Origin: Limnothrix sp. BL-A-16
Lineage (GTDB): Bacteria > Cyanobacteriota > Cyanobacteriia > CACIAM-69d
Assembly (NCBI GenBank): GCA_041937175.2
Contig: CP166615.1
Span: forward strand, 1,184,001-1,248,000
Reading direction: 5' to 3'
Length of the DNA: 64,000 nt
In this document: positions 1-64,000 of the stretch, in pieces
How the letters are laid out: each line of letters opens with the position of its first letter
Numbering within the stretch: the stretch's first letter is position 1
The notes under the pieces: model-generated
The model's input: the letters and a program-made list of their open reading frames with translations, nothing else
What the model was told of the DNA's origin: nothing
Databases searched by the model: none
Made by a program: the position numbers and the translations under genes

Positions 1-681
1 CATCACCTCCGTTTGATGGCCAAAGGTTTTGTAGTAGTTATAAATCCGCGTCACGGACAACACACCGGGATCTTCTGGGGCCGGAAACGAATCGCGCCCA
101 GTCTTTTTCTTGTGCCAATCCAAAATTCGACCCACGAAAGGCGAAATAAGGGTCACGCCCGCCTCTGCACAGGCGATCGCCTGGTGCAAACCAAACAACA
201 GGGTGAGATTGCAGTGAATGCCTTCTTTTTCCAACACTTCGGCGGCGCGAATGCCTTCCCAAGTGGCGGCAATTTTGATCAGAATTCGATCGCGTGAAAC
301 ACCGGCTTTTTCGTACTCCGAAATCAGATAACGACCCTTGGCGATCGTCGCTTCCGTGTCATAGGACAGGCGCGCATCGACCTCCGTGGAGACCCGACCG
401 GGAATAATTTGCAAAATCTTTTTACCAAAGGCCACCGCCAAGCGCTCAAAGGCCAGGGAAGCCACCTCCTCCGCGCTGGCTTGCTTGCCCTTTTCGGTGC
501 GGGCCTCCAGCAGGGTTTGATCCACAATTTCCTGGTATTGCGGCATTTGGGCCGCAGCGGTGATCAATGAAGGGTTCGTTGTGGCATCGCGGGGCTTGAG
601 TCGTTCGATCGCTTGAATGTCGCCGGTATCGGCCACCACGATCGTCATTGCGCGTAATTGTTCAAGCAAGGTCTGAGCCAT
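1..681 (-). CDS. tal: Transaldolase, N-terminal part (runs off window start)
   Basis: Hand translation from ATG at 681: [21 protein letters not shown]...DATTNPSLI...[12 protein letters not shown]...[14 protein letters not shown]...[10 protein letters not shown]...[11 protein letters not shown], which are transaldolase signature motifs. Not in the ORF track because no stop lies in the window. Confidence 0.95.
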
Positions 682-931
682 GATCACTTCTCGCTTAGAG
701 CGTTGCGAGTGTCCCGCCCTCTCGGTTGGGCCGGGAAATGTGCTTCCAGTGTGGCCGATCCCACCGGGAATGGTGACGCTCCCGATGAGAACTTCAACAA
801 AATCACAGAAAAGTTCAAAGAGGGCGGGAGTTCCTGGTAAGTGTTCAATCAGCGATCGATAAGAAACCTCATCACTTGATCACAATTGCTTATCAGGCTC
901 CCTGGCCTTCTCTAGAGTATTAGCAGGGCTG

Positions 932-1867
932 GTGGCTGCTTCCTGTATGCCGGCCCAAGGCGATGCAGGCGACATGACTGGACTAATCGCAACATCTCGG
1001 TTGTTGTTGGATGATCTGGCTCGACAAGGAACGCGATCGGGCATCAGTGGCTATTTGCCAGACTACGTGCCCGCTTTGGCCAAGGCCAATCCACAAGAGT
1101 TTGCGGCCGCCGTGCAGGTCGTGGATGGCCGCAGTTGGGATCGATCGCCCCCGGGGCGGCGGGTGGTGTTGATGAGCGTCATGAAACCCCTGCTGCTGTT
1201 CTATGCCCTTGCGCTTCTGGGCCCCGAGGTTGTGAGCGGCTTGGTGGGCTGTCAACCATCCGCCAAGGCCTACAACGACTTGGATCAACTGCTGGAAGAT
1301 GCGGGCCATCCCCGCAATCCCATGCTGAATAGTGGGGCCTTGGCCCTAGCGGGGGCCCTGCCTGGAACCACCGCGCGCGATCGGGTGCGACGGTTCCAAG
1401 CTTGGTTATATCGGGAAACGAGCTGCCTAATGCCCGTGAATGAAACGGTGCTGGCTTCGGTGCAGAGCCTGCCCAACGGTCGCAATCGCGCTTTGGTGCA
1501 AACCTTGGTGGACTCTGGCCGGGTGGCGAAGCCGGAAATTGCCCTGGAGATTTACAACCGGCTTTGTTGCCTGGGGATCACGATGCCTGAGTTGGCGGCT
1601 TTGGGCTGTTGGTTTGCTAATCCGCCCTCCCAATGGGCTGAGTTGGTGCAGCAAACCCTAGGGGCGATCGCGGTGGGCGGTCTCTACCAAGATTCGGAAA
1701 CCTGGATGGCGCGTGTGGGCTGGCCCACCAAGTCCGGCGTGAGCGGCGTGGTTTGGTCAATCCAGCCCGGTCAAGGATCGATCGCCTGTTACAGTCCGCT
1801 GCTGAATCCCCAAGGCCATTCGATTTTGGGGTTGGACTTTGTGGAAGGGGCTATTCGCTGGTTTTGA
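932..1867 (+). CDS. glsA: Glutaminase (serine beta-lactamase-like fold)
   Basis: YVPALAKANP, SxxK (SVMK), PRNPMLNSGA and KSGVSG motifs. Start uncertain (932/947/974). Confidence 0.85.
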   Translation: MAASCMPAQGDAGDMTGLIATSRLLLDDLARQGTRSGISGYLPDYVPALAKANPQEFAAAVQVVDGRSWDRSPPGRRVVLMSVMKPLLLFYALALLGPEVVSGLVGCQPSAKAYNDLDQLLEDAGHPRNPMLNSGALALAGALPGTTARDRVRRFQAWLYRETSCLMPVNETVLASVQSLPNGRNRALVQTLVDSGRVAKPEIALEIYNRLCCLGITMPELAALGCWFANPPSQWAELVQQTLGAIAVGGLYQDSETWMARVGWPTKSGVSGVVWSIQPGQGSIACYSPLLNPQGHSILGLDFVEGAIRWF

Positions 1868-1994
1868 TTCACCCTGAACCCAATAGCCTGAATCCAATCA
1901 ATCACTTCAAGTAATCACCTCAAATCCTGTTGAAAGGTTATTGAAGGGTTGTTGAAGGGTTGTTGATTGACAAGGTTGTTGATTGGGCCACGGT

Positions 1995-2165
1995 TCAGGA
2001 GGCAGACTCGGGGCGATCGGCTTGATTTTTGCGGCGACGACAGCGATCGGAGCAGTATTTCACTTCGTCCCAGCAGTCTGCCCATTTTTTGCGCCAGGTA
2101 AACGACAAACCACAAACGACACAAACTTTGGTAGGAAAGTCGGCTTTCTTGCGTTGTTTGGGCAT
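1995..2165 (-). CDS. DUF2256-family small Cys-rich protein
   Basis: [34 protein letters not shown] pattern; ATG at 2165. Confidence 0.85.
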
Positions 2166-2281
2166 GGAATGTTCAAGCGGATGGGGCGCGCCATTCAATT
2201 GGCGCAGGCAAGCATTTTAACGAATTTTCACCCCGAACTCTTGGCAGGTTCCCAAAGGTCTCTGGTATCCAAGCCCCCTGA

Positions 2282-2313
2282 CATCCAAGACCTCAGGCAT
2301 CCAAGACCTCAGG
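2282..2313. repeat. 16-bp tandem repeat CATCCAAGACCTCAGG x2
   Basis: Exact direct duplication overlapping the stop codon of the Crp-family gene. Confidence 0.85.
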
Positions 2314-2959
2314 CCTCAGGCGAATTCTTGCCTCCTGCGGGAAACCAAAGGTGTCGATCGGCATCAATCTCGATTCGGCCTTGGGCTTGGAACAGTTGCA
2401 ACAGCCGAGTCACGGTGACCCGGGTGGTTTGGGCAGCGCTGGCCAATTGCCGATGGGTGAGGCGCAAATTCAAACGACGCGCTGAGCCAAGGGGCTGCCC
2501 AAATTCCCGATCGAGCAGTTGCAGCAGTTGCCAAAGGCGCTCATCGGCTCGCTTCAGGGTGAGCAAGGATTTCAAATCGCTGGCCTGATCCAAACGGCGC
2601 AGGGCGTGGAACAGCAGGTTGCGGGCCAGGATCGGGGATCGCTGCACCTGGTCGATCGAGAGGGGCAACAGATCCGTGGGAGCCAAGGCCGAGGCCCGGT
2701 AAGGATTCACCGCGCTCAGAACTTGTCCAAAAAATGTCCCCGTGCTCGCAAAGCCCAAAATTGCTTCGGAACCGTCCGGCAGCAGGGTTTCGAGGGCTAC
2801 GGCCCCGCGATAAACAACCCAGAGGCGATCGGGTTGGAGGGGAATGGTTTGGTTGGTGCGAAACGATTCGAGGTTTTGGCTACGGTATTGGGCTTCGAGC
2901 AACCGGCGCAGTTCCAAGTCAGTGCTACTGGCCAGGGTCGATCGGATCATTTTGGGCAT
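2309..2959 (-). CDS. Crp/Fnr family transcriptional regulator
   Basis: cNMP-binding-like region (VYRGAV...GTFFG) and C-terminal HTH LRLTHRQLASAAQTTRVTVTRLL. Confidence 0.88.
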   Translation of the reverse strand: MPKMIRSTLASSTDLELRRLLEAQYRSQNLESFRTNQTIPLQPDRLWVVYRGAVALETLLPDGSEAILGFASTGTFFGQVLSAVNPYRASALAPTDLLPLSIDQVQRSPILARNLLFHALRRLDQASDLKSLLTLKRADERLWQLLQLLDREFGQPLGSARRLNLRLTHRQLASAAQTTRVTVTRLLQLFQAQGRIEIDADRHLWFPAGGKNSPEA

Positions 2960-3311
2960 GGGAGGGGAAGCAGAGGGCGATGGGGTGCGATCCCAGGACG
3001 CAAATCACGGGTGCTGAGTCTTGGGAGTTGGGACTTGAATGATCTGTGCTCGATGACTGCCAATTGAGATCGTATCAGTTTTTGATCAATTGACAGTAAT
3101 TTTCAATAAGCGATAGCCAAATCATCGGCAAAACCTCAGTAATTGCGAGGCTGGGGGTCTCAGCTTGTCAGGAGCCTCTGCAATAACTGGGTCAAAACTG
3201 TAGTGCCCCACACCAACTCAGGCTAACGGCGACCGTTTAACCCCTTGCCAAGGGAATGTTAACGATCCATGAAGATTGTGCCGCAGCGCTTAGGGATGAT
3301 CCCCCCTCTCC

Positions 3312-3515
3312 GAGGATGTCTAAGCAGCATCTTTCAGTATGGGCCAAGCATCAATTGCCGTGGGGGCAAGGGGCTTAAGCCTTAACATTGAACTTGTTTA
3401 GCGCTTTTGGCTTGACTCAAGCATCAATTGCCGTGGGGGCAAGGGGCTTAAGCCCCTTGTCTGCGCCGATCGCTGGAGCTTACAGGGTGGCAATTTTGGC
3501 TTTTCAGACACCCTC
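3312..3515 (-). mobile_element. MITE family 1 copy with internal 37-bp duplication
   Basis: Ends GAGGATGTCTAAG... and ...TTTTCAGACACCCTC. The reverse complement aligns with the copy at 7331. Contains the palindrome at 3440-3459. Confidence 0.75.
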
Positions 3516-4355
3516 TTAAGGTAGGCGGGCCAGTTCCGTTTGCAGGATTTGGCAAAGTTCCCCATGATTCGGGCCGTTGCTGGCAATGCGGCCGCCCCAC
3601 TGGTTCAAATCGCCCGTGGCATAGCGCAGGGGTTGACCGTCAAAGTGGGTGAACTGGCCGCCCGCTTCCGTCAAGATCAATTCCGGGGCGGCCATATCCC
3701 AATCCTTGGGGGCCGATTTGCCCGAAAGGGAAAGATACAAATCCGCTTTTTGCTCCACGATCGCGGCAATTTTGCCACCAACACTGCCCACGGCGTGCTG
3801 ATTTTGGCAGGGCAGGGCGGCCAGCAATTGGTTAAACCGCTGGTCTCGGTGCGATCGACTGACCACCACGGTCAGCTCCGAGAGTTGGGCACAGTCCGAC
3901 ACCCGGGGCGATCGGGTTTGGCCAGCGCGATCGAACGCCACCGTTCCCGACCCTTTCACGGCTGCATACAACTGTTCCGCCTCCGGGCAAGCCACGATCG
4001 CCAGTTCCGGCCGTCCTTGATAAACCAGCGCCAGGTGAATGGCATATTCGCCGGTTTTTTGAATAAAGTCCTTGGTTCCATCCAGGGGATCGATGATCCA
4101 AATCCAATCCCGATCGGCTGGAATGCCTTCTGATTTGTAGGTTTCTTCGCTCAGGTAGCCAAATTCAGCGCTCCCCAATTCCTGCTGCAAATGACTGAGG
4201 ATGGTTTGATTGGCGGCCAGGTCGGCGGCCGTGACGGGCCCGTCGCCTTGGTCTTCAATCGCCAACTGATCGCCTCGGTAATAGGCCCGCAGCACGTCGC
4301 TGGCGGCCCAGGCGGCTTGACGGGCGATCGCGCACAAATCCTCAAGGGGTCGCAT
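3516..4355 (-). CDS. cysQ: 3'(2'),5'-bisphosphate nucleotidase CysQ (inositol monophosphatase family)
   Basis: PVTAAD, LSEE, WIIDPLDGTKDF and WDMAA motifs. Confidence 0.88.
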   Translation of the reverse strand: MRPLEDLCAIARQAAWAASDVLRAYYRGDQLAIEDQGDGPVTAADLAANQTILSHLQQELGSAEFGYLSEETYKSEGIPADRDWIWIIDPLDGTKDFIQKTGEYAIHLALVYQGRPELAIVACPEAEQLYAAVKGSGTVAFDRAGQTRSPRVSDCAQLSELTVVVSRSHRDQRFNQLLAALPCQNQHAVGSVGGKIAAIVEQKADLYLSLSGKSAPKDWDMAAPELILTEAGGQFTHFDGQPLRYATGDLNQWGGRIASNGPNHGELCQILQTELARLP

Positions 4356-4414
4356 GGTGGCTCAAATGCAGGACAGGGGCCTTGATGGTATCAGTTGATT
4401 AGGCTCTTGGGGGA

Positions 4415-5380
4415 TTAGATGATTGGGTGACCAAAATTCAGGTAGCTTCCGGGCGATCGGGTCACTCGGGTTAACTGTCGATCGATCCCAAATTCAAATA
4501 CCCAATCGGCAGCCCCGGCCGCCAGCAACGGATCAACAAATAGCTTTGGGTGCAAGGCTTTCCAAAAGTAATCTACAAAATCGGAAATTTCCGCCTCACT
4601 CAGCCCCTGCCCTCCCGCTGCGATTCGATCGCGCTCGGCTTGCTGTCGCCACTGTTTTGAAAATTGGTAATCAGTGGGTTTCAAAATTAAGAGCCGATCG
4701 CACCATTCCCAAAGGGGTAAATAATCCCGCAGCCGTTGATTACAATCCTGAGCAAAGGCGCGATCGGCCTCCGAAAAAATGGGTGCTGGCCAATCCACAA
4801 GAGTCGTGAAATCAATCGGCTTCACTCCCACAAACCACCCTTCAAACAACACAATATCAACTGGTTGAATCATCTCCGCCGCCACGCGATCGCCCTGTCC
4901 CCCATGGCAGGATTTATCGAATCGCGGAATGGCTATGGTGGAAGCTTGGGGCGATCGCAAGGCCCGCAACGTTTCCAGCCCCAGATCAACATCATGGGTT
5001 CCCGGCGGCCCTCGCCAAATGAGTCGCGGATCCTGGGCTTGCAGCCGTTGCCGATCGGCATAGGTTTTGTAAAGGTCATCGATCGACCAACTGAGAGTTC
5101 GCCACCCCAACAGTTCCAACGCCACGGCCATTGCGCCACAGAAGGTGGTTTTGCCTGCACCCTGAACACCCAAAATTCCCAACACGATCGGGCGATCGCT
5201 CTGGGCGCGTAATTGCCCTAACGCCAAGGCCAAAGGCCACCAAGCTTGCTCCATCATGGCCCGATTGCTGGGGTGATTGAGCAAAAAGGCCCAGCGCGAT
5301 CGCTGGCTCAGGGCTTCACAAAATGCTGCAAAATCCGGCATGAATTCCCAAGTTTCTAGGGGCGGTTTGTCCGCAAGCAA
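4415..5380 (-). CDS. P-loop kinase, plant-type D-glycerate 3-kinase-like
   Basis: GVQGAGKTT, SIDDLY, RGPPGTHD, PRFDKS and FEGWFVG motifs. Start uncertain. Confidence 0.8.
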   Translation of the reverse strand: MLADKPPLETWEFMPDFAAFCEALSQRSRWAFLLNHPSNRAMMEQAWWPLALALGQLRAQSDRPIVLGILGVQGAGKTTFCGAMAVALELLGWRTLSWSIDDLYKTYADRQRLQAQDPRLIWRGPPGTHDVDLGLETLRALRSPQASTIAIPRFDKSCHGGQGDRVAAEMIQPVDIVLFEGWFVGVKPIDFTTLVDWPAPIFSEADRAFAQDCNQRLRDYLPLWEWCDRLLILKPTDYQFSKQWRQQAERDRIAAGGQGLSEAEISDFVDYFWKALHPKLFVDPLLAAGAADWVFEFGIDRQLTRVTRSPGSYLNFGHPII

Positions 5381-5397
5381 TTAGTTGATGACAGCCC

Positions 5398-7158
5398 CTA
5401 GGCAGCCAGCATTGTTTCCAAGGTATGTTGATTCCAAAGGTCGCGATATAACCCCGGGCGCGAGAGCAATTCATCGTGGGTTCCCATGTCCACAATGGAG
5501 CCTTGATCCATCACCAAAATTCGATCGGCAGTGGCGGCGGCAGACATTTGATGGGAAATAAAAATCACGGTTTTCTTAGCGATTCCGTCCGTCAAATTTC
5601 GCAAAATTTCCGTGGCAGTTTGGTTATCGACGCTCGATAGAGCATCATCCAAAATCAAAATGGGGGAACTGATCAACAGGGCGCGGGCCAGGGCGGTGCG
5701 CTGGCGTTGGCCGCCGGAAAGGGTGATGCCTCGTTCTCCGACCACCGTTTCGTATTGCTGGGGGAAGGTGAGGATTTCGTTGCGAATTTGGCTGGTGTCG
5801 GCGGCGGCTTCCACGGCCCCCAGGTCGATCGCGGGATTGCCGTAGCGAATGTTGTTGGCGATCGAGGTGCTGAACAGAAAACTATCTTGGGGCACATAGG
5901 CGATCGCCCCGCGCAGATCGTGGATCCGCAGTTGGGTAATGTCAATTCCATCTAGCCACAGTTGGCCCGGCTTCAGATCCAGCAGGCGCGGCAGGGCATT
6001 GGCCAATGTGGACTTGCCGCAACCCACGGGGCCCACGATCGCCACCATTTCCCCCGGTTGAATCTCGAAGTTCAGATCGCTCAAGGCCAGGCGATCGCTC
6101 CCCGGATAGCCGTAGCTGAGGTGGGTGGCCTTGAGATGGCCCACCACTTGCTCCAGCGGCAGGGCGATCGATTCGCTGTTGTCGATAATCTTCGGTTCCG
6201 TCTGCAAAATCGCTTCCACACGATTGATGCTGACTTCGCCCCGCTGATAGGTGCTGATCGTGAAACCCAAAAGCGCCGTGGGGAAAACCAATCGCTCCAC
6301 ATAAATCAGCAGTGCCACAAAATTCCCGATCGACAGTTCCCCTTGGGCGATCGCATCGGAACCAAACCACAACAGCACCAGCAAGCTGACACTCGCCAGC
6401 CCTCCTAGCAATGGAAACAGCACACTACGGGTTTTAGCGAAACTCAAATTCACCCGCAGCAACTGATCATTCACCCGCCGAAAAGCTTGCCGCTCATTCT
6501 CCTCTTGGGCATAGATTTTGATCGGAGAAATGCCGCTCATGTCCTCTTGAATGAGGTCGCTCATTTCCGAAAGCCGCTCTTGTACCTCCAACTGCTGGGT
6601 TCGCAATTGATTGGCAAACAACTGCACCAACACCAACATCAAGGGATAAACCAACAGAGCCAACAGCGTTAACCGCACGTTGATGCTGAGCATAATGGGT
6701 AGGGTTAACGCATAGGCAAATAGGGTATTCGCCAAGCTTAGAACGGCAAACCCCATTAACCGACGAATGTTGTCTACATCGCTGGTGGTGCGGTTAATGA
6801 GATCTCCGGCCGTGTTCACCGCAAAATAGGCCGGCTCTAGGGTCAATAAATGTTGAAAAATGCGTTGTTTGAGGTCAAATTCCACCTGGCGACCCACCCC
6901 AAACACCAGCACCCGCGACACCATCCGAATCACCCACATCACCGAGGCCAAAATCATCACGGTGACGGCGAATAAGAGAATGCGATCGAACGAGAAGCTC
7001 GCTTGCAACTCATCAATTCCGTTCCGAATCAGCAGGGGAATATAAACCCCCAACACATTCACCAGCAGGAGTGTGCCAATCCCGATCGAGGTTTTTTTCC
7101 AATAGGGGCGTAAATAGTTTCCTAAGATTTTCAGGTTCGATCGATTGGAGCCAGCCAT
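5398..7158 (-). CDS. ABC exporter, fused TMD-NBD (MdlA/MsbA-like)
   Basis: Hydrophobic N-half, GPVGCGKST, LSGGQRQR, ILDDALSSVD. Confidence 0.93.
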   Translation of the reverse strand: MAGSNRSNLKILGNYLRPYWKKTSIGIGTLLLVNVLGVYIPLLIRNGIDELQASFSFDRILLFAVTVMILASVMWVIRMVSRVLVFGVGRQVEFDLKQRIFQHLLTLEPAYFAVNTAGDLINRTTSDVDNIRRLMGFAVLSLANTLFAYALTLPIMLSINVRLTLLALLVYPLMLVLVQLFANQLRTQQLEVQERLSEMSDLIQEDMSGISPIKIYAQEENERQAFRRVNDQLLRVNLSFAKTRSVLFPLLGGLASVSLLVLLWFGSDAIAQGELSIGNFVALLIYVERLVFPTALLGFTISTYQRGEVSINRVEAILQTEPKIIDNSESIALPLEQVVGHLKATHLSYGYPGSDRLALSDLNFEIQPGEMVAIVGPVGCGKSTLANALPRLLDLKPGQLWLDGIDITQLRIHDLRGAIAYVPQDSFLFSTSIANNIRYGNPAIDLGAVEAAADTSQIRNEILTFPQQYETVVGERGITLSGGQRQRTALARALLISSPILILDDALSSVDNQTATEILRNLTDGIAKKTVIFISHQMSAAATADRILVMDQGSIVDMGTHDELLSRPGLYRDLWNQHTLETMLAA

Positions 7159-7330
7159 AAATTAGACCATCCTGATATAGGAATTCTTTGGAAGAGTTTG
7201 TTGGACAGATCAGCTTCGCCCGCAAATCGTCCCCCAGGTTTTCACCTCGGGGTTTTGGTTTTTTTAGGGACTTGATTCTTGAATCTTGAGCTTTGAATCT
7301 TGAGCCTTAGATTTTGAGCCTTGAGCCTTC

Positions 7331-7461
7331 GAGGCCGTTTGAAAAGCCAAAATGACTACTCAGTAAACCCTAGCGATCGACGCAGACAAGGGGCTTAAGC
7401 CCCTTGCCCCCACCACTATCGGTGCTTGACCCGCGCCAAAAGATACTTTTTAGACACCCTC
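7331..7461 (+). mobile_element. MITE family 1 copy (131 bp)
   Basis: GAGGCCGTTTGAAAAG...CTTTTTAGACACCCTC imperfect TIRs, with the central palindrome at 7387-7406. Confidence 0.78.
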
Positions 7462-7518
7462 TTAGGTTTTCAGAATCTTGCGCTTTAGTCTTGAGTTGAG
7501 CGCCGTTGGTTCAGGGTC

Positions 7519-8196
7519 TTAATTTAAGGCCGTTTCCGCCTCCCCAGCGCCTGGCCCATCAAAGGATTCACCCAAATAAATTGCCCGAATATCTGGCGGT
7601 AAGGCTGATTCCAAGGCGCGGTAACTTTGGCGCAACTTGGCCCGCACAGCGGCCGGTGACAAGGATTCCCCCTCCGCTTGCAAATAGGCGGCAATTCGTG
7701 GCTCGCTCCAGTGCAGGGTTTGGGCCATCAACACCATCAACCGCGCCGTGGGATCCTGGCGATCGAGCGCCGATTGCAGGTAACACCAAAGGGGCGGCGG
7801 GGCAGCCGTCAAGGAATAGTGAATGGATTCCACGGGGGGCAATTCCGCCTGATTCACCATCAAAGCCGTCATATTAATCAGCCAGTTTTGCAAGGTAAAT
7901 TCATCAGCGCGATCGATGCGAGTTGCCCGGGCCCGTTCCAAATCTAAAGTGGGTAATTCGCGAAAGATTCGGAACCAGATTTGGGCAAATAAATAATCCG
8001 CTTGGGCATCGGACGGCGCGGAATGTTGCACCAGGGAATAGACGATCGGGCTATAGCGACAAAACAAGGCTACAAAATAGCGGCCGGAGTCGGGATAGCG
8101 TTTAAATAAGTCCAATAATTCTGAATCACTGTATTGATTGAGGGATTGAACGATCGGGTGACGACATTCATGAAAACTAGGTGCATCCATGGGCAA
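7519..8196 (-). CDS. Sigma-70-like (ECF-like) conserved cyanobacterial protein
   Basis: Region-2-like FVALFCRYSPIVY...ADYLFAQIW and region-4-like WSEPRIAAYL...AVRAKLRQSY. Confidence 0.65.
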   Translation of the reverse strand: MPMDAPSFHECRHPIVQSLNQYSDSELLDLFKRYPDSGRYFVALFCRYSPIVYSLVQHSAPSDAQADYLFAQIWFRIFRELPTLDLERARATRIDRADEFTLQNWLINMTALMVNQAELPPVESIHYSLTAAPPPLWCYLQSALDRQDPTARLMVLMAQTLHWSEPRIAAYLQAEGESLSPAAVRAKLRQSYRALESALPPDIRAIYLGESFDGPGAGEAETALN

Positions 8197-8295
8197 TCAG
8201 GCAGTATCCGTTGCGGTGGCAAAATGCGGCCAAGGGAGGTAACCCCCCTCGCCGGGATTAGGGTCTGGCCGGAACCATCAACCTAGCTTCGGGGC

Positions 8296-8637
8296 CTAAT
8301 CATCCCCCAAGGAAGCCACATCATGCAGGGCATCTTCCATCTGCATTCGTTGTTCCATTTGCCGTAAAAAATAGCCCGTCATCATGGCCGAGGCCAACAA
8401 TCCGGCCAGATTTTCTCGATCGGTCACGATTTGGATGCTGAAATGTTCACCGGGCAAGGAACCGACCAAGCCTTGAACATTTTGGGAAACAATTTGCTTC
8501 ACATCAGGGGTCACCGCCCGGGCCACGCGGGCCAACACTTCCGGCGATTGACGCTGGAGGTATTGCAGCAGCGGATTGACGCGATCGTCATTTGATGCGT
8601 CATCAAACCAGTCAGCCGTTTCGGGGTTAAAAACCAT
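8296..8637 (-). CDS. DUF760 family protein
   Basis: NPLLQYLQ...NVQGLVGSLP...RENLAGLLASAMMTGYFLRQMEQR. Confidence 0.85.
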   Translation of the reverse strand: MVFNPETADWFDDASNDDRVNPLLQYLQRQSPEVLARVARAVTPDVKQIVSQNVQGLVGSLPGEHFSIQIVTDRENLAGLLASAMMTGYFLRQMEQRMQMEDALHDVASLGDD

Positions 8638-9035
8638 AGCGTCGATTCAGTCGGAAGGACGATCGGACTCTGGGAGAATCCTATAGAAATGCTGGTTAGC
8701 GTTCTGGTTGGCGTTAACGATGTTGTTGAGTTCACCTGCAACTTTATGCAACAACGATCTGCCGCGAATTGCAACGGTTGGTGAGTCAAGCATTACCCGA
8801 AACGGGACTGGAAGCGTGCAAAGGGAAATTGAGGGGACGGTGAATGGATTTGCACGCATTCCCGATTGAGTGGGATGGCACCAACGGAAACACAATATAG
8901 AAGCACTAACAGAAATTAACGAACATTGCTCAACAATCTGGCCCTATTGTGACATTTTTGCTCAAGTCTGCAACGGAAGTTGACGAGCGGTGATTTCCTT
9001 TGTCTAACCGTTGATTAACCCTTTCTCAACTCATC

Positions 9036-10361
9036 CTAAGTTGAGGATGCCCGGTTCAGGTGTCGATCGAGCAGCCGATCGAGCCAGTGCAGCAACCCCA
9101 ACACCAGCCCCACACTCAGCACGGGCCAAATCCAAAATCCTCGGGCGATCGCTGGGGAGGCATCGAGGGCCAGCCCACCCAACGGCGGCCCCACCGCATA
9201 GCCCACGGCCCAGCAGAGGGAATTGATCGAAAGGTAAGTGCCGCGTAGGGATTCCGGAGCCAAATCCACCACCAGGGCCGAACCAGAGGGCGTATAGGCC
9301 ACCATGGCCAGGGACAACAACGCCAAGGCCACGCTCGCCCCGGCCAAGGCCCAGGCTCCGGGCTGAATCCACCAAACGGCGGCAAACCCCACCCCAAACA
9401 ACCCGGCAGCGATCGCCAACGATCGGGCATGGCCATAGGGGCGCAGCAACCGGGATATGGGCAGTTGGGCCACCGCCGCTAAAATAATATGCCCCGAGAA
9501 GAGCACCCCGATTTGCGCGGGAGCCAAGCCCACAATCCGCTTGAGATAAAGGGGCAAGGTGGCTTCCACTTGGGCCAAATAGGTGGTGAACAAAATATTA
9601 GCAATCACAAACAGGCCGAGGAGTCGATCGCTCAGGGTTTTGCGCCAGCCGGCCCAATGGCCGATCGCCGTTTGGACTGCGGGCCGGCGATCAGGCACCA
9701 GGGCCACCACCGCCACCGCAAACAGCACAAAAGACAGGGCATCGCCCAAAAACAGCAACCGATAGAGACCGGTTTGGCCCACCAGCAATCCCCCGATCGC
9801 CGTGCCCAATCCCAGCCCCACCACATCCGCCAGCCGCGTGACCGCAAAGGCTTCCCGCCGATGTTCCTCCGGGGTAAAGTCCGCCACCAGGGCTTCCATG
9901 GCCGGCCAATATAGCCCCACGCCCAAGCCCATCAGCAGATTGCCCACCACCAGCAACGGAAACCCCGCCGCAAACCCCAACACCCCATCCCCCAGGGCCG
10001 AGGCGATCGCCGACAACAGCAACACATTGCGTCGGCCCACCCGGGGCGAATCCGACCATGAACCGCTGGCCACCCGGCCCAGCACCCCCGACAACTGCCC
10101 CAACCCCAGGGCAGTACCCACTGCGGTGGCCGACAGGCCCACCTGTTCCACAAAGTAGATCGCTCCGTAGAACATGACCAAACCAGTGCCCAGGTGCAAC
10201 AGGACGCGCCCCAGGGTCAAAATCCAGACCACACCGGGCAAGGGAGGTAACCATTGCTGGTCAGTGGATTGAGTTGTGGATTGGACTGTGGATTGGAATG
10301 ATCGACCTTTGGGAAACAGCCCCTGCTTCAATCGTTGTTGGATTTGACGCAACGCGCCCAT
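9036..10361 (-). CDS. MFS transporter
   Basis: About 12 hydrophobic segments; motif-A-like GSWSDSPRVGRR and DLAPESLRGTY. Confidence 0.9.
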   Translation of the reverse strand: MGALRQIQQRLKQGLFPKGRSFQSTVQSTTQSTDQQWLPPLPGVVWILTLGRVLLHLGTGLVMFYGAIYFVEQVGLSATAVGTALGLGQLSGVLGRVASGSWSDSPRVGRRNVLLLSAIASALGDGVLGFAAGFPLLVVGNLLMGLGVGLYWPAMEALVADFTPEEHRREAFAVTRLADVVGLGLGTAIGGLLVGQTGLYRLLFLGDALSFVLFAVAVVALVPDRRPAVQTAIGHWAGWRKTLSDRLLGLFVIANILFTTYLAQVEATLPLYLKRIVGLAPAQIGVLFSGHIILAAVAQLPISRLLRPYGHARSLAIAAGLFGVGFAAVWWIQPGAWALAGASVALALLSLAMVAYTPSGSALVVDLAPESLRGTYLSINSLCWAVGYAVGPPLGGLALDASPAIARGFWIWPVLSVGLVLGLLHWLDRLLDRHLNRASST

Positions 10362-10385
10362 GAACAGACCCCACCCCGCAAGGAT

Positions 10386-13094
10386 TTAATCGACCGTTTC
10401 CGAAACCGGGAAGCGATCGAGTAGGGCCCGCGCTTCGCTGGCCCGATCCTTCAAGTCTCCCGCCAAATAGGGCACATGAATCACCTGGGAGAGCAAATCC
10501 AGCGTTCGGCGCACCATCCGCACCACATCCCCATCATCCAAGCTGGTGCGGGCCGACAAGTCCGACCATTCCGCCCCCAAGGCCCACTGCTCCACCAAAC
10601 CGATCAGTTCGTCTTCCAGCAAAATCGGCAACATCACCCGATAGCGCCGCTGAATCTTGAACAGTTCCCGCCGTTGATCGCTCAAATCTTCCAGGGTGGC
10701 CAACACGCCATCCGTAGGGAGTGCATCCGTCCAAGTGTCTGGGCGGGGTTCTTCAATCAGCAGGGCCGCACAGGCGGCGGCCAGTTGGGGCGGCTCCAGG
10801 CGATCGAACTCGCCAGACATCAGGGCCAACCCCAGCCACAGCTCATTTTCTCCGCGCAACGTGGCGATCGCCTGGCCCAATTCCGTGGGCTTGTGGTTTT
10901 CGTCCAAACACTCAAAATATTGCAGAATTTCAATCAAATTCACGAACTCCTGCCAATAGCGCTCAGACATACGCCCCAACTGGCCGCGTTTTTCCGCCAA
11001 GGTATCCGCCAACGTATCCAAGCTGTGCAACGCCTTGAACAGGTACTTGCGATTAGTCCATTGGGAAACGGGATGCTCCTCCAACTGAGCCGCCACCGAT
11101 TCCACCCGTTCTCGTTGCTCAATCACTTCCGGCGCATCTTCCGGATCGGGCAACACAGGAATCCGATGAATGATGGCTAGGGTTTCTTCGTCGCCGGCCA
11201 GGTGCTGGCCAGGCCGCAGGGGCAAAGCCACCGGGGGTTCCAGGCGATCGACCGCTGAAATGCGCGGAAATTCCCCGTAAAGGCCCGCCACATCCTCGGT
11301 TTTCACCACATGCCAAGCATTGTCAATCCCCAAACAAACCAGATAGGGGAATCGACCGGAGCCAGCCACCTTCAGCACCAACACCGCTGGCAAAGGTTCC
11401 TTCACCGGAATTGACGGCCCCTTGAGGGCCAACACGGTTCCCGCCACTGCAAATTGCAAAGCGGGAGCCAAGTCCTTGCCGCGCACCACCTCCGCCTGTT
11501 CTTGCAAGGTTCGCAGCAACCGTTCTTCGGCCTTGAGTCGCTGGTTGAGCTTTTCGTATTGGGCCACTTGGGCCAAGTCCACCTCGGCTGTTTGGGCTTG
11601 CAGTTGCTCCAGCTCGGCTGCCAGTTCCTCCACCTCTTCTTGGTAGGGAATGAGGTGAATGGTGGAGAGGTATTGGCCAAAGCTGCGTTCCACCAGGCTG
11701 CGCGCTTCCTCTAGGGAGTGGGTTTGCAGCAGGTTCAGCACCATGCCATAGGTGGGGGTGAACTGACTGACGAGGGGATCCGGTTGGGAGGTGGCCAGGT
11801 GGGCCGCTTCCTTGGCTCCTTCAAAGGGCGTTTGCAGGGTCACCACATAGCCCTGAATGTCTTTGCCCCGGCGACCGGCTCGGCCAGCCATTTGCAAAAA
11901 CTCGGAGGCGTTCAATAGGCGATGTCCCCGATCGGTTCGCTTAGACAGGCTGGAAATCACCGTGGTGCGGGCGGGCATGTTGATGCCGGCGGCCAGGGTT
12001 TCCGTGGCAAACACCACCTTAATCAGGCCGTCTTGGAACAGCTCTTCAACAAGGCTTTTCCAGGCGGGCAAAATTCCCGCATGGTGAGCGGCAATCCCCC
12101 GATAGAGGGCGGCTAGTTGGCCATCGCGAGCTGCGCCGGGATTTTTGACCAAAAAACTATCGATGCGGGTTTTGAGGAGTGCGGCTTCGCGATCGGACAC
12201 CAAGGAGAGGCCGGCAGCGTTGGCCACGGCCCGATCGCACCCTCGGCGGCTGAAGATGAAATAAATGGCCGGGAGCATGTCCCGCTGCTGGAGCTGGGCC
12301 AGCACAAAGGCAATATCCGGCGTTTCGGCCCGCAGATCCCGCTTCACCTGGTCGCGGGGCTTGCGACGGTTGCGGCGCTCCGACTTGAACTGAGGATGCA
12401 GCCGTTTGCCTTCGTCATCCAGCAGCGGAAACAACCCCTTGTAGTTGCCAAAGCTGAACTGCAAGGGCACTGGGCGAAAGTCGGAATAAATTAATTCCGT
12501 GGGCCCATGGACATAGTTCAGCCAATCCGTGAGCTGTTGGCTGTTGGCCACGGTGGCCGACAGGGCCACCAGTTGAATTTCAAAGGGGCAATAGATGATT
12601 GACTCTTCCCAAACGGTTCCCCGCTGGGAGTCGTTCATGTAGTGACATTCATCGAGCACCACCGTTTGCACATCGGTCATGGAAGTGCCGATTTGCCCGA
12701 TCGGGGTGCCATAGAGCATGTTGCGGAAAATCTCCGTGGTCATCACCACCACGGGGGCATCGCGGTTAATGGACACATCCCCGGTCAATAACCCCGCTTG
12801 ATCTTCGCCAAACTGCTCTTTAAAGTCGCGGAATTTCTGATTGGAAAGGGCCTTGAGGGGCGTGGTGTAAAACACCCGTTTGCCTTGGCTGAGGGCGCGA
12901 TAGATCGCATATTCACCCACCAGGGTTTTGCCAGAACCGGTGGGGGCACAAACCACCACGGATTTGTTGGCATTCAGCGCCTCGATCGCTTCCAATTGAA
13001 AGCGATCGAGATCAAAGGCAAAAACATCGGCAGGAGGCGGCCCTTGAGCGATCGAAACTGAGCCGGCCTGGGGCGAAATGGGGGAAACAGTCAC
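10386..13094 (-). CDS. Ski2/HelY-like DExH-box RNA helicase with DSHCT-type C-terminus
   Basis: APTGSGKT, TPLKALSNQK, DECH, SAT, ATETLAAGINMPA, QMAGRAGRRG and C-terminal DDGDVVR. Confidence 0.92.
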   Translation of the reverse strand: MTVSPISPQAGSVSIAQGPPPADVFAFDLDRFQLEAIEALNANKSVVVCAPTGSGKTLVGEYAIYRALSQGKRVFYTTPLKALSNQKFRDFKEQFGEDQAGLLTGDVSINRDAPVVVMTTEIFRNMLYGTPIGQIGTSMTDVQTVVLDECHYMNDSQRGTVWEESIIYCPFEIQLVALSATVANSQQLTDWLNYVHGPTELIYSDFRPVPLQFSFGNYKGLFPLLDDEGKRLHPQFKSERRNRRKPRDQVKRDLRAETPDIAFVLAQLQQRDMLPAIYFIFSRRGCDRAVANAAGLSLVSDREAALLKTRIDSFLVKNPGAARDGQLAALYRGIAAHHAGILPAWKSLVEELFQDGLIKVVFATETLAAGINMPARTTVISSLSKRTDRGHRLLNASEFLQMAGRAGRRGKDIQGYVVTLQTPFEGAKEAAHLATSQPDPLVSQFTPTYGMVLNLLQTHSLEEARSLVERSFGQYLSTIHLIPYQEEVEELAAELEQLQAQTAEVDLAQVAQYEKLNQRLKAEERLLRTLQEQAEVVRGKDLAPALQFAVAGTVLALKGPSIPVKEPLPAVLVLKVAGSGRFPYLVCLGIDNAWHVVKTEDVAGLYGEFPRISAVDRLEPPVALPLRPGQHLAGDEETLAIIHRIPVLPDPEDAPEVIEQRERVESVAAQLEEHPVSQWTNRKYLFKALHSLDTLADTLAEKRGQLGRMSERYWQEFVNLIEILQYFECLDENHKPTELGQAIATLRGENELWLGLALMSGEFDRLEPPQLAAACAALLIEEPRPDTWTDALPTDGVLATLEDLSDQRRELFKIQRRYRVMLPILLEDELIGLVEQWALGAEWSDLSARTSLDDGDVVRMVRRTLDLLSQVIHVPYLAGDLKDRASEARALLDRFPVSETVD

Positions 13095-13244
13095 GCGCGG
13101 CAGTTACTCAAACGGGGTGAAGGGGCGATCGGCCTTAACCTGTTGGATGGGTGATGCACAGGCTAGAACCGTCTTCAATAGTAGAGCGAATTGGAAAACC
13201 CGTGCCACCACGCCCCCATCCCCCAACCGGCTCAAGGGTCATTC

Positions 13245-14633
13245 CTAGGCGGGCACTTCCGCCACCAGTTTGTGGCCACTGAGGGCAGACTTGCGGCTGT
13301 CAAAGAGCTTGCCCAGCCCCTCCGTCACGTCCGCCACAATCTTTTGGGGGCATTCCGCAATGAAGGCCTCGGCGGATAGTTCACCGGCAAAGAAGGCCTT
13401 ACCCCGATCGCGCAGTCGTGACATTTCGTCATAGCCCATGGCCTTCACCATGTAGGTCGTGAGGGGCGAGTTTTTGATGTCGTAGTCAAAATCCTGCAAC
13501 CGGCCCACTTCCACCAGGGTCAACACCTCCTCTTCAATGGTGTTGCGGGGGTAATAAACATGATCCAGTGCGGGCAGAAAGTCCGCCAAGGAGGAAACAT
13601 TGAACCCTTCGCTCGGCATTTCACCCATCAACATGGACAGGGGAATATCCTTGCCAAAGCGCATGGACAGGGCTTCTAGAAAGGCGATCGTAAATAACTT
13701 TGTGCCCAGATAAAGGCGACCAATTTCCAAGTTGCTGCGAGCCTGTTCCACCAGAGCATTAAAGGTGGCATCGTCTGGCTCATCGCGAAACTGATGAAAA
13801 ATCCGCTCCGGTTGCAGGGAATTCATGAAGCCTTCCATTTTTTGGAGGGCAACCCGGTATTGATAGACCGTATAGGAGGTGGAAAACTTCAGATTGTGGT
13901 TGGTTTCCGGCAACAGGCTCCAGGTGTTGTCCAAGAACCGAGCGGCGCTGGGGTTGGCAAAGCTGCCCACGTCCCGGTTAGCCAAGCGCACCGATCGCTT
14001 GACGGTTTTTTCAATTAACGCCTCATCTAGCCCCAAATCATATTTTTCATTGACCAGGTTCAGGCGCTGATACAGAACATCACAGTTACTGAACCCCTCG
14101 GCACTTTTGGGCCGAAACGGAATCGTTCCCTCAATGCAGGCGGTGATTTGGGCAATCAGGGCAGCGGGGGCATAGTCTTCTAAAATTTTGCCGGCGGCCA
14201 AGGCACTGAGATACTCATTCATCCCGGCATAGGGAGAGAGGGTCTGCCCCGGCCCAAAGCCAAAAATATCGGTGACCAACGCAAAGGTTTGGTCTTTTTC
14301 CAGCAGTTCCGACTGATCGCGAATAATTAAAGCTTCTCCCTCTTCGCGTACAAAGGGGGTGATGAAGTAGCTGAGGTTGAAGTTAACGCTGCGATCGACC
14401 TGGACATAAACCAAGTCGTGGAACAGGGCCGAGAGCACCTCGATCGGGTCTTCATGGCCCCCCACTTCAAAGATGTGCTCCGGCGTGTGGAAATAGCGCC
14501 ACGGGCCGGTCATGGTTTGCACGATCGTGGCGGCAATCTTATCGAGCGGGGCCCGATCAATCGACAGCCCCGATGCCTGAGTTGCCCACACAAGCTTCTC
14601 AAGGCATTCTTCTCGATCGCGTTCTCGGCTCAT
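13245..14633 (-). CDS. Conserved protein with HD-like metal-binding motif
   Basis: 462-aa ORF with RYFHTPEH...ALFHDLVY...NRDV pattern. Confidence 0.7.
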   Translation of the reverse strand: MSRERDREECLEKLVWATQASGLSIDRAPLDKIAATIVQTMTGPWRYFHTPEHIFEVGGHEDPIEVLSALFHDLVYVQVDRSVNFNLSYFITPFVREEGEALIIRDQSELLEKDQTFALVTDIFGFGPGQTLSPYAGMNEYLSALAAGKILEDYAPAALIAQITACIEGTIPFRPKSAEGFSNCDVLYQRLNLVNEKYDLGLDEALIEKTVKRSVRLANRDVGSFANPSAARFLDNTWSLLPETNHNLKFSTSYTVYQYRVALQKMEGFMNSLQPERIFHQFRDEPDDATFNALVEQARSNLEIGRLYLGTKLFTIAFLEALSMRFGKDIPLSMLMGEMPSEGFNVSSLADFLPALDHVYYPRNTIEEEVLTLVEVGRLQDFDYDIKNSPLTTYMVKAMGYDEMSRLRDRGKAFFAGELSAEAFIAECPQKIVADVTEGLGKLFDSRKSALSGHKLVAEVPA

Positions 14634-14835
14634 CGCGTTGCCCCCGATAGGTTTGCCTGATGGTGATTAGACAGCCTCCCCACCGTTGGCGGTTGGGAAT
14701 CTCAATGTCTAGGTTGGTTGAGGTTGAATCTTCCGAATCTTAACCGACATTCTGAGCGAGGCGGTCGGAATCATCACTTTTGAGCTGTTTGGCTCCCCGC
14801 CCAGCGGTCTGGCTCTGTCCGATGAGCTAAACACC

Positions 14836-14877
14836 AGTCCATGGCATCTAGTCCATGGCATCTGGCCCATGGCATTA
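14836..14877. repeat. 14-bp tandem repeat (AGTCCATGGCATCT) x3, third copy degenerate
   Basis: Read directly. Confidence 0.75.
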
Positions 14878-15025
14878 AGCGGCATTTCTTAATCGCATTT
14901 ATAGCGCATGGGATAGGGTCTAGGGGTGATTTTTGACACCAGTACCCATGAGGTCGATCGGTCAGCAGTGACGCTTCGGGGCCAGCGCTGGGGGAAATCG
15001 GCGGGGGAAACCAATGATATTCGCC

Positions 15026-15637
15026 CTAGGGGCATTCTAGCGATTCTCGAGTATCTGCGCCGGTTTGGGGATTAGTGCCAGCCGCATATTCACAGAGCCG
15101 GGCCGCTTGCAGGCGATCGAGCGCTGCGTAGGTAAAATCGGCTCCCTGTACCTTGGCCCCTTTGAAGGTCGATCGCAGCAACATCGCATCGGACAGCACC
15201 GCATCGGTTAAGTCCGCGCCGTTGAAATTGCTCAGGTAGCCAATTCCGTTGCTGAAATCCACGCCTTGCAGGTTTGCGCCGCTGAGATTGCTGCCATTGA
15301 AAACGGCTCCTCGCAAATTGGCCCCATGGAAGTCGGCTTGCTCCAGGTTTTCGCTGGCAAATTCAGCCCGCTCCAGATTTTGGCCGGCGAAGTTGCGATT
15401 GCTCACTTCCGCATCGTCAATGGCCCGGATGGCGGCAGAGCTAGCAGCCCAAGCAGGGGCAGCGATCCCCAGCCCAATCACCATTAACAGGGCCGTGAGC
15501 GCGATCGCCCCCACGGCGGCCCGCAACCGGGAAAACACGAAACCGCGAGGCAAAACACCAAAAGACAGAAAACCGCAGGACAGGATCGATCGAGCTGATC
15601 GTGAGAGTTGGGAAGAATGATGGGCAAAAACGATCAT
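15026..15637 (-). CDS. Pentapeptide-repeat protein with signal peptide (lumenal/periplasmic type)
   Basis: A(D/N)LxGA repeats, AxA signal cleavage (APAWA), C-terminal C...GTNPQTGADTRESLEC. Start uncertain. Confidence 0.85.
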   Translation of the reverse strand: MIVFAHHSSQLSRSARSILSCGFLSFGVLPRGFVFSRLRAAVGAIALTALLMVIGLGIAAPAWAASSAAIRAIDDAEVSNRNFAGQNLERAEFASENLEQADFHGANLRGAVFNGSNLSGANLQGVDFSNGIGYLSNFNGADLTDAVLSDAMLLRSTFKGAKVQGADFTYAALDRLQAARLCEYAAGTNPQTGADTRESLECP

Positions 15638-15770
15638 GACGGCGATCCCCGAAAGACAGCTTGAGAAACGGCTTGAGGCTATAGGCATTTTGCCATGAGC
15701 CTTTTCGAGCCGATCCGTCGGTGGTAATTTTTTCGGTGATGATTTTTGAGGAAGGAATTCTCGGACGGTA

Positions 15771-15880
15771 GGGCTTGTCGTCAAGTCACCTGAACCCCTG
15801 ATTCCACCGTTGGCAAATCGTTTGGGGCAAGGGGCTTAAGCCCCTTGTCTAGGGCGGTCAGGGCTTTGAAAATCATGACC
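15771..15880 (+). mobile_element. MITE family 2 copy, right end truncated
   Basis: GGGCTTGTCGTCAAG left end; palindrome at 15828-15847 (57-bp offset); arms align with 18773-18915. Confidence 0.65.
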
Positions 15881-18280
15881 CTAGGGCAGCACGATCGCCT
15901 CACGGGCCCGACGATCGCGTTGTCGTCGGTAAGCCCACAGGCTCGATCGCAACAGTAACCCCAAGGAAGCTAACTCCCCGGGCGACTCCCGAGACTGCCA
16001 CTGGCCCGGCTGGCAATAGAGCCATTCCACCAGTTGCCGCTGTTGGGTCGGGGTCAGGGGTTCCCAGGCCACTTCCAACAGCGCTTCCCCGGTTTGGGGA
16101 TCGCGATCGGGCTGATGGAGCACTCGCACCGGCAAAACCAAGGGCTGCCCAAAGGCGCGATCGATGAGGTGTAATTGCCCCTGCTCCGGGTTCTCGGCGG
16201 TGGAACTCAGCGGCGGGAAATCCGTGAGCATCGAAGTGGCCTTGGTCGCTGGGGATGGTTGCGCTTCTCCCAACAGGATCCGGCGCACCGTTGCCCAACA
16301 GGCCCCAATCCCGGATTTCGGAGTGGGTTGGGGCGATCGAGTGAGGGCCACAATTGCTCCTGATTCGGAAGCCAAACGCAGCGTCACTCCCATGGGCCAG
16401 GGGCGATCGGCCAGTTGCAGCAACCCCGGGCGATCGCGCCGGAACCACTCATGCCGATTCGGCTTCGGAGCATCCACAGAAGCCAAAACCGCCGCCCCTA
16501 TCAACAGCAAGTTATAGGTCAACCAAGCCAAATTCAGTTCGCTGCTGCTTGAACCCACCGGCCAGGGCAACCACCCCAACACCTGTACCAAAGACCAGCC
16601 CCAAGCCATGGCCGTCAGTCCCCAAATGCCAAGCAGCGGCAGCCCCGGCATGGGGTTAAACACTGCCCGATCGCGAGCAATGCCCTTGGGAGTGACCCGA
16701 AAGGCGCGGCCAAAGGGCCGCCAAAGCGTGTGCAATACCGTGAGGGCGATCGGGAAGCAATTCACAATGGCATAAACATCGCCCAACGTGGCCGAACACG
16801 ATCGCCGGTTCAACCAATTGCAGGTGGCCAAATGGGCCACATAAAGCGGCAAAAACCACAGCAACCACTCCATCACATCCGCCTGCATGGGCGAAATGCC
16901 CAGCAGGGCGATCGGCAACGGAGCCACCAGAAACAACAGCCGAATCAGCGACAAGCCCCAATAAAACCAACCTTGGGCATAGTGCAACCGCTGCACCAAC
17001 GTCAGCCCCCGAATGGTCAGCGGATTTTCCGGAATGAAAAATCCCTGCATGGTTCCCGCTGCCCAGCGCTGTTGTTGGGCAATGTAAGCCGACATGCTCT
17101 CAGGCGATAGCCCCGCACTCAAGGCCTCATTCAAATAGCGAATTTGGTAGCCACTGGACATCAAGGCAATCCCCGTGAAGTAGTCTTCGCAAAGACTGCT
17201 GGTGACAAAGCCGCCCACCTGCTCCAGGGCACTGCAGCGCACCACAAAGGATGAACCATAGCAAATGCTTGCGCCCACGCCGTCCCGCACCGACTGGATA
17301 TAGCGGCTAAACACGTCACGGTTTGTGGTGAAGCGATCGCCCAGCCCCAGGTTATAGACGATCGGGTCTGGGTTGAAGAAATGCTGGCGAGTTTGCACCA
17401 GTCCCACCGAGGGATCATGGAAAAAACCCACCGTTCGCTGCAAAAAGTTGCGAGTGGGCACAAAATCCGCATCAAAACAAACGATTAATTCTCCCTGGGT
17501 GTAACCCAAGGCATGATTTAAATTACCGGCCTTGGCATGGGTGTTGTTTGCCCGCGTCAGGTAATGACAACCCAGGGATTGGGCCAAGTCACGCACCTCG
17601 GGCCGCCGGCCATCATCTAATAGATAAATTTGCTTGGGGCCGTAGTTCAGCGCTTGGCAGCCAATTACCGTGCGGCGCAACACGTCCACCGGCTCGCCAT
17701 AGGTGGGAATCCAAATATCCACGGTGGGTTGATAGCCCGTGGCGACCAACGCGGCGGCCCGGGCCGCTTCGGCCCGGCGATCGCCCGATCGCAACATCAG
17801 CGCCAAATCCAAACCACTATTCACCCAAAGGGCAATTTCACAAACCAACAGCAAGCCACTGGCCAGCCCGTCGCCCACCGTGCTGAAATTCAGTGTCATG
17901 GTGACCCGCCAAACGATGTAGCGCAGGGTCAAAGCACCCACGATCGCCACCACCAAGGCGCGCGATCGTTGGCTGGGCATTCGTCGCCAGCGAGGTACGA
18001 GGGCCACCGTTGCCACCAACCCCACCACCATCGCCACTAACCAACTGCGATATTCAGGCTGGTCGGGTGTTTGTCCCAACAGTTCCAACCCCCAAAGGGG
18101 CAACATCAAAGACGACTGGGCAAATTCCGTCAGGCCGGTGCAACGCGCCAGGGACTCCGCCAACAACAGCATTAGCCCGATCGCCCCGGCCAAAATGCCC
18201 AGCCAACGCCCCGTCAATCGCCGTGGTTTTTGACCATGCGCCCGGGCCGGCGAGGTACGACGTAACCAAGAAAGAGTCAT
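15881..18280 (-). CDS. Cellulose synthase-like processive GT2 (BcsA/CesA-like)
   Basis: DDG, HAKAGNLN, FDADF, CED and QQQRW (D,D,D,QxxRW) motifs with multiple TM helices and a degenerate PilZ-like tail. Confidence 0.88.
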   Translation of the reverse strand: MTLSWLRRTSPARAHGQKPRRLTGRWLGILAGAIGLMLLLAESLARCTGLTEFAQSSLMLPLWGLELLGQTPDQPEYRSWLVAMVVGLVATVALVPRWRRMPSQRSRALVVAIVGALTLRYIVWRVTMTLNFSTVGDGLASGLLLVCEIALWVNSGLDLALMLRSGDRRAEAARAAALVATGYQPTVDIWIPTYGEPVDVLRRTVIGCQALNYGPKQIYLLDDGRRPEVRDLAQSLGCHYLTRANNTHAKAGNLNHALGYTQGELIVCFDADFVPTRNFLQRTVGFFHDPSVGLVQTRQHFFNPDPIVYNLGLGDRFTTNRDVFSRYIQSVRDGVGASICYGSSFVVRCSALEQVGGFVTSSLCEDYFTGIALMSSGYQIRYLNEALSAGLSPESMSAYIAQQQRWAAGTMQGFFIPENPLTIRGLTLVQRLHYAQGWFYWGLSLIRLLFLVAPLPIALLGISPMQADVMEWLLWFLPLYVAHLATCNWLNRRSCSATLGDVYAIVNCFPIALTVLHTLWRPFGRAFRVTPKGIARDRAVFNPMPGLPLLGIWGLTAMAWGWSLVQVLGWLPWPVGSSSSELNLAWLTYNLLLIGAAVLASVDAPKPNRHEWFRRDRPGLLQLADRPWPMGVTLRLASESGAIVALTRSPQPTPKSGIGACWATVRRILLGEAQPSPATKATSMLTDFPPLSSTAENPEQGQLHLIDRAFGQPLVLPVRVLHQPDRDPQTGEALLEVAWEPLTPTQQRQLVEWLYCQPGQWQSRESPGELASLGLLLRSSLWAYRRQRDRRAREAIVLP

Positions 18281-18704
18281 AGGTTCAGAATCGTTACAAC
18301 CGTCAAAACGCCATTCCGTTTCGCTATTTCGTTTCGCTATCTCATGTCACCGTTAGGACTCGATCGGATCTAACTCGATCGCTGGTCACCCGGTCGCCTC
18401 TGCCGTACTCATCCCCAAGGCCACGCTTACTCAGCCACTCCAGCCTAGGGACTCCGGATTAATTCGGCGGTGACCCCTGATCGAGCAAGATGCGTCGTTC
18501 ATCACTCCCTCTGCCAGAGTAACAATTCTTCGTAAAAATATCTTTACAAAATAATGGACGCTGATAGGCACGATGAGTAAAGGTGATCGCAAGCTTCAGC
18601 AGCGTTGAGGCGGCGATCGCCCCAACCCATCACAATCCACCAGCGGCATCGGGGCGATCAAGCTATAGTCTGATCAGAATTTTGATCAGCGATTGCGGGG
18701 CTTA

Positions 18705-18915
18705 GAGCTTGTCATCAGCTTGCCTGAAACCCTGATTGCACCGCTAGCAGATCGTGGAGGGCAAGGGGCTTAGGGGCTGTCGTCGTTTAGCCCGAAGCCC
18801 TAGATCTGCCGTTAGCGGATCGTGGGGAACAAGGGGCTTAAGCCCCTTGCCTAGGGCAGTTGGGGCATGGAAAATCAGCCGTTTTCACTGGATCCCCAAA
18901 AATGGCGATCGGCCC
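18705..18915 (+). mobile_element. Nested MITE family 2: left half (18705-18772) plus full copy (18773-18915)
   Basis: Two colinear left arms. The second begins GGGGCTGTCGTCGTTT directly after CAAGGGGCTTA and ends AATGGCGATCGGCCC. Confidence 0.72.
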
Positions 18916-19017
18916 TAGATCGGCGCTGGAACTAGCGCTTGGATCAGCCGCCCAAAGTCCAACTTCCTCGATCGTGCTTGAGCAGCCTTTAATCAGCCGG
19001 AATACCTAGAGAAACCC

Positions 19018-19740
19018 ATGACAGCCGTAGACATTTTGGGGATTTTGCATCCAGGGCTAGCCGTTGTCCTTGTCTTCCCAATGATTGGCATTGTGTCGCG
19101 GGCCGCTTGGCAAGTTCGCCAACGTCGGCTTGCCACCGCCGCCGGTCAAAAATCAAAGATCCCGCCCGCCGTTGGCCTCGAACATGTGGAGATTGGGCGT
19201 TGGCTGACGGGATCCATCGTCGGCATTATTTTGGTTGCATTTGCCTACATTTTATTTGCAGACAAAACCAACCTCTTAGATGCCGCTAATTGGAGTCAAA
19301 AAGGCGGGCTATTTGCAACCCAGTTAGCATTTTTTGGTGTAACGATCGGCTCATTGGTTTGTTTATATCGCTCCAGCAGCAAACAGTGGCGAGCTACATT
19401 TGCCACCCTGTCCGGCATGGGTCTGACCATCATTGCCGCCCAAGAAGGAATCTATCGCCGCGATCATGAATGGTGGGTTTCCCATTTTTACTATGGAACC
19501 CTGGCTGGCCTATTGATGATTTTCGCTTTGGCAATTTTGCCGGAAATTTACCGCAACAAGACCTGGCGCAAAGCCCATATTGTGGCCAATGTGGTTGCCC
19601 TGTTGTTGTTCTTAGGCCTAGGATTTACCGGCGCAAGGGATTTGTTGGAGTTGCCCCTCAGTTGGCAGAAGAGCTTTGTGTATGGTGGCTGCAATGCCGA
19701 AACTCAAACCTGCCAAGCGCCTGCCCCGCCAGCTCCATAG
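19018..19740 (+). CDS. DUF4079-like membrane protein
   Basis: LHP...HVEIGRW...SHFYYG...WRKAHIV...GARDLL, a His-bearing multi-TM pattern. Confidence 0.78.
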   Translation: MTAVDILGILHPGLAVVLVFPMIGIVSRAAWQVRQRRLATAAGQKSKIPPAVGLEHVEIGRWLTGSIVGIILVAFAYILFADKTNLLDAANWSQKGGLFATQLAFFGVTIGSLVCLYRSSSKQWRATFATLSGMGLTIIAAQEGIYRRDHEWWVSHFYYGTLAGLLMIFALAILPEIYRNKTWRKAHIVANVVALLLFLGLGFTGARDLLELPLSWQKSFVYGGCNAETQTCQAPAPPAP

Positions 19741-19793
19741 TTTGCAAGGGCGATCGTCTGCAACCGAATCAACCGCAAGGGATCAACAAGGGA

Positions 19794-20183
19794 TCAACCG
19801 CGCGATCGAGTAATTTCCACCGCAATTGTGCCCGCAAATTCTGGAATCGGTGCGGCCGGCTTCGTTACCCGCACCACCACCCGCTCCACTCCCTTCAGGG
19901 TCAACAGCCCATCAGCAATGTTTTGGGCCACCCGTTCAATCAAGTCCACCTTGGATTGGGAAACGGTTTGGCGAATATGCTCGATCGCCGCGCGGTAGTC
20001 CAACGTATCTTCAATGCGATCGCTCTGGCCCGATGGAGCCAAGTCAATATCCAGCGTCGCATCCACCTCAAACCATTGACCCAGAACTTTTTCTTCTGGC
20101 AAAAGTCCCGTGTAACCGTAGCATCGCACTTGCGAAATATAGATTCGATCCAAACTCTGAGCCAAGTTTCTTCTCCCTACCAT
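19794..20183 (-). CDS. folB: Dihydroneopterin aldolase
   Basis: YGYTGLLPEEKVLGQWFEVD, DTLDY, LIERVA, VTKP. Confidence 0.92.
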   Translation of the reverse strand: MVGRRNLAQSLDRIYISQVRCYGYTGLLPEEKVLGQWFEVDATLDIDLAPSGQSDRIEDTLDYRAAIEHIRQTVSQSKVDLIERVAQNIADGLLTLKGVERVVVRVTKPAAPIPEFAGTIAVEITRSRG

Positions 20184-20348
20184 TGCAATTCAGCAGCAAT
20201 TAAGCGGCATTGTTGGCAGCTTCAAATCTTTGCAACTCCGGTGCTTACGGCGCGGAGACACCAGGGGCTGTGACTTTGCCCCCTGCCTAGACCTGTCTAG
20301 ACCTGAGTTGTAGAGCTGCACTGAGTCACTGCATTGAGTGGCGAAAAC

Positions 20349-20786
20349 TTAGTTGCTAAGGGTGCTGGGTTCCAACCGCTGACAAGCCGCTAATCCCAAG
20401 CCGGGATCCGCTCGGTAATCATCCGTTGGCACCCACACGGTCACCGAGCGATCGCCCATCACCTGGTAAAGATATTGCACCGTGGCATCAAACAGCGGCC
20501 CCACCCGCAAGTTGGAAAAATCATCTTCGGCGCTTTCAAACCCAAACCGCACTACGATTTGTGCCAACAGGCAACCGGGAGTGTCGATCGACTCGCCTGA
20601 AATTTCCCGTTCCTGCCAAAACTTGTCTAGAAATGGCTCCAAAACCGGCAAAACCTTTTTAGGCTGACCATTCCGACTGGAATAGACAACTGCGGAATTG
20701 CCCTCAACAAGAATGTGACACGCCGTACCCATAACCGCGCCCAAAGACTGGTGAAAAGACCCAAATGCTTGCGACACATCCATCAA
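20349..20786 (-). CDS. Hypothetical protein
   Basis: 145-aa ORF with protein-like composition filling the gap. Confidence 0.6.
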   Translation of the reverse strand: MMDVSQAFGSFHQSLGAVMGTACHILVEGNSAVVYSSRNGQPKKVLPVLEPFLDKFWQEREISGESIDTPGCLLAQIVVRFGFESAEDDFSNLRVGPLFDATVQYLYQVMGDRSVTVWVPTDDYRADPGLGLAACQRLEPSTLSN

Positions 20787-21191
20787 ACCATCAAAACCGT
20801 CTTCATCTCGAAAAATTTTGAGTAGGATAGTCTGCGAGACCGCCCCAGCCCCGATCGCCCCGTGGATGTTGGCTGAAGCTTATGACCGAAGAAGGCCCCT
20901 AGCCTCCTTTCCTGAATTTGGCCTTTGGGCTAAACCGTCCAGGAAAGGGCCCGGCAACCCGGTTAGGAGATAACTAAGCGTTGCGGTAACACCATGACCG
21001 CCGCCACAATCCCCTAGACTTGGAAGCCAATGGGTTCCTCGCCCCAGCCCCCAGCCACCGTACAGGGTGCAACGGTGCGATGCAGTCCAACCGGCCGCCG
21101 ATTTTTGTCGGGCCACCCTGGCCGTTGGCACGATCGCCCGTGGGTTGCTGAAGTCGCGCGAACGCAGAGTTAACCTCGTTAGATTTTTTCG

Positions 21192-22346
21192 ATGGCAACG
21201 ACGAACCCGCAACTGGAACGCGCCAAACAAGGCGACCCGGAGGCGATTGCTGCCTTGATGCGGCGATCGCTGGAACCCAAAGGCATCAACGTCCAAGCCG
21301 AAAGTGGTGGCGATGTGCTGCGTGTGGTGTTGGAAGGCTCCCAGCCTGTCAACCGCGAAGCACTGCTGGCCTTCATCCGTAAGGGGATGCTCCAGTTGGG
21401 GGTGAAGGGTCTCCGCTCGATCGCCGTGGAATGGCGGCAACCGGGTAGCTTGCTAACCGATTGGACTGATTCGATTTCCCTCGACGATGACGAACCTTAC
21501 GGCCTCGATGCGCTGAGCATGTCGCAAATCGAAGCACCCAACACGCCCCCCGTGGATATGGATGCGCTATCGGATGACGACAGCTACGGCGGCGGCTATG
21601 GCGCGCAGTACGGCATGGAAGATGACTCACTGCCTATGGATGATGATGAGTCCTTGGAGTCGGAAGACAGTTCGGAACCGACCAAGCCTGCCAAAAAGGG
21701 CGGTGGCGGCGGCCTGATTGGGTTGCTGCTGGGGTTGATTGCCATTGGGGGCGGGTTGTATTACCTCTACACCAAAGGGCATCTCAACGAGGTGGTGGCC
21801 AGCTTGCCGCCGGAAGTGCAAGTTTATTTGCCACCCGTCACCCCAGAACCAGCGGAACCGGCGATTACGGCGGATGGCACTGAGGCTCCGGCGGCCAGTC
21901 CGGCCCCGGCGGCCGAAGCTCCAGCCGCCAGCCCTGCGCCAGCGGAAGCGCCTGCCGCTAGCCCTGCGCCGGCCAGTCCAGCTCCGGCGGCCGAGTCCCC
22001 CGCCACTGAAGCTCCAGCAGCGGTTCCCGCCAGCCCCGCGCCGGCCAGCCCCGCCGCTGAGGCTCCGGCGGCCAGCCCCGCCCCGGCAGCTTCACCCGCA
22101 GCCAATCAACCGAATCCAGATTTTGCGGAAGCGGTACGCAAGGCCACCAGCGCGGCGAAGTTAGCCCAAACGGCCAAGACCAAGGCGGAATGGACAACGG
22201 TGGCGGCCGAGTGGCAGGCGGCTTCGGCCCTGATGCAGAAGGTGCCGGCCGACAGCCCGAATGCTTCCATTGCTCAAAACCGGGCCCCGCAATATGCCCA
22301 AAACGCGGCGATCGCCCGGGCCAATGCCCAGGCAGCACCGCAGTAG
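21192..22346 (+). CDS. Single-pass membrane protein with acidic linker and Ala/Pro-rich repeats
   Basis: N-domain (AKQGDPEAIA), TM GLIGLLLGLIAIGGGLYYLY, PAASPAPA repeats, helical C-domain. Confidence 0.8.
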   Translation: MATTNPQLERAKQGDPEAIAALMRRSLEPKGINVQAESGGDVLRVVLEGSQPVNREALLAFIRKGMLQLGVKGLRSIAVEWRQPGSLLTDWTDSISLDDDEPYGLDALSMSQIEAPNTPPVDMDALSDDDSYGGGYGAQYGMEDDSLPMDDDESLESEDSSEPTKPAKKGGGGGLIGLLLGLIAIGGGLYYLYTKGHLNEVVASLPPEVQVYLPPVTPEPAEPAITADGTEAPAASPAPAAEAPAASPAPAEAPAASPAPASPAPAAESPATEAPAAVPASPAPASPAAEAPAASPAPAASPAANQPNPDFAEAVRKATSAAKLAQTAKTKAEWTTVAAEWQAASALMQKVPADSPNASIAQNRAPQYAQNAAIARANAQAAPQ

Positions 22347-22470
22347 CATCGCGGACTGATTTCGAGTCAGAATCAGCACAGAAAATTTCCCCACCTAAGG
22401 ATCCTTCTCGGGTCATTTGGGTGGGGGAATTTATGATGAGGGCGCGGGAATTGGGCGGTTTGCGCTGGCG

Positions 22471-24153
22471 CTAGGGGTTTGATTGTTGCGAGATCGCCCA
22501 GGTTTCCAACGCTTCCGCTAATCCGTCGAGGGTATATTCCCGCGCTTCCGCATCGACGCGATCGAACAAATCACGGCAGGTTTGGGAGGTTTGCGGCCCG
22601 ATCGAGGCTAAACAGGCCCCCGCCACCTGGTCAATTTCAAAGCCAGCCCGCTGAAGCAGCGTTAAGAAGTTTTTAACGGTTTTGGAGCTGGCGAAGGTGA
22701 TGGCATCCACCCGCTTGGCCCGCAACAGGGCGATCGCCTCGGGGGTGAGGGCCGCCGGACAACGGGACTCATAGGCGGGCACTTCCCAGATGCTGGCTCC
22801 CTGGTCGCTGAGTTCTTTGACCAGCACATCGCGCCCCCCGGTTTCCACGCGCGGAAACAGCACGGTGCGATCGCGCAGGGATTCGGGAAAATGGCTCACC
22901 AGCGCATCGGCGATGAAATCCGGGGGAATGAAATCCGGCACGATGCCGAACTGCTGAAGACATTGGGCGGTTTTTTGACCCACCACGGCCACTTTGCAAT
23001 GGGCCAAGGCGCGACTATCTTTGCCAGCGGCCTGGAGGCGGCTAAAAAATGCCTCGACACCATTGGTGGAGGTCAAGATGAGCCAATGACACCGCTGGAG
23101 ATCGGCAATAGCCCGATCGAGTGGCTCCCAGGTGCTGGGCGGGCCAATTTCCAGGGCCGGCACTTCCAGCACTTGGGCCCCGGCTGCCTGGAGTCGGCCG
23201 GTGAAACCGCCCGCCTGGTTGAGCGATCGGGTCACCAGCACGGTTTTGCCCGCTAAGGGTTGGGTGATCGCGAGCTGGGCGATCGAGGGTTGGGGCATTA
23301 ACGGTTGAACCAAAGGAGGAGGATCGCCAGGAGCGATCGCCCCGGCTGGCCCCAACTCAAGCAATGCAGGCAGTTGGGGCAGCACAAACCCTTGGCCCCA
23401 AGGAGCCAGAAAATCCCGCAGTCGCACCACTTCCCCCACCACCACCACGGCCGGCGAAAGGGAAACGCGCTCCGTTTGCAGGGCGATCGATTCCAGCGTG
23501 CCCGTCCAAACCTGTTGCTGGGGAGTGGCGGCAGCGCGAATGACGGCCACGGGAGTGACGGACGATCGACCATGGCGAATCAGTTGGCGGGTAATTTCCG
23601 GGAGCGATCGGCCCGCCATCAAAAACACGAGGGTTTCCAGTTGGGCCAGGGCTTCCCAGTGCAGTTCATTGGGTTCATGGGCACTGGCCACCGCAAAGCA
23701 ACGACTCAGTACCGCATCGGTGAGGGGAATGCCCGCCAGCAACGGCCCCGCCAAGGCACTGGAAAGACCGGGAATAATTTCAAAGGTTGCCCCCGCCGCT
23801 TGCAGGGCTTGGATTTCGCTACTGGCACGCCCAAACACAAAGGGATCGCCCGCCTTGAGCCGCACCACCCGCTTTCCCGATCGCCACTGCTCCACCAGCA
23901 AGCGATCGATCTCCGGTTGGCTGGGGGAGGGCTGGCCGCCCCGTTTGCCCACATCGATTTGTGCGCAGGTGACGGGAACCCAGTCCAACAGCGCCCGATC
24001 GACTAGGGCATCATGCACCAACACCTCCGCTTGGCGCAGCACCTGAGCCGCTTGCAAGGTGAGATAGGCCCCATGGCCGGGCCCGGCTCCCACCAGGGCC
24101 ACGGGCGGGTTCACAACGGACGGGTCGATCGGGTTGGGCGAGGCTGCGGCCAT
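22471..24153 (-). CDS. cobA: Uroporphyrinogen-III C-methyltransferase / uroporphyrinogen-III synthase fusion (CobA-HemD)
   Basis: LVGAGPG, VRLKAGDPFVFGR; C-half VLVTRS, LTSTNGV, FASSKTV, SIGPQT. Confidence 0.93.
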   Translation of the reverse strand: MAAASPNPIDPSVVNPPVALVGAGPGHGAYLTLQAAQVLRQAEVLVHDALVDRALLDWVPVTCAQIDVGKRGGQPSPSQPEIDRLLVEQWRSGKRVVRLKAGDPFVFGRASSEIQALQAAGATFEIIPGLSSALAGPLLAGIPLTDAVLSRCFAVASAHEPNELHWEALAQLETLVFLMAGRSLPEITRQLIRHGRSSVTPVAVIRAAATPQQQVWTGTLESIALQTERVSLSPAVVVVGEVVRLRDFLAPWGQGFVLPQLPALLELGPAGAIAPGDPPPLVQPLMPQPSIAQLAITQPLAGKTVLVTRSLNQAGGFTGRLQAAGAQVLEVPALEIGPPSTWEPLDRAIADLQRCHWLILTSTNGVEAFFSRLQAAGKDSRALAHCKVAVVGQKTAQCLQQFGIVPDFIPPDFIADALVSHFPESLRDRTVLFPRVETGGRDVLVKELSDQGASIWEVPAYESRCPAALTPEAIALLRAKRVDAITFASSKTVKNFLTLLQRAGFEIDQVAGACLASIGPQTSQTCRDLFDRVDAEAREYTLDGLAEALETWAISQQSNP

Positions 24154-24357
24154 GGTTGGCTCCTATACGCAACGGTTATTTCCAACTTCGCATATCTGCG
24201 GCCCGAGGCCGCCGACCCCCCAGGGCCGTACCACTGCCTCCCGCCGATTTGCCCAACCGATCGCCCCGCCGATCCGGGTTGAGATACCTTTTGAGCGATC
24301 GATGGAGTGAATCGATCGGTTAGATTGATTCAACCTGCTGCATCCCCGGTCTTGGTT

Positions 24358-25773
24358 ATGGCCAAAGTTCGCCACACAGTTTCGCCCTCTGCACCCTGGA
24401 AACGGGCGGCTTCCCTGTCCCTGTCTGTGGCGGCGCTGTTGACCTTGGGCGGGGCGATCGCCCTGGTAACCACGGGTTTTGCGGTGGGAGTTCGCTCAAT
24501 TGTTGATCCCGAGGCTGCTGCTTGGTTGGATCAATGGTTGCCCGCCACCGGAGGCATCACGCCCCGCGACCTGAAAACCGTGGCCCAACTGCGGGTGGAA
24601 TTGACCAAGGGCAACCAACGGATGGGGGAAATTGTGCCACTGGGCCGTCAATGGTTGGTGGCCACCGTGCGACAACAGCAACCCAATTGCACGGCGGGGC
24701 CCCAATGTTGGCCGATCGTGCAGTTGCGGGCTTACCAAGCCCCAAACCCGGAACCCCAGGGCGATCGCCCCCTGGCCTATCGGCTCACCACCACCTTGGA
24801 CTTGGAGGGGCCGCCGGAATCCTTGGTGCTGGCTCCCCTGGTCAAGGCCGGTGTGGCCACCAGCGGCTCCACGGATCCCTTGCCGCTGATGGCGGTGCAG
24901 GGTTTGAAGGGCGGCCCAGCAGGCGGCGGTTGGCTAACCGTAAGCGGGCAATTGCCCCGATCGAACCAGCAACTTCGCTATGGCGTGATTGTGCATTTGA
25001 ACATTAGCCGTTTGGGGCGACCGGGCCACCTGAGTGTCCAAGGTCAGTGGAGCAGCCCCAAGGATCGATCGCCCGTTTGGGAGTCAATCACCGGCAATCG
25101 GGAACCGGAATTGATCGTGGATCAATCGGCCATCGATGCACCGGACTTGGCGATTTACCGAGCGATCCCTTCCGGGTTTGCGCCGGATCCCGTTTCCTTG
25201 GAACCGATCGTGCTGACGGAACCGTTGCTGCGATCGACCGATTTAACCGACTTGGCCCAATACCAAGAGGCCCTGAAGCTGGCCAAGCTGGAATTGTGGT
25301 CGCCGGCCTTGACCAAATTGCAGCCCCTGCGCGATCGGCTGGTGAATCGATCGCTGGTTTGGGACGATCGGGTCCAGGCCCAATACGATGCCCTGCGCTA
25401 CCACGCGGATCTGGCCCGGGTGCGGGCCGACTCACCCCAAAAAGATATTCCCAGCCAGATTTTGGCCGACCTCGGCGACAGCCGTTGGCAACGGGCGCTC
25501 GATCGCTTTGCACAAGCCTCCCTGGGGGATCAGGCAACGGTGGTGCGGTGGTTGCGTTCCGCCGAAGGAGAAAAACTGGAGCGGCAGGTTAATTTGGTGC
25601 TGCAATTTGCCCCAAACCAAGCCTCTGTGATGTTCTGGAAAGCCACCAGCCTGGCGGCGCGGCAAGGTCGCCCGGCGGCGATCGCCTGGTATCGCTCCCA
25701 GCCGGGCCAGTCCGTGGAGTGGGATCAACGGATCGATCGCTGGTTGGCCCAGGTGGCCACCGTCCCGCGTTAG
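24358..25773 (+). CDS. Hypothetical membrane-anchored protein
   Basis: Long ORF with N-terminal TM and helical C-terminus. Confidence 0.65.
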
Positions 25774-25854
25774 GGCCACGGCCAGCCGGCCGCCCCCATT
25801 TCCGATAAGCTAGTAGACTGCAATTCAGTCCCAGCCACCCCGCCCGATCGACCC

Positions 25855-26946
25855 ATGCTCCGAGCCGGAATCGTCGGACTGCCCAACGTGGGCAAGTCCA
25901 CCCTGTTTAATGCCCTAGTGGCCAACGCCAAAGCGGAAGCCGCTAACTTTCCCTTCTGCACCATTGAACCCAATGTCGGCGTGGTCTCCGTGCCCGATGA
26001 GCGGTTGCAGGTGCTGAGTGATTTGGCCAAGTCCAAGCAAATTGTCCCCACGCGGGTGGAATTTGTGGACATTGCCGGCCTGGTGAAGGGAGCCAGCAAG
26101 GGCGAAGGGCTGGGGAACCAGTTTTTGGCCAACATTCGGGAAGTGGATGCGATCGTCCATGTGGTGCGCTGTTTCGAGAACGACGACATTATTCACGTGT
26201 CCGGCTCGATCGACCCGATCCGCGACATTGAAATCATCAATCTGGAGTTGATCCTCTCGGATTTGGCCCAGGTGGAGCGCCGAGCCGATCGGGTTCGCAA
26301 GCAAGCCCGCGCCAACAAAGAGGCCCAAGCCGAACTCGCGGTTCTTGAAAAGATCCTGGCCGTCCTCGAAGATGGCCGCCCCGCCCGCCAAGTCAGCCTG
26401 AGCGAGGAAGAAGAACCCCTGATCGCCACCTTGGGCCTGCTGACCCGCAAGCGGATGATCTACGCCACCAACGTTTCGGAAGATGACCTGGCCACCGGCA
26501 ACCCATGGGTGGAGCAGGTGCGGGAGTTGGCCAAGACCGAAAACGCCCAAACGGTGATTATTTCCGCCCAAGTGGAAGCGGAACTGATTGAACTATCCGA
26601 TGAAGAACGGGCGGACTTCCTCGATGCATTGGGCGTGACCGAAGGGGGGCTGAAGTCCTTGATCCGCGCCACCTACGACCTATTGGGTTTGCGCACCTAC
26701 TTCACCTCTGGCGAAAAGGAAACCCGCGCTTGGACGATCCATGCGGGCATGACGGCTCCCCAAGCGGCCGGGGTAATTCACTCAGACTTTGAGCGGGGTT
26801 TCATCCGGGCTGAAACCGTGGCCTACGCGGACTTGGTGGCGGCCGGCTCCCTTCCTGCTGCTAAGGAAAAGGGCCTTGTGCGCAGTGAAGGCAAAGAATA
26901 TGTGGTGCAAGAGGGCGATGTTATGCTGTTTAGATTTAACGTCTAG
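25855..26946 (+). CDS. ychF: Ribosome-binding ATPase YchF
   Basis: [53 protein letters not shown]. Confidence 0.97.
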
Positions 26947-27046
26947 CCCTGTCGATCGCATCGATCCAGACAAGGGGCTTAAGCCCCTTGCTCCCCACGA
27001 TCCCGTAACGCAAGAATCAGGGTTTCGGGGATTTGATGACAGCCCC
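26947..27046 (-). mobile_element. MITE family 2 copy abutting a half palindrome
   Basis: TTTGATGACAGCCCC end at 27046 followed by TAAGCCCCTTG; internal palindrome at 26971-26990. Confidence 0.68.
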
Positions 27047-27136
27047 TAAGCCCCTTGCCCCCGACGAATCCGTTCATCACCGCTTGCCCGTTCGATCGCC
27101 TGGTTTTTGTTGATTTCGATTCCGCAGCAACCCGCC

Positions 27137-28051
27137 ATGCACCAAAATTTCATGCCGATCGCCTATTACAAAGGCGAATTTATTCCCTTCGAGAATGCCA
27201 ACCTGTCGATCGCAACCCACGCGCTGCACTACGGCACGGGGGCCTTTGGCGGGTTGCGCGGGATTCCTGACCCGGCCGATCCGAACACGATTTTGCTGTT
27301 CCGGCTCGATCGCCACAGCAAGCGCCTCAGCCAAAGCGCCAAATTCCTGCATTACGATTTGCCCGCCGATAAAATTCTTTGGGCGATCGAAGAATTTGTC
27401 CGCCAAAACAAACCGACCAAATCGTTTTATATCCGTCCCTTTGTTTACACCTCTGACCTAGGGATTGCGCCCCGTTTGCACAACGTGGAAAAGAGCTTCT
27501 TTATCTACGGTTTGGAAATGGGCGATTACCTGTCCCAAGAGGGGGTCGCCTGCCGGATTAGCTCCTGGGTGCGCCAAGAAGATCGCAGCTTGCCCTTGCG
27601 TGGCAAAATCGCGGGTGCTTACATCACCTCATCGCTAGCTAAAACCGAAGCGGTGGAGTCGGGCTTTGATGAAGCGATCATGATGAATTCCCAGGGCAAG
27701 GTGAGCGAAGCCTCGGGGATGAACGTGTTTTTGGTGCGCAATGGCACGTTGATCACGCCCGGTTTTGAGCAAGATATTCTGGAAGGGATCACCCGCGACA
27801 GCATTTTGACGATCGCCCGCGATCGGGGCATCCCGATCGAAATTCGCCCGGTGGATAAAACCGAATTGTTCATCGCTGACGAAGTGTTCCTCAGCGGCAC
27901 GGCGGCCAAAATCGCCCCGGTCAGCAAGATCGAAAACTACACCCTCGGGAGCGATCGCCCGGTGACGAATCTGTTGCGAGAAACCCTCACGGCGATCGTC
28001 GAAAATCGCGAACCAGCCTACGCCGATTGGGTTCACAAAATCGCCCTGTAA
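27137..28051 (+). CDS. ilvE: Branched-chain amino acid aminotransferase (class IV)
   Basis: HALHYGTGAFGG, YIRP, GKIAGAY, EASGMN, LEGITR, GTAA. Confidence 0.92.
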   Translation: MHQNFMPIAYYKGEFIPFENANLSIATHALHYGTGAFGGLRGIPDPADPNTILLFRLDRHSKRLSQSAKFLHYDLPADKILWAIEEFVRQNKPTKSFYIRPFVYTSDLGIAPRLHNVEKSFFIYGLEMGDYLSQEGVACRISSWVRQEDRSLPLRGKIAGAYITSSLAKTEAVESGFDEAIMMNSQGKVSEASGMNVFLVRNGTLITPGFEQDILEGITRDSILTIARDRGIPIEIRPVDKTELFIADEVFLSGTAAKIAPVSKIENYTLGSDRPVTNLLRETLTAIVENREPAYADWVHKIAL

Positions 28052-28119
28052 GTGGCGAGCCAAACACAGCGCAAAACTCGACTCAGCAAGTCAATCAAGA
28101 CAAGTCAGCGAGTCATCGG

Positions 28120-28143
28120 GACAAGGGGCTTAAGCCCCTTGTC
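28120..28143. repeat. Solo palindrome GACAAGGGGCTTAAGCCCCTTGTC between convergent ilvE and prfB
   Basis: Perfect 24-bp palindrome. Confidence 0.9.
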
Positions 28144-28166
28144 TTTTAGGTTTTTGGCATGAGTTT

Positions 28167-29292
28167 CTACAAACCAACCGCATCGGCGGCTTGGCTTTCT
28201 TGGCGCAAATAGCTTTCGATAAATTGCCCCAAATCACCATTCATCACGGACTGAATATCAGTGGTTTCCAATTCCGTGCGCAGGTCTTTCACCAACTGAT
28301 AGGGGTGAAACACATAGTTACGGATTTGGGTTCCCCAGGCCGCTTCCACCATGTCGCCGCGAATATCGGCGATTTCCTTGGCCCGCTGTTCTTGGGCAAT
28401 CACCAATAGTTTTGCCTTCAACAGAACCATCGCTTTTTCTTTGTTTTGCAGTTGCGATCGCTCCTCGGTGCAACGCACGGCCAGCCCCGTGGGTAAGTGG
28501 GTAATCCGCACAGCCGTTTCCACTTTGTTGACGTTTTGACCGCCTTTGCCGCCGGCCCGCGAAGTGGTAATTTCTAAATCTTTGTCCGGAATATCCAGTT
28601 GAATGGAATGATCCAAAATTGGCATCACTTCCACACCCGCAAAGCTGGTTTGGCGCTTCCCGTTGGCGTTAAACGGTGAAATTCGCACCAGGCGGTGCGT
28701 GCCCTTTTCCGATCGCAAATAGCCATAGGCATAGCGGCCTTGAATTTCCAAGGTGACGGATTTAATCCCCGCTTCGTCCCCTTCGGAAAGCTCGCTGATC
28801 GCCACTTTATATTGCTGCTTTTCTGCCCAACGGGTATACATCCGCATGAGCTGCTCGGCCCAATCTTGGGCATCGGTTCCCCCAGCCCCAGCGTTAATGC
28901 TTAAAACGGCTCCTTTGCTGTCGTAGGGGCCAGATAGTAAGCGTTGAAGCTCCCAAGCATCCAGTTCCGCCGCCAATTGATTTAAGGAGGTGAAGGCTTC
29001 CTGAAGGAGACCATCATCGGGTTCTAAGTCCAGTAGCTCCAGGGCGGCGCGGCTGTCGTTGAGGGTGTTTTGCCAGCGATCAATCTGTTGTAGATCTCCT
29101 TTGGCATCGTTTAAATCTTGCAAAATTTGCTGGGCCTGGCTTTGGTCGTCCCAAAAATCTGGCTGGGCGGCTAGGTTTTCCAGGTCGGCCACTTTGGCGT
29201 TCAAAGCAGCTTGGTCAAAGGCAGTCCTGAGCGTTGCCCAGGCGATCGCACAGCAAATCAATTTGGCGTTTCAGGTCTGAAGCATCAAACAT
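28167..29292 (-). CDS. prfB: Peptide chain release factor 2 with programmed +1 frameshift
   Basis: ATG 29292 gives [25 protein letters not shown], then CTT-TGA-C (29220-29214); the +1 frame continues DQAALN... with SPF and GGQ motifs. Confidence 0.96.
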
Positions 29293-29472
29293 AGGGTCAA
29301 ATTAGCAACTAAGGCGATGAAACAAGGCAATAAAACGGGCTAAGCGCTGGGATTTGCGCCGACCATTTCTGTACATTTTCTTACAGGTTTGTGTGTTTTC
29401 ATCGGTCTTGGATCGGTCTTTGTTCGTGCTTGCACATCTTGTTTTGCATGTCTTTGTAGACCGCTGTCCTCA

Positions 29473-29602
29473 GAGGATGTCTGAACAGCCAAAATTGCTA
29501 CTCTGTACGCCTCAGTGATCGACTTAGACAAGATGCTCAAGCCCCTTGTCTCCACGACTATTGGTGCTTGCCCGTGCCAAAGAATACTTTTTAAACATCC
29601 TC
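29473..29602 (+). mobile_element. MITE family 1 copy (130 bp) with TCA target duplication
   Basis: TCA|GAGGATGTCTGAA...TTAAACATCCTC|TCA; degenerate central palindrome at 29529-29548. Confidence 0.8.
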
Positions 29603-30036
29603 TCAGCACGATCGGCAAAGCGCGATTAGCAAACAGTTGGCCAAGGCACAGCCTAAAAACTATAGCAATCCTGTGGCATTCTGCCTGTCTGCTTTTTCTG
29701 ATATGGAAGTGGGACTGCGATCGAATTGCGATCGGCCGGACGGGGTTGGGCTGCAGTGACAATCCAGCCGCCCCTGTAAGTTCTAGGCGAGCCTTGGGCA
29801 CAATAAGGTTGGGTCGTGGCCGTTTCAGAGGAGATGATCTCCAAAATTGATGCCGCGCCTCGACCGATTGCAGGGACTCTATAACCACCGAGCGATCGCT
29901 CACTGATGGGTTTCATCCCCTGTGGGGTGCTTGGGTGTTTCTGATAAGCTATCTGCCCAAATGGGTTTGTTCCTGAATGGCGATCTTTTTGAGTTCCATG
30001 CTTCAGAAAGGTGGCAGATTTGATCGCCAAATCTTA

Positions 30037-30166
30037 GAGGATGTCTGAACAGTACCCTTAGGGACTTGCCGAATCCCGATGAGGACGAAGGTAAGGGGCT
30101 TAAACCCCTGGTTTCGTTGATCGGCAGGGCAAGGAGCGTCTCAATTCTGGCTTTTCAGACATCCTC
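30037..30166 (-). mobile_element. MITE family 1 copy (130 bp)
   Basis: TTA|GAGGATGTCTGAA...TTCAGACATCCTC|TCA with perfect 13-bp TIRs; degenerate central palindrome at 30092-30111. Confidence 0.8.
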
Positions 30167-30399
30167 TCAGGAGACAGCGACAGGTTCAAAGTTGCAATTC
30201 CGTGTGGTTGGTGCGCGATCGCTCCTAGGAGCTTGCAAACGCACTTTTCTGACCCAACGTATAATGAAACCGTTTAGGAATCATCAGTGGGCATTGGTCA
30301 AACTTGCTCCTGATATGGCCTAATGGGTGGGCTGATTAATGGTTCAAGGGTAACGACCGAGCGGTTATTCCTAACGAGGCGATCGGGAACTTGAGAGAT

Positions 30400-31566
30400 A
30401 TGGAAGTGCAAATCCAAGATCGTGGTTGGTTTGCTAACCGTCATTTCTCGACATCGCCTATGTCGAATCCTGCCGGAGACTCTGGGGACGATATGGATTC
30501 GGATGAAACAATCACGACCAATGCCGACTTGCGAGAAGCGGAAACCACAATGGCAAAGCTGCTCCATGACGGTTTTGAGGCCTATCGAGAACGACAGTTC
30601 AATCAGGCAGAGCAGTTATTTGAAGCGTTGTTGACCTTGGCGATCTCGGTGAAGGATCACCATCGCGAAGAACGGGCCTATAACGGCCTGTTTTTGGGCT
30701 ACTACGCCCGCCATCAGTACGAGCAAGCCCTGGACTGTGCGCGCCGCTGGCTGGCCACCACCCGCGCCCATGGCAATTGGCAAGGTCAAACCCACGCCTT
30801 GGCCCATTGGGGCAATGCTTGCCGTCACTTGGGCCAGTTCGATCGTGCCATTGTTTATCAGCAGGAAGCCTTGGCGATCGCCCGAGACATGGGGGAGCTA
30901 GATAGCCAAATTGCCATCCTGAATAATTTAGGTTTGACCTACAAAGCCGCCGGGGACTATCCCAACGCGATCGTTTATCAGCGCCAAAGCCTGGATGCAG
31001 TGCGACAGGTGGGCGATCGGGAAGCCGAGCGGCAAGTGCTCAAGAACTTGGGCAATAGTTACTATGCCTGTGGCGACTACGGCAGCGCGGTGGAATATTA
31101 TGACCAACTGCTGCGGCTGTCCTACGCCAATGATGACTATGCAACGGCCAACCAGGTTTTACGCAGCTTGGCGAGCGCCTGTCGGCATCTGGGCAACATG
31201 CAGCAGGCCATTCATTACTGCAAGCAGCGGCTAACGGTGACGCGGGCCCTCAAGGATTTGCGCGGTGAAGAGCAAACCCTAGGAGCGTTGGGCGTGGCCT
31301 ACGATGCCCAGGCTAACTATGGCACGGCGATCGAGTATTACCAGCAACGGTTGATCGTTTCGCGCCTGATTCCTGACTTGGACGTGGAGCTACAGGCGCT
31401 AGCGAGTTTGCGCGTGGCCTATTACTCGTTGGGAAATTATGCCAAAGCCAATGAGTATGCTCGGCAGCGGGAGGCGCTGGTGGGTCACTCGCCTGATGAT
31501 TCGGAGGTGGATAGCAGTGCGGTGGAAACCACGATCGGGATGCTGAGTGATGAGGCGAAGAATTAG
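30400..31566 (+). CDS. Tetratricopeptide repeat protein
   Basis: Repeated LNNLG/LGNSY...AIVY/AIEYYQQ TPR units. Confidence 0.9.
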   Translation: MEVQIQDRGWFANRHFSTSPMSNPAGDSGDDMDSDETITTNADLREAETTMAKLLHDGFEAYRERQFNQAEQLFEALLTLAISVKDHHREERAYNGLFLGYYARHQYEQALDCARRWLATTRAHGNWQGQTHALAHWGNACRHLGQFDRAIVYQQEALAIARDMGELDSQIAILNNLGLTYKAAGDYPNAIVYQRQSLDAVRQVGDREAERQVLKNLGNSYYACGDYGSAVEYYDQLLRLSYANDDYATANQVLRSLASACRHLGNMQQAIHYCKQRLTVTRALKDLRGEEQTLGALGVAYDAQANYGTAIEYYQQRLIVSRLIPDLDVELQALASLRVAYYSLGNYAKANEYARQREALVGHSPDDSEVDSSAVETTIGMLSDEAKN

Positions 31567-31765
31567 GGCCGATCGTCGTTTCCCGGAATCAAGCGCCTGA
31601 AACCCTGATGACCTCGTTCTGCAAACCAATCAGCCGTAGGGGCGAGGTCTCCTCGCCCATTCCCGTGCTCCTTGGGTGTTCCCAGGGACGGACAGGGTTG
31701 TAGCGATCGCCCGGGTTAGGGTTGGGAGACCCAACCCCTACGACGGTGAAAACGACGACAGCCCC
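31566..31765. mobile_element. MITE family 2-type element carrying a REP doublet
   Basis: GGGCCGATCGTCGTTT...AAACGACGACAGCCCC termini span the interval between two convergent stop codons. Confidence 0.7.
31636..31741. repeat. GTAG-type REP doublet (REPIN-like)
   Basis: GTAGGGGCGAGGTCTCCTCGCCC (31636-31658) and inverted GTAGGGGTTGGGTCTCCCAACCC (31741-31719). Confidence 0.8.
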
Positions 31766-33540
31766 TAAGTCACCTGATCGCCGGTTTGCAATCGCCACAG
31801 TTCCGCATAGATTCCGTTGCGATCGAGCAGGTCTGCATGGCGGCCCGATTCCACCAATTGCCCCTGATCCATCACATAGATACAGTCCGCATTGCGGATG
31901 GTTGAGAGGCGGTGGGCGATCGCGATCGTGGTGCGATTTTGGGTGATTTTATCGAGCGATCGTTGAATCGCCGCTTCGGTTTCGTTGTCCACGGCCGAAG
32001 TCGCTTCGTCCAACACTAAAATGGGGGGATTTTTCAACACCGCCCGGGCGATCGCGATCCGCTGCCGCTGCCCGCCCGACAGCTTTTGACCCCGCTCACC
32101 GACAATGGTTTCGTAACCCTGGGGAAGTTGCTGAATGAAATCATCAGCTTCTGCAATTTTAGCCGCCGCTAGAATTTGATCTTGGCTGGCGTGAAATGTG
32201 CCATAGGCGATGTTTTCAGCCACAGTTCCATGGAACAGAAAAACATCTTGACTCACCAAACCAATGGCTCCGCGCAAACTTTCTAGGTCGATTTCACGGG
32301 TATCAATTCCATCGAGAAAAATAGCGCCATCGTTAATTTCATAAAGACGCAGCAGCAGCTTCACCAAGGTGCTTTTGCCAGAACCAGTGGCTCCCACAAT
32401 TGCAATTGTTTGACCAGCGGGGATCGTGAGAGAGAGATTTTGCACCACGGGCGATCGACCTCGATAGGCAAAGGTCACGCGATCGAGCACAATTTCGCCG
32501 CGAATTTCCGAAGGGGCAAAGGTTTTGGTTCCTGAATGGGCATCAATGGGTGTATCCAACAAATTAAAAATTCGCCGAATAGAAGCCATGGCTCGCTGAT
32601 AGTTATCCAGGGTTTGGCCCAAAGTAGTGAGGGGCCACAAAAGCCGCTGAATAATGAAAATCGAGGTGCTGTAAACCCCGATCGACATGCGCCCCGCCGC
32701 CGCTTCCAAACCGCCCACCACCAAAGTGGCCGTGAACCCACAAAGGATCACCATCCGAATCAAAGGCACAAAGGCAGCGCTATAGGCGATCGCCCTTCGG
32801 TTAGAACGACGGTAAGCATTGCTATCGATCATCACCCGATCGTGTTCATAGCGCTCCGCCGTAAAACTTTTGATGGTTAAAATGCCACCTAAATTATTCG
32901 CCAATCGGGCACTCAGCAAGCCCACGGTTTCTCGCATTTCGGAATAGCGAGGGGCCAAATTTTTCTGAAAGGCGATCGATCCCCACAAAATAAATGGCAT
33001 AGGCAACATCGACAGCCAGGCCACCTGAGGCGCAACCGCAAAAAAGCTACCCCCAATGATCAAAACTGTTGTGGTCACCTGCAAAACATCATTTGCACCC
33101 GTGTCTAGAAATCGCTCCAATTGATTGACATCATCATTCAAAATTGAGAGCAGTTCTCCGGTGCTGCGCTCTTCAAAATAAGCCAACTCCAAGGACTGCA
33201 AATGATCATAGACCTCCAGTCGCAAATCATGCTGAATAGACTGGGCTAGATTGCGCCAAACTCGCTTGTAGGCATATTCAAAAACAGACTCCAAAATCCA
33301 AATTAGCCAGGTTAAAACCGCCAGTACCAAGAATTGCTCGGTGATTCCCTGAAGCCCCCAGGAAGCCAACCAGGAATCCTGCCGCTGCACCAATGTGTCA
33401 ACGGCTAAGCCTAGTAAAGCTGGCGGAGCCAGGTCAAAAACTTTATTCAGAACCGAATAGGCTGTCGCTTGCCAAAGCTGACTGCGATATTGCGGCAAGT
33501 AAAGAAATAAACGACGAAGGGGATGCAAAACCTGAGTCAT
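31765..33540 (-). CDS. ABC exporter, fused TMD-NBD
   Basis: GATGSGKST, LSGGQRQR, LDEATSAVD, AHRLST. Confidence 0.93.
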   Translation of the reverse strand: MTQVLHPLRRLFLYLPQYRSQLWQATAYSVLNKVFDLAPPALLGLAVDTLVQRQDSWLASWGLQGITEQFLVLAVLTWLIWILESVFEYAYKRVWRNLAQSIQHDLRLEVYDHLQSLELAYFEERSTGELLSILNDDVNQLERFLDTGANDVLQVTTTVLIIGGSFFAVAPQVAWLSMLPMPFILWGSIAFQKNLAPRYSEMRETVGLLSARLANNLGGILTIKSFTAERYEHDRVMIDSNAYRRSNRRAIAYSAAFVPLIRMVILCGFTATLVVGGLEAAAGRMSIGVYSTSIFIIQRLLWPLTTLGQTLDNYQRAMASIRRIFNLLDTPIDAHSGTKTFAPSEIRGEIVLDRVTFAYRGRSPVVQNLSLTIPAGQTIAIVGATGSGKSTLVKLLLRLYEINDGAIFLDGIDTREIDLESLRGAIGLVSQDVFLFHGTVAENIAYGTFHASQDQILAAAKIAEADDFIQQLPQGYETIVGERGQKLSGGQRQRIAIARAVLKNPPILVLDEATSAVDNETEAAIQRSLDKITQNRTTIAIAHRLSTIRNADCIYVMDQGQLVESGRHADLLDRNGIYAELWRLQTGDQVT

Positions 33541-33570
33541 GGGAATAGGCAACGTAAAAACAGGAATTAA

Positions 33571-34980
33571 TTAGCTCATCTTTTTTTCAGAGCGCGATCG
33601 AGAACTCCAAACTTCCGCAATGATGATAATTGCAGAAGCCATGAGGGTGCTGCCAAATAACCCTAGGGCCAAAACCTTGACTTTGCCACCAGAAGATGGC
33701 TTACGAGGCACAGTCGCTGGCTCTAGAATTCTGGTGCTGTTGTTGCGCTGTTCTTCCTTGACCAGGAGCGTTTGCAAATTGGAAAGTAGGGTTTCATAGG
33801 TTCCCTGGGCGGCCTTTAGCTTGCGTTCCAGATAGCGTTGTTCTTGTTCAATTTTGGGCAAGCTGCGGCTCCGTCGGAGATACATGGATCGACTGTCTTC
33901 AAAGGACTTGAGTTTATTGACCGCGCTCACTCGCTCCGTTTCAGAGTTGAGGTATTGCTGAATTAAACTCACCCGCAATTCCCCAGCCTGTAAGAAACTG
34001 GGCGGAACCACTTGCCGATCGCCCAAAGTTTCTTGAATTCGCTTTTGCAAAATGTCTTGTAACTGTCGCTCCCGTTCCATTAACCGGGAAACCGTGGGGC
34101 TGCTGTCTGTAAAGCGCGATCGCTGCTCTGCGAGTTCTTTTTGGGTGTCTTGCAAATCTACCAAAACTTTCTGAACACTGGGGGACTGGCTCACGGCCGC
34201 CACCACCACAGCTTCCTGGGGAGAAAGATTGAGTTGACGGCGCAAGACTGTGGCTTTGGCAGCCGCTTCCATTGCTGCGGCTTCCGTGTTGGTAATTTGC
34301 TCGTCGAGCAACCGCAGAGCCAGCACCGAAGTTCGCGCTTCCTCTTCTAAATTAATCACCTGATTTTGTTCTTTAAATCGCTGAAGTCTCAGTTCCAAAT
34401 TTCGCAGTTGCTTTTCCACCTGTGGCAACTCACGGGACAGAAAAATGCGAGCTTGAACGGTGTCTTCTCGGGCGATCGCCACGTTGTTATTGCGATAGAC
34501 CTCAATCACGGAATTCACAACGGCCGCCGCCAACTCTGGAGACTCATTGACATAGGTAATGCTGACCACATCCGTTGCGCCAATGATCTTGACTTCCAGC
34601 GCTGTCTTCAGCTCCCCTGGCCCTAAGGGTTCGCCTTTTTTATCTCGCAAGTCCAGCTTCTTGATGGTGCGCTCTAGTAATGGTTCCGAGAGCAAAATTT
34701 CCATCTGATTACTGATGGGACTCTGGTCAACCAACAGCGATCGCAGCGGATTATCCGACTCATCCCGTGCAAGACCCGTCAACTCTTGAGTGGAGTCAAT
34801 TCTGAAGAGAATCTTGGCTCCAGCCTCATACACAGGCTTCACGCGCCGGGCCGCCAAAACAGAACCACCCATGCCCAAAATAAAAACACAAGCAGCCGGT
34901 AGCCAGGCCCGTTGACAAGCCTTAAGGATAAGCCCTAGGGGATTGAAGTCGATCGCCTCGCGGGATGTCTGGGACTGCAT
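33571..34980 (-). CDS. Polysaccharide co-polymerase (GumC/Wzc N-terminal-type) without kinase domain
   Basis: TM1 + PVYEA, long coiled coil, RILEPATVP + TM2, then a short tail. Confidence 0.82.
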   Translation of the reverse strand: MQSQTSREAIDFNPLGLILKACQRAWLPAACVFILGMGGSVLAARRVKPVYEAGAKILFRIDSTQELTGLARDESDNPLRSLLVDQSPISNQMEILLSEPLLERTIKKLDLRDKKGEPLGPGELKTALEVKIIGATDVVSITYVNESPELAAAVVNSVIEVYRNNNVAIAREDTVQARIFLSRELPQVEKQLRNLELRLQRFKEQNQVINLEEEARTSVLALRLLDEQITNTEAAAMEAAAKATVLRRQLNLSPQEAVVVAAVSQSPSVQKVLVDLQDTQKELAEQRSRFTDSSPTVSRLMERERQLQDILQKRIQETLGDRQVVPPSFLQAGELRVSLIQQYLNSETERVSAVNKLKSFEDSRSMYLRRSRSLPKIEQEQRYLERKLKAAQGTYETLLSNLQTLLVKEEQRNNSTRILEPATVPRKPSSGGKVKVLALGLFGSTLMASAIIIIAEVWSSRSRSEKKMS

Positions 34981-35029
34981 AGGGTTCAGGTAATGAAATC
35001 GAAGGCCGAGGGCTAGGCAGTTTATTGAA

Positions 35030-36319
35030 TTACTGAAAATTGGGAGCGCTGGGGGCCAACAGGCGACGCAGGTTCGAGAGATTATCCACAGGCGACAGCA
35101 ACACCCGTAGGAAGTCCGTAATTCGGGTTACGCCATTGGTGTTAATCACCACGATGTCGTTGTTCAGCAACAGGGGATTGGTTTCCTCATTCAGGCCGGC
35201 TTGCAGGTCAAGGGAGATGCGGCGGGCGGTGGCTGACCCATCGGGATTAATCCGAATCAGGTCAACTTGGCTGGAGATGGCGCGGGGGCGCAGGAATCCG
35301 CCGGCCGCCAAGACGGCCTGATTGAGGGTGGCGTTGGGTGGCAGCTTAATGAGGCCGGGGGCTTTCACTTCGCCAACCACGTTCACCCCGATCGTTTCGG
35401 GGGCAAAGCTAGCCCGGGCCACGCGCGAAACCTCCTCAGAAGAAAAGGTGCTGGCCTTTGGAATCATCAGCATGTCTCCATCCCGCAGCAGGATATTTTG
35501 GCTGAGGTCGCCACTTTCCAGCAGTTGCCAAAGGTTAAGGGTTTGGTCTTGGGGATTGCCGCCCGGATCTGAGCGCCGGAGGCGGATGTTGCGAATATCG
35601 GCGAGGGGGGTGATGCCGCCGGCCGCCACGATCGCCCGGGTCACGTCTGGCCATTGAAGGGGTAACTGATTGGGCACCACGTCCCGATTGCTGACCTCGA
35701 TCGCGTAGGAACCGGGTCGATTCACTTCCCCAGAAACACCAATCCGAACCGGGCGGGGCGTTAAAACATTGACGGTGATGATTGGGGTCTTTACGAAGGG
35801 GCGATAGGCCTGGCTGAGGGCACTGGCCAATTGCTGAGGAGTTAAGCCTCGGGCCCGCACAGAACCAATCCAGGGCACGGAAATCGTGCCATCAACCAGC
35901 ACCAGATAGATACGGTTGCTGAATTCGGGCACATCAAAAATTTCCACCTGTAGCCGATCGCCCGTATCCAGTTGATACCCATCGATCGGGGGTTGCAGCG
36001 TCGGATCAAGCATGGAACCCGCCGAGGTGGACGCGGGAGCCAGAAGCAACCGAGGCAAAGGCTGAAGGGTTGCAGAATTCGGCGCGGAGTCTGGCGTGGA
36101 ATTGCTGGAGGTGGAGTTAGCCGATGGATTGAGGGTGGGATCGGGTGCTGCAACGCTGGAGGGGCTGTCGGGCGCACTGAGGGCCGGTTCATCAAAAGGG
36201 TCGAGGGGTTGGGCCGCCACGGGTTGGGCGATCGATCCCCAACAGCAACCACCCAAAATGCTAACAAGCAGTGCAGTTATTCGACTCGACGGCCGAGGGC
36301 TTTGAAGCAGGGCTGACAT
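35030..36319 (-). CDS. wza: Polysaccharide export protein Wza-like with SLBB domains
   Basis: YQLDTGDRL...DGTISVPWIG...GEVNRPG...AAGGI...LRDGD...GEVKAPG. Confidence 0.88.
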   Translation of the reverse strand: MSALLQSPRPSSRITALLVSILGGCCWGSIAQPVAAQPLDPFDEPALSAPDSPSSVAAPDPTLNPSANSTSSNSTPDSAPNSATLQPLPRLLLAPASTSAGSMLDPTLQPPIDGYQLDTGDRLQVEIFDVPEFSNRIYLVLVDGTISVPWIGSVRARGLTPQQLASALSQAYRPFVKTPIITVNVLTPRPVRIGVSGEVNRPGSYAIEVSNRDVVPNQLPLQWPDVTRAIVAAGGITPLADIRNIRLRRSDPGGNPQDQTLNLWQLLESGDLSQNILLRDGDMLMIPKASTFSSEEVSRVARASFAPETIGVNVVGEVKAPGLIKLPPNATLNQAVLAAGGFLRPRAISSQVDLIRINPDGSATARRISLDLQAGLNEETNPLLLNNDIVVINTNGVTRITDFLRVLLSPVDNLSNLRRLLAPSAPNFQ

Positions 36320-37058
36320 AGACAGCAGAGGATTGAGCAAATGCGCGGGCAAGGGTTTAAGTGACCATGGAACGGTAACTGCGCTGCAATGCACCCGATT
36401 CTTGAATAGGTTGGGTAGGTTGGGTCAATGGAGCGATCGCACTTGTTGAGGGGTTTGGGTGGGTGGCCTGCACCCCAATCCCAGTCATGATCGGGAATTG
36501 GGGCATTTTGAGGAATTTCCCAAGATTTTGCCCAAGCAGTGATCGTTTCCAGGGAATCAACTACCATCGCGACCATCATAATCTGACCGATAGCGAGGAT
36601 GGTGCTCAGGTTAACTCATCCATTACTCACCCTGGGGATCGGCTGAAAGGGAATTTGCCCATCGCAGAATCCGGGTATTCTTCACGAGTCGATCGGGATC
36701 GACCGCAATCAATCCCCAAAAATCCAAGGGTTGCAGGGTTGCGGCAAGGGAAGCCGAGGGGGATTTGCGATCGGGATCCTTCGGCAACGGCTCGATCGAT
36801 AGCGGGCCAGATGCCCCTTTAGATTGCACCAGTGATGGTCAAGATTTGGTAGCAATTTTCACGAGATTCCCCGTAATCTTGCAGGGTTTACCCAAAATCG
36901 ATCTTCCATCAAATTTTCTGCTCGTAATTGGCTACATTCTCAGCCTTTCTGTATTTTTCTATCAATTTCTGATCCTGCTAACCCTGTTTTGATTCAGTCA
37001 ATTCTCGGTCAATCTTTCGCCAAACACTGGGGCAGATGCTTGGGTCAATACTTAAACA

Positions 37059-37091
37059 AATACCCAGCAAATACCCAGCAAATACCCCAAC
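37059..37091. repeat. 11-bp tandem repeat AATACCCAGCA x~3
   Basis: Read directly. Confidence 0.7.
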
Positions 37092-37270
37092 AAACACCAT
37101 TGAGTGAACCCCACAGAAACCCCACAGAGCAGCCTTTTCGAGACACCCTCCTTGAGAATGTACCCATGGTGCTTCCCTGACCTAACGGCGATCGAGGAAA
37201 TCGATTAACACCGATTAACACCGATCACAGAACCGATCGCCCCGATCGCGACCAAACCCAAACAGCTTTA

Positions 37271-37402
37271 GAAGATGTCTCGGTGATCTCTTGAGACACT
37301 CACCAATCACCACTCAATCTTGAAGGCAAGCGGCTTCAGCTCCCTGTTCTCGTCGATTGGTGCGCCCAATTAGGCATCCGTTTTGGCATTTCAAACCCCC
37401 TC
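37271..37402 (-). mobile_element. Degenerate MITE family 1 copy (132 bp)
   Basis: TTA|GAAGATGTCT...TTTTGGCATTTCAAACCCCCTC with decayed central palindrome CAAGCGGCTTCAGCTCCCTG. Confidence 0.55.
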
Positions 37403-37535
37403 TCGGGTTGAGCAAACTGGGAAAAGAGTCTTGAAAAAAAGCCAAGAACCGTCACCCCTTGCCTGAATCCGGTTTAGGGTCGTGAGAGATTGATCCGCGT
37501 TGGGATTGATTCCCTCACCCCTTGGGTCAAAATAA

Positions 37536-38624
<1,089 letters not shown>

Positions 38625-38649
38625 TGATTGGCTAATTCATTAACGCAGC

Positions 38650-38675
38650 AGACAAGGGGCTTAAGCCCCTTGTCT
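38650..38675. repeat. Solo palindrome AGACAAGGGGCTTAAGCCCCTTGTCT downstream of gap1
   Basis: Perfect 26-bp palindrome. Confidence 0.9.
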
Positions 38676-38784
38676 CCATGATTTTGTAGCGGCAGGACGG
38701 CTAATTTAACCGACCCTTGAAACCTGCCATCCTGCCCAGAACTTGCATCCCAAAACACTCTGAAGGCACTGTGGAGGAACAGCA

Positions 38785-39393
38785 ATGGAAAAACCCTACA
38801 GCACCCACGAGTTATTACAAATTTTGGCCGAAGAACAGCGGGCCTGTATGCAGGGTCAACGCTTACATTTGACGGCAAAAGTATCAGGAATTGCGCCGCT
38901 CGATCGCCTGATTGACCCCAAAGGGATCCAAAAATTTACGGCTTATCAAAACTTTCGGGCCCAAATTCATGCCTACCAGCGTGAGCAGGGGGTGTCGGGC
39001 TTGGTGTGGCGATCGATCGCCCTGGGCCCCCATCGGCTGAACTATCCCGAATTACATGATCAGTTAATTGCGCTGCCGGAGGATATCCACACCCTCCAGC
39101 GCTTTAAGGATGATGCGATTGAATTTTGGCGATCGGTCACGCGGGGGTTCGATCGCCACCTGAGCGTGGCCGGGGGGCGGGACTTTTGCACCCTCACCCC
39201 CAATGATGAGCAGCGTTTGATCGATCGCGCTGAATGGGTCAGTTTGGATCCGCGTGGCCAAGCCTTGCCCTGCGAGGTGGTGTTGCAGTTGGGTTGGGGC
39301 GATCCGGCCGGCGCACGCTACCGACGCGACTGGCCCCAATCGGGCAGCGAGTTGGTTCATGCCGTGCCGCCCGGGGGGTGTCCCATGCCCTAG
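38785..39393 (+). CDS. Hypothetical protein
   Basis: 202-aa ORF with GGAGG RBS and protein-like composition. Confidence 0.7.
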   Translation: MEKPYSTHELLQILAEEQRACMQGQRLHLTAKVSGIAPLDRLIDPKGIQKFTAYQNFRAQIHAYQREQGVSGLVWRSIALGPHRLNYPELHDQLIALPEDIHTLQRFKDDAIEFWRSVTRGFDRHLSVAGGRDFCTLTPNDEQRLIDRAEWVSLDPRGQALPCEVVLQLGWGDPAGARYRRDWPQSGSELVHAVPPGGCPMP

Positions 39394-39674
39394 CCGCCGG
39401 CCGCAAAAATGCCCATCACAATGGCCGACAGCAGCAGCCCGGGACTCAGCAGCAATACCAATGTGCCTAGATCATGCCAATTCATAGTTTTAATCCTCGT
39501 TTCAGTCCTCGATCGCGACGATCCTTCAACACAACCCTTCAAAAACCGAACCATTCCAGAATGGCTTGAAAGTCTTTGGGGCTTTGGAAGTTTTTGGGGC
39601 CAAACCGTGGCCTGCTCCCGATCGTAGCGGCTCTTTTTGATCCCGTCCCGGAAGATCAGCTTTGACTTCAGGTT

Positions 39675-42332
39675 TCACAGCCAATTGCCCACCAGGATAT
39701 AGGGGGCCCAAAAGAAGGGATGACGAAAGTTGGGGTTTTTGAGCAAGGCAAGCTGGGCCTGGCGCAGGGATTCAGATTTGGTGGCTCCGGTGCGCAGGCT
39801 TTGGTAAAAGTCTCCCATCAGCAAAGCGGTGGATTCGTCGCTGACCTGCCAGAGCGTTCCCAACACGCTGCGAGTGCCGGCCTGAATGGCGATGCCCGTG
39901 AGGCCCAGGGTGGCGCGATCGTCCCCTCGGGCTGTTTCGCAAGCACTCAACACCAACAGTTCGATCGGGGGGCGGCTGACCGGTCGGCGCAACAGTTGGT
40001 CAAAATCCGCCAGATCAATGCGGCGATCCCAAGCCAGCAGAAAGGTGCGATCGGCTCGGGAACTGAACTGGGCATGGGTGGCCACATGGACGATCGGGGC
40101 ATTGTTTCGCTGCAAAGCTTGGCGCAGGGCCTGCTCCGTCAGGGCCTGGTCGCGCAGGACGGCCGCCGGTAACTCCTGGGCCAAAATATCCAGCTCATCG
40201 GCCACAAAGGGCAAGGCTCCCAATTTTTCCGCCTGGAAACTGGGGGCCACTTCCGAAACCCCCGCCGCCAAGACGTTGAGCGATCGCGGGTTCAGGGCTT
40301 TGGGGGCAAAAAGCTGCAAGCCCAAGGCCCTGGCGGTGTTGTAGCGCTCCAAGAGATATTGCTCTCCGTCATGGAGGGCGGCGATCGGGATATTGGCCAA
40401 GGGCCCATCCAGCACAAACACCAGGGTTTTGACTCCCGATTGGGCTAATTCTGAGGCAATCGGAGCCACTAACCAGTCATAAACCTGCTTAGACAGGCGC
40501 AAGCGCTCCCGATTGGGAATGGTTGGGTCTTGGACGGCCTGTTGCACCCGTTGCAGGGTTTGGAGAACGGTGGCTCGGGGCACGGGAACCACGGCGTAGC
40601 GCAACGGTTGGCCGGGTAATTTGGTGAGGGTGGCCACGCGATCGCTTAAAACAATCGCCTCCACGGCGGCCGTGTCCGATCGCCCGTCAATGGCCCGATC
40701 GAGCGGTTCCGGTTTGGCATCCAAACAAGCTTGGCGAAAGAAGTTTTCCAATTCCACCAACTGCAAAGCCTCGATCGCCGATCGGGCCGCTTGCAAGTCT
40801 TCCTGGCTGGGGTTGCCGCGCAACAACTGATCCACAAACTCCCGATAAACCGGCTCCACCCGATCGCGGAAGGAAAACTGCACCACGGAATCCATCCCAG
40901 CCAGATCATTGCGCAATTGCCCGATCGCTTGGGTGGCCAGGCGATAGGCCGCTAGAGAACCGGCGCGATCGCCCCCTTGGGCCCGCAACTGCCCGAGGGA
41001 ACGAGCCGTGCGATAGGTCACCTCCGGAGCCGCCAACCCTTCCACCAGCGCCAAGGATTGCTCCAGCCAACGCGCCGCCAGGGCGGTTTCCCCCCGTTGC
41101 CGATAGGTTTCGCCCAACTGCCCCCAAACCGCCGCCGTCAAACGGTGATCGCCCAGGGCTTGGGCCGATTGGGCCGCCTGTTGCAATCCTGCTAAGGCCA
41201 AGGCCGGTTCATTCACGGTTGACCACCAGCGGGCCAGGCGCATTTGGGCCGCAATCCGATCGCGCCCGATCGGGAGTTGTGCCACCTGGTTCGCCAAATC
41301 TTGCAGTTGTGCCTTGCTGACGGTTTCTCCGGGCGGGTTGCCCGTTTCCAAACCCAGAAACACCATCTCCCAACGTTCCAACTGGCCCCACAGTCGATCG
41401 CGATCGCTTCCGGCCGCGGCCGCCGCCACCCTTGCTTGATCGAAGGCCGCCATGGCCTGTTGTCGGAGGGCCATCCATTGGGGATCATTGCGGTCTAACC
41501 CTTGGCGAGCCAACAGGGCCCGAGTGCGCGCCAGGGCCAATGCTGCGGTGCTGCGATCGGCCAGGGTTCCCGACTGTTCCAACACCGTTGCCGCTTGACT
41601 CAACCAAGTTTCCGCTCGGGTCAACTGCCCCAGCGATCGCAAGGCTTCCCCAGCCGACAGCAGGCCCAACCCTTGCAGGCGTGTGGGGTCACGGGGGGCC
41701 TCCGGGGCAGTGCCAATTTGCCCTTCAATCACCATCAGGGCACGCCCGTAGAGTCCCAAGGCTTGCAGGGCCTGGGCCCGATTCAGGCTGGTTCCCAATT
41801 GCCCATCCCGATCGCCCGCCGATCGATACAGGGATTCCGCTTGCTCCAAAAGTTGAATCGCCCGGGCCGCCTGCCCGGCCGTCAGCTCCAACCGGGCTTG
41901 CTGATTCAAGGCCGCCGCCCGCAACCGCACGGCTCCCTCACCGCGCAACGCTGCCAGCAGACCCAAACTCTGTTGCACCGCTTGCAGGGCTGCTGTTCGA
42001 TCGCCCAATTGCCCCCAGGCCAAGCTGATGCCATGCCAGGCGGCTCCTTGGGCCGTGCGATCATCCCGCTGGGCCGCCTGTTGGGCCGCCCGCTGCCAAT
42101 GGTCGATCGCCTCCGTAAACCGGCCCGCTTCGTAGGCTTGGCGTGCTTGTGCAAACTCCGGAGCGCCGGCCGGGGCGACCAGGGGGGCTGGGGTTTGTCC
42201 TTGGGCGATCGCGGGGAACGCAGCGAAGGAAACTGTTCCCAACACCAACCCACAACCCACCCAGCCCAACCATCGGGGCGATCGGCCCCATTGCCCCCAC
42301 GCCCGCTCGTTACCTTGCCCCATGCCCATCAA
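39675..42332 (-). CDS. TPR + CHAT (caspase-like) domain protein with signal peptide
   Basis: VHVATHAQF, LLVLSACETA, TLWQVSD, HPFFWAPYILVGNWL. Confidence 0.92.
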   Translation of the reverse strand: MMGMGQGNERAWGQWGRSPRWLGWVGCGLVLGTVSFAAFPAIAQGQTPAPLVAPAGAPEFAQARQAYEAGRFTEAIDHWQRAAQQAAQRDDRTAQGAAWHGISLAWGQLGDRTAALQAVQQSLGLLAALRGEGAVRLRAAALNQQARLELTAGQAARAIQLLEQAESLYRSAGDRDGQLGTSLNRAQALQALGLYGRALMVIEGQIGTAPEAPRDPTRLQGLGLLSAGEALRSLGQLTRAETWLSQAATVLEQSGTLADRSTAALALARTRALLARQGLDRNDPQWMALRQQAMAAFDQARVAAAAAGSDRDRLWGQLERWEMVFLGLETGNPPGETVSKAQLQDLANQVAQLPIGRDRIAAQMRLARWWSTVNEPALALAGLQQAAQSAQALGDHRLTAAVWGQLGETYRQRGETALAARWLEQSLALVEGLAAPEVTYRTARSLGQLRAQGGDRAGSLAAYRLATQAIGQLRNDLAGMDSVVQFSFRDRVEPVYREFVDQLLRGNPSQEDLQAARSAIEALQLVELENFFRQACLDAKPEPLDRAIDGRSDTAAVEAIVLSDRVATLTKLPGQPLRYAVVPVPRATVLQTLQRVQQAVQDPTIPNRERLRLSKQVYDWLVAPIASELAQSGVKTLVFVLDGPLANIPIAALHDGEQYLLERYNTARALGLQLFAPKALNPRSLNVLAAGVSEVAPSFQAEKLGALPFVADELDILAQELPAAVLRDQALTEQALRQALQRNNAPIVHVATHAQFSSRADRTFLLAWDRRIDLADFDQLLRRPVSRPPIELLVLSACETARGDDRATLGLTGIAIQAGTRSVLGTLWQVSDESTALLMGDFYQSLRTGATKSESLRQAQLALLKNPNFRHPFFWAPYILVGNWL

Positions 42333-42491
42333 TCACGCTCGCTGTTGTGGATCAATTTCCTTTCTCCACTATCACCGACCGATCCAAAATTTCCGGTCTC
42401 TTCTCCGGTCTTTTAACGGTGCTTTGAGCGTGATTTTGGTTGTTTTGACCGGTTTTTGACTGGTTTTTAACTGGTTTGATGGACAATCATG

Positions 42492-42773
42492 TCAGAACCG
42501 ATAGCGATGGTGCGCTTCGAGCCAACTCCGAAGTTCCCGCTCAGCCGGGCTAGAGAATCGATCGCCCGTGCGCGGATCCCAACCGTAAAAAATTTCCTCA
42601 CCGGTTGGCAGCGTCCGCGACCAAACTCGAATTTGATCGGGCGTGCTGAGCCGCATCACTGCTCGATGACCCCAATGGGCCAGCCGTTGCCCAAAATTGC
42701 CTAGGATGGTGTTTTCAGCACAGCAGTCCGCCAACCACCGCAGGGGCGATCGGGTTGCAGAGGTAAAGTGCAT
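42492..42773 (-). CDS. Small hypothetical protein divergent from LysR
   Basis: AGGAG RBS before ATG 42773; C-terminal WDPRTG...ELRSWLE. Confidence 0.65.
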   Translation of the reverse strand: MHFTSATRSPLRWLADCCAENTILGNFGQRLAHWGHRAVMRLSTPDQIRVWSRTLPTGEEIFYGWDPRTGDRFSSPAERELRSWLEAHHRYRF

Positions 42774-43094
42774 GACTCGGTTCTCCTGAAGAAACAAATC
42801 TCCTGGCCATCGTTGTGGAAGGCGGTAGCCAGGAGATTTGCTGTGCTTTCACCCTATCAAGGGTTGGCGGCTCGATCGACCGATGGCTTGCATGGGAGGT
42901 ATGAATGAAATCGATGGATGTCTTGGTTGATCCCCCAAAGTGCCGGTATAGCATGGAGAGCAATTCGGCTCCGGTTTCTGACGGCACTTTTCCCCATTAG
43001 CCGGATTTGGTCTGTCAAATTTAATCTGCTGAATTTGCTGAATCAGTTGCTGAATTTTTGATCGCTTTCCAGTCGATTCAACATCGACTCAGCC

Positions 43095-44060
43095 ATGGGC
43101 GAAATTGCTGCAAAACTCAAGTTGTCTCAACTACGAACCCTGGTGGCGATCGCCGATCGGGGAAATTTCAGCCAAGCCGCCCTGGATCTCGACATTTCCC
43201 AATCCGCTGTCAGCCACGCGATCGCCACCCTCGAAGACGAACTGGGGGCCATTTTGCTAAATCGCGGCCGCCACGGCGCAACCCTCACCGACACCGGGCG
43301 CGAAATTGCCGACAGCGCTCGCAAAATTTTGGAGCTGCTCAACGACATTGAGCGCCAGGCCAAAAACGCCCGCGGCCTCGATTCGGGCCATGTGCGCGTG
43401 GCCTGTTTTCGCAGCGTGGCCACCCACTTGTTGCCTAAGGCGATCGAGCACTTGCGCCGCCGCTACCCCGGCATCGCGATCTCCATTGATGAATACGACA
43501 CCAGCCAGGACATTGAAGAAGAACTCCGCACCGGCCGGGCAGATGTTGGTTTTGTGCTGTTGCCCGCGAGCGCTGAGTTTGAAACCTGGAACGTAATGAT
43601 GGATGAGTATTGGGCGATCGTCCCCAGTAGCGATCGGTACGCCACGGAGGTGATTGCCTGGGAAGATTTATTCTCTCGCCCGCTGATTTTGCCGCCCCGG
43701 CGATTTTTGTGTGCGCAAATTGTGCTCGATCGCTTTGCCAAGCTGGGCCTCAATGTGGAACCCAGCTACGAAGTCCGGGAAGATTCCACCATCCTGAGCA
43801 TGGTGGCCCAAGGATTGGGTGCAACAGTGATGGCCCGGCTGGCCGCAGAACCGATCCCCGCCCAGGTGCGGGCCTATCGGCTGCCCGTGCCCTTTCACCG
43901 ACATATCGGCCTGGCCATCTTGGCCAATGCGCTGCATTTGCCGCCCGTGTTTGCGGTGCGTGATGCATTGAAGGAAACGATCGCCCATTTAACGCTGCCG
44001 GGCCAACCCCGACCAGAACAGCCCTGGCCCAATCTCAAGCGATCGGGACGGTCTGCCTAA
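43095..44060 (+). CDS. LysR family transcriptional regulator
   Basis: GNFSQAALDLDISQSAVSHAIATLEDELG HTH plus substrate-binding domain. Confidence 0.95.
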   Translation: MGEIAAKLKLSQLRTLVAIADRGNFSQAALDLDISQSAVSHAIATLEDELGAILLNRGRHGATLTDTGREIADSARKILELLNDIERQAKNARGLDSGHVRVACFRSVATHLLPKAIEHLRRRYPGIAISIDEYDTSQDIEEELRTGRADVGFVLLPASAEFETWNVMMDEYWAIVPSSDRYATEVIAWEDLFSRPLILPPRRFLCAQIVLDRFAKLGLNVEPSYEVREDSTILSMVAQGLGATVMARLAAEPIPAQVRAYRLPVPFHRHIGLAILANALHLPPVFAVRDALKETIAHLTLPGQPRPEQPWPNLKRSGRSA

Positions 44061-44122
44061 TCAGCGTTCCATTAATACAGCTAATACAGCCCAGCACACT
44101 AAACCAACACACCCAACCAATA

Positions 44123-44163
44123 AAATAGACCCCGATCACACCAGGGCGATCGGGGGTCTATTT
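44123..44163. terminator. Probable bidirectional terminator between convergent lysR and prx
   Basis: AAATAGACCCCGATC...GATCGGGGGTCTATTT stem. Confidence 0.65.
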
Positions 44164-44255
44164 GTTGATGTCGCTAACCGCCAGGTGGCCCTAATCCCAA
44201 GCTCAGTGATTTAGCTTGAAATTAAAAGCCACTGGAGATTAAAAACTGATTGAAA

Positions 44256-44897
44256 TTACTTGTTGGGCTGGGGAGTCATGCGCAGGTAAGGCTTGATTTC
44301 CGTCACGCCCTTGGGGAATTTCTGGCGAGCTTCCTCGGTCGGAATCGAGGGAACCACCACGCAATCGCCGCCATCTGTCCAGTCGGCGGGCGTAGCCACA
44401 CTGTAGTTATCGGTCAGTTGCAGCGAGTCAATCACACGCAACAGCTCATCAAAGTTGCGGCCGGTGCTGGCGGGATAGGTGATCGTCAAACGCAGCTTTT
44501 TGTTGGGATCGATGATGAAGACCGATCGCACCGTCAGGGTGTTACCGGTGCTGGAATTGGGGTGAATCATCCCGTACAGTTCCGACACTTTCTTATCTTC
44601 GTCGGCCAGAATCGGATAATTCAGGGTCGTGCTTTGGGTTTCTTCAATGTCGGCCGTCCAGCCATGGTGCGAATCTACGCTGTCAACGCTCAGGGCCAGC
44701 GCCTTCACATTGCGCTTGTCAAATTCACCCTTCAGTTGGGCAACGCGGCCCAGCTCGGTGGTGCAAACGGGGGTATAGTCCGCCGGGTGCGAAAACAGCA
44801 CCACCCAGCTATCGCCTGCCCAAGCGTAGAAGTCGATCGAGCCGTGGGTGGAAGCCTGCGTGAAATCGGGGACGGTATCGCCAAGTCTGAGAGTCAT
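44256..44897 (-). CDS. 1-Cys peroxiredoxin (Prx6 type)
   Basis: FSHPADYTPVCTTE, YPASTGRNFDE, ATPADW. Confidence 0.95.
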   Translation of the reverse strand: MTLRLGDTVPDFTQASTHGSIDFYAWAGDSWVVLFSHPADYTPVCTTELGRVAQLKGEFDKRNVKALALSVDSVDSHHGWTADIEETQSTTLNYPILADEDKKVSELYGMIHPNSSTGNTLTVRSVFIIDPNKKLRLTITYPASTGRNFDELLRVIDSLQLTDNYSVATPADWTDGGDCVVVPSIPTEEARQKFPKGVTEIKPYLRMTPQPNK

Positions 44898-44925
44898 GAT
44901 TCTTCGTTGGTCAATGATTAATTGA

Positions 44926-45092
44926 TTGACATCCTCCTCGCCCCAAAGGGTGAGGATTCCTCACCGCGCCTGAACCCAGCGAATCGGGCCGAGGTCGCTG
45001 AATGGGGTTGACGCTTCACAGGCCACCACTGGCGAACCAGTCTGACGCTGGCCTCCACGTCCGTTTAAAGTCTCGGACTGCCCGCCCGCGAC
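44926..45092 (-). ncRNA. Orphan TnpB omega/reRNA-like module with IS200/IS605 right end
   Basis: GTCGCGGGCGGGCAGTCCGAGACT...TGAAGCGTCAACCC...GAATCCTCACCCTTTGGGGCGAGGAGGATGTCAA; translates as a TnpB-tail-like VAGGQSETLNGRGG...CEAST; homologous to 58443-58608. Confidence 0.72.
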
Positions 45093-45326
45093 GATGCATC
45101 AAACCAGTCAGGAGTGAATTTGCGGGCTGACGGGTCTGGGGGGCTAGAGGGGAGAGCGCCCGCAGATCATGATGCCACGAAACCCCAGTTTTCCGACCGG
45201 ATTTTCGATCTTTTTCACCCAACAGGCCCGCCAGCGGAATTCCAGGCGACAAATGCGGTTGATTCGGCTTGGCAGTTCCGCTGTAGCTAGGGCTTGTACT
45301 GCTGGAAAAATTAATGAAGCGCTTTT

Positions 45327-45404
45327 ACGATTAGGCGTTCGGGTCATCCTAATCACAGCCCGGAGTAACGATCAGGTGTTCAGGTCATCCTAATCACGGC
45401 CCGG
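45327..45404. repeat. Tandem 41-bp-period repeat x2, each unit a hairpin
   Basis: ACGATTAGGCGTTCGGGTCATCCTAATCACAGCCCGG and ACGATCAGGTGTTCAGGTCATCCTAATCACGGCCCGG. Confidence 0.8.
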
Positions 45405-45547
45405 GATGCGAATCTTGCGATCTGGATGTTCAGGATAGCAGGACTCTGTAGCGAAATTATCAGTCTTCGTAAATCTGCAATCCTTCCGGGGACAAACCGT
45501 AAAGTTCCGCAATGATCCTGAAATGTTCGCCATGCTTGCTTAAACCA

Positions 45548-46183
45548 TCATTTCGGGCAGGATGCTGAAATGCAGGCGAGGGAGAAGGTGCGCAGGGCAG
45601 CAATTTGGCTCATTTGGATTTCGTGGCCCCCATCGAGTTCCAAATAGGTGACGGTGGCATCGCGGCCTTGGAGATCGTCGCGCACTTGCCAGGCGGCTTG
45701 GATCGGGACAACGAGATCTTGGCGGCCGTGGGTTACTAGCACTTGGGGCCCCTGTTTGAGGGAGCTGACTTGCGGCAGAGCGTGGAAATAGCCGCTGAGG
45801 GAAGCAACGCCAGCCAGGGGTAGCGCTAACCCCACATCTAGGGCCATGGCTCCGCCTTGGGAAAATCCGCAAAGGACGGTTCGATCAAGCGGTATGCCCG
45901 ATCGCTCCGTGGTGGCCAACAGCCAGTTTTGGAGCTGATCTCGGCTGGCCTGCAAGCCTGGATAATCGGACGATTCCAAGTCGTACCACATGCGCCCTTC
46001 GTTGGAGTAGGGATAGGCCATGGGAGCTTGGGGAAATTCCATTTGCCAGTCCGGCAAGTTCAGCAACGGAGCCAACGCGGCCACATCATTTGCATTTGCC
46101 CCCCAACCATGAAGCGCGACCAGCATTGCCGCTGGTGTGCGGTTCGCCTCGGGGGAAATCGCGATCGCCTCTAATAAAGCCAC
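45548..46183 (-). CDS. Phospholipase/carboxylesterase (alpha/beta hydrolase)
   Basis: LHGWG, GFSQGG, HGRQDLVVP, GGHEI; GAGGAG RBS before GTG 46183. Confidence 0.9.
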   Translation of the reverse strand: MALLEAIAISPEANRTPAAMLVALHGWGANANDVAALAPLLNLPDWQMEFPQAPMAYPYSNEGRMWYDLESSDYPGLQASRDQLQNWLLATTERSGIPLDRTVLCGFSQGGAMALDVGLALPLAGVASLSGYFHALPQVSSLKQGPQVLVTHGRQDLVVPIQAAWQVRDDLQGRDATVTYLELDGGHEIQMSQIAALRTFSLACISASCPK

Positions 46184-46239
46184 GCGACAACTCCTCGGTA
46201 GAATGAACCCGTTAAGCCTCAATCCTAACGGACTCTTCC

Positions 46240-47823
46240 ATGACGCGGACAGCCCTGCTTAGTGTTTCTGACAAAACTGGTCTAATCGAACTGGCTCGCC
46301 AACTGGTGGAACGGTTCGGCTTTACCCTGGTCAGCAGCGGTGGCACGGCTAATGCCATCAAAGCCGCAGGACTCCCCGTGACCAAGGTTTCGGACTATAC
46401 AGGCTTCCCGGAAATTTTGGGCGGCCGGGTCAAGACACTCCACCCGCGTGTGCATGGGGGAATTTTGGCCCGCACCGATTTGGAGGGCGATCGCGCTGAT
46501 TTGACTGCCAATGCGATCCCCGCGATCGATTTGGTGGTGGTGAATCTTTATCCCTTTGAGCAGACGATCGCCCGGGAAGGGGTGACGCTGCCGGAGGCGA
46601 TCGAACAAATTGATATCGGTGGCCCCGCCATGATTCGTGCCGCCGCCAAAAACCACAGCCGCGTAACAGTGCTGTGCAACCCTGCTCAATACGATCGCTA
46701 CTTACATGAGCTGAGCAGCAATGGCACGCCCTCCTTGGAATTCCGGTTGCAGTGCGCTCGCGAAGCCTTTTGGCACACGTCTACCTATGACAGCGCGATC
46801 GCCACTTACCTGAGCCAACAGGCTGACAATCCCGCCGATTTGGATCGCCCGGCCTTGGCCACTCCGGTGGAATGGGCGATCGCGGGTAAGCGGGTGCAAA
46901 GCCTGCGCTATGGCGAAAATCCCCACCAAAGCGCCGCTTGGTATCGCAGCGGCTCCACCCCCAGCGGTTGGGCGGCGGCGGAACAACTCCAAGGCAAAGA
47001 ACTGAGTTACAACAACTTGGTGGATTTGGAGTCGGCCCGGAGCCTGATTGCGGAGTTTGTGGCCGCCGATGCCCCCCCGGCGGCGGCCATTCTGAAGCAC
47101 AACAATCCCTGTGGTGTGGCCCTGGGATCGTCGGCCGATGCGCCCCTGCTGGAGGCCTATCGCAAGGCCTTGGAAGCGGATTCGATGTCAGCATTTGGCG
47201 GCATCGTGGCCCTGAACCGCCCGATCGACGCGGAAACGGCCGCCGCGCTCACGGAAACCTTCCTGGAGTGCATTGTGGCTCCTGGCTGTGATGAAGCCGC
47301 CCGCGCCTTGTTGCAGAAAAAACAAAACCTGCGAGTCCTGGTGCTGCCGGATCTGTTGGCGGGGCCCGCGGCCACGGTGAAGACGATCGCGGGCGGCTTT
47401 TTGCTCCAGGCGGCCGACGACGAACCCAGCGACCCGAACACCTGGCGCGTGGTGACGGAGAAGCAACCAACAGCGGATCAACTCGCGGAGTTGGCCTTTG
47501 CCTGGCGCGTGGTGAAGCATGTGAAGTCCAATGCGATCGTGGTGACCAGCAACCGATCGACCCTGGGGATCGGTGCGGGCCAAATGAATCGCGTGGGTTC
47601 TGTGGCGATCGCCCTCAACCAAGCGGGCGACCAAGCCCCGGGCGCTGTTTTGGCCAGCGATGGGTTCTTTCCCTTTGATGACTCGGTGCGGACGGCGGCG
47701 GCGGCGGGCATCGGGGCGATCGTCCAGCCCGGTGGCAGTGTGCGCGATGAAGACTCGATCAAAGCGGCCAATGAACTGGGTTTGGTGATGCTGATGACCG
47801 ATCGCCGCCACTTCCTGCACTAA
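46240..47823 (+). CDS. purH: Bifunctional AICAR transformylase/IMP cyclohydrolase
   Basis: ALLSVSDKTG, GRVKTLHP, IDIGGP, LRYGENPHQ, KHVKSNAI, RRHFLH. Confidence 0.97.
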   Translation: MTRTALLSVSDKTGLIELARQLVERFGFTLVSSGGTANAIKAAGLPVTKVSDYTGFPEILGGRVKTLHPRVHGGILARTDLEGDRADLTANAIPAIDLVVVNLYPFEQTIAREGVTLPEAIEQIDIGGPAMIRAAAKNHSRVTVLCNPAQYDRYLHELSSNGTPSLEFRLQCAREAFWHTSTYDSAIATYLSQQADNPADLDRPALATPVEWAIAGKRVQSLRYGENPHQSAAWYRSGSTPSGWAAAEQLQGKELSYNNLVDLESARSLIAEFVAADAPPAAAILKHNNPCGVALGSSADAPLLEAYRKALEADSMSAFGGIVALNRPIDAETAAALTETFLECIVAPGCDEAARALLQKKQNLRVLVLPDLLAGPAATVKTIAGGFLLQAADDEPSDPNTWRVVTEKQPTADQLAELAFAWRVVKHVKSNAIVVTSNRSTLGIGAGQMNRVGSVAIALNQAGDQAPGAVLASDGFFPFDDSVRTAAAAGIGAIVQPGGSVRDEDSIKAANELGLVMLMTDRRHFLH

Positions 47824-47904
47824 CGGTTGTTCAGTCTGCTCCGAAGCCATCCCCAAGTTCGGCCGATCGCTGACCGCACCACTCGCTGACTACATCATCG
47901 AAGG

Positions 47905-47924
47905 CAAGGGGCTTAAGCCCCTTG
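47905..47924. repeat. Solo palindrome CAAGGGGCTTAAGCCCCTTG between convergent purH and ctp
   Basis: Perfect 20-bp palindrome. Confidence 0.9.
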
Positions 47925-47976
47925 TCTAGTCGTGGTTAGCGTTGATTGATGGGTTCAGGTTTGGTGTATTTGATCC

Positions 47977-49359
47977 CTACTGGGGCAGCGGGGCCACATT
48001 GTTATTGGCTGCAATCCGATTCCGAAGCATGGTTACAGCCCGCGTGTATTGGGGATCGCTCTCGGTGGCCAACAGCCGCCCGCCATTGGAGAACAGATAA
48101 TATTCCTGCTCATCCGATAGCTTGATTTCCACATCGGGGCTGATGCCGGTTTTGTTAATGTCCGTGCCAGCGGGGGTGTAGTAATGGGCGATCGTGACGG
48201 CTAAACCCGAACCATCACCCAAACTATGCACCGATTGAACCAGGGCCTTGCCAAAGGTTTGGCTTCCCACCACGATCGCCCGGCGGTTGTCCTTCAGCGC
48301 CCCGGTCAGAATTTCGCTAGCACTGGCGGAATTGCCATCCACCAACACCGCCAGCGGCAAGCTAGTGAGGGATGTGCGATTTGCCCGGGCGGCTTGGCTG
48401 TTTCCTGCGCGATCGGTTGTGCTGACAATGCTGCCGGCATCGAGCCACATGCGTGCAATCTCAATGCTGGCGTTCAAAAGACCGCCCGGATTGCCGCGCA
48501 GATCCAACACAAACGCTTCGGCCTGCTTGCCCTTCAAATCCTCGATCGCCCGCTCCATCTGCTCGGCCGCATGGGCGCTGAACTCATTGAGGCGGATATA
48601 GCCTACCCGAATGCCCGATTCCGTTTGTAGGTTCGATCGGACGATCGGCACTTCAATCCGGGCACGGGTTAAGGACACCGAAAACGGCGCACCCCCCGCC
48701 CGCTGAATTTCCAGCTTCACCGCCGTGCCCGCCTGGCCCCGAATCAAGCTAGAAGCCTTTTCGGGAGACATGTCCTTGGTGGCTTGCCCATCGATCGTCA
48801 AGATCAGATCTCCTGCCTTCAAACCGGCCCGAGTGGCCGGTGAGTTGGGCATTGGCTCCACCACTTGCAAATGCTTCGTCTTGTCATCTACCCCCATCCG
48901 AATCCCAATCCCCGACAGCTCGCCGGCCGTTTGATTGGTCAGCTCCTCAAACTGCTCAGGAGTCATGAAGCGGGTATAGGGATCGTTCAGCAGCTTAATC
49001 GCCTTGCGCAGGGCTTCGTAGGCTTCATCCCGCGATGTATATTGGCGGCTCAGCAGGTCTTGGCGGATGGCTTGCCAATCATTTTGGTTAAACTGCCCAT
49101 CCACATATTCACGGTTGATGATTTGCCAAGCTTCATCCACGATTTGCTTGGGGCTGTCTTGAAATTGGCCGGGTTCTGGGGCGGGCGGTTCCCGGTCTTG
49201 GCTGAAGGCCGGCAAACTCAGGGCCGGATGAAGCAGGGCAACGCTGGCCGCCGCGATCGCCACCTTTACGCCCAGGCTCTTGGGCGATCGCCGCCAATCA
49301 AACCAATGACGCGAAACCGACGAGACAGCGGGCATAGATTTGGGATCAACCTGGGGCAT
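47977..49359 (-). CDS. S41 carboxyl-terminal processing protease (CtpA/CtpB family)
   Basis: DPYTRF, PDZ domain, DLRGNPGG, SASASEI, TFGKALVQ. Start uncertain. Confidence 0.92.
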   Translation of the reverse strand: MPQVDPKSMPAVSSVSRHWFDWRRSPKSLGVKVAIAAASVALLHPALSLPAFSQDREPPAPEPGQFQDSPKQIVDEAWQIINREYVDGQFNQNDWQAIRQDLLSRQYTSRDEAYEALRKAIKLLNDPYTRFMTPEQFEELTNQTAGELSGIGIRMGVDDKTKHLQVVEPMPNSPATRAGLKAGDLILTIDGQATKDMSPEKASSLIRGQAGTAVKLEIQRAGGAPFSVSLTRARIEVPIVRSNLQTESGIRVGYIRLNEFSAHAAEQMERAIEDLKGKQAEAFVLDLRGNPGGLLNASIEIARMWLDAGSIVSTTDRAGNSQAARANRTSLTSLPLAVLVDGNSASASEILTGALKDNRRAIVVGSQTFGKALVQSVHSLGDGSGLAVTIAHYYTPAGTDINKTGISPDVEIKLSDEQEYYLFSNGGRLLATESDPQYTRAVTMLRNRIAANNNVAPLPQ

Positions 49360-49544
49360 ACGGCCAACGTTTTTGAGTGAAATCAAGGGGATACAAAACC
49401 AGCATCCAGCAATATTGGGGAGTTATGGCAGGATGGCTGATAGATGATTGCTATTCATCATAGAGCGCCGATCGGGAACCGTGGGTGACTCCAGACACCG
49501 ATCGAATCGCCACATTCAATCCCGAATGGATCTCTAACGGGTAG

Positions 49545-50465
49545 TTGACCATGATTTGGAAACGTACTCAGCCCCCCGAATCGCCATCCCCCCAGGTTGC
49601 TCGATCGACCCCATCCCCTTCATCGACCCTATCCAGTTCGCCCGCATCAACCACAGCATCAACCGCAGCCCTGAGCCGATCGCTCCGGCGGCTGCAATGG
49701 TTGGGCCACCTCACCAACGGGGCGATCGCCCTGATCGCGATCGGGGGCATCGTCTTCCTGCAACAGACCACTATCCAACGCGCCCCCCAGGGGTTGGAAG
49801 ATCCCGTTTTGGCTCAGGATCGCACCCGCACGCAATTGCAACTGGCGGCCCGAATGCCCAGCCTCGGGTTTGATAATTTGCTGGCCAATTGGGCGTTTTT
49901 AAGCTATTTGCAATATTTCGGAGATACGGAAGTTCGCCAGGCCACGGGCTACACCGCCAATGAAGATTACTTTGAGCTAATGACCCTGCGGGATCCCCGA
50001 TTCACCACGTTGGCTCCTTTCATTTCGGCGGGTGTGGCGTACTATGCGGGCAAGCCGGAAAAGTCCGTGGCCCTCATGAACCGGATGACCGATGTGCTGG
50101 ATCCCAAGCACCAACCCGATGCCTTTTGGGTTTGGCGCTTCAAGGCGTTTGATCAATACCTGTTGCTGAATGACATTCCGGCCACCGTGGCTTCCCTGGA
50201 AATGGCGGGTCGCTGGGCGGCCATGACCTCAAAATATCGGCGGGTGGCCCCGTTTTTCCAAGAAACAGCGGACTTTCTGCGCCGGGATCCCAACACGTTG
50301 GCGGTGCGGTTTTACGCCTGGAATGAGGTTTATCAAGCGGCGGTCGATCGTCTGGTGATTCAGCGAGCTGAGCAGGAATTGTTAGCCATGGGAGCCAAGC
50401 GGGGCCAACGGCTGCCCAATGGTCGATCGCAGTTTTTGCCGCCGCCCGGTGTCATTGCGCGTTAA
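49545..50465 (+). CDS. Hypothetical membrane-anchored protein
   Basis: TM segment followed by GFDNLLANWAFLSYLQYFGD helical domain. Confidence 0.7.
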   Translation: MTMIWKRTQPPESPSPQVARSTPSPSSTLSSSPASTTASTAALSRSLRRLQWLGHLTNGAIALIAIGGIVFLQQTTIQRAPQGLEDPVLAQDRTRTQLQLAARMPSLGFDNLLANWAFLSYLQYFGDTEVRQATGYTANEDYFELMTLRDPRFTTLAPFISAGVAYYAGKPEKSVALMNRMTDVLDPKHQPDAFWVWRFKAFDQYLLLNDIPATVASLEMAGRWAAMTSKYRRVAPFFQETADFLRRDPNTLAVRFYAWNEVYQAAVDRLVIQRAEQELLAMGAKRGQRLPNGRSQFLPPPGVIAR

Positions 50466-50476
50466 AACGAGCCGTA

Positions 50477-50624
50477 GGGCTTGTCGTTAATCGTGGGGAC
50501 AAGGGGCTTAAGCCCCTTGTCGCGGTTGGTTGTGGGAGCAAGGGGCTTAAACCCCTTGTCGCGGTTGGTTAGGGTATGGAAGATTAACCGTTTTCACTGG
50601 ATCCTAGGAAATGACGACCAGCCC
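50477..50624 (+). mobile_element. MITE family 2 copy with 39-bp internal tandem duplication of the palindrome
   Basis: GGGCTTGTCGTTAAT...AAATGACGACCAGCCC termini; palindromes at 50500 and 50539; right arm matches 18865-18915. Confidence 0.72.
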
Positions 50625-50678
50625 TGGTCTATTAATCGTCCCGATCGCCTCAATCACCTGATCAACCTAGATCGCCCT

Positions 50679-51398
50679 ATGCAGCCATTTCGTCGAAAAA
50701 TTGGGCTGATTACCGCTGGCCTGTTGACCTTGGGGGGCCTGTGGTGGGGCGGGCGGCTGTTGGTGGCGGCTTCGGGCCCGCCGGAAGTGCTGTGGGTGCT
50801 GGGAGGCAGCATTCGGCGCGAAATGGCGGCGGTTCAGTGGGCGGCGGCCCATCCCCAACAACGGGTGCTAATTTCCGGGGGTTCCAAGCCCCCCTGCGTG
50901 AAGGCGCTGTTCGATCGCGCTGGTGTGAAGGGCGATCGCGTTTGGCTGGAGCAATGCGCCCAATCCACGTTTGGGAACTGCTATTGGAGTCTGCCAATTT
51001 TGCAGCGTTGGGGCACCAAACGGGTAATTCTGATGACCTCCGGTTCCCACCAATGGCGAGCCGGAGCCATGGCCCGTCTCATTCTGGGCAGTCACGGTAT
51101 TTGGGTGGATGTGGTGACCGTGCCGGAAACCGGTGTGCCTGCCAACCAAGAAAACCCGCTGAAAACCGTTTTGGATGTGGGGCGCGCGGGTGCTTGGGCG
51201 ATCGGTAGCCAGTGGAATAGCCCCCAGTGCCAACAGGTAGGGCACTTGGAGCAGGTGAATATTGCCGCTTGGTGTCAGCGAGCGTTTCGCTGTGAATATC
51301 AAGCGGGGCTATCTAAAATTTGTGCGCGATCGAGCCAGGGATTGCCCCAACCCGATCGCGCACCTTCAGCGACTCCTCAATCACCATCAACCCGCTAG
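50679..51398 (+). CDS. YdcF/DUF218 family protein
   Basis: VLGGS, ISGG, E..AQSTFGN, MTSGSHQWRA. ATG 50679 preferred because the upstream extension is MITE sequence. Confidence 0.8.
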   Translation: MQPFRRKIGLITAGLLTLGGLWWGGRLLVAASGPPEVLWVLGGSIRREMAAVQWAAAHPQQRVLISGGSKPPCVKALFDRAGVKGDRVWLEQCAQSTFGNCYWSLPILQRWGTKRVILMTSGSHQWRAGAMARLILGSHGIWVDVVTVPETGVPANQENPLKTVLDVGRAGAWAIGSQWNSPQCQQVGHLEQVNIAAWCQRAFRCEYQAGLSKICARSSQGLPQPDRAPSATPQSPSTR

Positions 51399-51484
51399 GG
51401 ATTCGCGCGGCTCAACAACGGATCGATTGAAGCTTGTTGAGGCTTGTTGAATCCAGCCGATCGCGATCGGATCGAGATCAGTGG

Positions 51485-53443
51485 TTAGTTGGACTGCTGA
51501 TTCAAGTAAGCGGCGATCGCCTCATTGATCAACGCGGTGGCTGACTGCCCCCGATCGGCGGCCAGGGCCTGCACCGACTTGTACAGCTCATCGCGAATGC
51601 CAATGCGATGACGGGGAGCGGCGCTGCCGTTGCTGGCTTGCCCCTGACCGTTCTTCTCCGCCTTGGCATCGATCGGGCGATAGGCCTGCATAAAGTGCCG
51701 CAGCGTATCAAACCCCACCCGATGGCAGAAATCACCAAAGCTTTCGCCCGGTTCGCGCGATCGCTTGAAGTAAACCAAAATCGGCTCTAGGAACGATTCC
51801 AGATCCGTATCCTTCATCCGTTCCGTAAACGTTTGGGCTAGGCGGGTTTGGCTAGGAGAACCCCCGAGCCACACTTGGTAGGCATTGGGCGCGCTGCCCA
51901 CAAAACCCAACTCAGCCATGTAGGGCCGAGCACAGCCGTTGGGGCAACCGGTCATCCGAATCACGAAGGATTCATCACCCAAGCCCAAGCGCTCCATCAG
52001 CGATCGAATGCGTTCCACAAAGCCCGGCAGGGCCCGCTCCGATTCGGTGATCGCCAGGCCGCAGGTGGGCATGGCCGGGCAAGCCATCGCCAGCCGCTCT
52101 AGGGGATCAATTTGCTCGATCGCCCAAACCCCGCAGTCGGTCAGGATTTTCTCAATGGCGGCGCGATCGCCCGGCTTGATGTCATAGAACAGCACATTCT
52201 GATGGGGAGTCAGCAACATCGGCAACTGGAACTGTTTCACAATTTGCCGCAGGGCCGATCGCAGCTTGAAAGTACCCTGGTCATGCACCCGCCCATTTTG
52301 GATCGACAGGCCCAAGAACAACTGGCCATCGCCCTGTTCGTGCCAGCCCAAGAAGTCCTCATAGCGCCAAGCGGGCAGGGGGCGTGCCGGTTCCAGCTTC
52401 TTGCCCAAGTAATCTTCCACATGGTCGCGGAACTTGGCCACGCCCCAATCGTGCAGCAGGTACTTCATCCGGGAGTGACGACGATCGAAGCGATCGCCAT
52501 AATCCCGTTGCACCGCCACGATCGCCTTCACCAGTCCATAGACATCCGCCGCCGCCACAAAGCCAATTTCATCGGCAATGCGGGCGAAGGTTTCTTCCTT
52601 GTTGTGGGTGCGGCCCAAACCGCCACCGGCATAGACATTGAACCCTTCCAATTCCCCTTGCTCATTGGTGATCACCACCAAGCTCAAGTCCTGGGAAAAC
52701 AGATCCACGGAGTTATCCCCCGGAACCGTCACCGCGCATTTGAATTTACGGGGCATGTAGGTTGCTCCGTAAATCGGCTCTTCCGTGTCCAGGCGCATGG
52801 GCGTGGAGCCGTTGCTTTGGCGGGCCGCCTTCACGGCCGGGTCTTCTTCGGCGGAAATGGCCTTTTCCCCATCCAGCCAAATTTCGTAGTAAGCCCCCGT
52901 TTGCGGCGTGAGCAAGTCCGCAATGTTGTTGGCATAGGCCAGCGCCAGTTGATACTCAGGGCGGTTTTTGTAGGGCGCGGGCGGGGCCATCACGTTGCGG
53001 TTCAGGTCGCCGCAAGCGCCGAGGGTTGACCCCATGCTGTTGACGATCGCGGCGATCGTGGCTTTCAGGTTCTTTTTGAGAATCCCGTGCAACTGAAAGC
53101 CCTGACGGGTTGTGGCGCGCAGGGTTTCGTTGCCATATTCACTGGCCAGGCGATCGAGCGTCAGATACAGTTGCGGCGGGATGAACCCTCCCGGACTGCG
53201 GGTGCGCAACATCATCTGATAGGGCTTTTCCTGGCCCGGCTTTTGCAGGTCTCGATCGACCTGTTGATAGGAGCCGTGGAATTTCAGGATTTGAATTGCA
53301 TCATTGGAAAAATAATTGGTGTCCAGCAACAGTTCCGACGCAACGGGTTCCCGGAGAAAGTTGCTTCGTTCTTTGAGTCCTTCAACTTTCGAGAGACGAG
53401 TTTCGGTGGGTGCAGCAACCGGCGAGCTAGCAGATTTGGCCAT
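51485..53443 (-). CDS. sir: Ferredoxin-dependent sulfite reductase
   Basis: [46 protein letters not shown]. Confidence 0.95.
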
Positions 53444-53595
53444 GAGTCCAGCAGTGGCAAATAAGGGGGGATTGAATGCCCCGTAAGTCGATCGAGATAT
53501 CGGAGAATTGATACTCCATCCTACCATTGGCTCGGTAGGATCCACGATCCATCACTATTCACTGTAGGGCTTAGGCGGGTTGAGTTGCGCGGATG

Positions 53596-54801
53596 TTAAC
53601 GGAAAAACTCAGTTGGGGTCTGTCGATCGCGCTGAAACTCCTGCCAACACCAGTTCACAAACCCAAAGTAACGATCGCGAAACACATCGGGACTGAAGGA
53701 CTGGGCATGGCGGTGAATCGCCTCCGCACTCAGGCGCGATCGATAGTCTTCAAAGGCCGTCACCGCCGCCGCGATCGCCTTGCTGGTTTGTTGCTCAAAC
53801 AGCAGCCCCGTGCCCGTTTTGGGATCCTGGCGACAGTCGCGCACCGTTTCGCCGGTTCCCCCTTGGGCAAAGGCAATTACGGGCGTGCCGCAGGCCTGGG
53901 CTTCCACGGGCGCAATCCCAAAATCCTCAAACGCCGCATAAACAAAGGCCCGCGCCTGGGCCATGGCTTGGGCCACCACTGCGTCCGGCTGCTCGCCCAA
54001 CAGTTGCACGTTGGCCCCAGCCTGCTCGCGCAAGGAGTCCAGCATTGGCCCGCCCCCAATTACCATCAGGGGCAATCCCAACTGATTGAACGCCTCCACA
54101 ATCAAGTCCACCCGCTTATAGGGCACAAGCCGGGTAACGCAGAGGTAATAGTCATCCTTGGTGGTTTGCAGGGAAAATCGATCGACCTGTACCGGTGGGT
54201 AAATCACCTCCGCCCGCCGTCGATAGCAGCGCCAAATCCGATTGGCCGTGGTGCGAGAATTGGCCGCGAAAAAATCAACCCGATTCGCCGCCAGCACATC
54301 CCACAACCGCAACCGATGCAGCAGATAGCGAGTAAGCCAGCCGATCGGGCCGCGCCCCGATCGACTCCCCGCCAAATAATCATGGGTCAAGTCCCAGGCA
54401 TAGCGCATGGGGGCATGGCAATAGCAAACATGCAACTGATGGGCCGCCACTAACGCCCCCTTTGCCACCGCATGGGACGAGGACAGGATGATGTCATAGG
54501 CCCGCAAGTCTAATTGCTCGATCGCTAAGGGCCAGAGGGGCAAATAGCGCTGCACCCCACGAATGGCTCCCGGAAAGCGCTGCAAAAAAGTATGGCCGAT
54601 CGCTCGGCCATACAAGTAACTTTCAGAATTGCTAGACTCGAAATCGATCAGCGCGTGCAAAGCCACCGGTTCCGGCAACCAGCGATCGAGCTGGGTCACA
54701 ATTTCCCGCACCACCAACTCAGACCCCCCCGTGGCCAGCGGAGTTAACCATTCATGCACCAGGGCATAGCGGCGATCGCATGGAATCATGGGGTGATGCA
54801 T
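53596..54801 (-). CDS. Glycosyltransferase family 4
   Basis: VHEWL..GGSE, SSSHAVAKG, RLVPYKR, EDFGIAPVEAQACG. Confidence 0.92.
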   Translation of the reverse strand: MHHPMIPCDRRYALVHEWLTPLATGGSELVVREIVTQLDRWLPEPVALHALIDFESSNSESYLYGRAIGHTFLQRFPGAIRGVQRYLPLWPLAIEQLDLRAYDIILSSSHAVAKGALVAAHQLHVCYCHAPMRYAWDLTHDYLAGSRSGRGPIGWLTRYLLHRLRLWDVLAANRVDFFAANSRTTANRIWRCYRRRAEVIYPPVQVDRFSLQTTKDDYYLCVTRLVPYKRVDLIVEAFNQLGLPLMVIGGGPMLDSLREQAGANVQLLGEQPDAVVAQAMAQARAFVYAAFEDFGIAPVEAQACGTPVIAFAQGGTGETVRDCRQDPKTGTGLLFEQQTSKAIAAAVTAFEDYRSRLSAEAIHRHAQSFSPDVFRDRYFGFVNWCWQEFQRDRQTPTEFFR

Positions 54802-55025
54802 CCTGACAGGGGCTTTGTTAATGGGTTGACGGGGCTGAAATCATGCCCGTTGCTACCTAGGGGCGCTGGTCTTGGTTGATGGATCACGCCGATCAAGCGT
54901 CGATCAAGCGCCGATCAAGCGAGCCTTGGCCCCGTGACTCGAAGCCCCGCAACGGGCGATCGTGTCAACACCCACTCAAGGGCGCTGGGGCGGTGCTGAC
55001 CAGCATGAAACGGGATCAGACAGCG

Positions 55026-55949
55026 TTAAACGGCGCAAAATGGCCCCAACATCCGTACCTCCGGCTCTAAAAGCACATCCCAACGGCTGTACACCTCATT
55101 ACGGACACAATCAATCAGATTAAAAATGTCCGTGGCTGTGGCGTTATCGCGGTTCAAGATGAAGTTCGCGTGCATTTGGGCCACTTCCGCGCCCCCAATG
55201 CGATGCCCCTTCAAGCCCGACTGCTCAATCAGCCAGCCGGCCTTGCGGGGTTCCGGATTGCGAAACACACTGCCGCAACTGGGCAGATGGTAGGGCTGGG
55301 TAGCGTGGCGGCGCTCCAGGTGCTCGCGAGTTTGGGCTTGCAGGGCTTGGGAGTCGTGGCCGGGCTGGAGTTGGAAGGTGGCTTCCGTGACCAGTTGGCT
55401 GTCTCCTTGCAGGCTGGAGGTGCGATAGCTGTAGCCCAAATCCACTGCCGATCGGTGTTGGATTTGACCCGTTTGGGGAGCCAAAACGGTGGCCTGCAAC
55501 AACACGTCACGAATTTCGCTGCCATGGGCCCCAGCGTTCATAACGATGCTGCCGCCGATGCTGCCGGGAATGCCCACCGACCATTCCAGACCGCCCCAGC
55601 CCAGATAGGCCGCTTTCCAGGCCAAGGCGGCCATGGATACGCCAGCGCCGGCCGTGATCCTGGCGTTTTCCCGATCGATCTGAATCCGCCGTAGATAGCG
55701 TGTGCCGATGGTTAAACCCGAAATGCCCCGATCGCTGATCAAGAGGTTGGATCCCGCCCCCAAAAGGGTCACGGGAACACTATTGCGATCGGCCCACTCA
55801 AAGCACTCGTATAAATCATCAAGGGTTTTGGGAGCGGCATACCATTCGGCTGGCCCCCCAACCCGAAAAGAGGTAAACCGCGCTAGGGAGACATTGGACT
55901 GAATCAGGCTACCCGTCTTTGTGGCGGGTGAGTGCAGTTGAGTCACCAT
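55026..55949 (-). CDS. murB: UDP-N-acetylenolpyruvoylglucosamine reductase
   Basis: FRVGGPA, GAGSNLL, GIPGSIGG..MNAGAHG, SCGSVFRNP, HANF, LEPEV. Confidence 0.96.
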   Translation of the reverse strand: MVTQLHSPATKTGSLIQSNVSLARFTSFRVGGPAEWYAAPKTLDDLYECFEWADRNSVPVTLLGAGSNLLISDRGISGLTIGTRYLRRIQIDRENARITAGAGVSMAALAWKAAYLGWGGLEWSVGIPGSIGGSIVMNAGAHGSEIRDVLLQATVLAPQTGQIQHRSAVDLGYSYRTSSLQGDSQLVTEATFQLQPGHDSQALQAQTREHLERRHATQPYHLPSCGSVFRNPEPRKAGWLIEQSGLKGHRIGGAEVAQMHANFILNRDNATATDIFNLIDCVRNEVYSRWDVLLEPEVRMLGPFCAV

Positions 55950-56300
55950 AGGTTCAAAATTGCAACAAACAGATTGCGACAAGGGATTGCAACAAACGAA
56001 TTGCGGATTGCGATTAGAAACTGCAACTAGGGAGGATGCAGTGAACTGGTGCAACGAAGCCGAGATGCGGAACCGAACCAGAGAACTAGGAACTGCAACC
56101 AAGACCCGCAACCCAGATCCAAAATCGAAATTCAGAATCGAAATCCAAAATCGAGATTCAGAATCAGGATCCAGGGCCTAGATGAGCCTAGATATAGAGA
56201 ACTGGAATGCGATGGAGCGCATCCAAACTCTAAAGGTCGATTCAAAACGGTTCAGTCAGCGAGGTAGCAACAGCACCCGATCGGGTAATGCACCCGCAGA

Positions 56301-57842
56301 TTAGAGAGCGCTGCTGGTTTTGCAATCATCTGTGGCCCGATCGGCCCGGGCTGCCAAATCCTTCAGCACCGAAGGCACGATTTGATTGAGATTCCCTGCA
56401 CCCAAAAAGAGGGCTAGGTCACCCGGTTGAAGAGCCGCAGACAGAAATTGGTGTGTGTTGTCGAGCGAGCCGCAATAGGACACTTCGGGATGGTAGGCCG
56501 CCACCCGATCGGCCAAGGTTTGGCCGCTGAGTCCTGGAACCTGTTTCTCACCAGCGGCATAAATATCCGCAATGGCCACTAAATCTGCATCCTGAAATGA
56601 TTGGGCAAACTCCTCAAGAAAGGTTTGGGTGCGACTGTAGCGGTGGGGCTGAAAAATTGCCACTACTCGCGATTGCCCTGCTTGGGCGCTCAACCGTTGG
56701 CGAGCCGCGGCCAAGGTGGCGCGAATTTCGCTCGGATGGTGTGCGTAGTCGTCATACAGGGCAATTCCCCCCTCGGTGCCCCGATGCTCGAAGCGACGCT
56801 GGGCCCCCTGAAAGCCCGCCAATCCTTCGGCAATTTGGGCAAAGTCCAACCCCAAGTCCCGACCCACGGCCACGGCAGCCAGGGCATTGCTGAGATTGTG
56901 CTGACCCATCAGTTGCAGTTGGATTTCCCCGAGCACCTCCCCACGTTCTAGCACTGTGGCTATTACACCCTGGGCCGTATATTGGGGGTTCAGAACGGTG
57001 TAATCGGCCACGCGATCGGGATCGAGGCTGTAGGAAATATCGGGTTTGAGGCGATCGCGCAACGTGGGACAGTCCAAACACCCCACCCAGCGTTGGCAGT
57101 TGTGGGTAAACTGCTCAAAAATTTCGACCACCCCATCGATCGATTGGTAGTGATCGGGGTGGTCGAGTTCAATGTTGGTGATAACACCGAGTTCCGCAAA
57201 AAGCTTAATCAGTGAGCCATCGGACTCATCCGCCTCCGCCACCAGGTAAGGGCCCTGGCCTAAGCGGGCGTTGCCCTCCCAAGCGTCCACCTCGCCGCCC
57301 ACAATGATGGTGGGATCAATGCCTGCCTGAAGCAGCATGTAACCGATCAGACTGCTGGTGGTGGTTTTGCCGTGGGTTCCGGCAACGGCGATCCCGCGCG
57401 ATCGGGTCATCAGCGCCGCCAGCAGGTCTGAACGATGCAAAATTGGACAACCCAGCTCCACAGCCGCTTGATATTCCGGGTTTTCTGCCTGAATCGCCGT
57501 TGAACAGACAACCTGCGGCAGGACTTGCGGTGCGGTGGAGTGCGCTTCGGCCTCGGGAACCGTGGCTAGGGCCATTGCCGCCAAGGGAACATCAGAGGCC
57601 AGCGCGGGAGGAGTTGCAAAAGGCACACCGGAACGAAAGACATCGAAGTTCGTTGCGGATTGTTGCCAAAAAATCTGAGCACCTAGTTGTTCCAGGCGTT
57701 GGGTAATATGGCTCGATCGCGCGTCCGATCCAGAAACGGGGATCTTCTGCTTGACCAGAATATACGCGAGAGCCGACATGCCGATGCCACCGATGCCAAT
57801 AAAGTGGAAAGGCCTTCCGCTAAAATCCACAAGATTCGGCAT
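56301..57842 (-). CDS. murC: UDP-N-acetylmuramate--L-alanine ligase
   Basis: HFIGIGGIGMS, GTHGKTTT, EADESDGS, DDYAHHP, FQPHRYSRT. Confidence 0.96.
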   Translation of the reverse strand: MPNLVDFSGRPFHFIGIGGIGMSALAYILVKQKIPVSGSDARSSHITQRLEQLGAQIFWQQSATNFDVFRSGVPFATPPALASDVPLAAMALATVPEAEAHSTAPQVLPQVVCSTAIQAENPEYQAAVELGCPILHRSDLLAALMTRSRGIAVAGTHGKTTTSSLIGYMLLQAGIDPTIIVGGEVDAWEGNARLGQGPYLVAEADESDGSLIKLFAELGVITNIELDHPDHYQSIDGVVEIFEQFTHNCQRWVGCLDCPTLRDRLKPDISYSLDPDRVADYTVLNPQYTAQGVIATVLERGEVLGEIQLQLMGQHNLSNALAAVAVGRDLGLDFAQIAEGLAGFQGAQRRFEHRGTEGGIALYDDYAHHPSEIRATLAAARQRLSAQAGQSRVVAIFQPHRYSRTQTFLEEFAQSFQDADLVAIADIYAAGEKQVPGLSGQTLADRVAAYHPEVSYCGSLDNTHQFLSAALQPGDLALFLGAGNLNQIVPSVLKDLAARADRATDDCKTSSAL

Positions 57843-58405
57843 TGCCGCTCCTCAAAACACCACACCAACAATCACGCCATATCATATCAGCAACGGTCAA
57901 ATTGCCGCAGAGAAGCGTTGATCCTCCTAAAACCAGCCTGGGCTGTGGGTTTCGGCGAACGATCGTGGCCTAAAATCTGGCAAATTTCTTGCGAATTCAA
58001 CCCATTTTGATGGGGAACAGCCCAATTAGTCCGATCGACCCAGAAGGGTGTTTGAGCGGCCCCAGCCAAGCCTCCAGCAGACCTCCAGCAGACCTTAACC
58101 AAGCCCAAACCCAGCTTTTGCGATCGCCCCACCGGGCCTCATTCCCAGCGGCCATCACTCACTTCGAGGCCAAACCGCAACCAGCGATCATGATCCCCGC
58201 AAAAATTCTGCAAAATCCGTTGCGATTAGTTTGGGATTCGGCCGGGATCGATGGTTAAATGTGGGCACATTGCTGGCATGATGGCTTGGCACTTGTCAGG
58301 CGATCACTTGGGGCAGCTTTTCGTGTGCTCGCCCTCTGTTTTGGGGGGATCGATCGACCCGATCAACCCCGCCTCAGTTCCCAGAATCAGATCGTGCAGT
58401 TAGCC

Positions 58406-58430
58406 TGTACCATATGATTTTGGGTACAAT
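58406..58430 (+). promoter_or_regulatory. Candidate -10 box TACAAT overlapped by TGTACC-N11-GGTACA inverted repeat
   Basis: TACAAT at 58425-58430, 12 nt before the omegaRNA-like module; no clear -35. Confidence 0.4.
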
Positions 58431-58442
58431 CAACGCCTTCAA

Positions 58443-58608
58443 GTCGCGGGCGGGCAGTCCGAGACTCGAAACAGACGCAGAGGTCAGCGCCAGCCTGGTT
58501 CGCCAGCAGCAGCCGATGAAGCGTCAACCCGTGGTCTAGTTGAGCAACTTTAGTAGTTGCTGAATTAGGGCTGGCAATCCCGCTCCGAAAATGTGGGAAA
58601 AACGTCAA
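58443..58608 (+). ncRNA. Orphan TnpB omega/reRNA-like module in the gap2 leader
   Basis: First 88 nt align without gaps to the prx copy (74/88 identical by hand count); ends CAATCCCGC...GTGGGAAAAACGTCAA. Confidence 0.7.
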
Positions 58609-58650
58609 CTATTTCCTTAATACACCCTAAGCACGCGAGGGCATAGCATA

Positions 58651-59664
58651 GTGATTAGAGTCGCCATTAACGGTTTTGGCCGAATCGGTCGTAACTTCTT
58701 AAGATGCTGGTTGACCCGCCAAGATAGCCAGCTCGAACTGGTGGGCATTAACGATACGTCCGACCCCAAGACGAATGCCCACCTGCTCAAGTACGACACG
58801 ATGCTCGGCAAGCTAAATGCCGACATTCAGGCTGACGAAAATTCCATTACCGTCAACGGCAAAACGATCAAATGCGTGTCCGATCGGGATCCGCTCAAGT
58901 TGCCCTGGGCCGAGTGGGGCATTGACCTGATCATTGAATCGACAGGCGTATTTGTTAGCGAAGAAGGCGCTTCTAAGCACATCCAAGCCGGTGCCAAGAA
59001 AGTCCTGATCACCGCTCCGGGCAAGGGTGACGGTGTTGGCACGTTCGTGATGGGCGTGAACGACAGCGACTACGACCACGACAAATTCAACATCGTTAGT
59101 AACGCAAGCTGCACCACCAACTGCTTGGCTCCCGTGGTGAAGGTGTTGCATGAGAACTTTGGCATCATCAAAGGCACCATGACCACCACCCACAGCTACA
59201 CGGGCGACCAACGGTTGCTCGATGCGAGCCACCGGGATGTGCGTCGGGCCCGCGCTGCGGCCATGAACATTGTGCCCACCTCCACGGGTGCTGCCAAGGC
59301 GGTGGCCCTGGTGTTGCCGGAAATGAAGGGCAAACTGAACGGGATCGCGATGCGTGTGCCGACCCCGAACGTTTCGGTGGTGGACTTTGTGGCCCAGGTG
59401 GAAAAGAGCACGATCGCCGAGCAGGTGAACGAAGTGCTGAAGGCCGCCGCTGAAAACGGCCTGAAGGGCATTTTGGAATACAGCGATCTGCCCTTGGTTT
59501 CGTCGGACTATAAGGGAACCGATGCTTCCTCGATCGTGGACGCTAGCCTGACCTTGGTGCTGGGCGGCGACATGGTGAAGGTGATCGCTTGGTATGACAA
59601 CGAGTGGGGCTACAGCCAGCGCGTTGTGGACTTGGCGGAACTGGTTGCCCGCAAGTGGAAGTAG
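58651..59664 (+). CDS. gap2: NAD(P)-dependent GAPDH (Calvin cycle, Gap2)
   Basis: [44 protein letters not shown]. Confidence 0.95.
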
Positions 59665-59742
59665 TTTCCAAATGCTTCAGCTAGCTACTCGATCTTGCAA
59701 TGTTCTGTAGCTAGTCTTGGCCAGTAGTTTTTTGAATCATGC

Positions 59743-59777
59743 GGGAGGCAGGATGTTATATTCTGCCTCCCTTTTTT
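59743..59777 (+). terminator. Intrinsic terminator of gap2
   Basis: GGGAGGCAGGA...TTCTGCCTCCC stem followed by T6. Confidence 0.85.
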
Positions 59778-59812
59778 GATTGCTGATGGATCTATTTTGG
59801 AGTCTTGACTTA

Positions 59813-59944
59813 GAAGAGGTCTGAAAAGCATTTTTCGGCGCAGGTCAAGCAATCATCATCATCGGGGCAAGGGGCTTAAGCCCCTTGTCTTCGCTGGCTT
59901 GCAAGATCTGAAAGGTTAGCCAGTTAGGCTTTTCAGAGATCCTC
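59813..59944 (-). mobile_element. MITE family 1 copy (132 bp) with TTA target duplication
   Basis: TTA|GAAGAGGTCTGAAAAG...CTTTTCAGAGATCCTC|TTA; central palindrome at 59868-59887. Confidence 0.78.
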
Positions 59945-59951
59945 TTACCTG

Positions 59952-60626
59952 TCACGACTTAGCCTGAAGAATACCCAGCAAAATGGCGATCAGGTCGTCT
60001 AGATTTCCAGGAATTGTATAGGCATTCAGGTCTTTATAAACCGCTTGACTGGCGCGATCGAGTTGGCCAAAAACCCAAACATTCCCGATTGTCACGGCTC
60101 CGTATAACCAGGGTTGGCCAGGGGCGATCGCCCGATCTAAGGCAATTAATTCAACGGCTAATTGGTTAAAACCGCGCTCTAAATCGCCCTTTTTCGCTTC
60201 AATAATCAGCATTTGATCCGCTGCCTTCAGGCAATAGTCTACGGTTCCACTGAGGTTTTCACCACCATTGAGGCTATATTCCACTTCAATTTCGATCGGG
60301 GCGTAGTCGAGTAATTCCAACAACAGGGGTGCAATATAAAATTCTCGTTTGGCCGTTTCCGAAGTCAACGAAATGAAGGGCAGTTTTTGGGTGTAGGTGG
60401 CACGGAGGCGAGATTGCTCCGTCAGGCTTACGCCATCACTCGGCCGGAGGGTTTGCGTCGCAGCCGCACCGCTGGATTGCGGCCAGCGGGGGAGATTGAG
60501 GGGCTGAAGATGGTAGGAACAGCCAAAATATTCAACTAGCTCGCGGGTAGAAATATTGAGGTCGAAGTAGTCGGAAAAGGTATATCGACGATCGGGGTTT
60601 AAGAGGGGGGCTAGGCGATTGGGCAT
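59952..60626 (-). CDS. PD-(D/E)xK restriction-endonuclease-like protein
   Basis: GTVDY...IIEAKK...QL..EL...YGAVTIG..W.F pattern. Confidence 0.72.
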   Translation of the reverse strand: MPNRLAPLLNPDRRYTFSDYFDLNISTRELVEYFGCSYHLQPLNLPRWPQSSGAAATQTLRPSDGVSLTEQSRLRATYTQKLPFISLTSETAKREFYIAPLLLELLDYAPIEIEVEYSLNGGENLSGTVDYCLKAADQMLIIEAKKGDLERGFNQLAVELIALDRAIAPGQPWLYGAVTIGNVWVFGQLDRASQAVYKDLNAYTIPGNLDDLIAILLGILQAKS

Positions 60627-60692
60627 GGTGTTTTGGCAACCAAGTTAGGAGTGATCCAATAGCCCGATCGTCGCACGACCGACGAAGGACAA

Positions 60693-60998
60693 TTACTGTT
60701 CAACCATTGAGGTCTCATTGGATTGAGGTTGAGGAATATTCAACAAGGGCAACCGATCGCCCCGAAAGATTTCTTCCGCCAATTCTCCCAATTCTGCCGT
60801 TGCCGTTGCCAACATCCGAACACCCACAAAACCCGTCAAAACGGGCAAGACGGCCAGACTCAACATCCATTCCGGTGTTGGCAAATAGCGGCTCAGGGCC
60901 TGGCTGTTCCAAGTGGGGCGATCGGGCGTTGGTTGAGAACCGGGGGAATGGGGATTGGTTGCAGGCATAAGACAATATCTCGGAATCTCGGAGTTCAA
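60693..60998 (-). CDS. Small hypothetical protein
   Basis: Hydrophobic segment followed by ELAEEIFRGDRLPLL. Confidence 0.65.
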   Translation of the reverse strand: MNSEIPRYCLMPATNPHSPGSQPTPDRPTWNSQALSRYLPTPEWMLSLAVLPVLTGFVGVRMLATATAELGELAEEIFRGDRLPLLNIPQPQSNETSMVEQ

Positions 60999-61054
60999 AT
61001 CAACCGTCAGACAAGCCAGAAACGCTGAAAATCGAGCAATTTCAACCGGAAGTG

Positions 61055-62260
61055 CTAGGGAGTGACCCGCTCATACACCAGCCATCGCAGAGAAATTGGG
61101 GGCCGTTGTTGCTCCCCCAGGGGGAAGAGTCGATCGCCCGTGGCCCAGGGATCCAACCACGCTCGGGCCGCCAAGGCTTCCGGGGGCAAGTGTTCCCGCT
61201 CATAGGCCAAGGCCGGCTCGTCGGACACCACCCGCAGGGGCAACGAGGCGATCGCCCGGGCTAGCTCCGCTGGTTGCAACAGGAAACTATCCGTTACGTA
61301 GGATAGCTGCCGCGCCAGCGGCGTGGGGTCATAGTCATCGGTGGTAACAAAGCAATCCATCACGATTTTGCCGCCGGGCCGCAATGCCGGAGCCAGCTTG
61401 GCCAACAGGTGTGTCAGTTGGGCCGGGTCGCTGAAATATTGCACCACGCCGGTCAGAACGATCAGACCGTAGCGATCGAGCTTGGGGGTGAACGCCGGGT
61501 CGCGAATATCCTGCTCAATCAGGTCGATCGCCACACCTGCATCCTTGGCCAGTTGGCGAATGGTGTCGAGCATTTCGGGGGTGAACTCGATCGCATCCAC
61601 CAGGTGACCTTGTTGGGCCAGGGCGATCGCATTGCGCCCCGTCCCGGCTCCCACATCCAGCACCGGAATTGTGGCGGCGGGGGCTTGATCCCTAAGGGTC
61701 GCTGCCAAATCCAACACCTTGGCATCGGGATAGCGATCGCAGTCCTGGGGTGGACGATATTGCAAAAACAGCTTGGCCCGATCGCTGTAGGAAATCGCCA
61801 CCGGCCGAATATCCCAAACCAGACCCCGATGGGGGGGCGGAGCCGGTGAATAGCGCACCAGCAACTGCGAATAGGGAGAAGCCGCAAACCCCTCTTCCAC
61901 GTTTTGGGCCACCGTGGCTCGCACCCGCGCCATTTCCTCCGGCGAAAAGGGATAGCCCAACACGGCGGCCAACATCTCCAGCCGCCGCACATGCAAATCG
62001 ATCATCCCCGGCACACAAAGCAGGGCTAGCTCCCCACGGGAGGCCTCCCAGGCGTGGGCCCCTTGCAGCAGAGCGCGATCGAGCCGATCGGGATCCGTAA
62101 CCACAGTTGGCGCGATCGTCCCTTCAGGAGCGCTGGTTTCTGCCGAGTTCGGGAGCAAGGGTGAGTTAGGAGATGAATCAATCACGCAGCCAGATTCCAA
62201 AAATTGTGCAAACGCAACCCGTCGGTTCCCAAGGTGTCCTGATTTTCCCAACCAGATCAA
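61055..62260 (-). CDS. Class I SAM-dependent methyltransferase
   Basis: VLDVGAGTGRN...VDAIE...LRPGG. The true start is probably downstream of 62260. Confidence 0.85.
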   Translation of the reverse strand: MIWLGKSGHLGNRRVAFAQFLESGCVIDSSPNSPLLPNSAETSAPEGTIAPTVVTDPDRLDRALLQGAHAWEASRGELALLCVPGMIDLHVRRLEMLAAVLGYPFSPEEMARVRATVAQNVEEGFAASPYSQLLVRYSPAPPPHRGLVWDIRPVAISYSDRAKLFLQYRPPQDCDRYPDAKVLDLAATLRDQAPAATIPVLDVGAGTGRNAIALAQQGHLVDAIEFTPEMLDTIRQLAKDAGVAIDLIEQDIRDPAFTPKLDRYGLIVLTGVVQYFSDPAQLTHLLAKLAPALRPGGKIVMDCFVTTDDYDPTPLARQLSYVTDSFLLQPAELARAIASLPLRVVSDEPALAYEREHLPPEALAARAWLDPWATGDRLFPLGEQQRPPISLRWLVYERVTP

Positions 62261-62634
62261 CAGAACTAGGCTGAATTGGGTTGCCGTAGCTGTTGAAGAA
62301 CCTTGGTTGATTGCGATTGTACTGTTGATTAACCCTTGTCAGGAAAGCTGATGGGGCAATCTTTTGGCGCAATCTTGGGAGAGCGATCGGGCCAGGGCCA
62401 CCAAAGCGCAATTGCCTTGCGATCGCGATCGCACCACTCACCCCCACTCGATCGCATCTCCCCTAGGGCAATTTCACAACTGGCTACGGATAGCGATCGC
62501 CGCAAAACCATCTGAAAACCACGATTCTTTAGACGAACCGGTCGCGACAATTGCTAACCCCGATGCTTTTGGGGTGAATTTCGCGGCTCGGTGAAATGAT
62601 TTTTGGTTGCATCACACAGGTTGGAGTTGCCGTC

Positions 62635-62838
62635 ATGACTGAAGTTCGCATGGGTAAACGCATTCAGTACACTTTGACTGAAGTGGAACGAGAAATTTTG
62701 GCCCTGGTGCAAATGCTGGCCCACAACTCCACCGCCATCAGCTCCGCCACCATTTCCGCCTGCTCTCGATATACGCGCCCGGAAGTGGAGCAAGCACTCT
62801 CTAGCTTGATGGCCGCTGGCTTGATTTGTCAGCGTTAG
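62635..62838 (+). CDS. Small winged-helix-like protein
   Basis: GGAG RBS; LTEVEREILA...SSATIS...TRPEVEQALSSLMAAGLI pattern. Confidence 0.5.
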   Translation: MTEVRMGKRIQYTLTEVEREILALVQMLAHNSTAISSATISACSRYTRPEVEQALSSLMAAGLICQR

Positions 62839-62904
62839 AGATTGGGGGTTCGCGGGCCTTGACTGGGCCCTGCTATTTGGCCCTGATTGTTTTGCTACCA
62901 ATTA

Positions 62905-63932
62905 CAGCCTTTGCCTAGAACGATTGGCACGGCATAATTATAAGTTTAGTTGAGTTATCGTCAGGAAAACTCATGGGTCGTTATTCTCTGGACTTGCGCC
63001 GAAAGATTGTAGAAGCCTACGAAAAGGGAGACACTTCAATTCGGAAAGTGGCAAAACAGTTTTCGATTAGTCCAGATACCGTCAGGCGGCTTCTAAACCT
63101 ATATCGTTCAACTGGAAGCTTAGTACCTAAGAAGTGTGGCACGAAGCGAGTGAGCATCTTATCTCAGCATGAAGAAGCCATCTTAGAAATTGTAGAGACC
63201 AATCCTGATTTTACATTGCGAGAGTATTGCGAAGCAGTGCAAGAAAAATTGGGTGTCAGTTCTAACACAAGCATGATGGATCGATTTTTAAAGCAACATG
63301 ACATCAGCCTCAAAAAAACATACAGGAGCGAAAAAGTAATCACGGCGGAAGTACAAGCCGAGCGAGTGAGCTACTGGCAGAGAATTTTGAAAGTGGAAGC
63401 TGAAAAGCTTGTCTTCATTGACGAAAGCGGTTTTTAGGTTGGGATGAATCGCCCCATGGCCAGAGCTAAAAAAGGAATGAAGGCTTATGAAACCCAGAAG
63501 CCCTATTACGGTAAAAAGATGACAGTCATTAGTGCGATCAGGCGATCAGGAGTTGTCACAATAAAAGGATTGAAAGGCTCAATGAAAAAGGAAGATTTTC
63601 TAGAGTTTGTTAAAGTAAATTTGGCACCGCAGTTAAAAGCGGGTAATGTGGTTATCATGGACAACTTAAACTCTCATCATCGTCCAGAAGTGAAAGAAAT
63701 GATAAAAGCAGTAGGAGCAACAGTAGAATATCTGCCAGTGTATTCACCAGATTTTAACCCTATAGAAATGATGTGGTCACAGTTAAAAATCTTTTTGTGG
63801 AAATTTAGAACAGAAACCATAGAAGTGTTGGAACAATTAACTAGATTGGCAGCCCGACTGGTGGATTTACAGTGCCTGAAAAACTGGTTTACTAAATGTT
63901 GTTATTGTACCTAGTGATTACGGTAAGGGCTG
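62905..63932 (+). mobile_element. IS630-family insertion sequence (1028 bp) with TA duplication
   Basis: TA|CAGCCTTTGCC...GGTAAGGGCTG|TA imperfect TIRs; visibly more AT-rich than the flanks. Confidence 0.9.
62973..63914 (+). pseudogene. IS630 transposase interrupted by in-frame TAG at 63435-63437
   Basis: YSLDLRRKI HTH; FIDESGF*VGMNR...MDNLNSH...YSPDFNPIEMMW all in one frame. Confidence 0.85.
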
Positions 63933-64000
63933 TATCAGCCGGTACTATCAGCCCGAATTCCTTACCACCAATTAATAATAGTCTTCACATGATTCAAGCC

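What the first reader, a model, noticed from the sequence alone, without database searches (positions are those of the whole stretch)
44898..45092. Orphan TnpB omegaRNA-like module in the 5' leader of the peroxiredoxin gene
Seen (minus strand, 167 nt): a 5' stem GTCGCGGGC...GTCCGAGAC, nested GACG/CGTC and AGGCCA/TGGCCT stems, an ACTGG-TTCG-CCAGT tetraloop hairpin, a variable stem, and a terminal hairpin TCCTCACCC-TTTG-GGGCGAGGA ending GATGTCAA, 28 nt before the prx ATG. Knowledge (recalled, not database-checked): hairpin + TCAA is the IS200/IS605 right end, and the peptide VAGGQSETLNGRGG...CEAST resembles cyanobacterial TnpB tails, the region encoding the omega/reRNA scaffold. No tnpB RuvC or Zn-finger codons, tnpA or left end are visible upstream. 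The guide position would be TCAATTAATCATTGACCAAC, the prx translation-initiation region. Inference: a stand-alone guide RNA for a trans-encoded TnpB or nuclease-dead TnpB, or a domesticated scaffold through which TnpB binds or processes host mRNA leaders.
Basis: partly seen in the sequence, partly recalled or inferred. Interest (0 to 1): 0.88.

Follow-up and report, generated by a model that had tools for sequence, protein, structure and literature searches.

The report
Orphan transposon guide-RNA remnant before prx
The structured 167-base element in front of the peroxiredoxin gene is the leftover guide-RNA and right-end portion of an IS200/IS605-type mobile element that has lost its nuclease gene, a kind of relic already described elsewhere, and it looks like a passenger in the gene's leader, not a new regulator.

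Summary
Window 44926-45092 (minus strand) is a 167-nt module with the described stems, ending GATGTCAA 28 nt before the 1-Cys peroxiredoxin ATG.

It is homologous, with the same start and end points, to the 3' tail plus right end (RE) of an intact 402-aa TnpB gene elsewhere in this genome. It therefore has the position and architecture of a TnpB omegaRNA scaffold. The prx copy has no tnpB, no detectable left end (LE) and no adjacent tnpA.

The genome holds about 22 such tnpB-less remnants. In my crude gene calls, 17 of 20 point at the 5' end of the next gene (median 42 nt to the start), including gap, psaE, psbV and a phycobiliprotein gene.

RNA-library contigs from three studies run from the prx CDS through the module. 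That is a weak hint that it lies in the leader.

Against domestication:
- Orthologous orphans drift at about the synonymous rate. The gap copy diverges faster, while its flanks are nearly invariant.
- No guide has a TAM-adjacent target elsewhere in the genome.
- The prx-type variant occurs tnpB-less in 9 of 401 cyanobacterial genomes, without gene-start proximity there.

Non-autonomous elements (PATEs) carrying omegaRNAs for TnpB in trans, and truncated tnpB remnants with such RNAs, are already in print.

Verdict: new member of a known kind; modest interest.

The parts
44926..45092 (-). Orphan omegaRNA-type scaffold plus right end (RE) of an IS200/IS605-family (tnpB-only, IS1341-type) element; 167 nt
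   Evidence: Same start and end points as the 3' end of the intact tnpB at G000:C1:672141-673396; CM R1 score 132.1 bits, E 1.4e-34; weak sub-threshold Rfam hits to HgcC (18.2 bits) and sot0042 (15.4 bits)
45070..45092 (-). 5' hairpin GTCGCGGGC...GTCCGAGAC; the common 5' boundary of the tnpB-less copies
   Evidence: All 8 pairs kept in the six G000 copies; truncation points of 11 tnpB-less copies fall at aa 334-363 of 402, 7 of them at aa 356-363
45010..45061 (-). Central domain: GACGT/GCGTC and GGC/GCC stems enclosing the CTGG-TTCG-CCAG tetraloop hairpin
   Evidence: Compensatory CTGG/CCAG to CCAG/CTGG swaps between copies
44926..44956 (-). RE subterminal hairpin TCCTCACCC-TTTG-GGGCGAGGA plus GGATGTCAA terminus
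   Evidence: All copies end ...GTCAA and the flanks then diverge; an RE-only profile finds 24 sites in the genome
44898..44925 (-). 28-nt spacer between RE and the prx ATG; its first 20 nt occupy the omegaRNA 'guide' position and contain the palindrome TCAATTAATCATTGA
   Evidence: 0 of 27 positions differ between G000 and G002; no TAM-adjacent match with <=2 mismatches in 16 nt elsewhere in the genome
44256..44897 (-). 1-Cys peroxiredoxin gene (213 aa)
   Evidence: Pfam AhpC-TSA 5.2e-31 and 1-cysPrx_C 1.6e-07
45093..45312 (-). Upstream part of the putative prx leader; RNA-library contigs end at 45288 (two studies) and 45312 (one)
   Evidence: X1 44455-45288, X7 44131-45288, X6 44280-45312; these are contigs only, so this is a weak hint
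58443..58608 (+). Second orphan module of the same family in the window, 42 nt upstream of the GAPDH start (GTG at 58651)
   Evidence: (164.7 bits); retained in G002 and G001 but diverging faster than synonymous sites

Best explanation
The element is the surviving 3' portion (omegaRNA scaffold plus right end) of an IS200/IS605-family, tnpB-only (IS1341-type) insertion sequence. This family inserts 3' of a TTAC/TNAC motif. It readily produces non-autonomous derivatives in which everything between the left end and the omegaRNA 5' hairpin is deleted. The prx copy belongs to a variant lineage that is tnpB-less in every copy I sampled, and it has lost any recognisable left end. It is therefore immobile: it cannot be excised, so its 'guide' (the 20 nt of prx leader after ...GTCAA) has no homing job. 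It sits in sense orientation between the probable prx transcription start and the ribosome-binding region, so it is most likely co-transcribed as a structured but functionally neutral part of the leader. The genome-wide excess of such remnants just upstream of gene starts is best explained by survivorship. Small, sense-oriented, terminator-free insertions in 5' UTRs are tolerated and then become fixed. Further deletion risks the adjacent translation-initiation region. Intact elements persist mainly in harmless convergent positions. Shown: homology, boundaries, structure, copy census, orientation counts, drift rates. Inferred: co-transcription, neutrality, survivorship.
For: Identity. One cognate TnpB (402 aa; HTH_OrfB_IS605, OrfB_IS605 and Cas12f1-like TNB domains) carries the same module at its 3' end. 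Six copies share exact start and end points. Covariation supports the fold. The weak Rfam hits are to the tnpB-3'-end RNA families HgcC and sot0042 (link to tnpB from passages of PMC4615843).

Transposon biology. The LE and TAM are defined from 8 full-length copies. The empty psaE site in G001 and G003 shows insertion exactly 3' of TTAC, in the 5' UTR between a conserved upstream block (which I read as the promoter) and the ribosome-binding site. In G013, 32 mini-ISs have an LE abutting TTAC, fused to the same omegaRNA boundary, through at least two independent deletion types.

Leader location. RNA-library contigs from 3 studies span the CDS plus the module.

Neutrality. G000 versus G002: modules 27/660 differences against third codon positions 32/675. 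Gap copy, G000 versus G001: 59/162 plus 22 gap positions against 84/334 at third positions (p=0.011, module faster), while the RE-to-start spacer differs at 1/42 and a 35-nt upstream block is invariant.

No trans target.

The prx-type lineage is tnpB-less in 12 of 12 loci from 9 genomes.

Survivorship. About 1 of 7 full-length copies is sense-upstream of a gene, against 17 of 20 old remnants. The young G013 burst is intermediate: 27 sense, 12 antisense, 18 unclear.
Against: The prx copy itself is unusually conserved between G000 and G002: 1/168 differences against 17/214 at third codon positions. It is not significantly lower than the neighbouring non-coding DNA (7/307), and this is a single close comparison.

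The sense bias (17 of 20, p=0.016 against a conservative null of 0.60) and the proximity to starts (downstream gap smaller than upstream gap in 15 of 17, p=0.002) could also reflect function or an insertion preference. G013's young copies already show some bias.

The clustered 5' boundary shows that a complete scaffold is what gets retained. This implies selection at the level of the element, and TnpB could still bind these RNAs.

My gene calls are a crude codon-model caller, and its G000 codon table was applied to other genomes. RNA evidence is from assembled contigs only. No empty site could be found for the prx insertion.
Confidence: 0.75

Rival explanations
1. Selfish stand-alone guide. 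The module still makes an omegaRNA that the trans-encoded TnpB loads, as proposed for PATEs, to re-cut the empty site after excision and restore the element by recombination.
For: An intact TnpB is present, with D/E/D-type and CxxC motifs visible in its sequence (motif assignment recalled). One Y1 transposase gene is in the genome. The scaffold is complete at 132 bits. The concept is stated in passages of PMC10055086. LE-bearing siblings L003 and L006 fit this model.
Against: The prx copy has no detectable LE, so TnpA could not excise it and no donor joint would ever form. It carries a variant core lacking the GTGGTCTAG block that 22 of 29 copies match under my pattern. Whether this genome's TnpB accepts that variant is unknown.
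Confidence: 0.1
2. Domesticated leader element. TnpB (or RNases acting on the scaffold) binds or processes host mRNA leaders that carry the scaffold, coupling expression of prx, gap, psaE, psbV and others to the transposon nuclease. Alternatively, the structured 5' domain stabilises these mRNAs.
For: 17 of 20 remnants are sense-oriented, with a median of 42 nt to the start. Downstream genes include several that are typically highly expressed: prx, GAPDH, PsaE, cytochrome c-550, a phycobiliprotein and L20. The prx module is conserved between G000 and G002. A paper I read in part (PMC4615843, abstract) reports that overexpressing a sotRNA and a PATE-derived RNA improved growth of H. salinarum.
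Against: Orthologous modules drift neutrally or faster, while both flanks are constrained. G001 and G003-G005 manage prx without the module. Foreign prx-type copies are not near gene starts: 0 of 9 within 80 nt. Full-length copies lack the bias.
Confidence: 0.07
3. Insertion preference instead of survivorship. The Y1 transposase, which needs single-stranded DNA, preferentially integrates these elements into the exposed non-template strand of heavily transcribed leaders. That would give sense orientation and proximity to gene starts from the outset.
For: IS200/IS605 transposition uses ssDNA (established knowledge; described in passages of PMC10055086). The psaE insertion is on the sense strand of a 5' UTR. 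G013's young burst already shows 27 sense against 12 antisense, and 16 of 57 copies have a sense start within 80 nt.
Against: Full-length copies in G000, G001 and G002 are mostly convergent with the downstream gene. The G013 excess is not significant against a 0.6 null by my rough reckoning. TTAC is too short a motif to explain targeting. I could not resolve a replication-strand effect: cumulative GC skew is weak.
Confidence: 0.08

Closest known systems
omegaRNA (reRNA) of IS200/IS605-family TnpB
   Same: It overlaps the tnpB 3' end and runs to the RE, ending at the TCAA-type cleavage motif with the guide supplied by flanking DNA. The multi-stem scaffold shows covariation. The cognate TnpB has the three Pfam domains.
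   Different: At the prx locus there is no tnpB upstream and no LE. RNA expression, processing and TnpB binding are untested.
PATE-like non-autonomous IS200/IS605 elements that encode omegaRNAs (Meers et al., PMC10055086, passages read)
   Same: No ORF, an omegaRNA retained, and dependence on TnpB in trans. True examples occur in this family: L003 and L006 in G000, and 32 copies in G013.
   Different: The prx copy lacks the LE that defines a PATE, so it is a decayed or truncated derivative and not a mobile PATE.
sotRNAs / HgcC RNAs, and the truncated 120-bp tnpB pseudogene with a probable sotRNA in Halobacterium salinarum (Gomes-Filho et al. 2015, PMC4615843, abstract and passages read)
   Same: An RNA from the 3' end of an IS1341-type tnpB with a tetraloop hairpin, and persistence of that segment in remnants that have lost the gene. 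Weak Rfam hits point to these two families.
   Different: That work is in archaea. The Rfam scores here are far below the gathering thresholds (18.2 against 50; 15.4 against 88). No expression data exist for this strain.
Free-standing IS605 stem-loops linked to Borrelia lipoprotein genes (Delihas 2009, PMC2775950, abstract read)
   Same: IS605 end structures persist without the transposase gene, attached to host genes.
   Different: Those lie at the 3' ends of genes and are single stem-loops. Here the whole ~167-nt scaffold lies 5' of the gene.
TldR, nuclease-dead TnpB-like RNA-guided repressors (PMC10705468, search listing and abstract start only)
   Same: TnpB-derived RNA guidance acting next to host genes.
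   Different: TldR genes are encoded beside their guide RNA and target promoters through TAM plus guide complementarity. Here no tnpB-like gene is adjacent, the cognate TnpB appears catalytically intact, and no TAM-adjacent target exists.

Membership tests
IS200/IS605 right end with TnpB omegaRNA | Homology to the 3' end of a bona fide tnpB gene | tested here: met
   tblastn aa 363-391 at 72% identity; DNA alignment with shared start and end; TnpB Pfam domains
IS200/IS605 right end with TnpB omegaRNA | Subterminal RE hairpin and a sharp terminus at a TCAA-type motif, with flanks unrelated between copies | tested here: met
IS200/IS605 right end with TnpB omegaRNA | Conserved RNA secondary structure with covariation | tested here: met
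   7 of 50 pairs compensatory in 6 copies; 28 of 50 in 29 copies, 92.6% paired against 28-45% for slid controls (alignment fitted to the model)
IS200/IS605 right end with TnpB omegaRNA | Insertion 3' of a short TAM (TTAC-like) without target duplication | tested here: inconclusive
   Met for the psaE copy (empty sites in G001 and G003) and for G013 mini-ISs (TTAC). For the prx copy no empty site could be reconstructed.
IS200/IS605 right end with TnpB omegaRNA | An RNA of defined ends is expressed and bound by TnpB | not testable with these tools
   Only RNA-library contigs spanning the region are available
PATE (palindrome-associated transposable element) | Both LE and RE present with no ORF between them | tested here: not met
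   No LE-profile hit at E<=10 within 300 nt upstream of the prx module. Met for the sibling copies L003 and L006.
Rfam HgcC (RF00062) / sot0042 (RF02656) | Score at or above the family gathering threshold | tested here: not met
   18.2 against 50 bits and 15.4 against 88 bits; no gathering-level match in the window
TldR-type domesticated RNA-guided regulator | An adjacent nuclease-dead TnpB homolog, and a guide complementary to a TAM-flanked host target | tested here: not met
   No tnpB-like ORF at the locus. The cognate TnpB retains IDLG, LEDL and HDRD motifs (motif roles recalled). The best TAM-flanked guide matches have 3-4 mismatches in 16 nt.

The most novel reading that the evidence does not exclude
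The complete omegaRNA scaffolds embedded sense-wise, within roughly 20-180 nt of the start codons of prx, gap, psaE, psbV, a phycobiliprotein gene and others, may make these host mRNAs substrates of the genome's single cognate TnpB. Binding or 5'/3' processing at the scaffold, with the ribosome-binding region held in the guide position, would couple transposon-nuclease level to expression of core redox and photosynthesis genes. That would be an RNA-level form of TnpB exaptation, distinct from DNA-targeting TldR.
Probability: 0.06. Interest if true: 0.75.

Novelty: new member of a known kind. Interest (0 to 1): 0.3.

Why it matters
The locus is a clean, well-bounded example of how tnpB-only IS200/IS605 elements shrink to omegaRNA-plus-RE modules and become fixed inside the leaders of host genes. 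This is useful for annotation, because such leaders could be mistaken for riboswitches or sRNAs. The orientation and position bias (17 of 20 sense, median 42 nt from the start) raises a testable question. Are 5' UTRs preferred landing sites for single-strand transposons, merely the places where remnants survive, or sites where TnpB meets host mRNAs? As it stands, the evidence favours an ordinary relic.

Tried and rejected
- Rfam at gathering thresholds found nothing in the window. Permissive scans gave only sub-threshold HgcC and sot0042 hits.
- Single-sequence folding was uninformative (z = -1.31).
- Consensus promoter and terminator scans of 44850-45600 found none.
- I sought an empty site for the prx insertion. 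G001 has an unrelated ~260-nt leader, and the G003-G005 leaders are unrelated too, so no boundary could be reconstructed.
- An LE search upstream of the prx, gap, L002 and psaE copies was negative. By eye the gap copy keeps an LE-like GGGTAC segment, but this is unproven.
- A guide off-target search gave only chance-level matches.
- An RE-only profile, meant to enlarge the census, added only 2 sites.
- Replication-strand bias: cumulative GC skew is weak (minimum at 3.34 Mb, maximum at 0.57 Mb), and I drew no conclusion from it.
- RNA cover: parts of the stretch without contig cover in runs X1 and X6 are not evidence of silence.
- Our-findings look-ups returned nothing relevant.
- Literature searches for orphan omegaRNAs in cyanobacterial 5' UTRs found no such report. 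That covers only the open-access library searched.
- Rejected readings: a riboswitch or other cis-regulatory RNA (no Rfam support; clear IS homology), and a chance hairpin cluster (multi-copy homology).

Full report
**1. The observation**

The minus strand of window 44926-45092 reads exactly as described:
- a 5' hairpin, GTCGCGGGC...GTCCGAGAC;
- nested GACGT/GCGTC and GGCCA/TGGCC stems around an ACTGG-TTCG-CCAGT hairpin;
- a variable stem;
- a terminal hairpin, TCCTCACCC-TTTG-GGGCGAGGA, followed by GGATGTCAA.

It ends 28 nt before the ATG of a 213-aa ORF. That ORF is a 1-Cys peroxiredoxin (AhpC-TSA 5e-31, 1-cysPrx_C). Taken alone, the sequence folds no better than shuffles (z = -1.31). The case for it being real therefore rests on homologues.

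**2. What it is**

BLAST and a covariance model place it in a repeat family. One copy (C1:673227-673396) is the 3' end of an intact 402-aa TnpB gene. That protein carries HTH_OrfB_IS605, OrfB_IS605 and Cas12f1-like TNB domains, and its tail reads ...NIQVAGGQSETQNGRGG....

Six high-similarity copies start at the same base (GTCGCGGGCGGGCAG) and end at ...GTCAA, and their flanks are unrelated.

The fold is supported by covariation. In the six copies, 7 of 50 pairs are compensatory. In 29 copies from several genomes, 92.6% of cells are paired against 28-45% for slid partners, 28 of 50 pairs have double changes, and 0 of 500 shuffles do as well. The caveat is that this alignment is fitted to the model.

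Rfam gives only sub-threshold hits, and both are to families of tnpB-3'-end RNAs: HgcC at 18.2 bits and sot0042 at 15.4 bits. The link of these families to IS1341-type tnpB comes from the abstract and passages of PMC4615843.

The module is therefore the omegaRNA-scaffold-plus-right-end segment of an IS200/IS605-family, tnpB-only element.

**3. Anatomy of the parent element**

Eight full-length copies in G000, G001 and G002 define the left end. It reads T(T/G/C)(G/C)AC | CAAAAGAAAGGGTACAAGCCCCGCCC-TTCTA-GGGCGGCTTTTT...TATAAT...ATG.

At psaE, G001 and G003 keep an uninterrupted leader...TTGATTTAC|AAGAGAGGAAGATAAACC-ATG. In G000 and G002 the module ends ...GGGTCAA|AAGAGAGAAAAATAAACC. This is an insertion exactly 3' of TTAC, inside the 5' UTR, between a conserved upstream block (which I read as the promoter) and the ribosome-binding site.

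In G013 a related family (TnpB about 50% identical) shows LEs abutting an invariant TTAC in 32 mini-elements.

The genome has one Y1 transposase match, far from any of these copies.

**4. Orphans and their boundaries**

The covariance model finds 22 sites in G000 at E<=1. Only two have a tnpB upstream. An RE-only profile adds two more sites.

Among 11 tnpB-less copies in G000, G001 and G002, the retained tail starts at aa 334-363 of 402, and 7 of them start at aa 356-363.

An LE profile detects an LE directly upstream of L006, and about 145 nt upstream of L003. Both have G002 orthologues with the same LE. It also detects one in G001_C17. It finds none upstream of the prx, gap, L002 or psaE copies.

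In G013, at least two independent deletions fuse the LE/promoter/start-codon region to the same omegaRNA 5' boundary. A second G000 subfamily (h13, h14, h18) looks the same by eye.

The recurrent boundary is therefore best read as selection, at the level of the element, for non-autonomous derivatives that keep a complete omegaRNA. [quoted passage not shown]

**5. The prx copy in particular**

It is the most divergent of the six close copies (132 bits against 165-200). It has a variant core...CAACCC-CATTCAGCGACC..., in place of the ...CAACCCGTGGTCTAG... block that 22 of 29 copies match under my pattern.

That variant is not private decay. The 3' 105 nt recur in 9 of 401 sampled genomes of the class, in 8 of 169 genera. 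In 10 of 10 foreign loci only the tail (aa 357/363-391) matches TnpB, or no TnpB match is found at all. With G000 and G002, that makes 12 of 12 loci tnpB-less.

Six of the foreign loci share a roughly 100-nt upstream domain with G000's L003 mini-IS.

The prx copy is present in G002, at 97% identity over 1145 nt. It is absent from G001, whose leader is otherwise unrelated apart from a shared box about 300 nt upstream of the ATG. The prx leaders of G003-G005 are unrelated, so no empty site could be reconstructed.

**6. Is it in the leader?**

Contigs from RNA libraries of three separate studies run without a break from the prx CDS through the module. They stop at 45288 (X1 and X7) and at 45312 (X6), while a fourth run of unknown kind continues further. 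Contigs cannot show transcript ends or exclude DNA carry-over, so this is only a weak hint of a roughly 390-nt leader containing the module. No consensus promoter or terminator was found.

**7. Orientation and position**

Using my own crude codon-model gene caller, 17 of the 20 tnpB-less CM hits point at the 5' end of the next gene. The three exceptions are h10, h15 and h19. With the two extra RE-profile sites the count is 18 of 22.

The distances from ...GTCAA to the start are 18-183 nt, with a median of 42 nt. The downstream gap is smaller than the upstream gap in 15 of 17 cases (p=0.002). Against a conservative null of 0.60, 17 of 20 gives p=0.016.

The downstream genes include GAPDH, PsaE, cytochrome c-550, a phycobiliprotein, a second AhpC/TSA protein, HcyBio, ArgJ and L20.

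Full-length copies do not share the bias: about 1 of 7 is sense and most are convergent. In G013's young burst, 57 copies were examined. Of these, 27 are sense, 12 antisense and 18 unclear, and 16 have a sense start within 80 nt. The bias is thus strongest in old, fixed remnants, which points mainly to survivorship. A contribution from insertion preference is not excluded.

**8. Constraint**

| Comparison | Region | Differences |
|---|---|---|
| G000 vs G002, four orthologous orphan loci | modules | 27/660 |
| | third codon positions | 32/675 |
| | first and second codon positions | 10/1355 |
| | RE-to-start spacers | 1/130 |
| G000 vs G002, prx locus alone | module | 1/168 |
| | third codon positions | 17/214 |
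| | adjacent non-coding DNA | 7/307 |
| G000 vs G001, gap locus | module | 59/162 plus 22 gap positions |
| | third codon positions | 84/334 |
| | RE-to-start spacer | 1/42 |

The G000-G002 figures come, and the G000-G001 gap figures.

At the gap locus the module diverges faster than third positions (p=0.011), and a 35-nt block just upstream is invariant. The modules therefore behave as drifting passengers between constrained host signals. The prx copy's low divergence is the one result that points the other way, and it rests on a single close pair.

**9. Guides**

None of the seven guides tested has a TAM-flanked match with <=2 mismatches in 16 nt elsewhere in the genome (six tnpB-less copies, prx among them, plus the intact tnpB copy). 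The best matches have 3-4 mismatches. Each guide-position sequence is simply the DNA that happens to follow the RE. At the prx copy, which lacks an LE, no excision and hence no homing target can arise.

**10. Comparison and verdict**

The element works like, and descends from, a TnpB omegaRNA/RE. It is not a PATE in the strict sense, because it has no LE. It is not TldR-like, because there is no adjacent dead nuclease and no target.

Orphan or PATE-borne omegaRNAs have been described: a truncated tnpB remnant with a probable sotRNA, and free-standing IS605 stem-loops attached to host genes. My four literature searches found no report of omegaRNA remnants in cyanobacterial 5' UTRs. Those searches cover only the open library, and supplements were not consulted.

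I rate it a new member of a known kind. Interest is modest (0.3), resting mostly on the orientation and position bias.

Noticed in passing
window 58443-58608 (+), with flanks 58400-58651: A second orphan module lies 42 nt upstream of the GAPDH start. Between G000 and G001 the 35 nt just upstream (GTGCAGTTAGCCTGTACCATATGATT.TGGGTAC) and the 42-nt spacer are almost invariant, while the module itself is 36% diverged. The upstream block resembles the start of the LE (…GGGTAC…) and may now serve as a gap promoter or operator.
   Followed up: partly
window 45165-45215 (-): A box, AAAAAGATCGAAAATCCGGTCGGAAAACTGGGGTTTCGTGGCATCATGATC, upstream of prx is shared with G001, although the leaders are otherwise unrelated. 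It contains a small hairpin with one compensatory-type change. It is unique in the genome. It could be a promoter/operator or a leader RNA element.
   Followed up: partly
window 45328-45406 (-): A tandem direct repeat of a roughly 38-nt unit (…CCGGGC.GTGATTAGGATGACC.GAAC.CCT.ATCG) lies upstream of the putative prx transcript start. It is unique in the genome.
   Followed up: partly
window 44911-44925 (-): A 15-bp palindrome, TCAATTAATCATTGA, lies between the RE and the prx ATG. It is present only in G000 and G002. It looks like an operator, but no regulator was identified.
   Followed up: no
L015:1664-1700 (G000 psaE leader): Right after the RE, the 18-nt ribosome-binding segment is present twice: AAGAGAGAAAAATAAACC, then AAAGGAAGATAAACC. 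The empty sites in G001 and G003 have it once. It may be a repair or compensation duplication.
   Followed up: no
L011:1313-1500 (G000 L003) and L161, L162, L163, L164, L168, L169: A conserved ~100-nt segment (…GGCTGTGAAACCGGGACTG.GAC.G..AGAGGGAAAGA…GGGCAACGGA…) sits between the LE and the omegaRNA module in mini-ISs of at least five genomes. It has no Rfam match in L011, and its function is unknown.
   Followed up: no
G000:C1:1441049-1441199 (-), 287520-287670 (-), 3665263-3665413 (+): A second, 151-nt mini-IS subfamily has an LE-type hairpin, a -10-like box and an ATG/GTG fused straight to a TnpB tail (…AAGLAVSVCG…). One copy lies 34 nt upstream of a phycobiliprotein gene.
   Followed up: partly
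G000:C1:3631768 (+): A 15-of-16 match to the first 16 nt after the gap copy's RE (the CTATTTCCTTAATAC motif), with no TAM upstream. It may be a shared regulatory motif or chance.
   Followed up: no
L101 (G000:C1:1720028-1723369) and C1:1722613-1724211: The genome's only Y1 transposase match lies in a 282-aa open frame, longer than I recall for a typical TnpA. Just downstream, a motif recurs at alternating spacings of about 510 and 580 nt.
   Followed up: no
L078, L079, L086, L088 (G001 copies C85, C78, C111, C64): These tnpB copies carry …HDSPSETLRERD… where the others have the second CxxC of the zinc finger (…CLHCGAVHDRD…). This may be a variant or a degenerate nuclease lineage.
   Followed up: no

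Follow-up and report, generated by a model that had tools for sequence, protein, structure and literature searches.

According to the accessible parts of the respective papers, gene-less PATEs that encode an omegaRNA and are served in trans have been described (10.1101/2023.03.14.532601), and PATEs are known together with terminal remnants of IS605 elements; one PATE, HqIRS71, retains its terminal segment along with a portion of the C-terminal part of tnpB, as does the kind of remnant considered here (PMC3119063). The accessible text of the former study also reports an orientation bias for IscB, where the guide needs outside transcription, and none for tnpB-bearing elements. By analogy, a gene-less copy without a promoter of its own should behave like IscB.

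The window analyzed here, a stretch of 64,000 nucleotides from Limnothrix sp. BL-A-16, contains a remnant of a gene-less IS605 derivative, an element of a described kind, in front of gap2, which encodes a type I glyceraldehyde-3-phosphate dehydrogenase (58651..59664, + strand; NF005641, 711 bits with a cut-off of 616). The remnant spans 166 nt at 58443..58608 of the + strand, from GTCGCGGG to GTCAA, and combines the right end of an IS605-family tnpB element with its omegaRNA scaffold. The initial annotation had drawn the same module, with its GTCAA end 42 nt before the gap2 GTG (58651), and inspection of the sequence confirmed it. The scaffold stems lie at 58443-58465 (P1), 58474-58478/58521-58525 (P2), 58495-58506 (P3) and 58533-58572 (P4), and are followed by an end hairpin at 58578-58598 and the terminal TCAA; all the stems that had been named in the annotation are present in this copy. 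Its proposed identity as a TnpB omegaRNA scaffold is also correct: the module shows homology to the 3′ terminus of an element that carries tnpB (nhmmer, E 9e-44) and shares 76% identity with the 3′-terminal segment of the tnpB copy (G000:C1:673227-673389; G000 is the genome of the window). A second family copy, at 44926..45092 (− strand), lies 28 nt before a peroxiredoxin (prx) gene (44256-44897, −). The first 24 nt of the two copies are identical and 74 of 88 nt match without gaps (BLAST, E 7e-21), as had been reported. The variable stem was said to have changed in the gap2 copy. The two copies do differ there, but the odd one is the prx copy, the gap2 stem being close to that of the active element. 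The predicted fold of the gap2 copy (-62.5 kcal/mol, z -2.08; 4 of 200 shuffles were equally good) is comparable to that of the tnpB-linked copy (z -2.21). Rfam gave no match at gathering score in the window and two chance matches (E 3-6) in 58300-58700.

The annotation counted two copies. A profile search found fifteen copies of the family in the genome (BLAST alone gives six). The cognate tnpB encodes a 405-aa TnpB (G000:C1:672132-673349; NF040570, above cut-off) in a copy whose left-end palindrome follows TGAC and whose right end terminates in TCAA. Inspection of its RuvC residues, which the annotation had suggested, found D-E-D intact and the nuclease motifs kept. By inspection, the D, E and D motifs are kept at the RuvC motif positions in all five TnpBs of the genome. 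Insertion takes place 3′ of a motif of 4-5 nt, with no target duplication and with a TCAA end. Empty sites in G000 that correspond to four copies of the related genome G002 (L045, L047, L054, L201) consist of TGAC followed by flank, demonstrating precise insertion. Fifty tnpB-linked homologs show covariation in the stems (P2 35-80, GC in 40 and AT in 9; P3 54-63, TA in 33 and CG in 12) and in the end hairpin (134-152, CG in 32 and AT in 12). These 50 came from other genera and were selected from 80 loci, 13 being set aside as same-genus or distant and the others dropped for missing motifs or as duplicates. By analogy with the pseudoknot of ISDra2, a GAA immediately ahead of the P2 strand may base-pair with the 3′ terminus; no covariation was seen in this putative pairing. 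Active copies diverge by 2-7% in the scaffold segment compared with 29-39% at four-fold sites of tnpB, which indicates that the scaffold is selected in active elements. No IS200 TnpA (NF033573) scored above cut-off in any of the four genomes; their sole Y1 transposase-like gene (L006:1459-2256) is nearest to a REP-associated tyrosine transposase, with 56 bits, below the cut-off of 80.

A number of other structures were observed in the family and the window. Seven stubs of 80 nt start just after an internal TCAA position (G000:C1:1071508, 4026979, 1931930, 635505 and 1157472; L201 and L203). The preceding 4 nt are TGAC or TCAC in three of the seven and show at most one mismatch in six, and the L201 empty site confirms that the stub starts at the target motif. 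The stubs look as though TnpA had excised the DNA between the left end and a cryptic TCAA inside the element. Left-end variants track the target motif, TGAC occurring with GGTACAA and TCAC with GGTCTGAA or GGTTTGAA/GGTTTGCA (L049, L071, L040, L058, L060), which is expected if a left-end guide pairs with the target. A gene-less element whose left end and scaffold are separated by about 140 nt of unrelated cargo (L044, L045, L047) is found at different sites in G000 and G002 and has therefore moved as a unit. The tnpB copies L039, L043 and L046 of genome G001 contain an in-frame 24-nt insertion right before the last RuvC motif, which may be a small dispersed repeat. At G000:C1:3909127-3909300 the 3′ end of an IS607-like tnpB family directly follows the right end of a family copy, forming nested remnants. 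An IS630 transposase split over two reading frames is present at 62973-63914 of the window.

Conservation points to TATGAT at 58413..58418 (+) as the likely -10 element of the gap2 promoter, with a transcription start predicted near 58425. Among the gap2 leaders of 27 other cyanobacteria, 25 have a -10-like hexamer, 46-77 nt ahead of the start codon. In the window this distance is 232 nt, owing to the insert; the insert, with the conserved hexamer on one side and the ribosome site on the other, is thus likely to be part of the gap2 5′ leader. A sigma-70 two-hexamer scan found no site for the gap2 promoter. The likely ribosome-binding site is GAGGG at 58637..58641 (+), judged from sequence and from the recurrence of this motif before gap2 in most other leaders. 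RNA-library contigs join the element and gap2 in three of four runs (bridging contigs X1, 58285-59617; X12, 58376-59189; X3, 58511-59186), and such contigs cannot prove a single transcript. X1 and X12 start upstream of the predicted start and an X7 contig enters murC, so that DNA may be present; the RNA runs were therefore not counted.

Presence of the insert in close relatives, on which the annotation had made its reading depend, was found throughout: it is in the likely gap2 leader of all four lineages of the genus, with a junction common to both other species (G002, 95%; G001, about 71% including flanks) and to L071, a metagenome contig of the same genus. The junction also occurs in a sequence record named Limnothrix. 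It is absent from all 27 other cyanobacterial gap2 leaders, the sister genus included (one of them with 99 nt upstream), and no empty gap2 allele was found in the genus. The annotation also held that an identifiable left end would make such elements ordinary non-autonomous IS605 derivatives. The gap2 ortholog in L071 keeps a complete one: TCAC precedes the left end there, and after some 30 nt come the scaffold and a right end of canonical form. This indicates that an ordinary IS605 derivative without a gene (PATE) is what inserted at this site. The window copy has lost its left end. The local alignment score for a left end is 23 at the window copy and 55 in L071, with 16-25 for unrelated upstream DNA, and comparison with L071 identifies a decayed target motif and an 8-nt remnant of the deleted left end at 58430..58442 (+). 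GGGTACAA at 58422 was considered as a left-end remnant and rejected, since G003 has this motif natively and L071 has it in front of its full left end. The left end was lost through different deletions in G000/G002 and in G001, and the scaffold is whole from its first base after both losses. Four-fold sites of murC near gap2 differ by about 50% among G000, G001 and L071, which implies that the insertion site is old. A single clade of the four gap2 copies was rejected (AU p=0.0008), and the G001 copy has the other P3 allele; gene conversion or repeat insertion at gap2 may have complicated a single origin.

To what extent the copy is still constrained can be judged from the positions at which it has changed. 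In the window genome, 10 of 58 family-conserved columns and 15 of 105 other columns of the gap2 copy have changed (p=0.77), and in G001 the counts are 12/58 and 26/105 (p=0.35). The L071 ortholog, with its left end present, has changes in 1/58 conserved and 11/105 other columns (p=0.03). The gap2 copy thus shows no selection at family-conserved nucleotides. Mutations have hit the GGAGGATG linker and the GAAT that precedes the end hairpin, and at the right end six of nine hairpin pairs and TCAA are left. These data speak against continued selection of the gap2 copy for use by TnpB as a guide or by TnpA as a substrate. G000 and G002 have a common deletion; between them the element differs at 9 of 166 positions, compared with 217 of 3706 (5.9%) in intergenic DNA; its flanks show no differences (0/48 before, 0/42 after; 9/166 against 0/90, p=0.019). 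Since the loss of its left end, the gap2 copy has drifted at the intergenic rate.

We consider it probable that the element is a tolerated relic in the predicted gap2 leader, retained selfishly under host promoters and then stranded. A gene-less copy would have entered a TCAC site in the ancestor of the genus, with its omegaRNA made from the gap2 promoter. Empty alleles could then have been cut by TnpB supplied from elsewhere, fixing the gap2 copy by homing, and the omegaRNA fold would have been preserved in this selfish phase. Loss of the left end would have put an end to excision, leaving the copy stranded and drifting while promoter and ribosome site stayed invariant.

A different fate of the scaffold, exaptation as a structured mRNA leader, has to be weighed against this. 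The 5′ hairpins would stabilise or tune gap2 mRNA and be kept by the host for that reason, perhaps also at prx, psaE and psbV. We regard such a role as possible but doubtful. The survival of the scaffold at full length through two separate left-end losses, over the span of the murC divergence given above, argues for it, as do the ribosome site and scaffold forming separate domains in the predicted leader fold. Stem pairs are kept above simulated random change both in G000 (45/49 against 37.8, p=0.002) and in G001 (43/49 against 34.5, p=0.001). However, nine of the 13 gene-less copies tested reach p<=0.05 in the same test, and the simulation overstates retention, since it includes changes from the time when the element was still selfish and leaves out hairpin-perfecting mutation. 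Double-sided pair changes in the G000 copy show no excess (1, with 0.85 simulated), and the folding energy of the whole element relative to mutated parents is not significant (12% of 150 simulations as good). Substitution after the loss, equal to the intergenic mean and above that of the flanks, also argues against a leader role, and gap2 does without the element in the 27 other cyanobacteria. The pairing data lend some support to selection of the gap2 copy as a structure.

The positions of the other copies bear on both readings. The annotation had remarked that the two copies it saw lie sense-oriented just upstream of redox/carbon genes. This genome does show a sense-upstream bias, but the genes concerned go beyond redox and carbon metabolism. 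A sense gene start is found within 200 nt of the right end in 11 of 14 gene-less copies, compared with 27.4% of 12,207 intergenic TGAC/TCAC sites (p=1e-4; 3,499 genes from our own gene calls, with the gap2 start corrected by hand). The downstream genes include psaE, psbV, hmpF, an AhpC/TSA protein and a histidine kinase, and tend to high-expression codon use (p=0.028). Both the sense position and the codon lean would fit mRNA leaders. The bias is seen in old copies, seven of eight of those found common to G002 being in leaders; the figures are 2/8 for tnpB-bearing copies (one uncertain) and 4/13 for copies private to G001-G003 (three contig-edge rows dropped and shared rows excluded). Although the numbers are small, this points to retention and not to targeting. 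Targeted insertion into leaders was considered and is not supported by the counts for tnpB-bearing and private copies.

Retention under host promoters raises the question of whether the gap2 copy is a working selfish guide even now, with TnpB loading the gap2 transcript in trans and cutting incoming empty alleles. We think this unlikely. The pairs of P1 (8/8), P2 (5/5), P3 (4/4) and the inferred pseudoknot (3/3) are intact in G000, and an intact cognate TnpB is available in the genome. Against this, conserved columns have been altered in the end hairpin and the linker, the inferred pseudoknot is broken in G002 (1/3 pairs), and the copy, lacking a left end, does not generate empty sites locally; nor, as stated, is an empty allele found in the genus. 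The prx copy would be the better candidate for a working guide: changes affect 1/58 conserved and 26/105 other columns (p=4e-5), and there are five double-sided pair changes (p=0.0004). This copy may instead derive from a sister subfamily. It differs from its G002 counterpart at 1 of 167 positions (p=0.0004 against the intergenic mean, 0.07 against the local one). It is absent from the prx leaders of G001 and G003. AGTACAAGCCC, 207 nt upstream of the prx copy, was rejected as a left end, as its score is at noise level and it lies beyond native DNA common to G001. Two near-identical direct repeats of about 30 nt are present upstream of the prx copy (window 45335-45405, −) and also occur in G002.

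Diverged copies are located in the leaders of psaE (G000:C1:3112064-3112226) and psbV (G000:C1:2520180-2520327). The psaE site is empty in G001, which argues against host retention, as does the missing prx copy there; at the psbV site G001 has an end-hairpin remnant, which argues for it. A general extension of the leader reading would be that, in this genus, TnpB scaffolds are being domesticated as structured 5′ leaders for abundant transcripts of photosynthesis and redox genes (gap2, prx, psaE, psbV). Selfish homing would first fix the copies under strong promoters, and the host would go on to keep the hairpins once transposon ends and TnpB contacts have decayed. This proposal is speculative and, in our judgement, rather improbable.

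The annotation favored an undescribed system and, as one form of it, a trans-acting guide. The data run against this: no target was found beyond chance, the cognate TnpB has D-E-D, L071 has a left end, and the conserved columns show no constraint. In its specific form, the guide would serve a domesticated, nuclease-dead TnpB (TldR-like) regulating a host or phage locus. The 20 nt of the guide position (58609..58628, +) are native gap2 leader DNA and are identical in all four lineages, which would fit such a function. The promoter side of the insert is equally invariant in 4/4 lineages, however, and the constancy of the guide position can be ascribed to conservation of the native gap2 leader. 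None of the five TnpBs of the genome is nuclease-dead. The gap2 guide has no motif-flanked target in the genome with a seed longer than 8 nt, which is chance level, and its 18-mer has no match in viral contigs. When nine guides were compared with the genome, the best motif-plus-seed match was 8-9 nt for three and absent for six, with about 0.9 such matches expected per guide. Of 29 matches to the 17-mer of the guide, two fall on gap2 junctions; the remaining 27, all from other taxa, are no more than chance predicts for a query this short. The TldR-like reading is thus largely refuted, and we consider it extremely improbable.

The stranded-relic reading can be placed among the described systems. 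TldR repressors (PMC10705468; 10.64898/2026.09.22.753285, accessible parts) resemble this locus in having a TnpB-derived guide near host genes; they differ in that there is no nuclease-dead TnpB and no promoter target here. The Salmonella IS200 5′tnpA small RNA, as presented in the accessible part of PMC12594629, is likewise an immobile RNA of the IS200/IS605 family, one that takes part in host regulation. That RNA is a trans-acting product of the 5′ end of tnpA, whereas a host role of the gap2 element is only a candidate. The likeness to the ISDra2-type IS605/IS1341 omegaRNA (PMC10097598, accessible part) is closer: a scaffold over the tnpB 3′ end, stems, an end hairpin, TCAA and a guide taken from the flank. 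The differences are a scaffold of 163 nt, an additional long P4 (missing in some cyanobacterial relatives), TGAC/TCAC instead of TTGAT and the lack of an adjacent tnpB.

In the accessible literature, with most subscription journals outside the search, nothing was found on leader-enriched omegaRNA relics in cyanobacteria, and the accessible text of PMC13565253 and PMC8136920 contributes nothing specific. As a relic the gap2 element is ordinary, since gene-less IS605 remnants with omegaRNA are already on record. Its contribution is a dated series for a single site, with the left end intact in L071, lost twice, and the guide decaying, and also a measurable sense-leader bias of old gene-less copies, to be set against the absence of orientation bias in the tnpB-bearing elements surveyed in the accessible part of 10.1101/2023.03.14.532601. 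If the leader role were true, guide RNAs of a CRISPR ancestor would have become host mRNA structure without domestication of the protein.

The closest match is to PATEs. According to the accessible descriptions, these have a non-coding length, subterminal palindromes, no target duplication, an omegaRNA at the right end and TnpA/TnpB provided in trans, and the L071 ortholog fits this description fully. The window copy, without a left end, falls outside the class; with its degraded right end it is a PATE remnant. It differs further in that the gap2 copy is fixed at one site throughout the genus, in what is likely the leader of a core gene.
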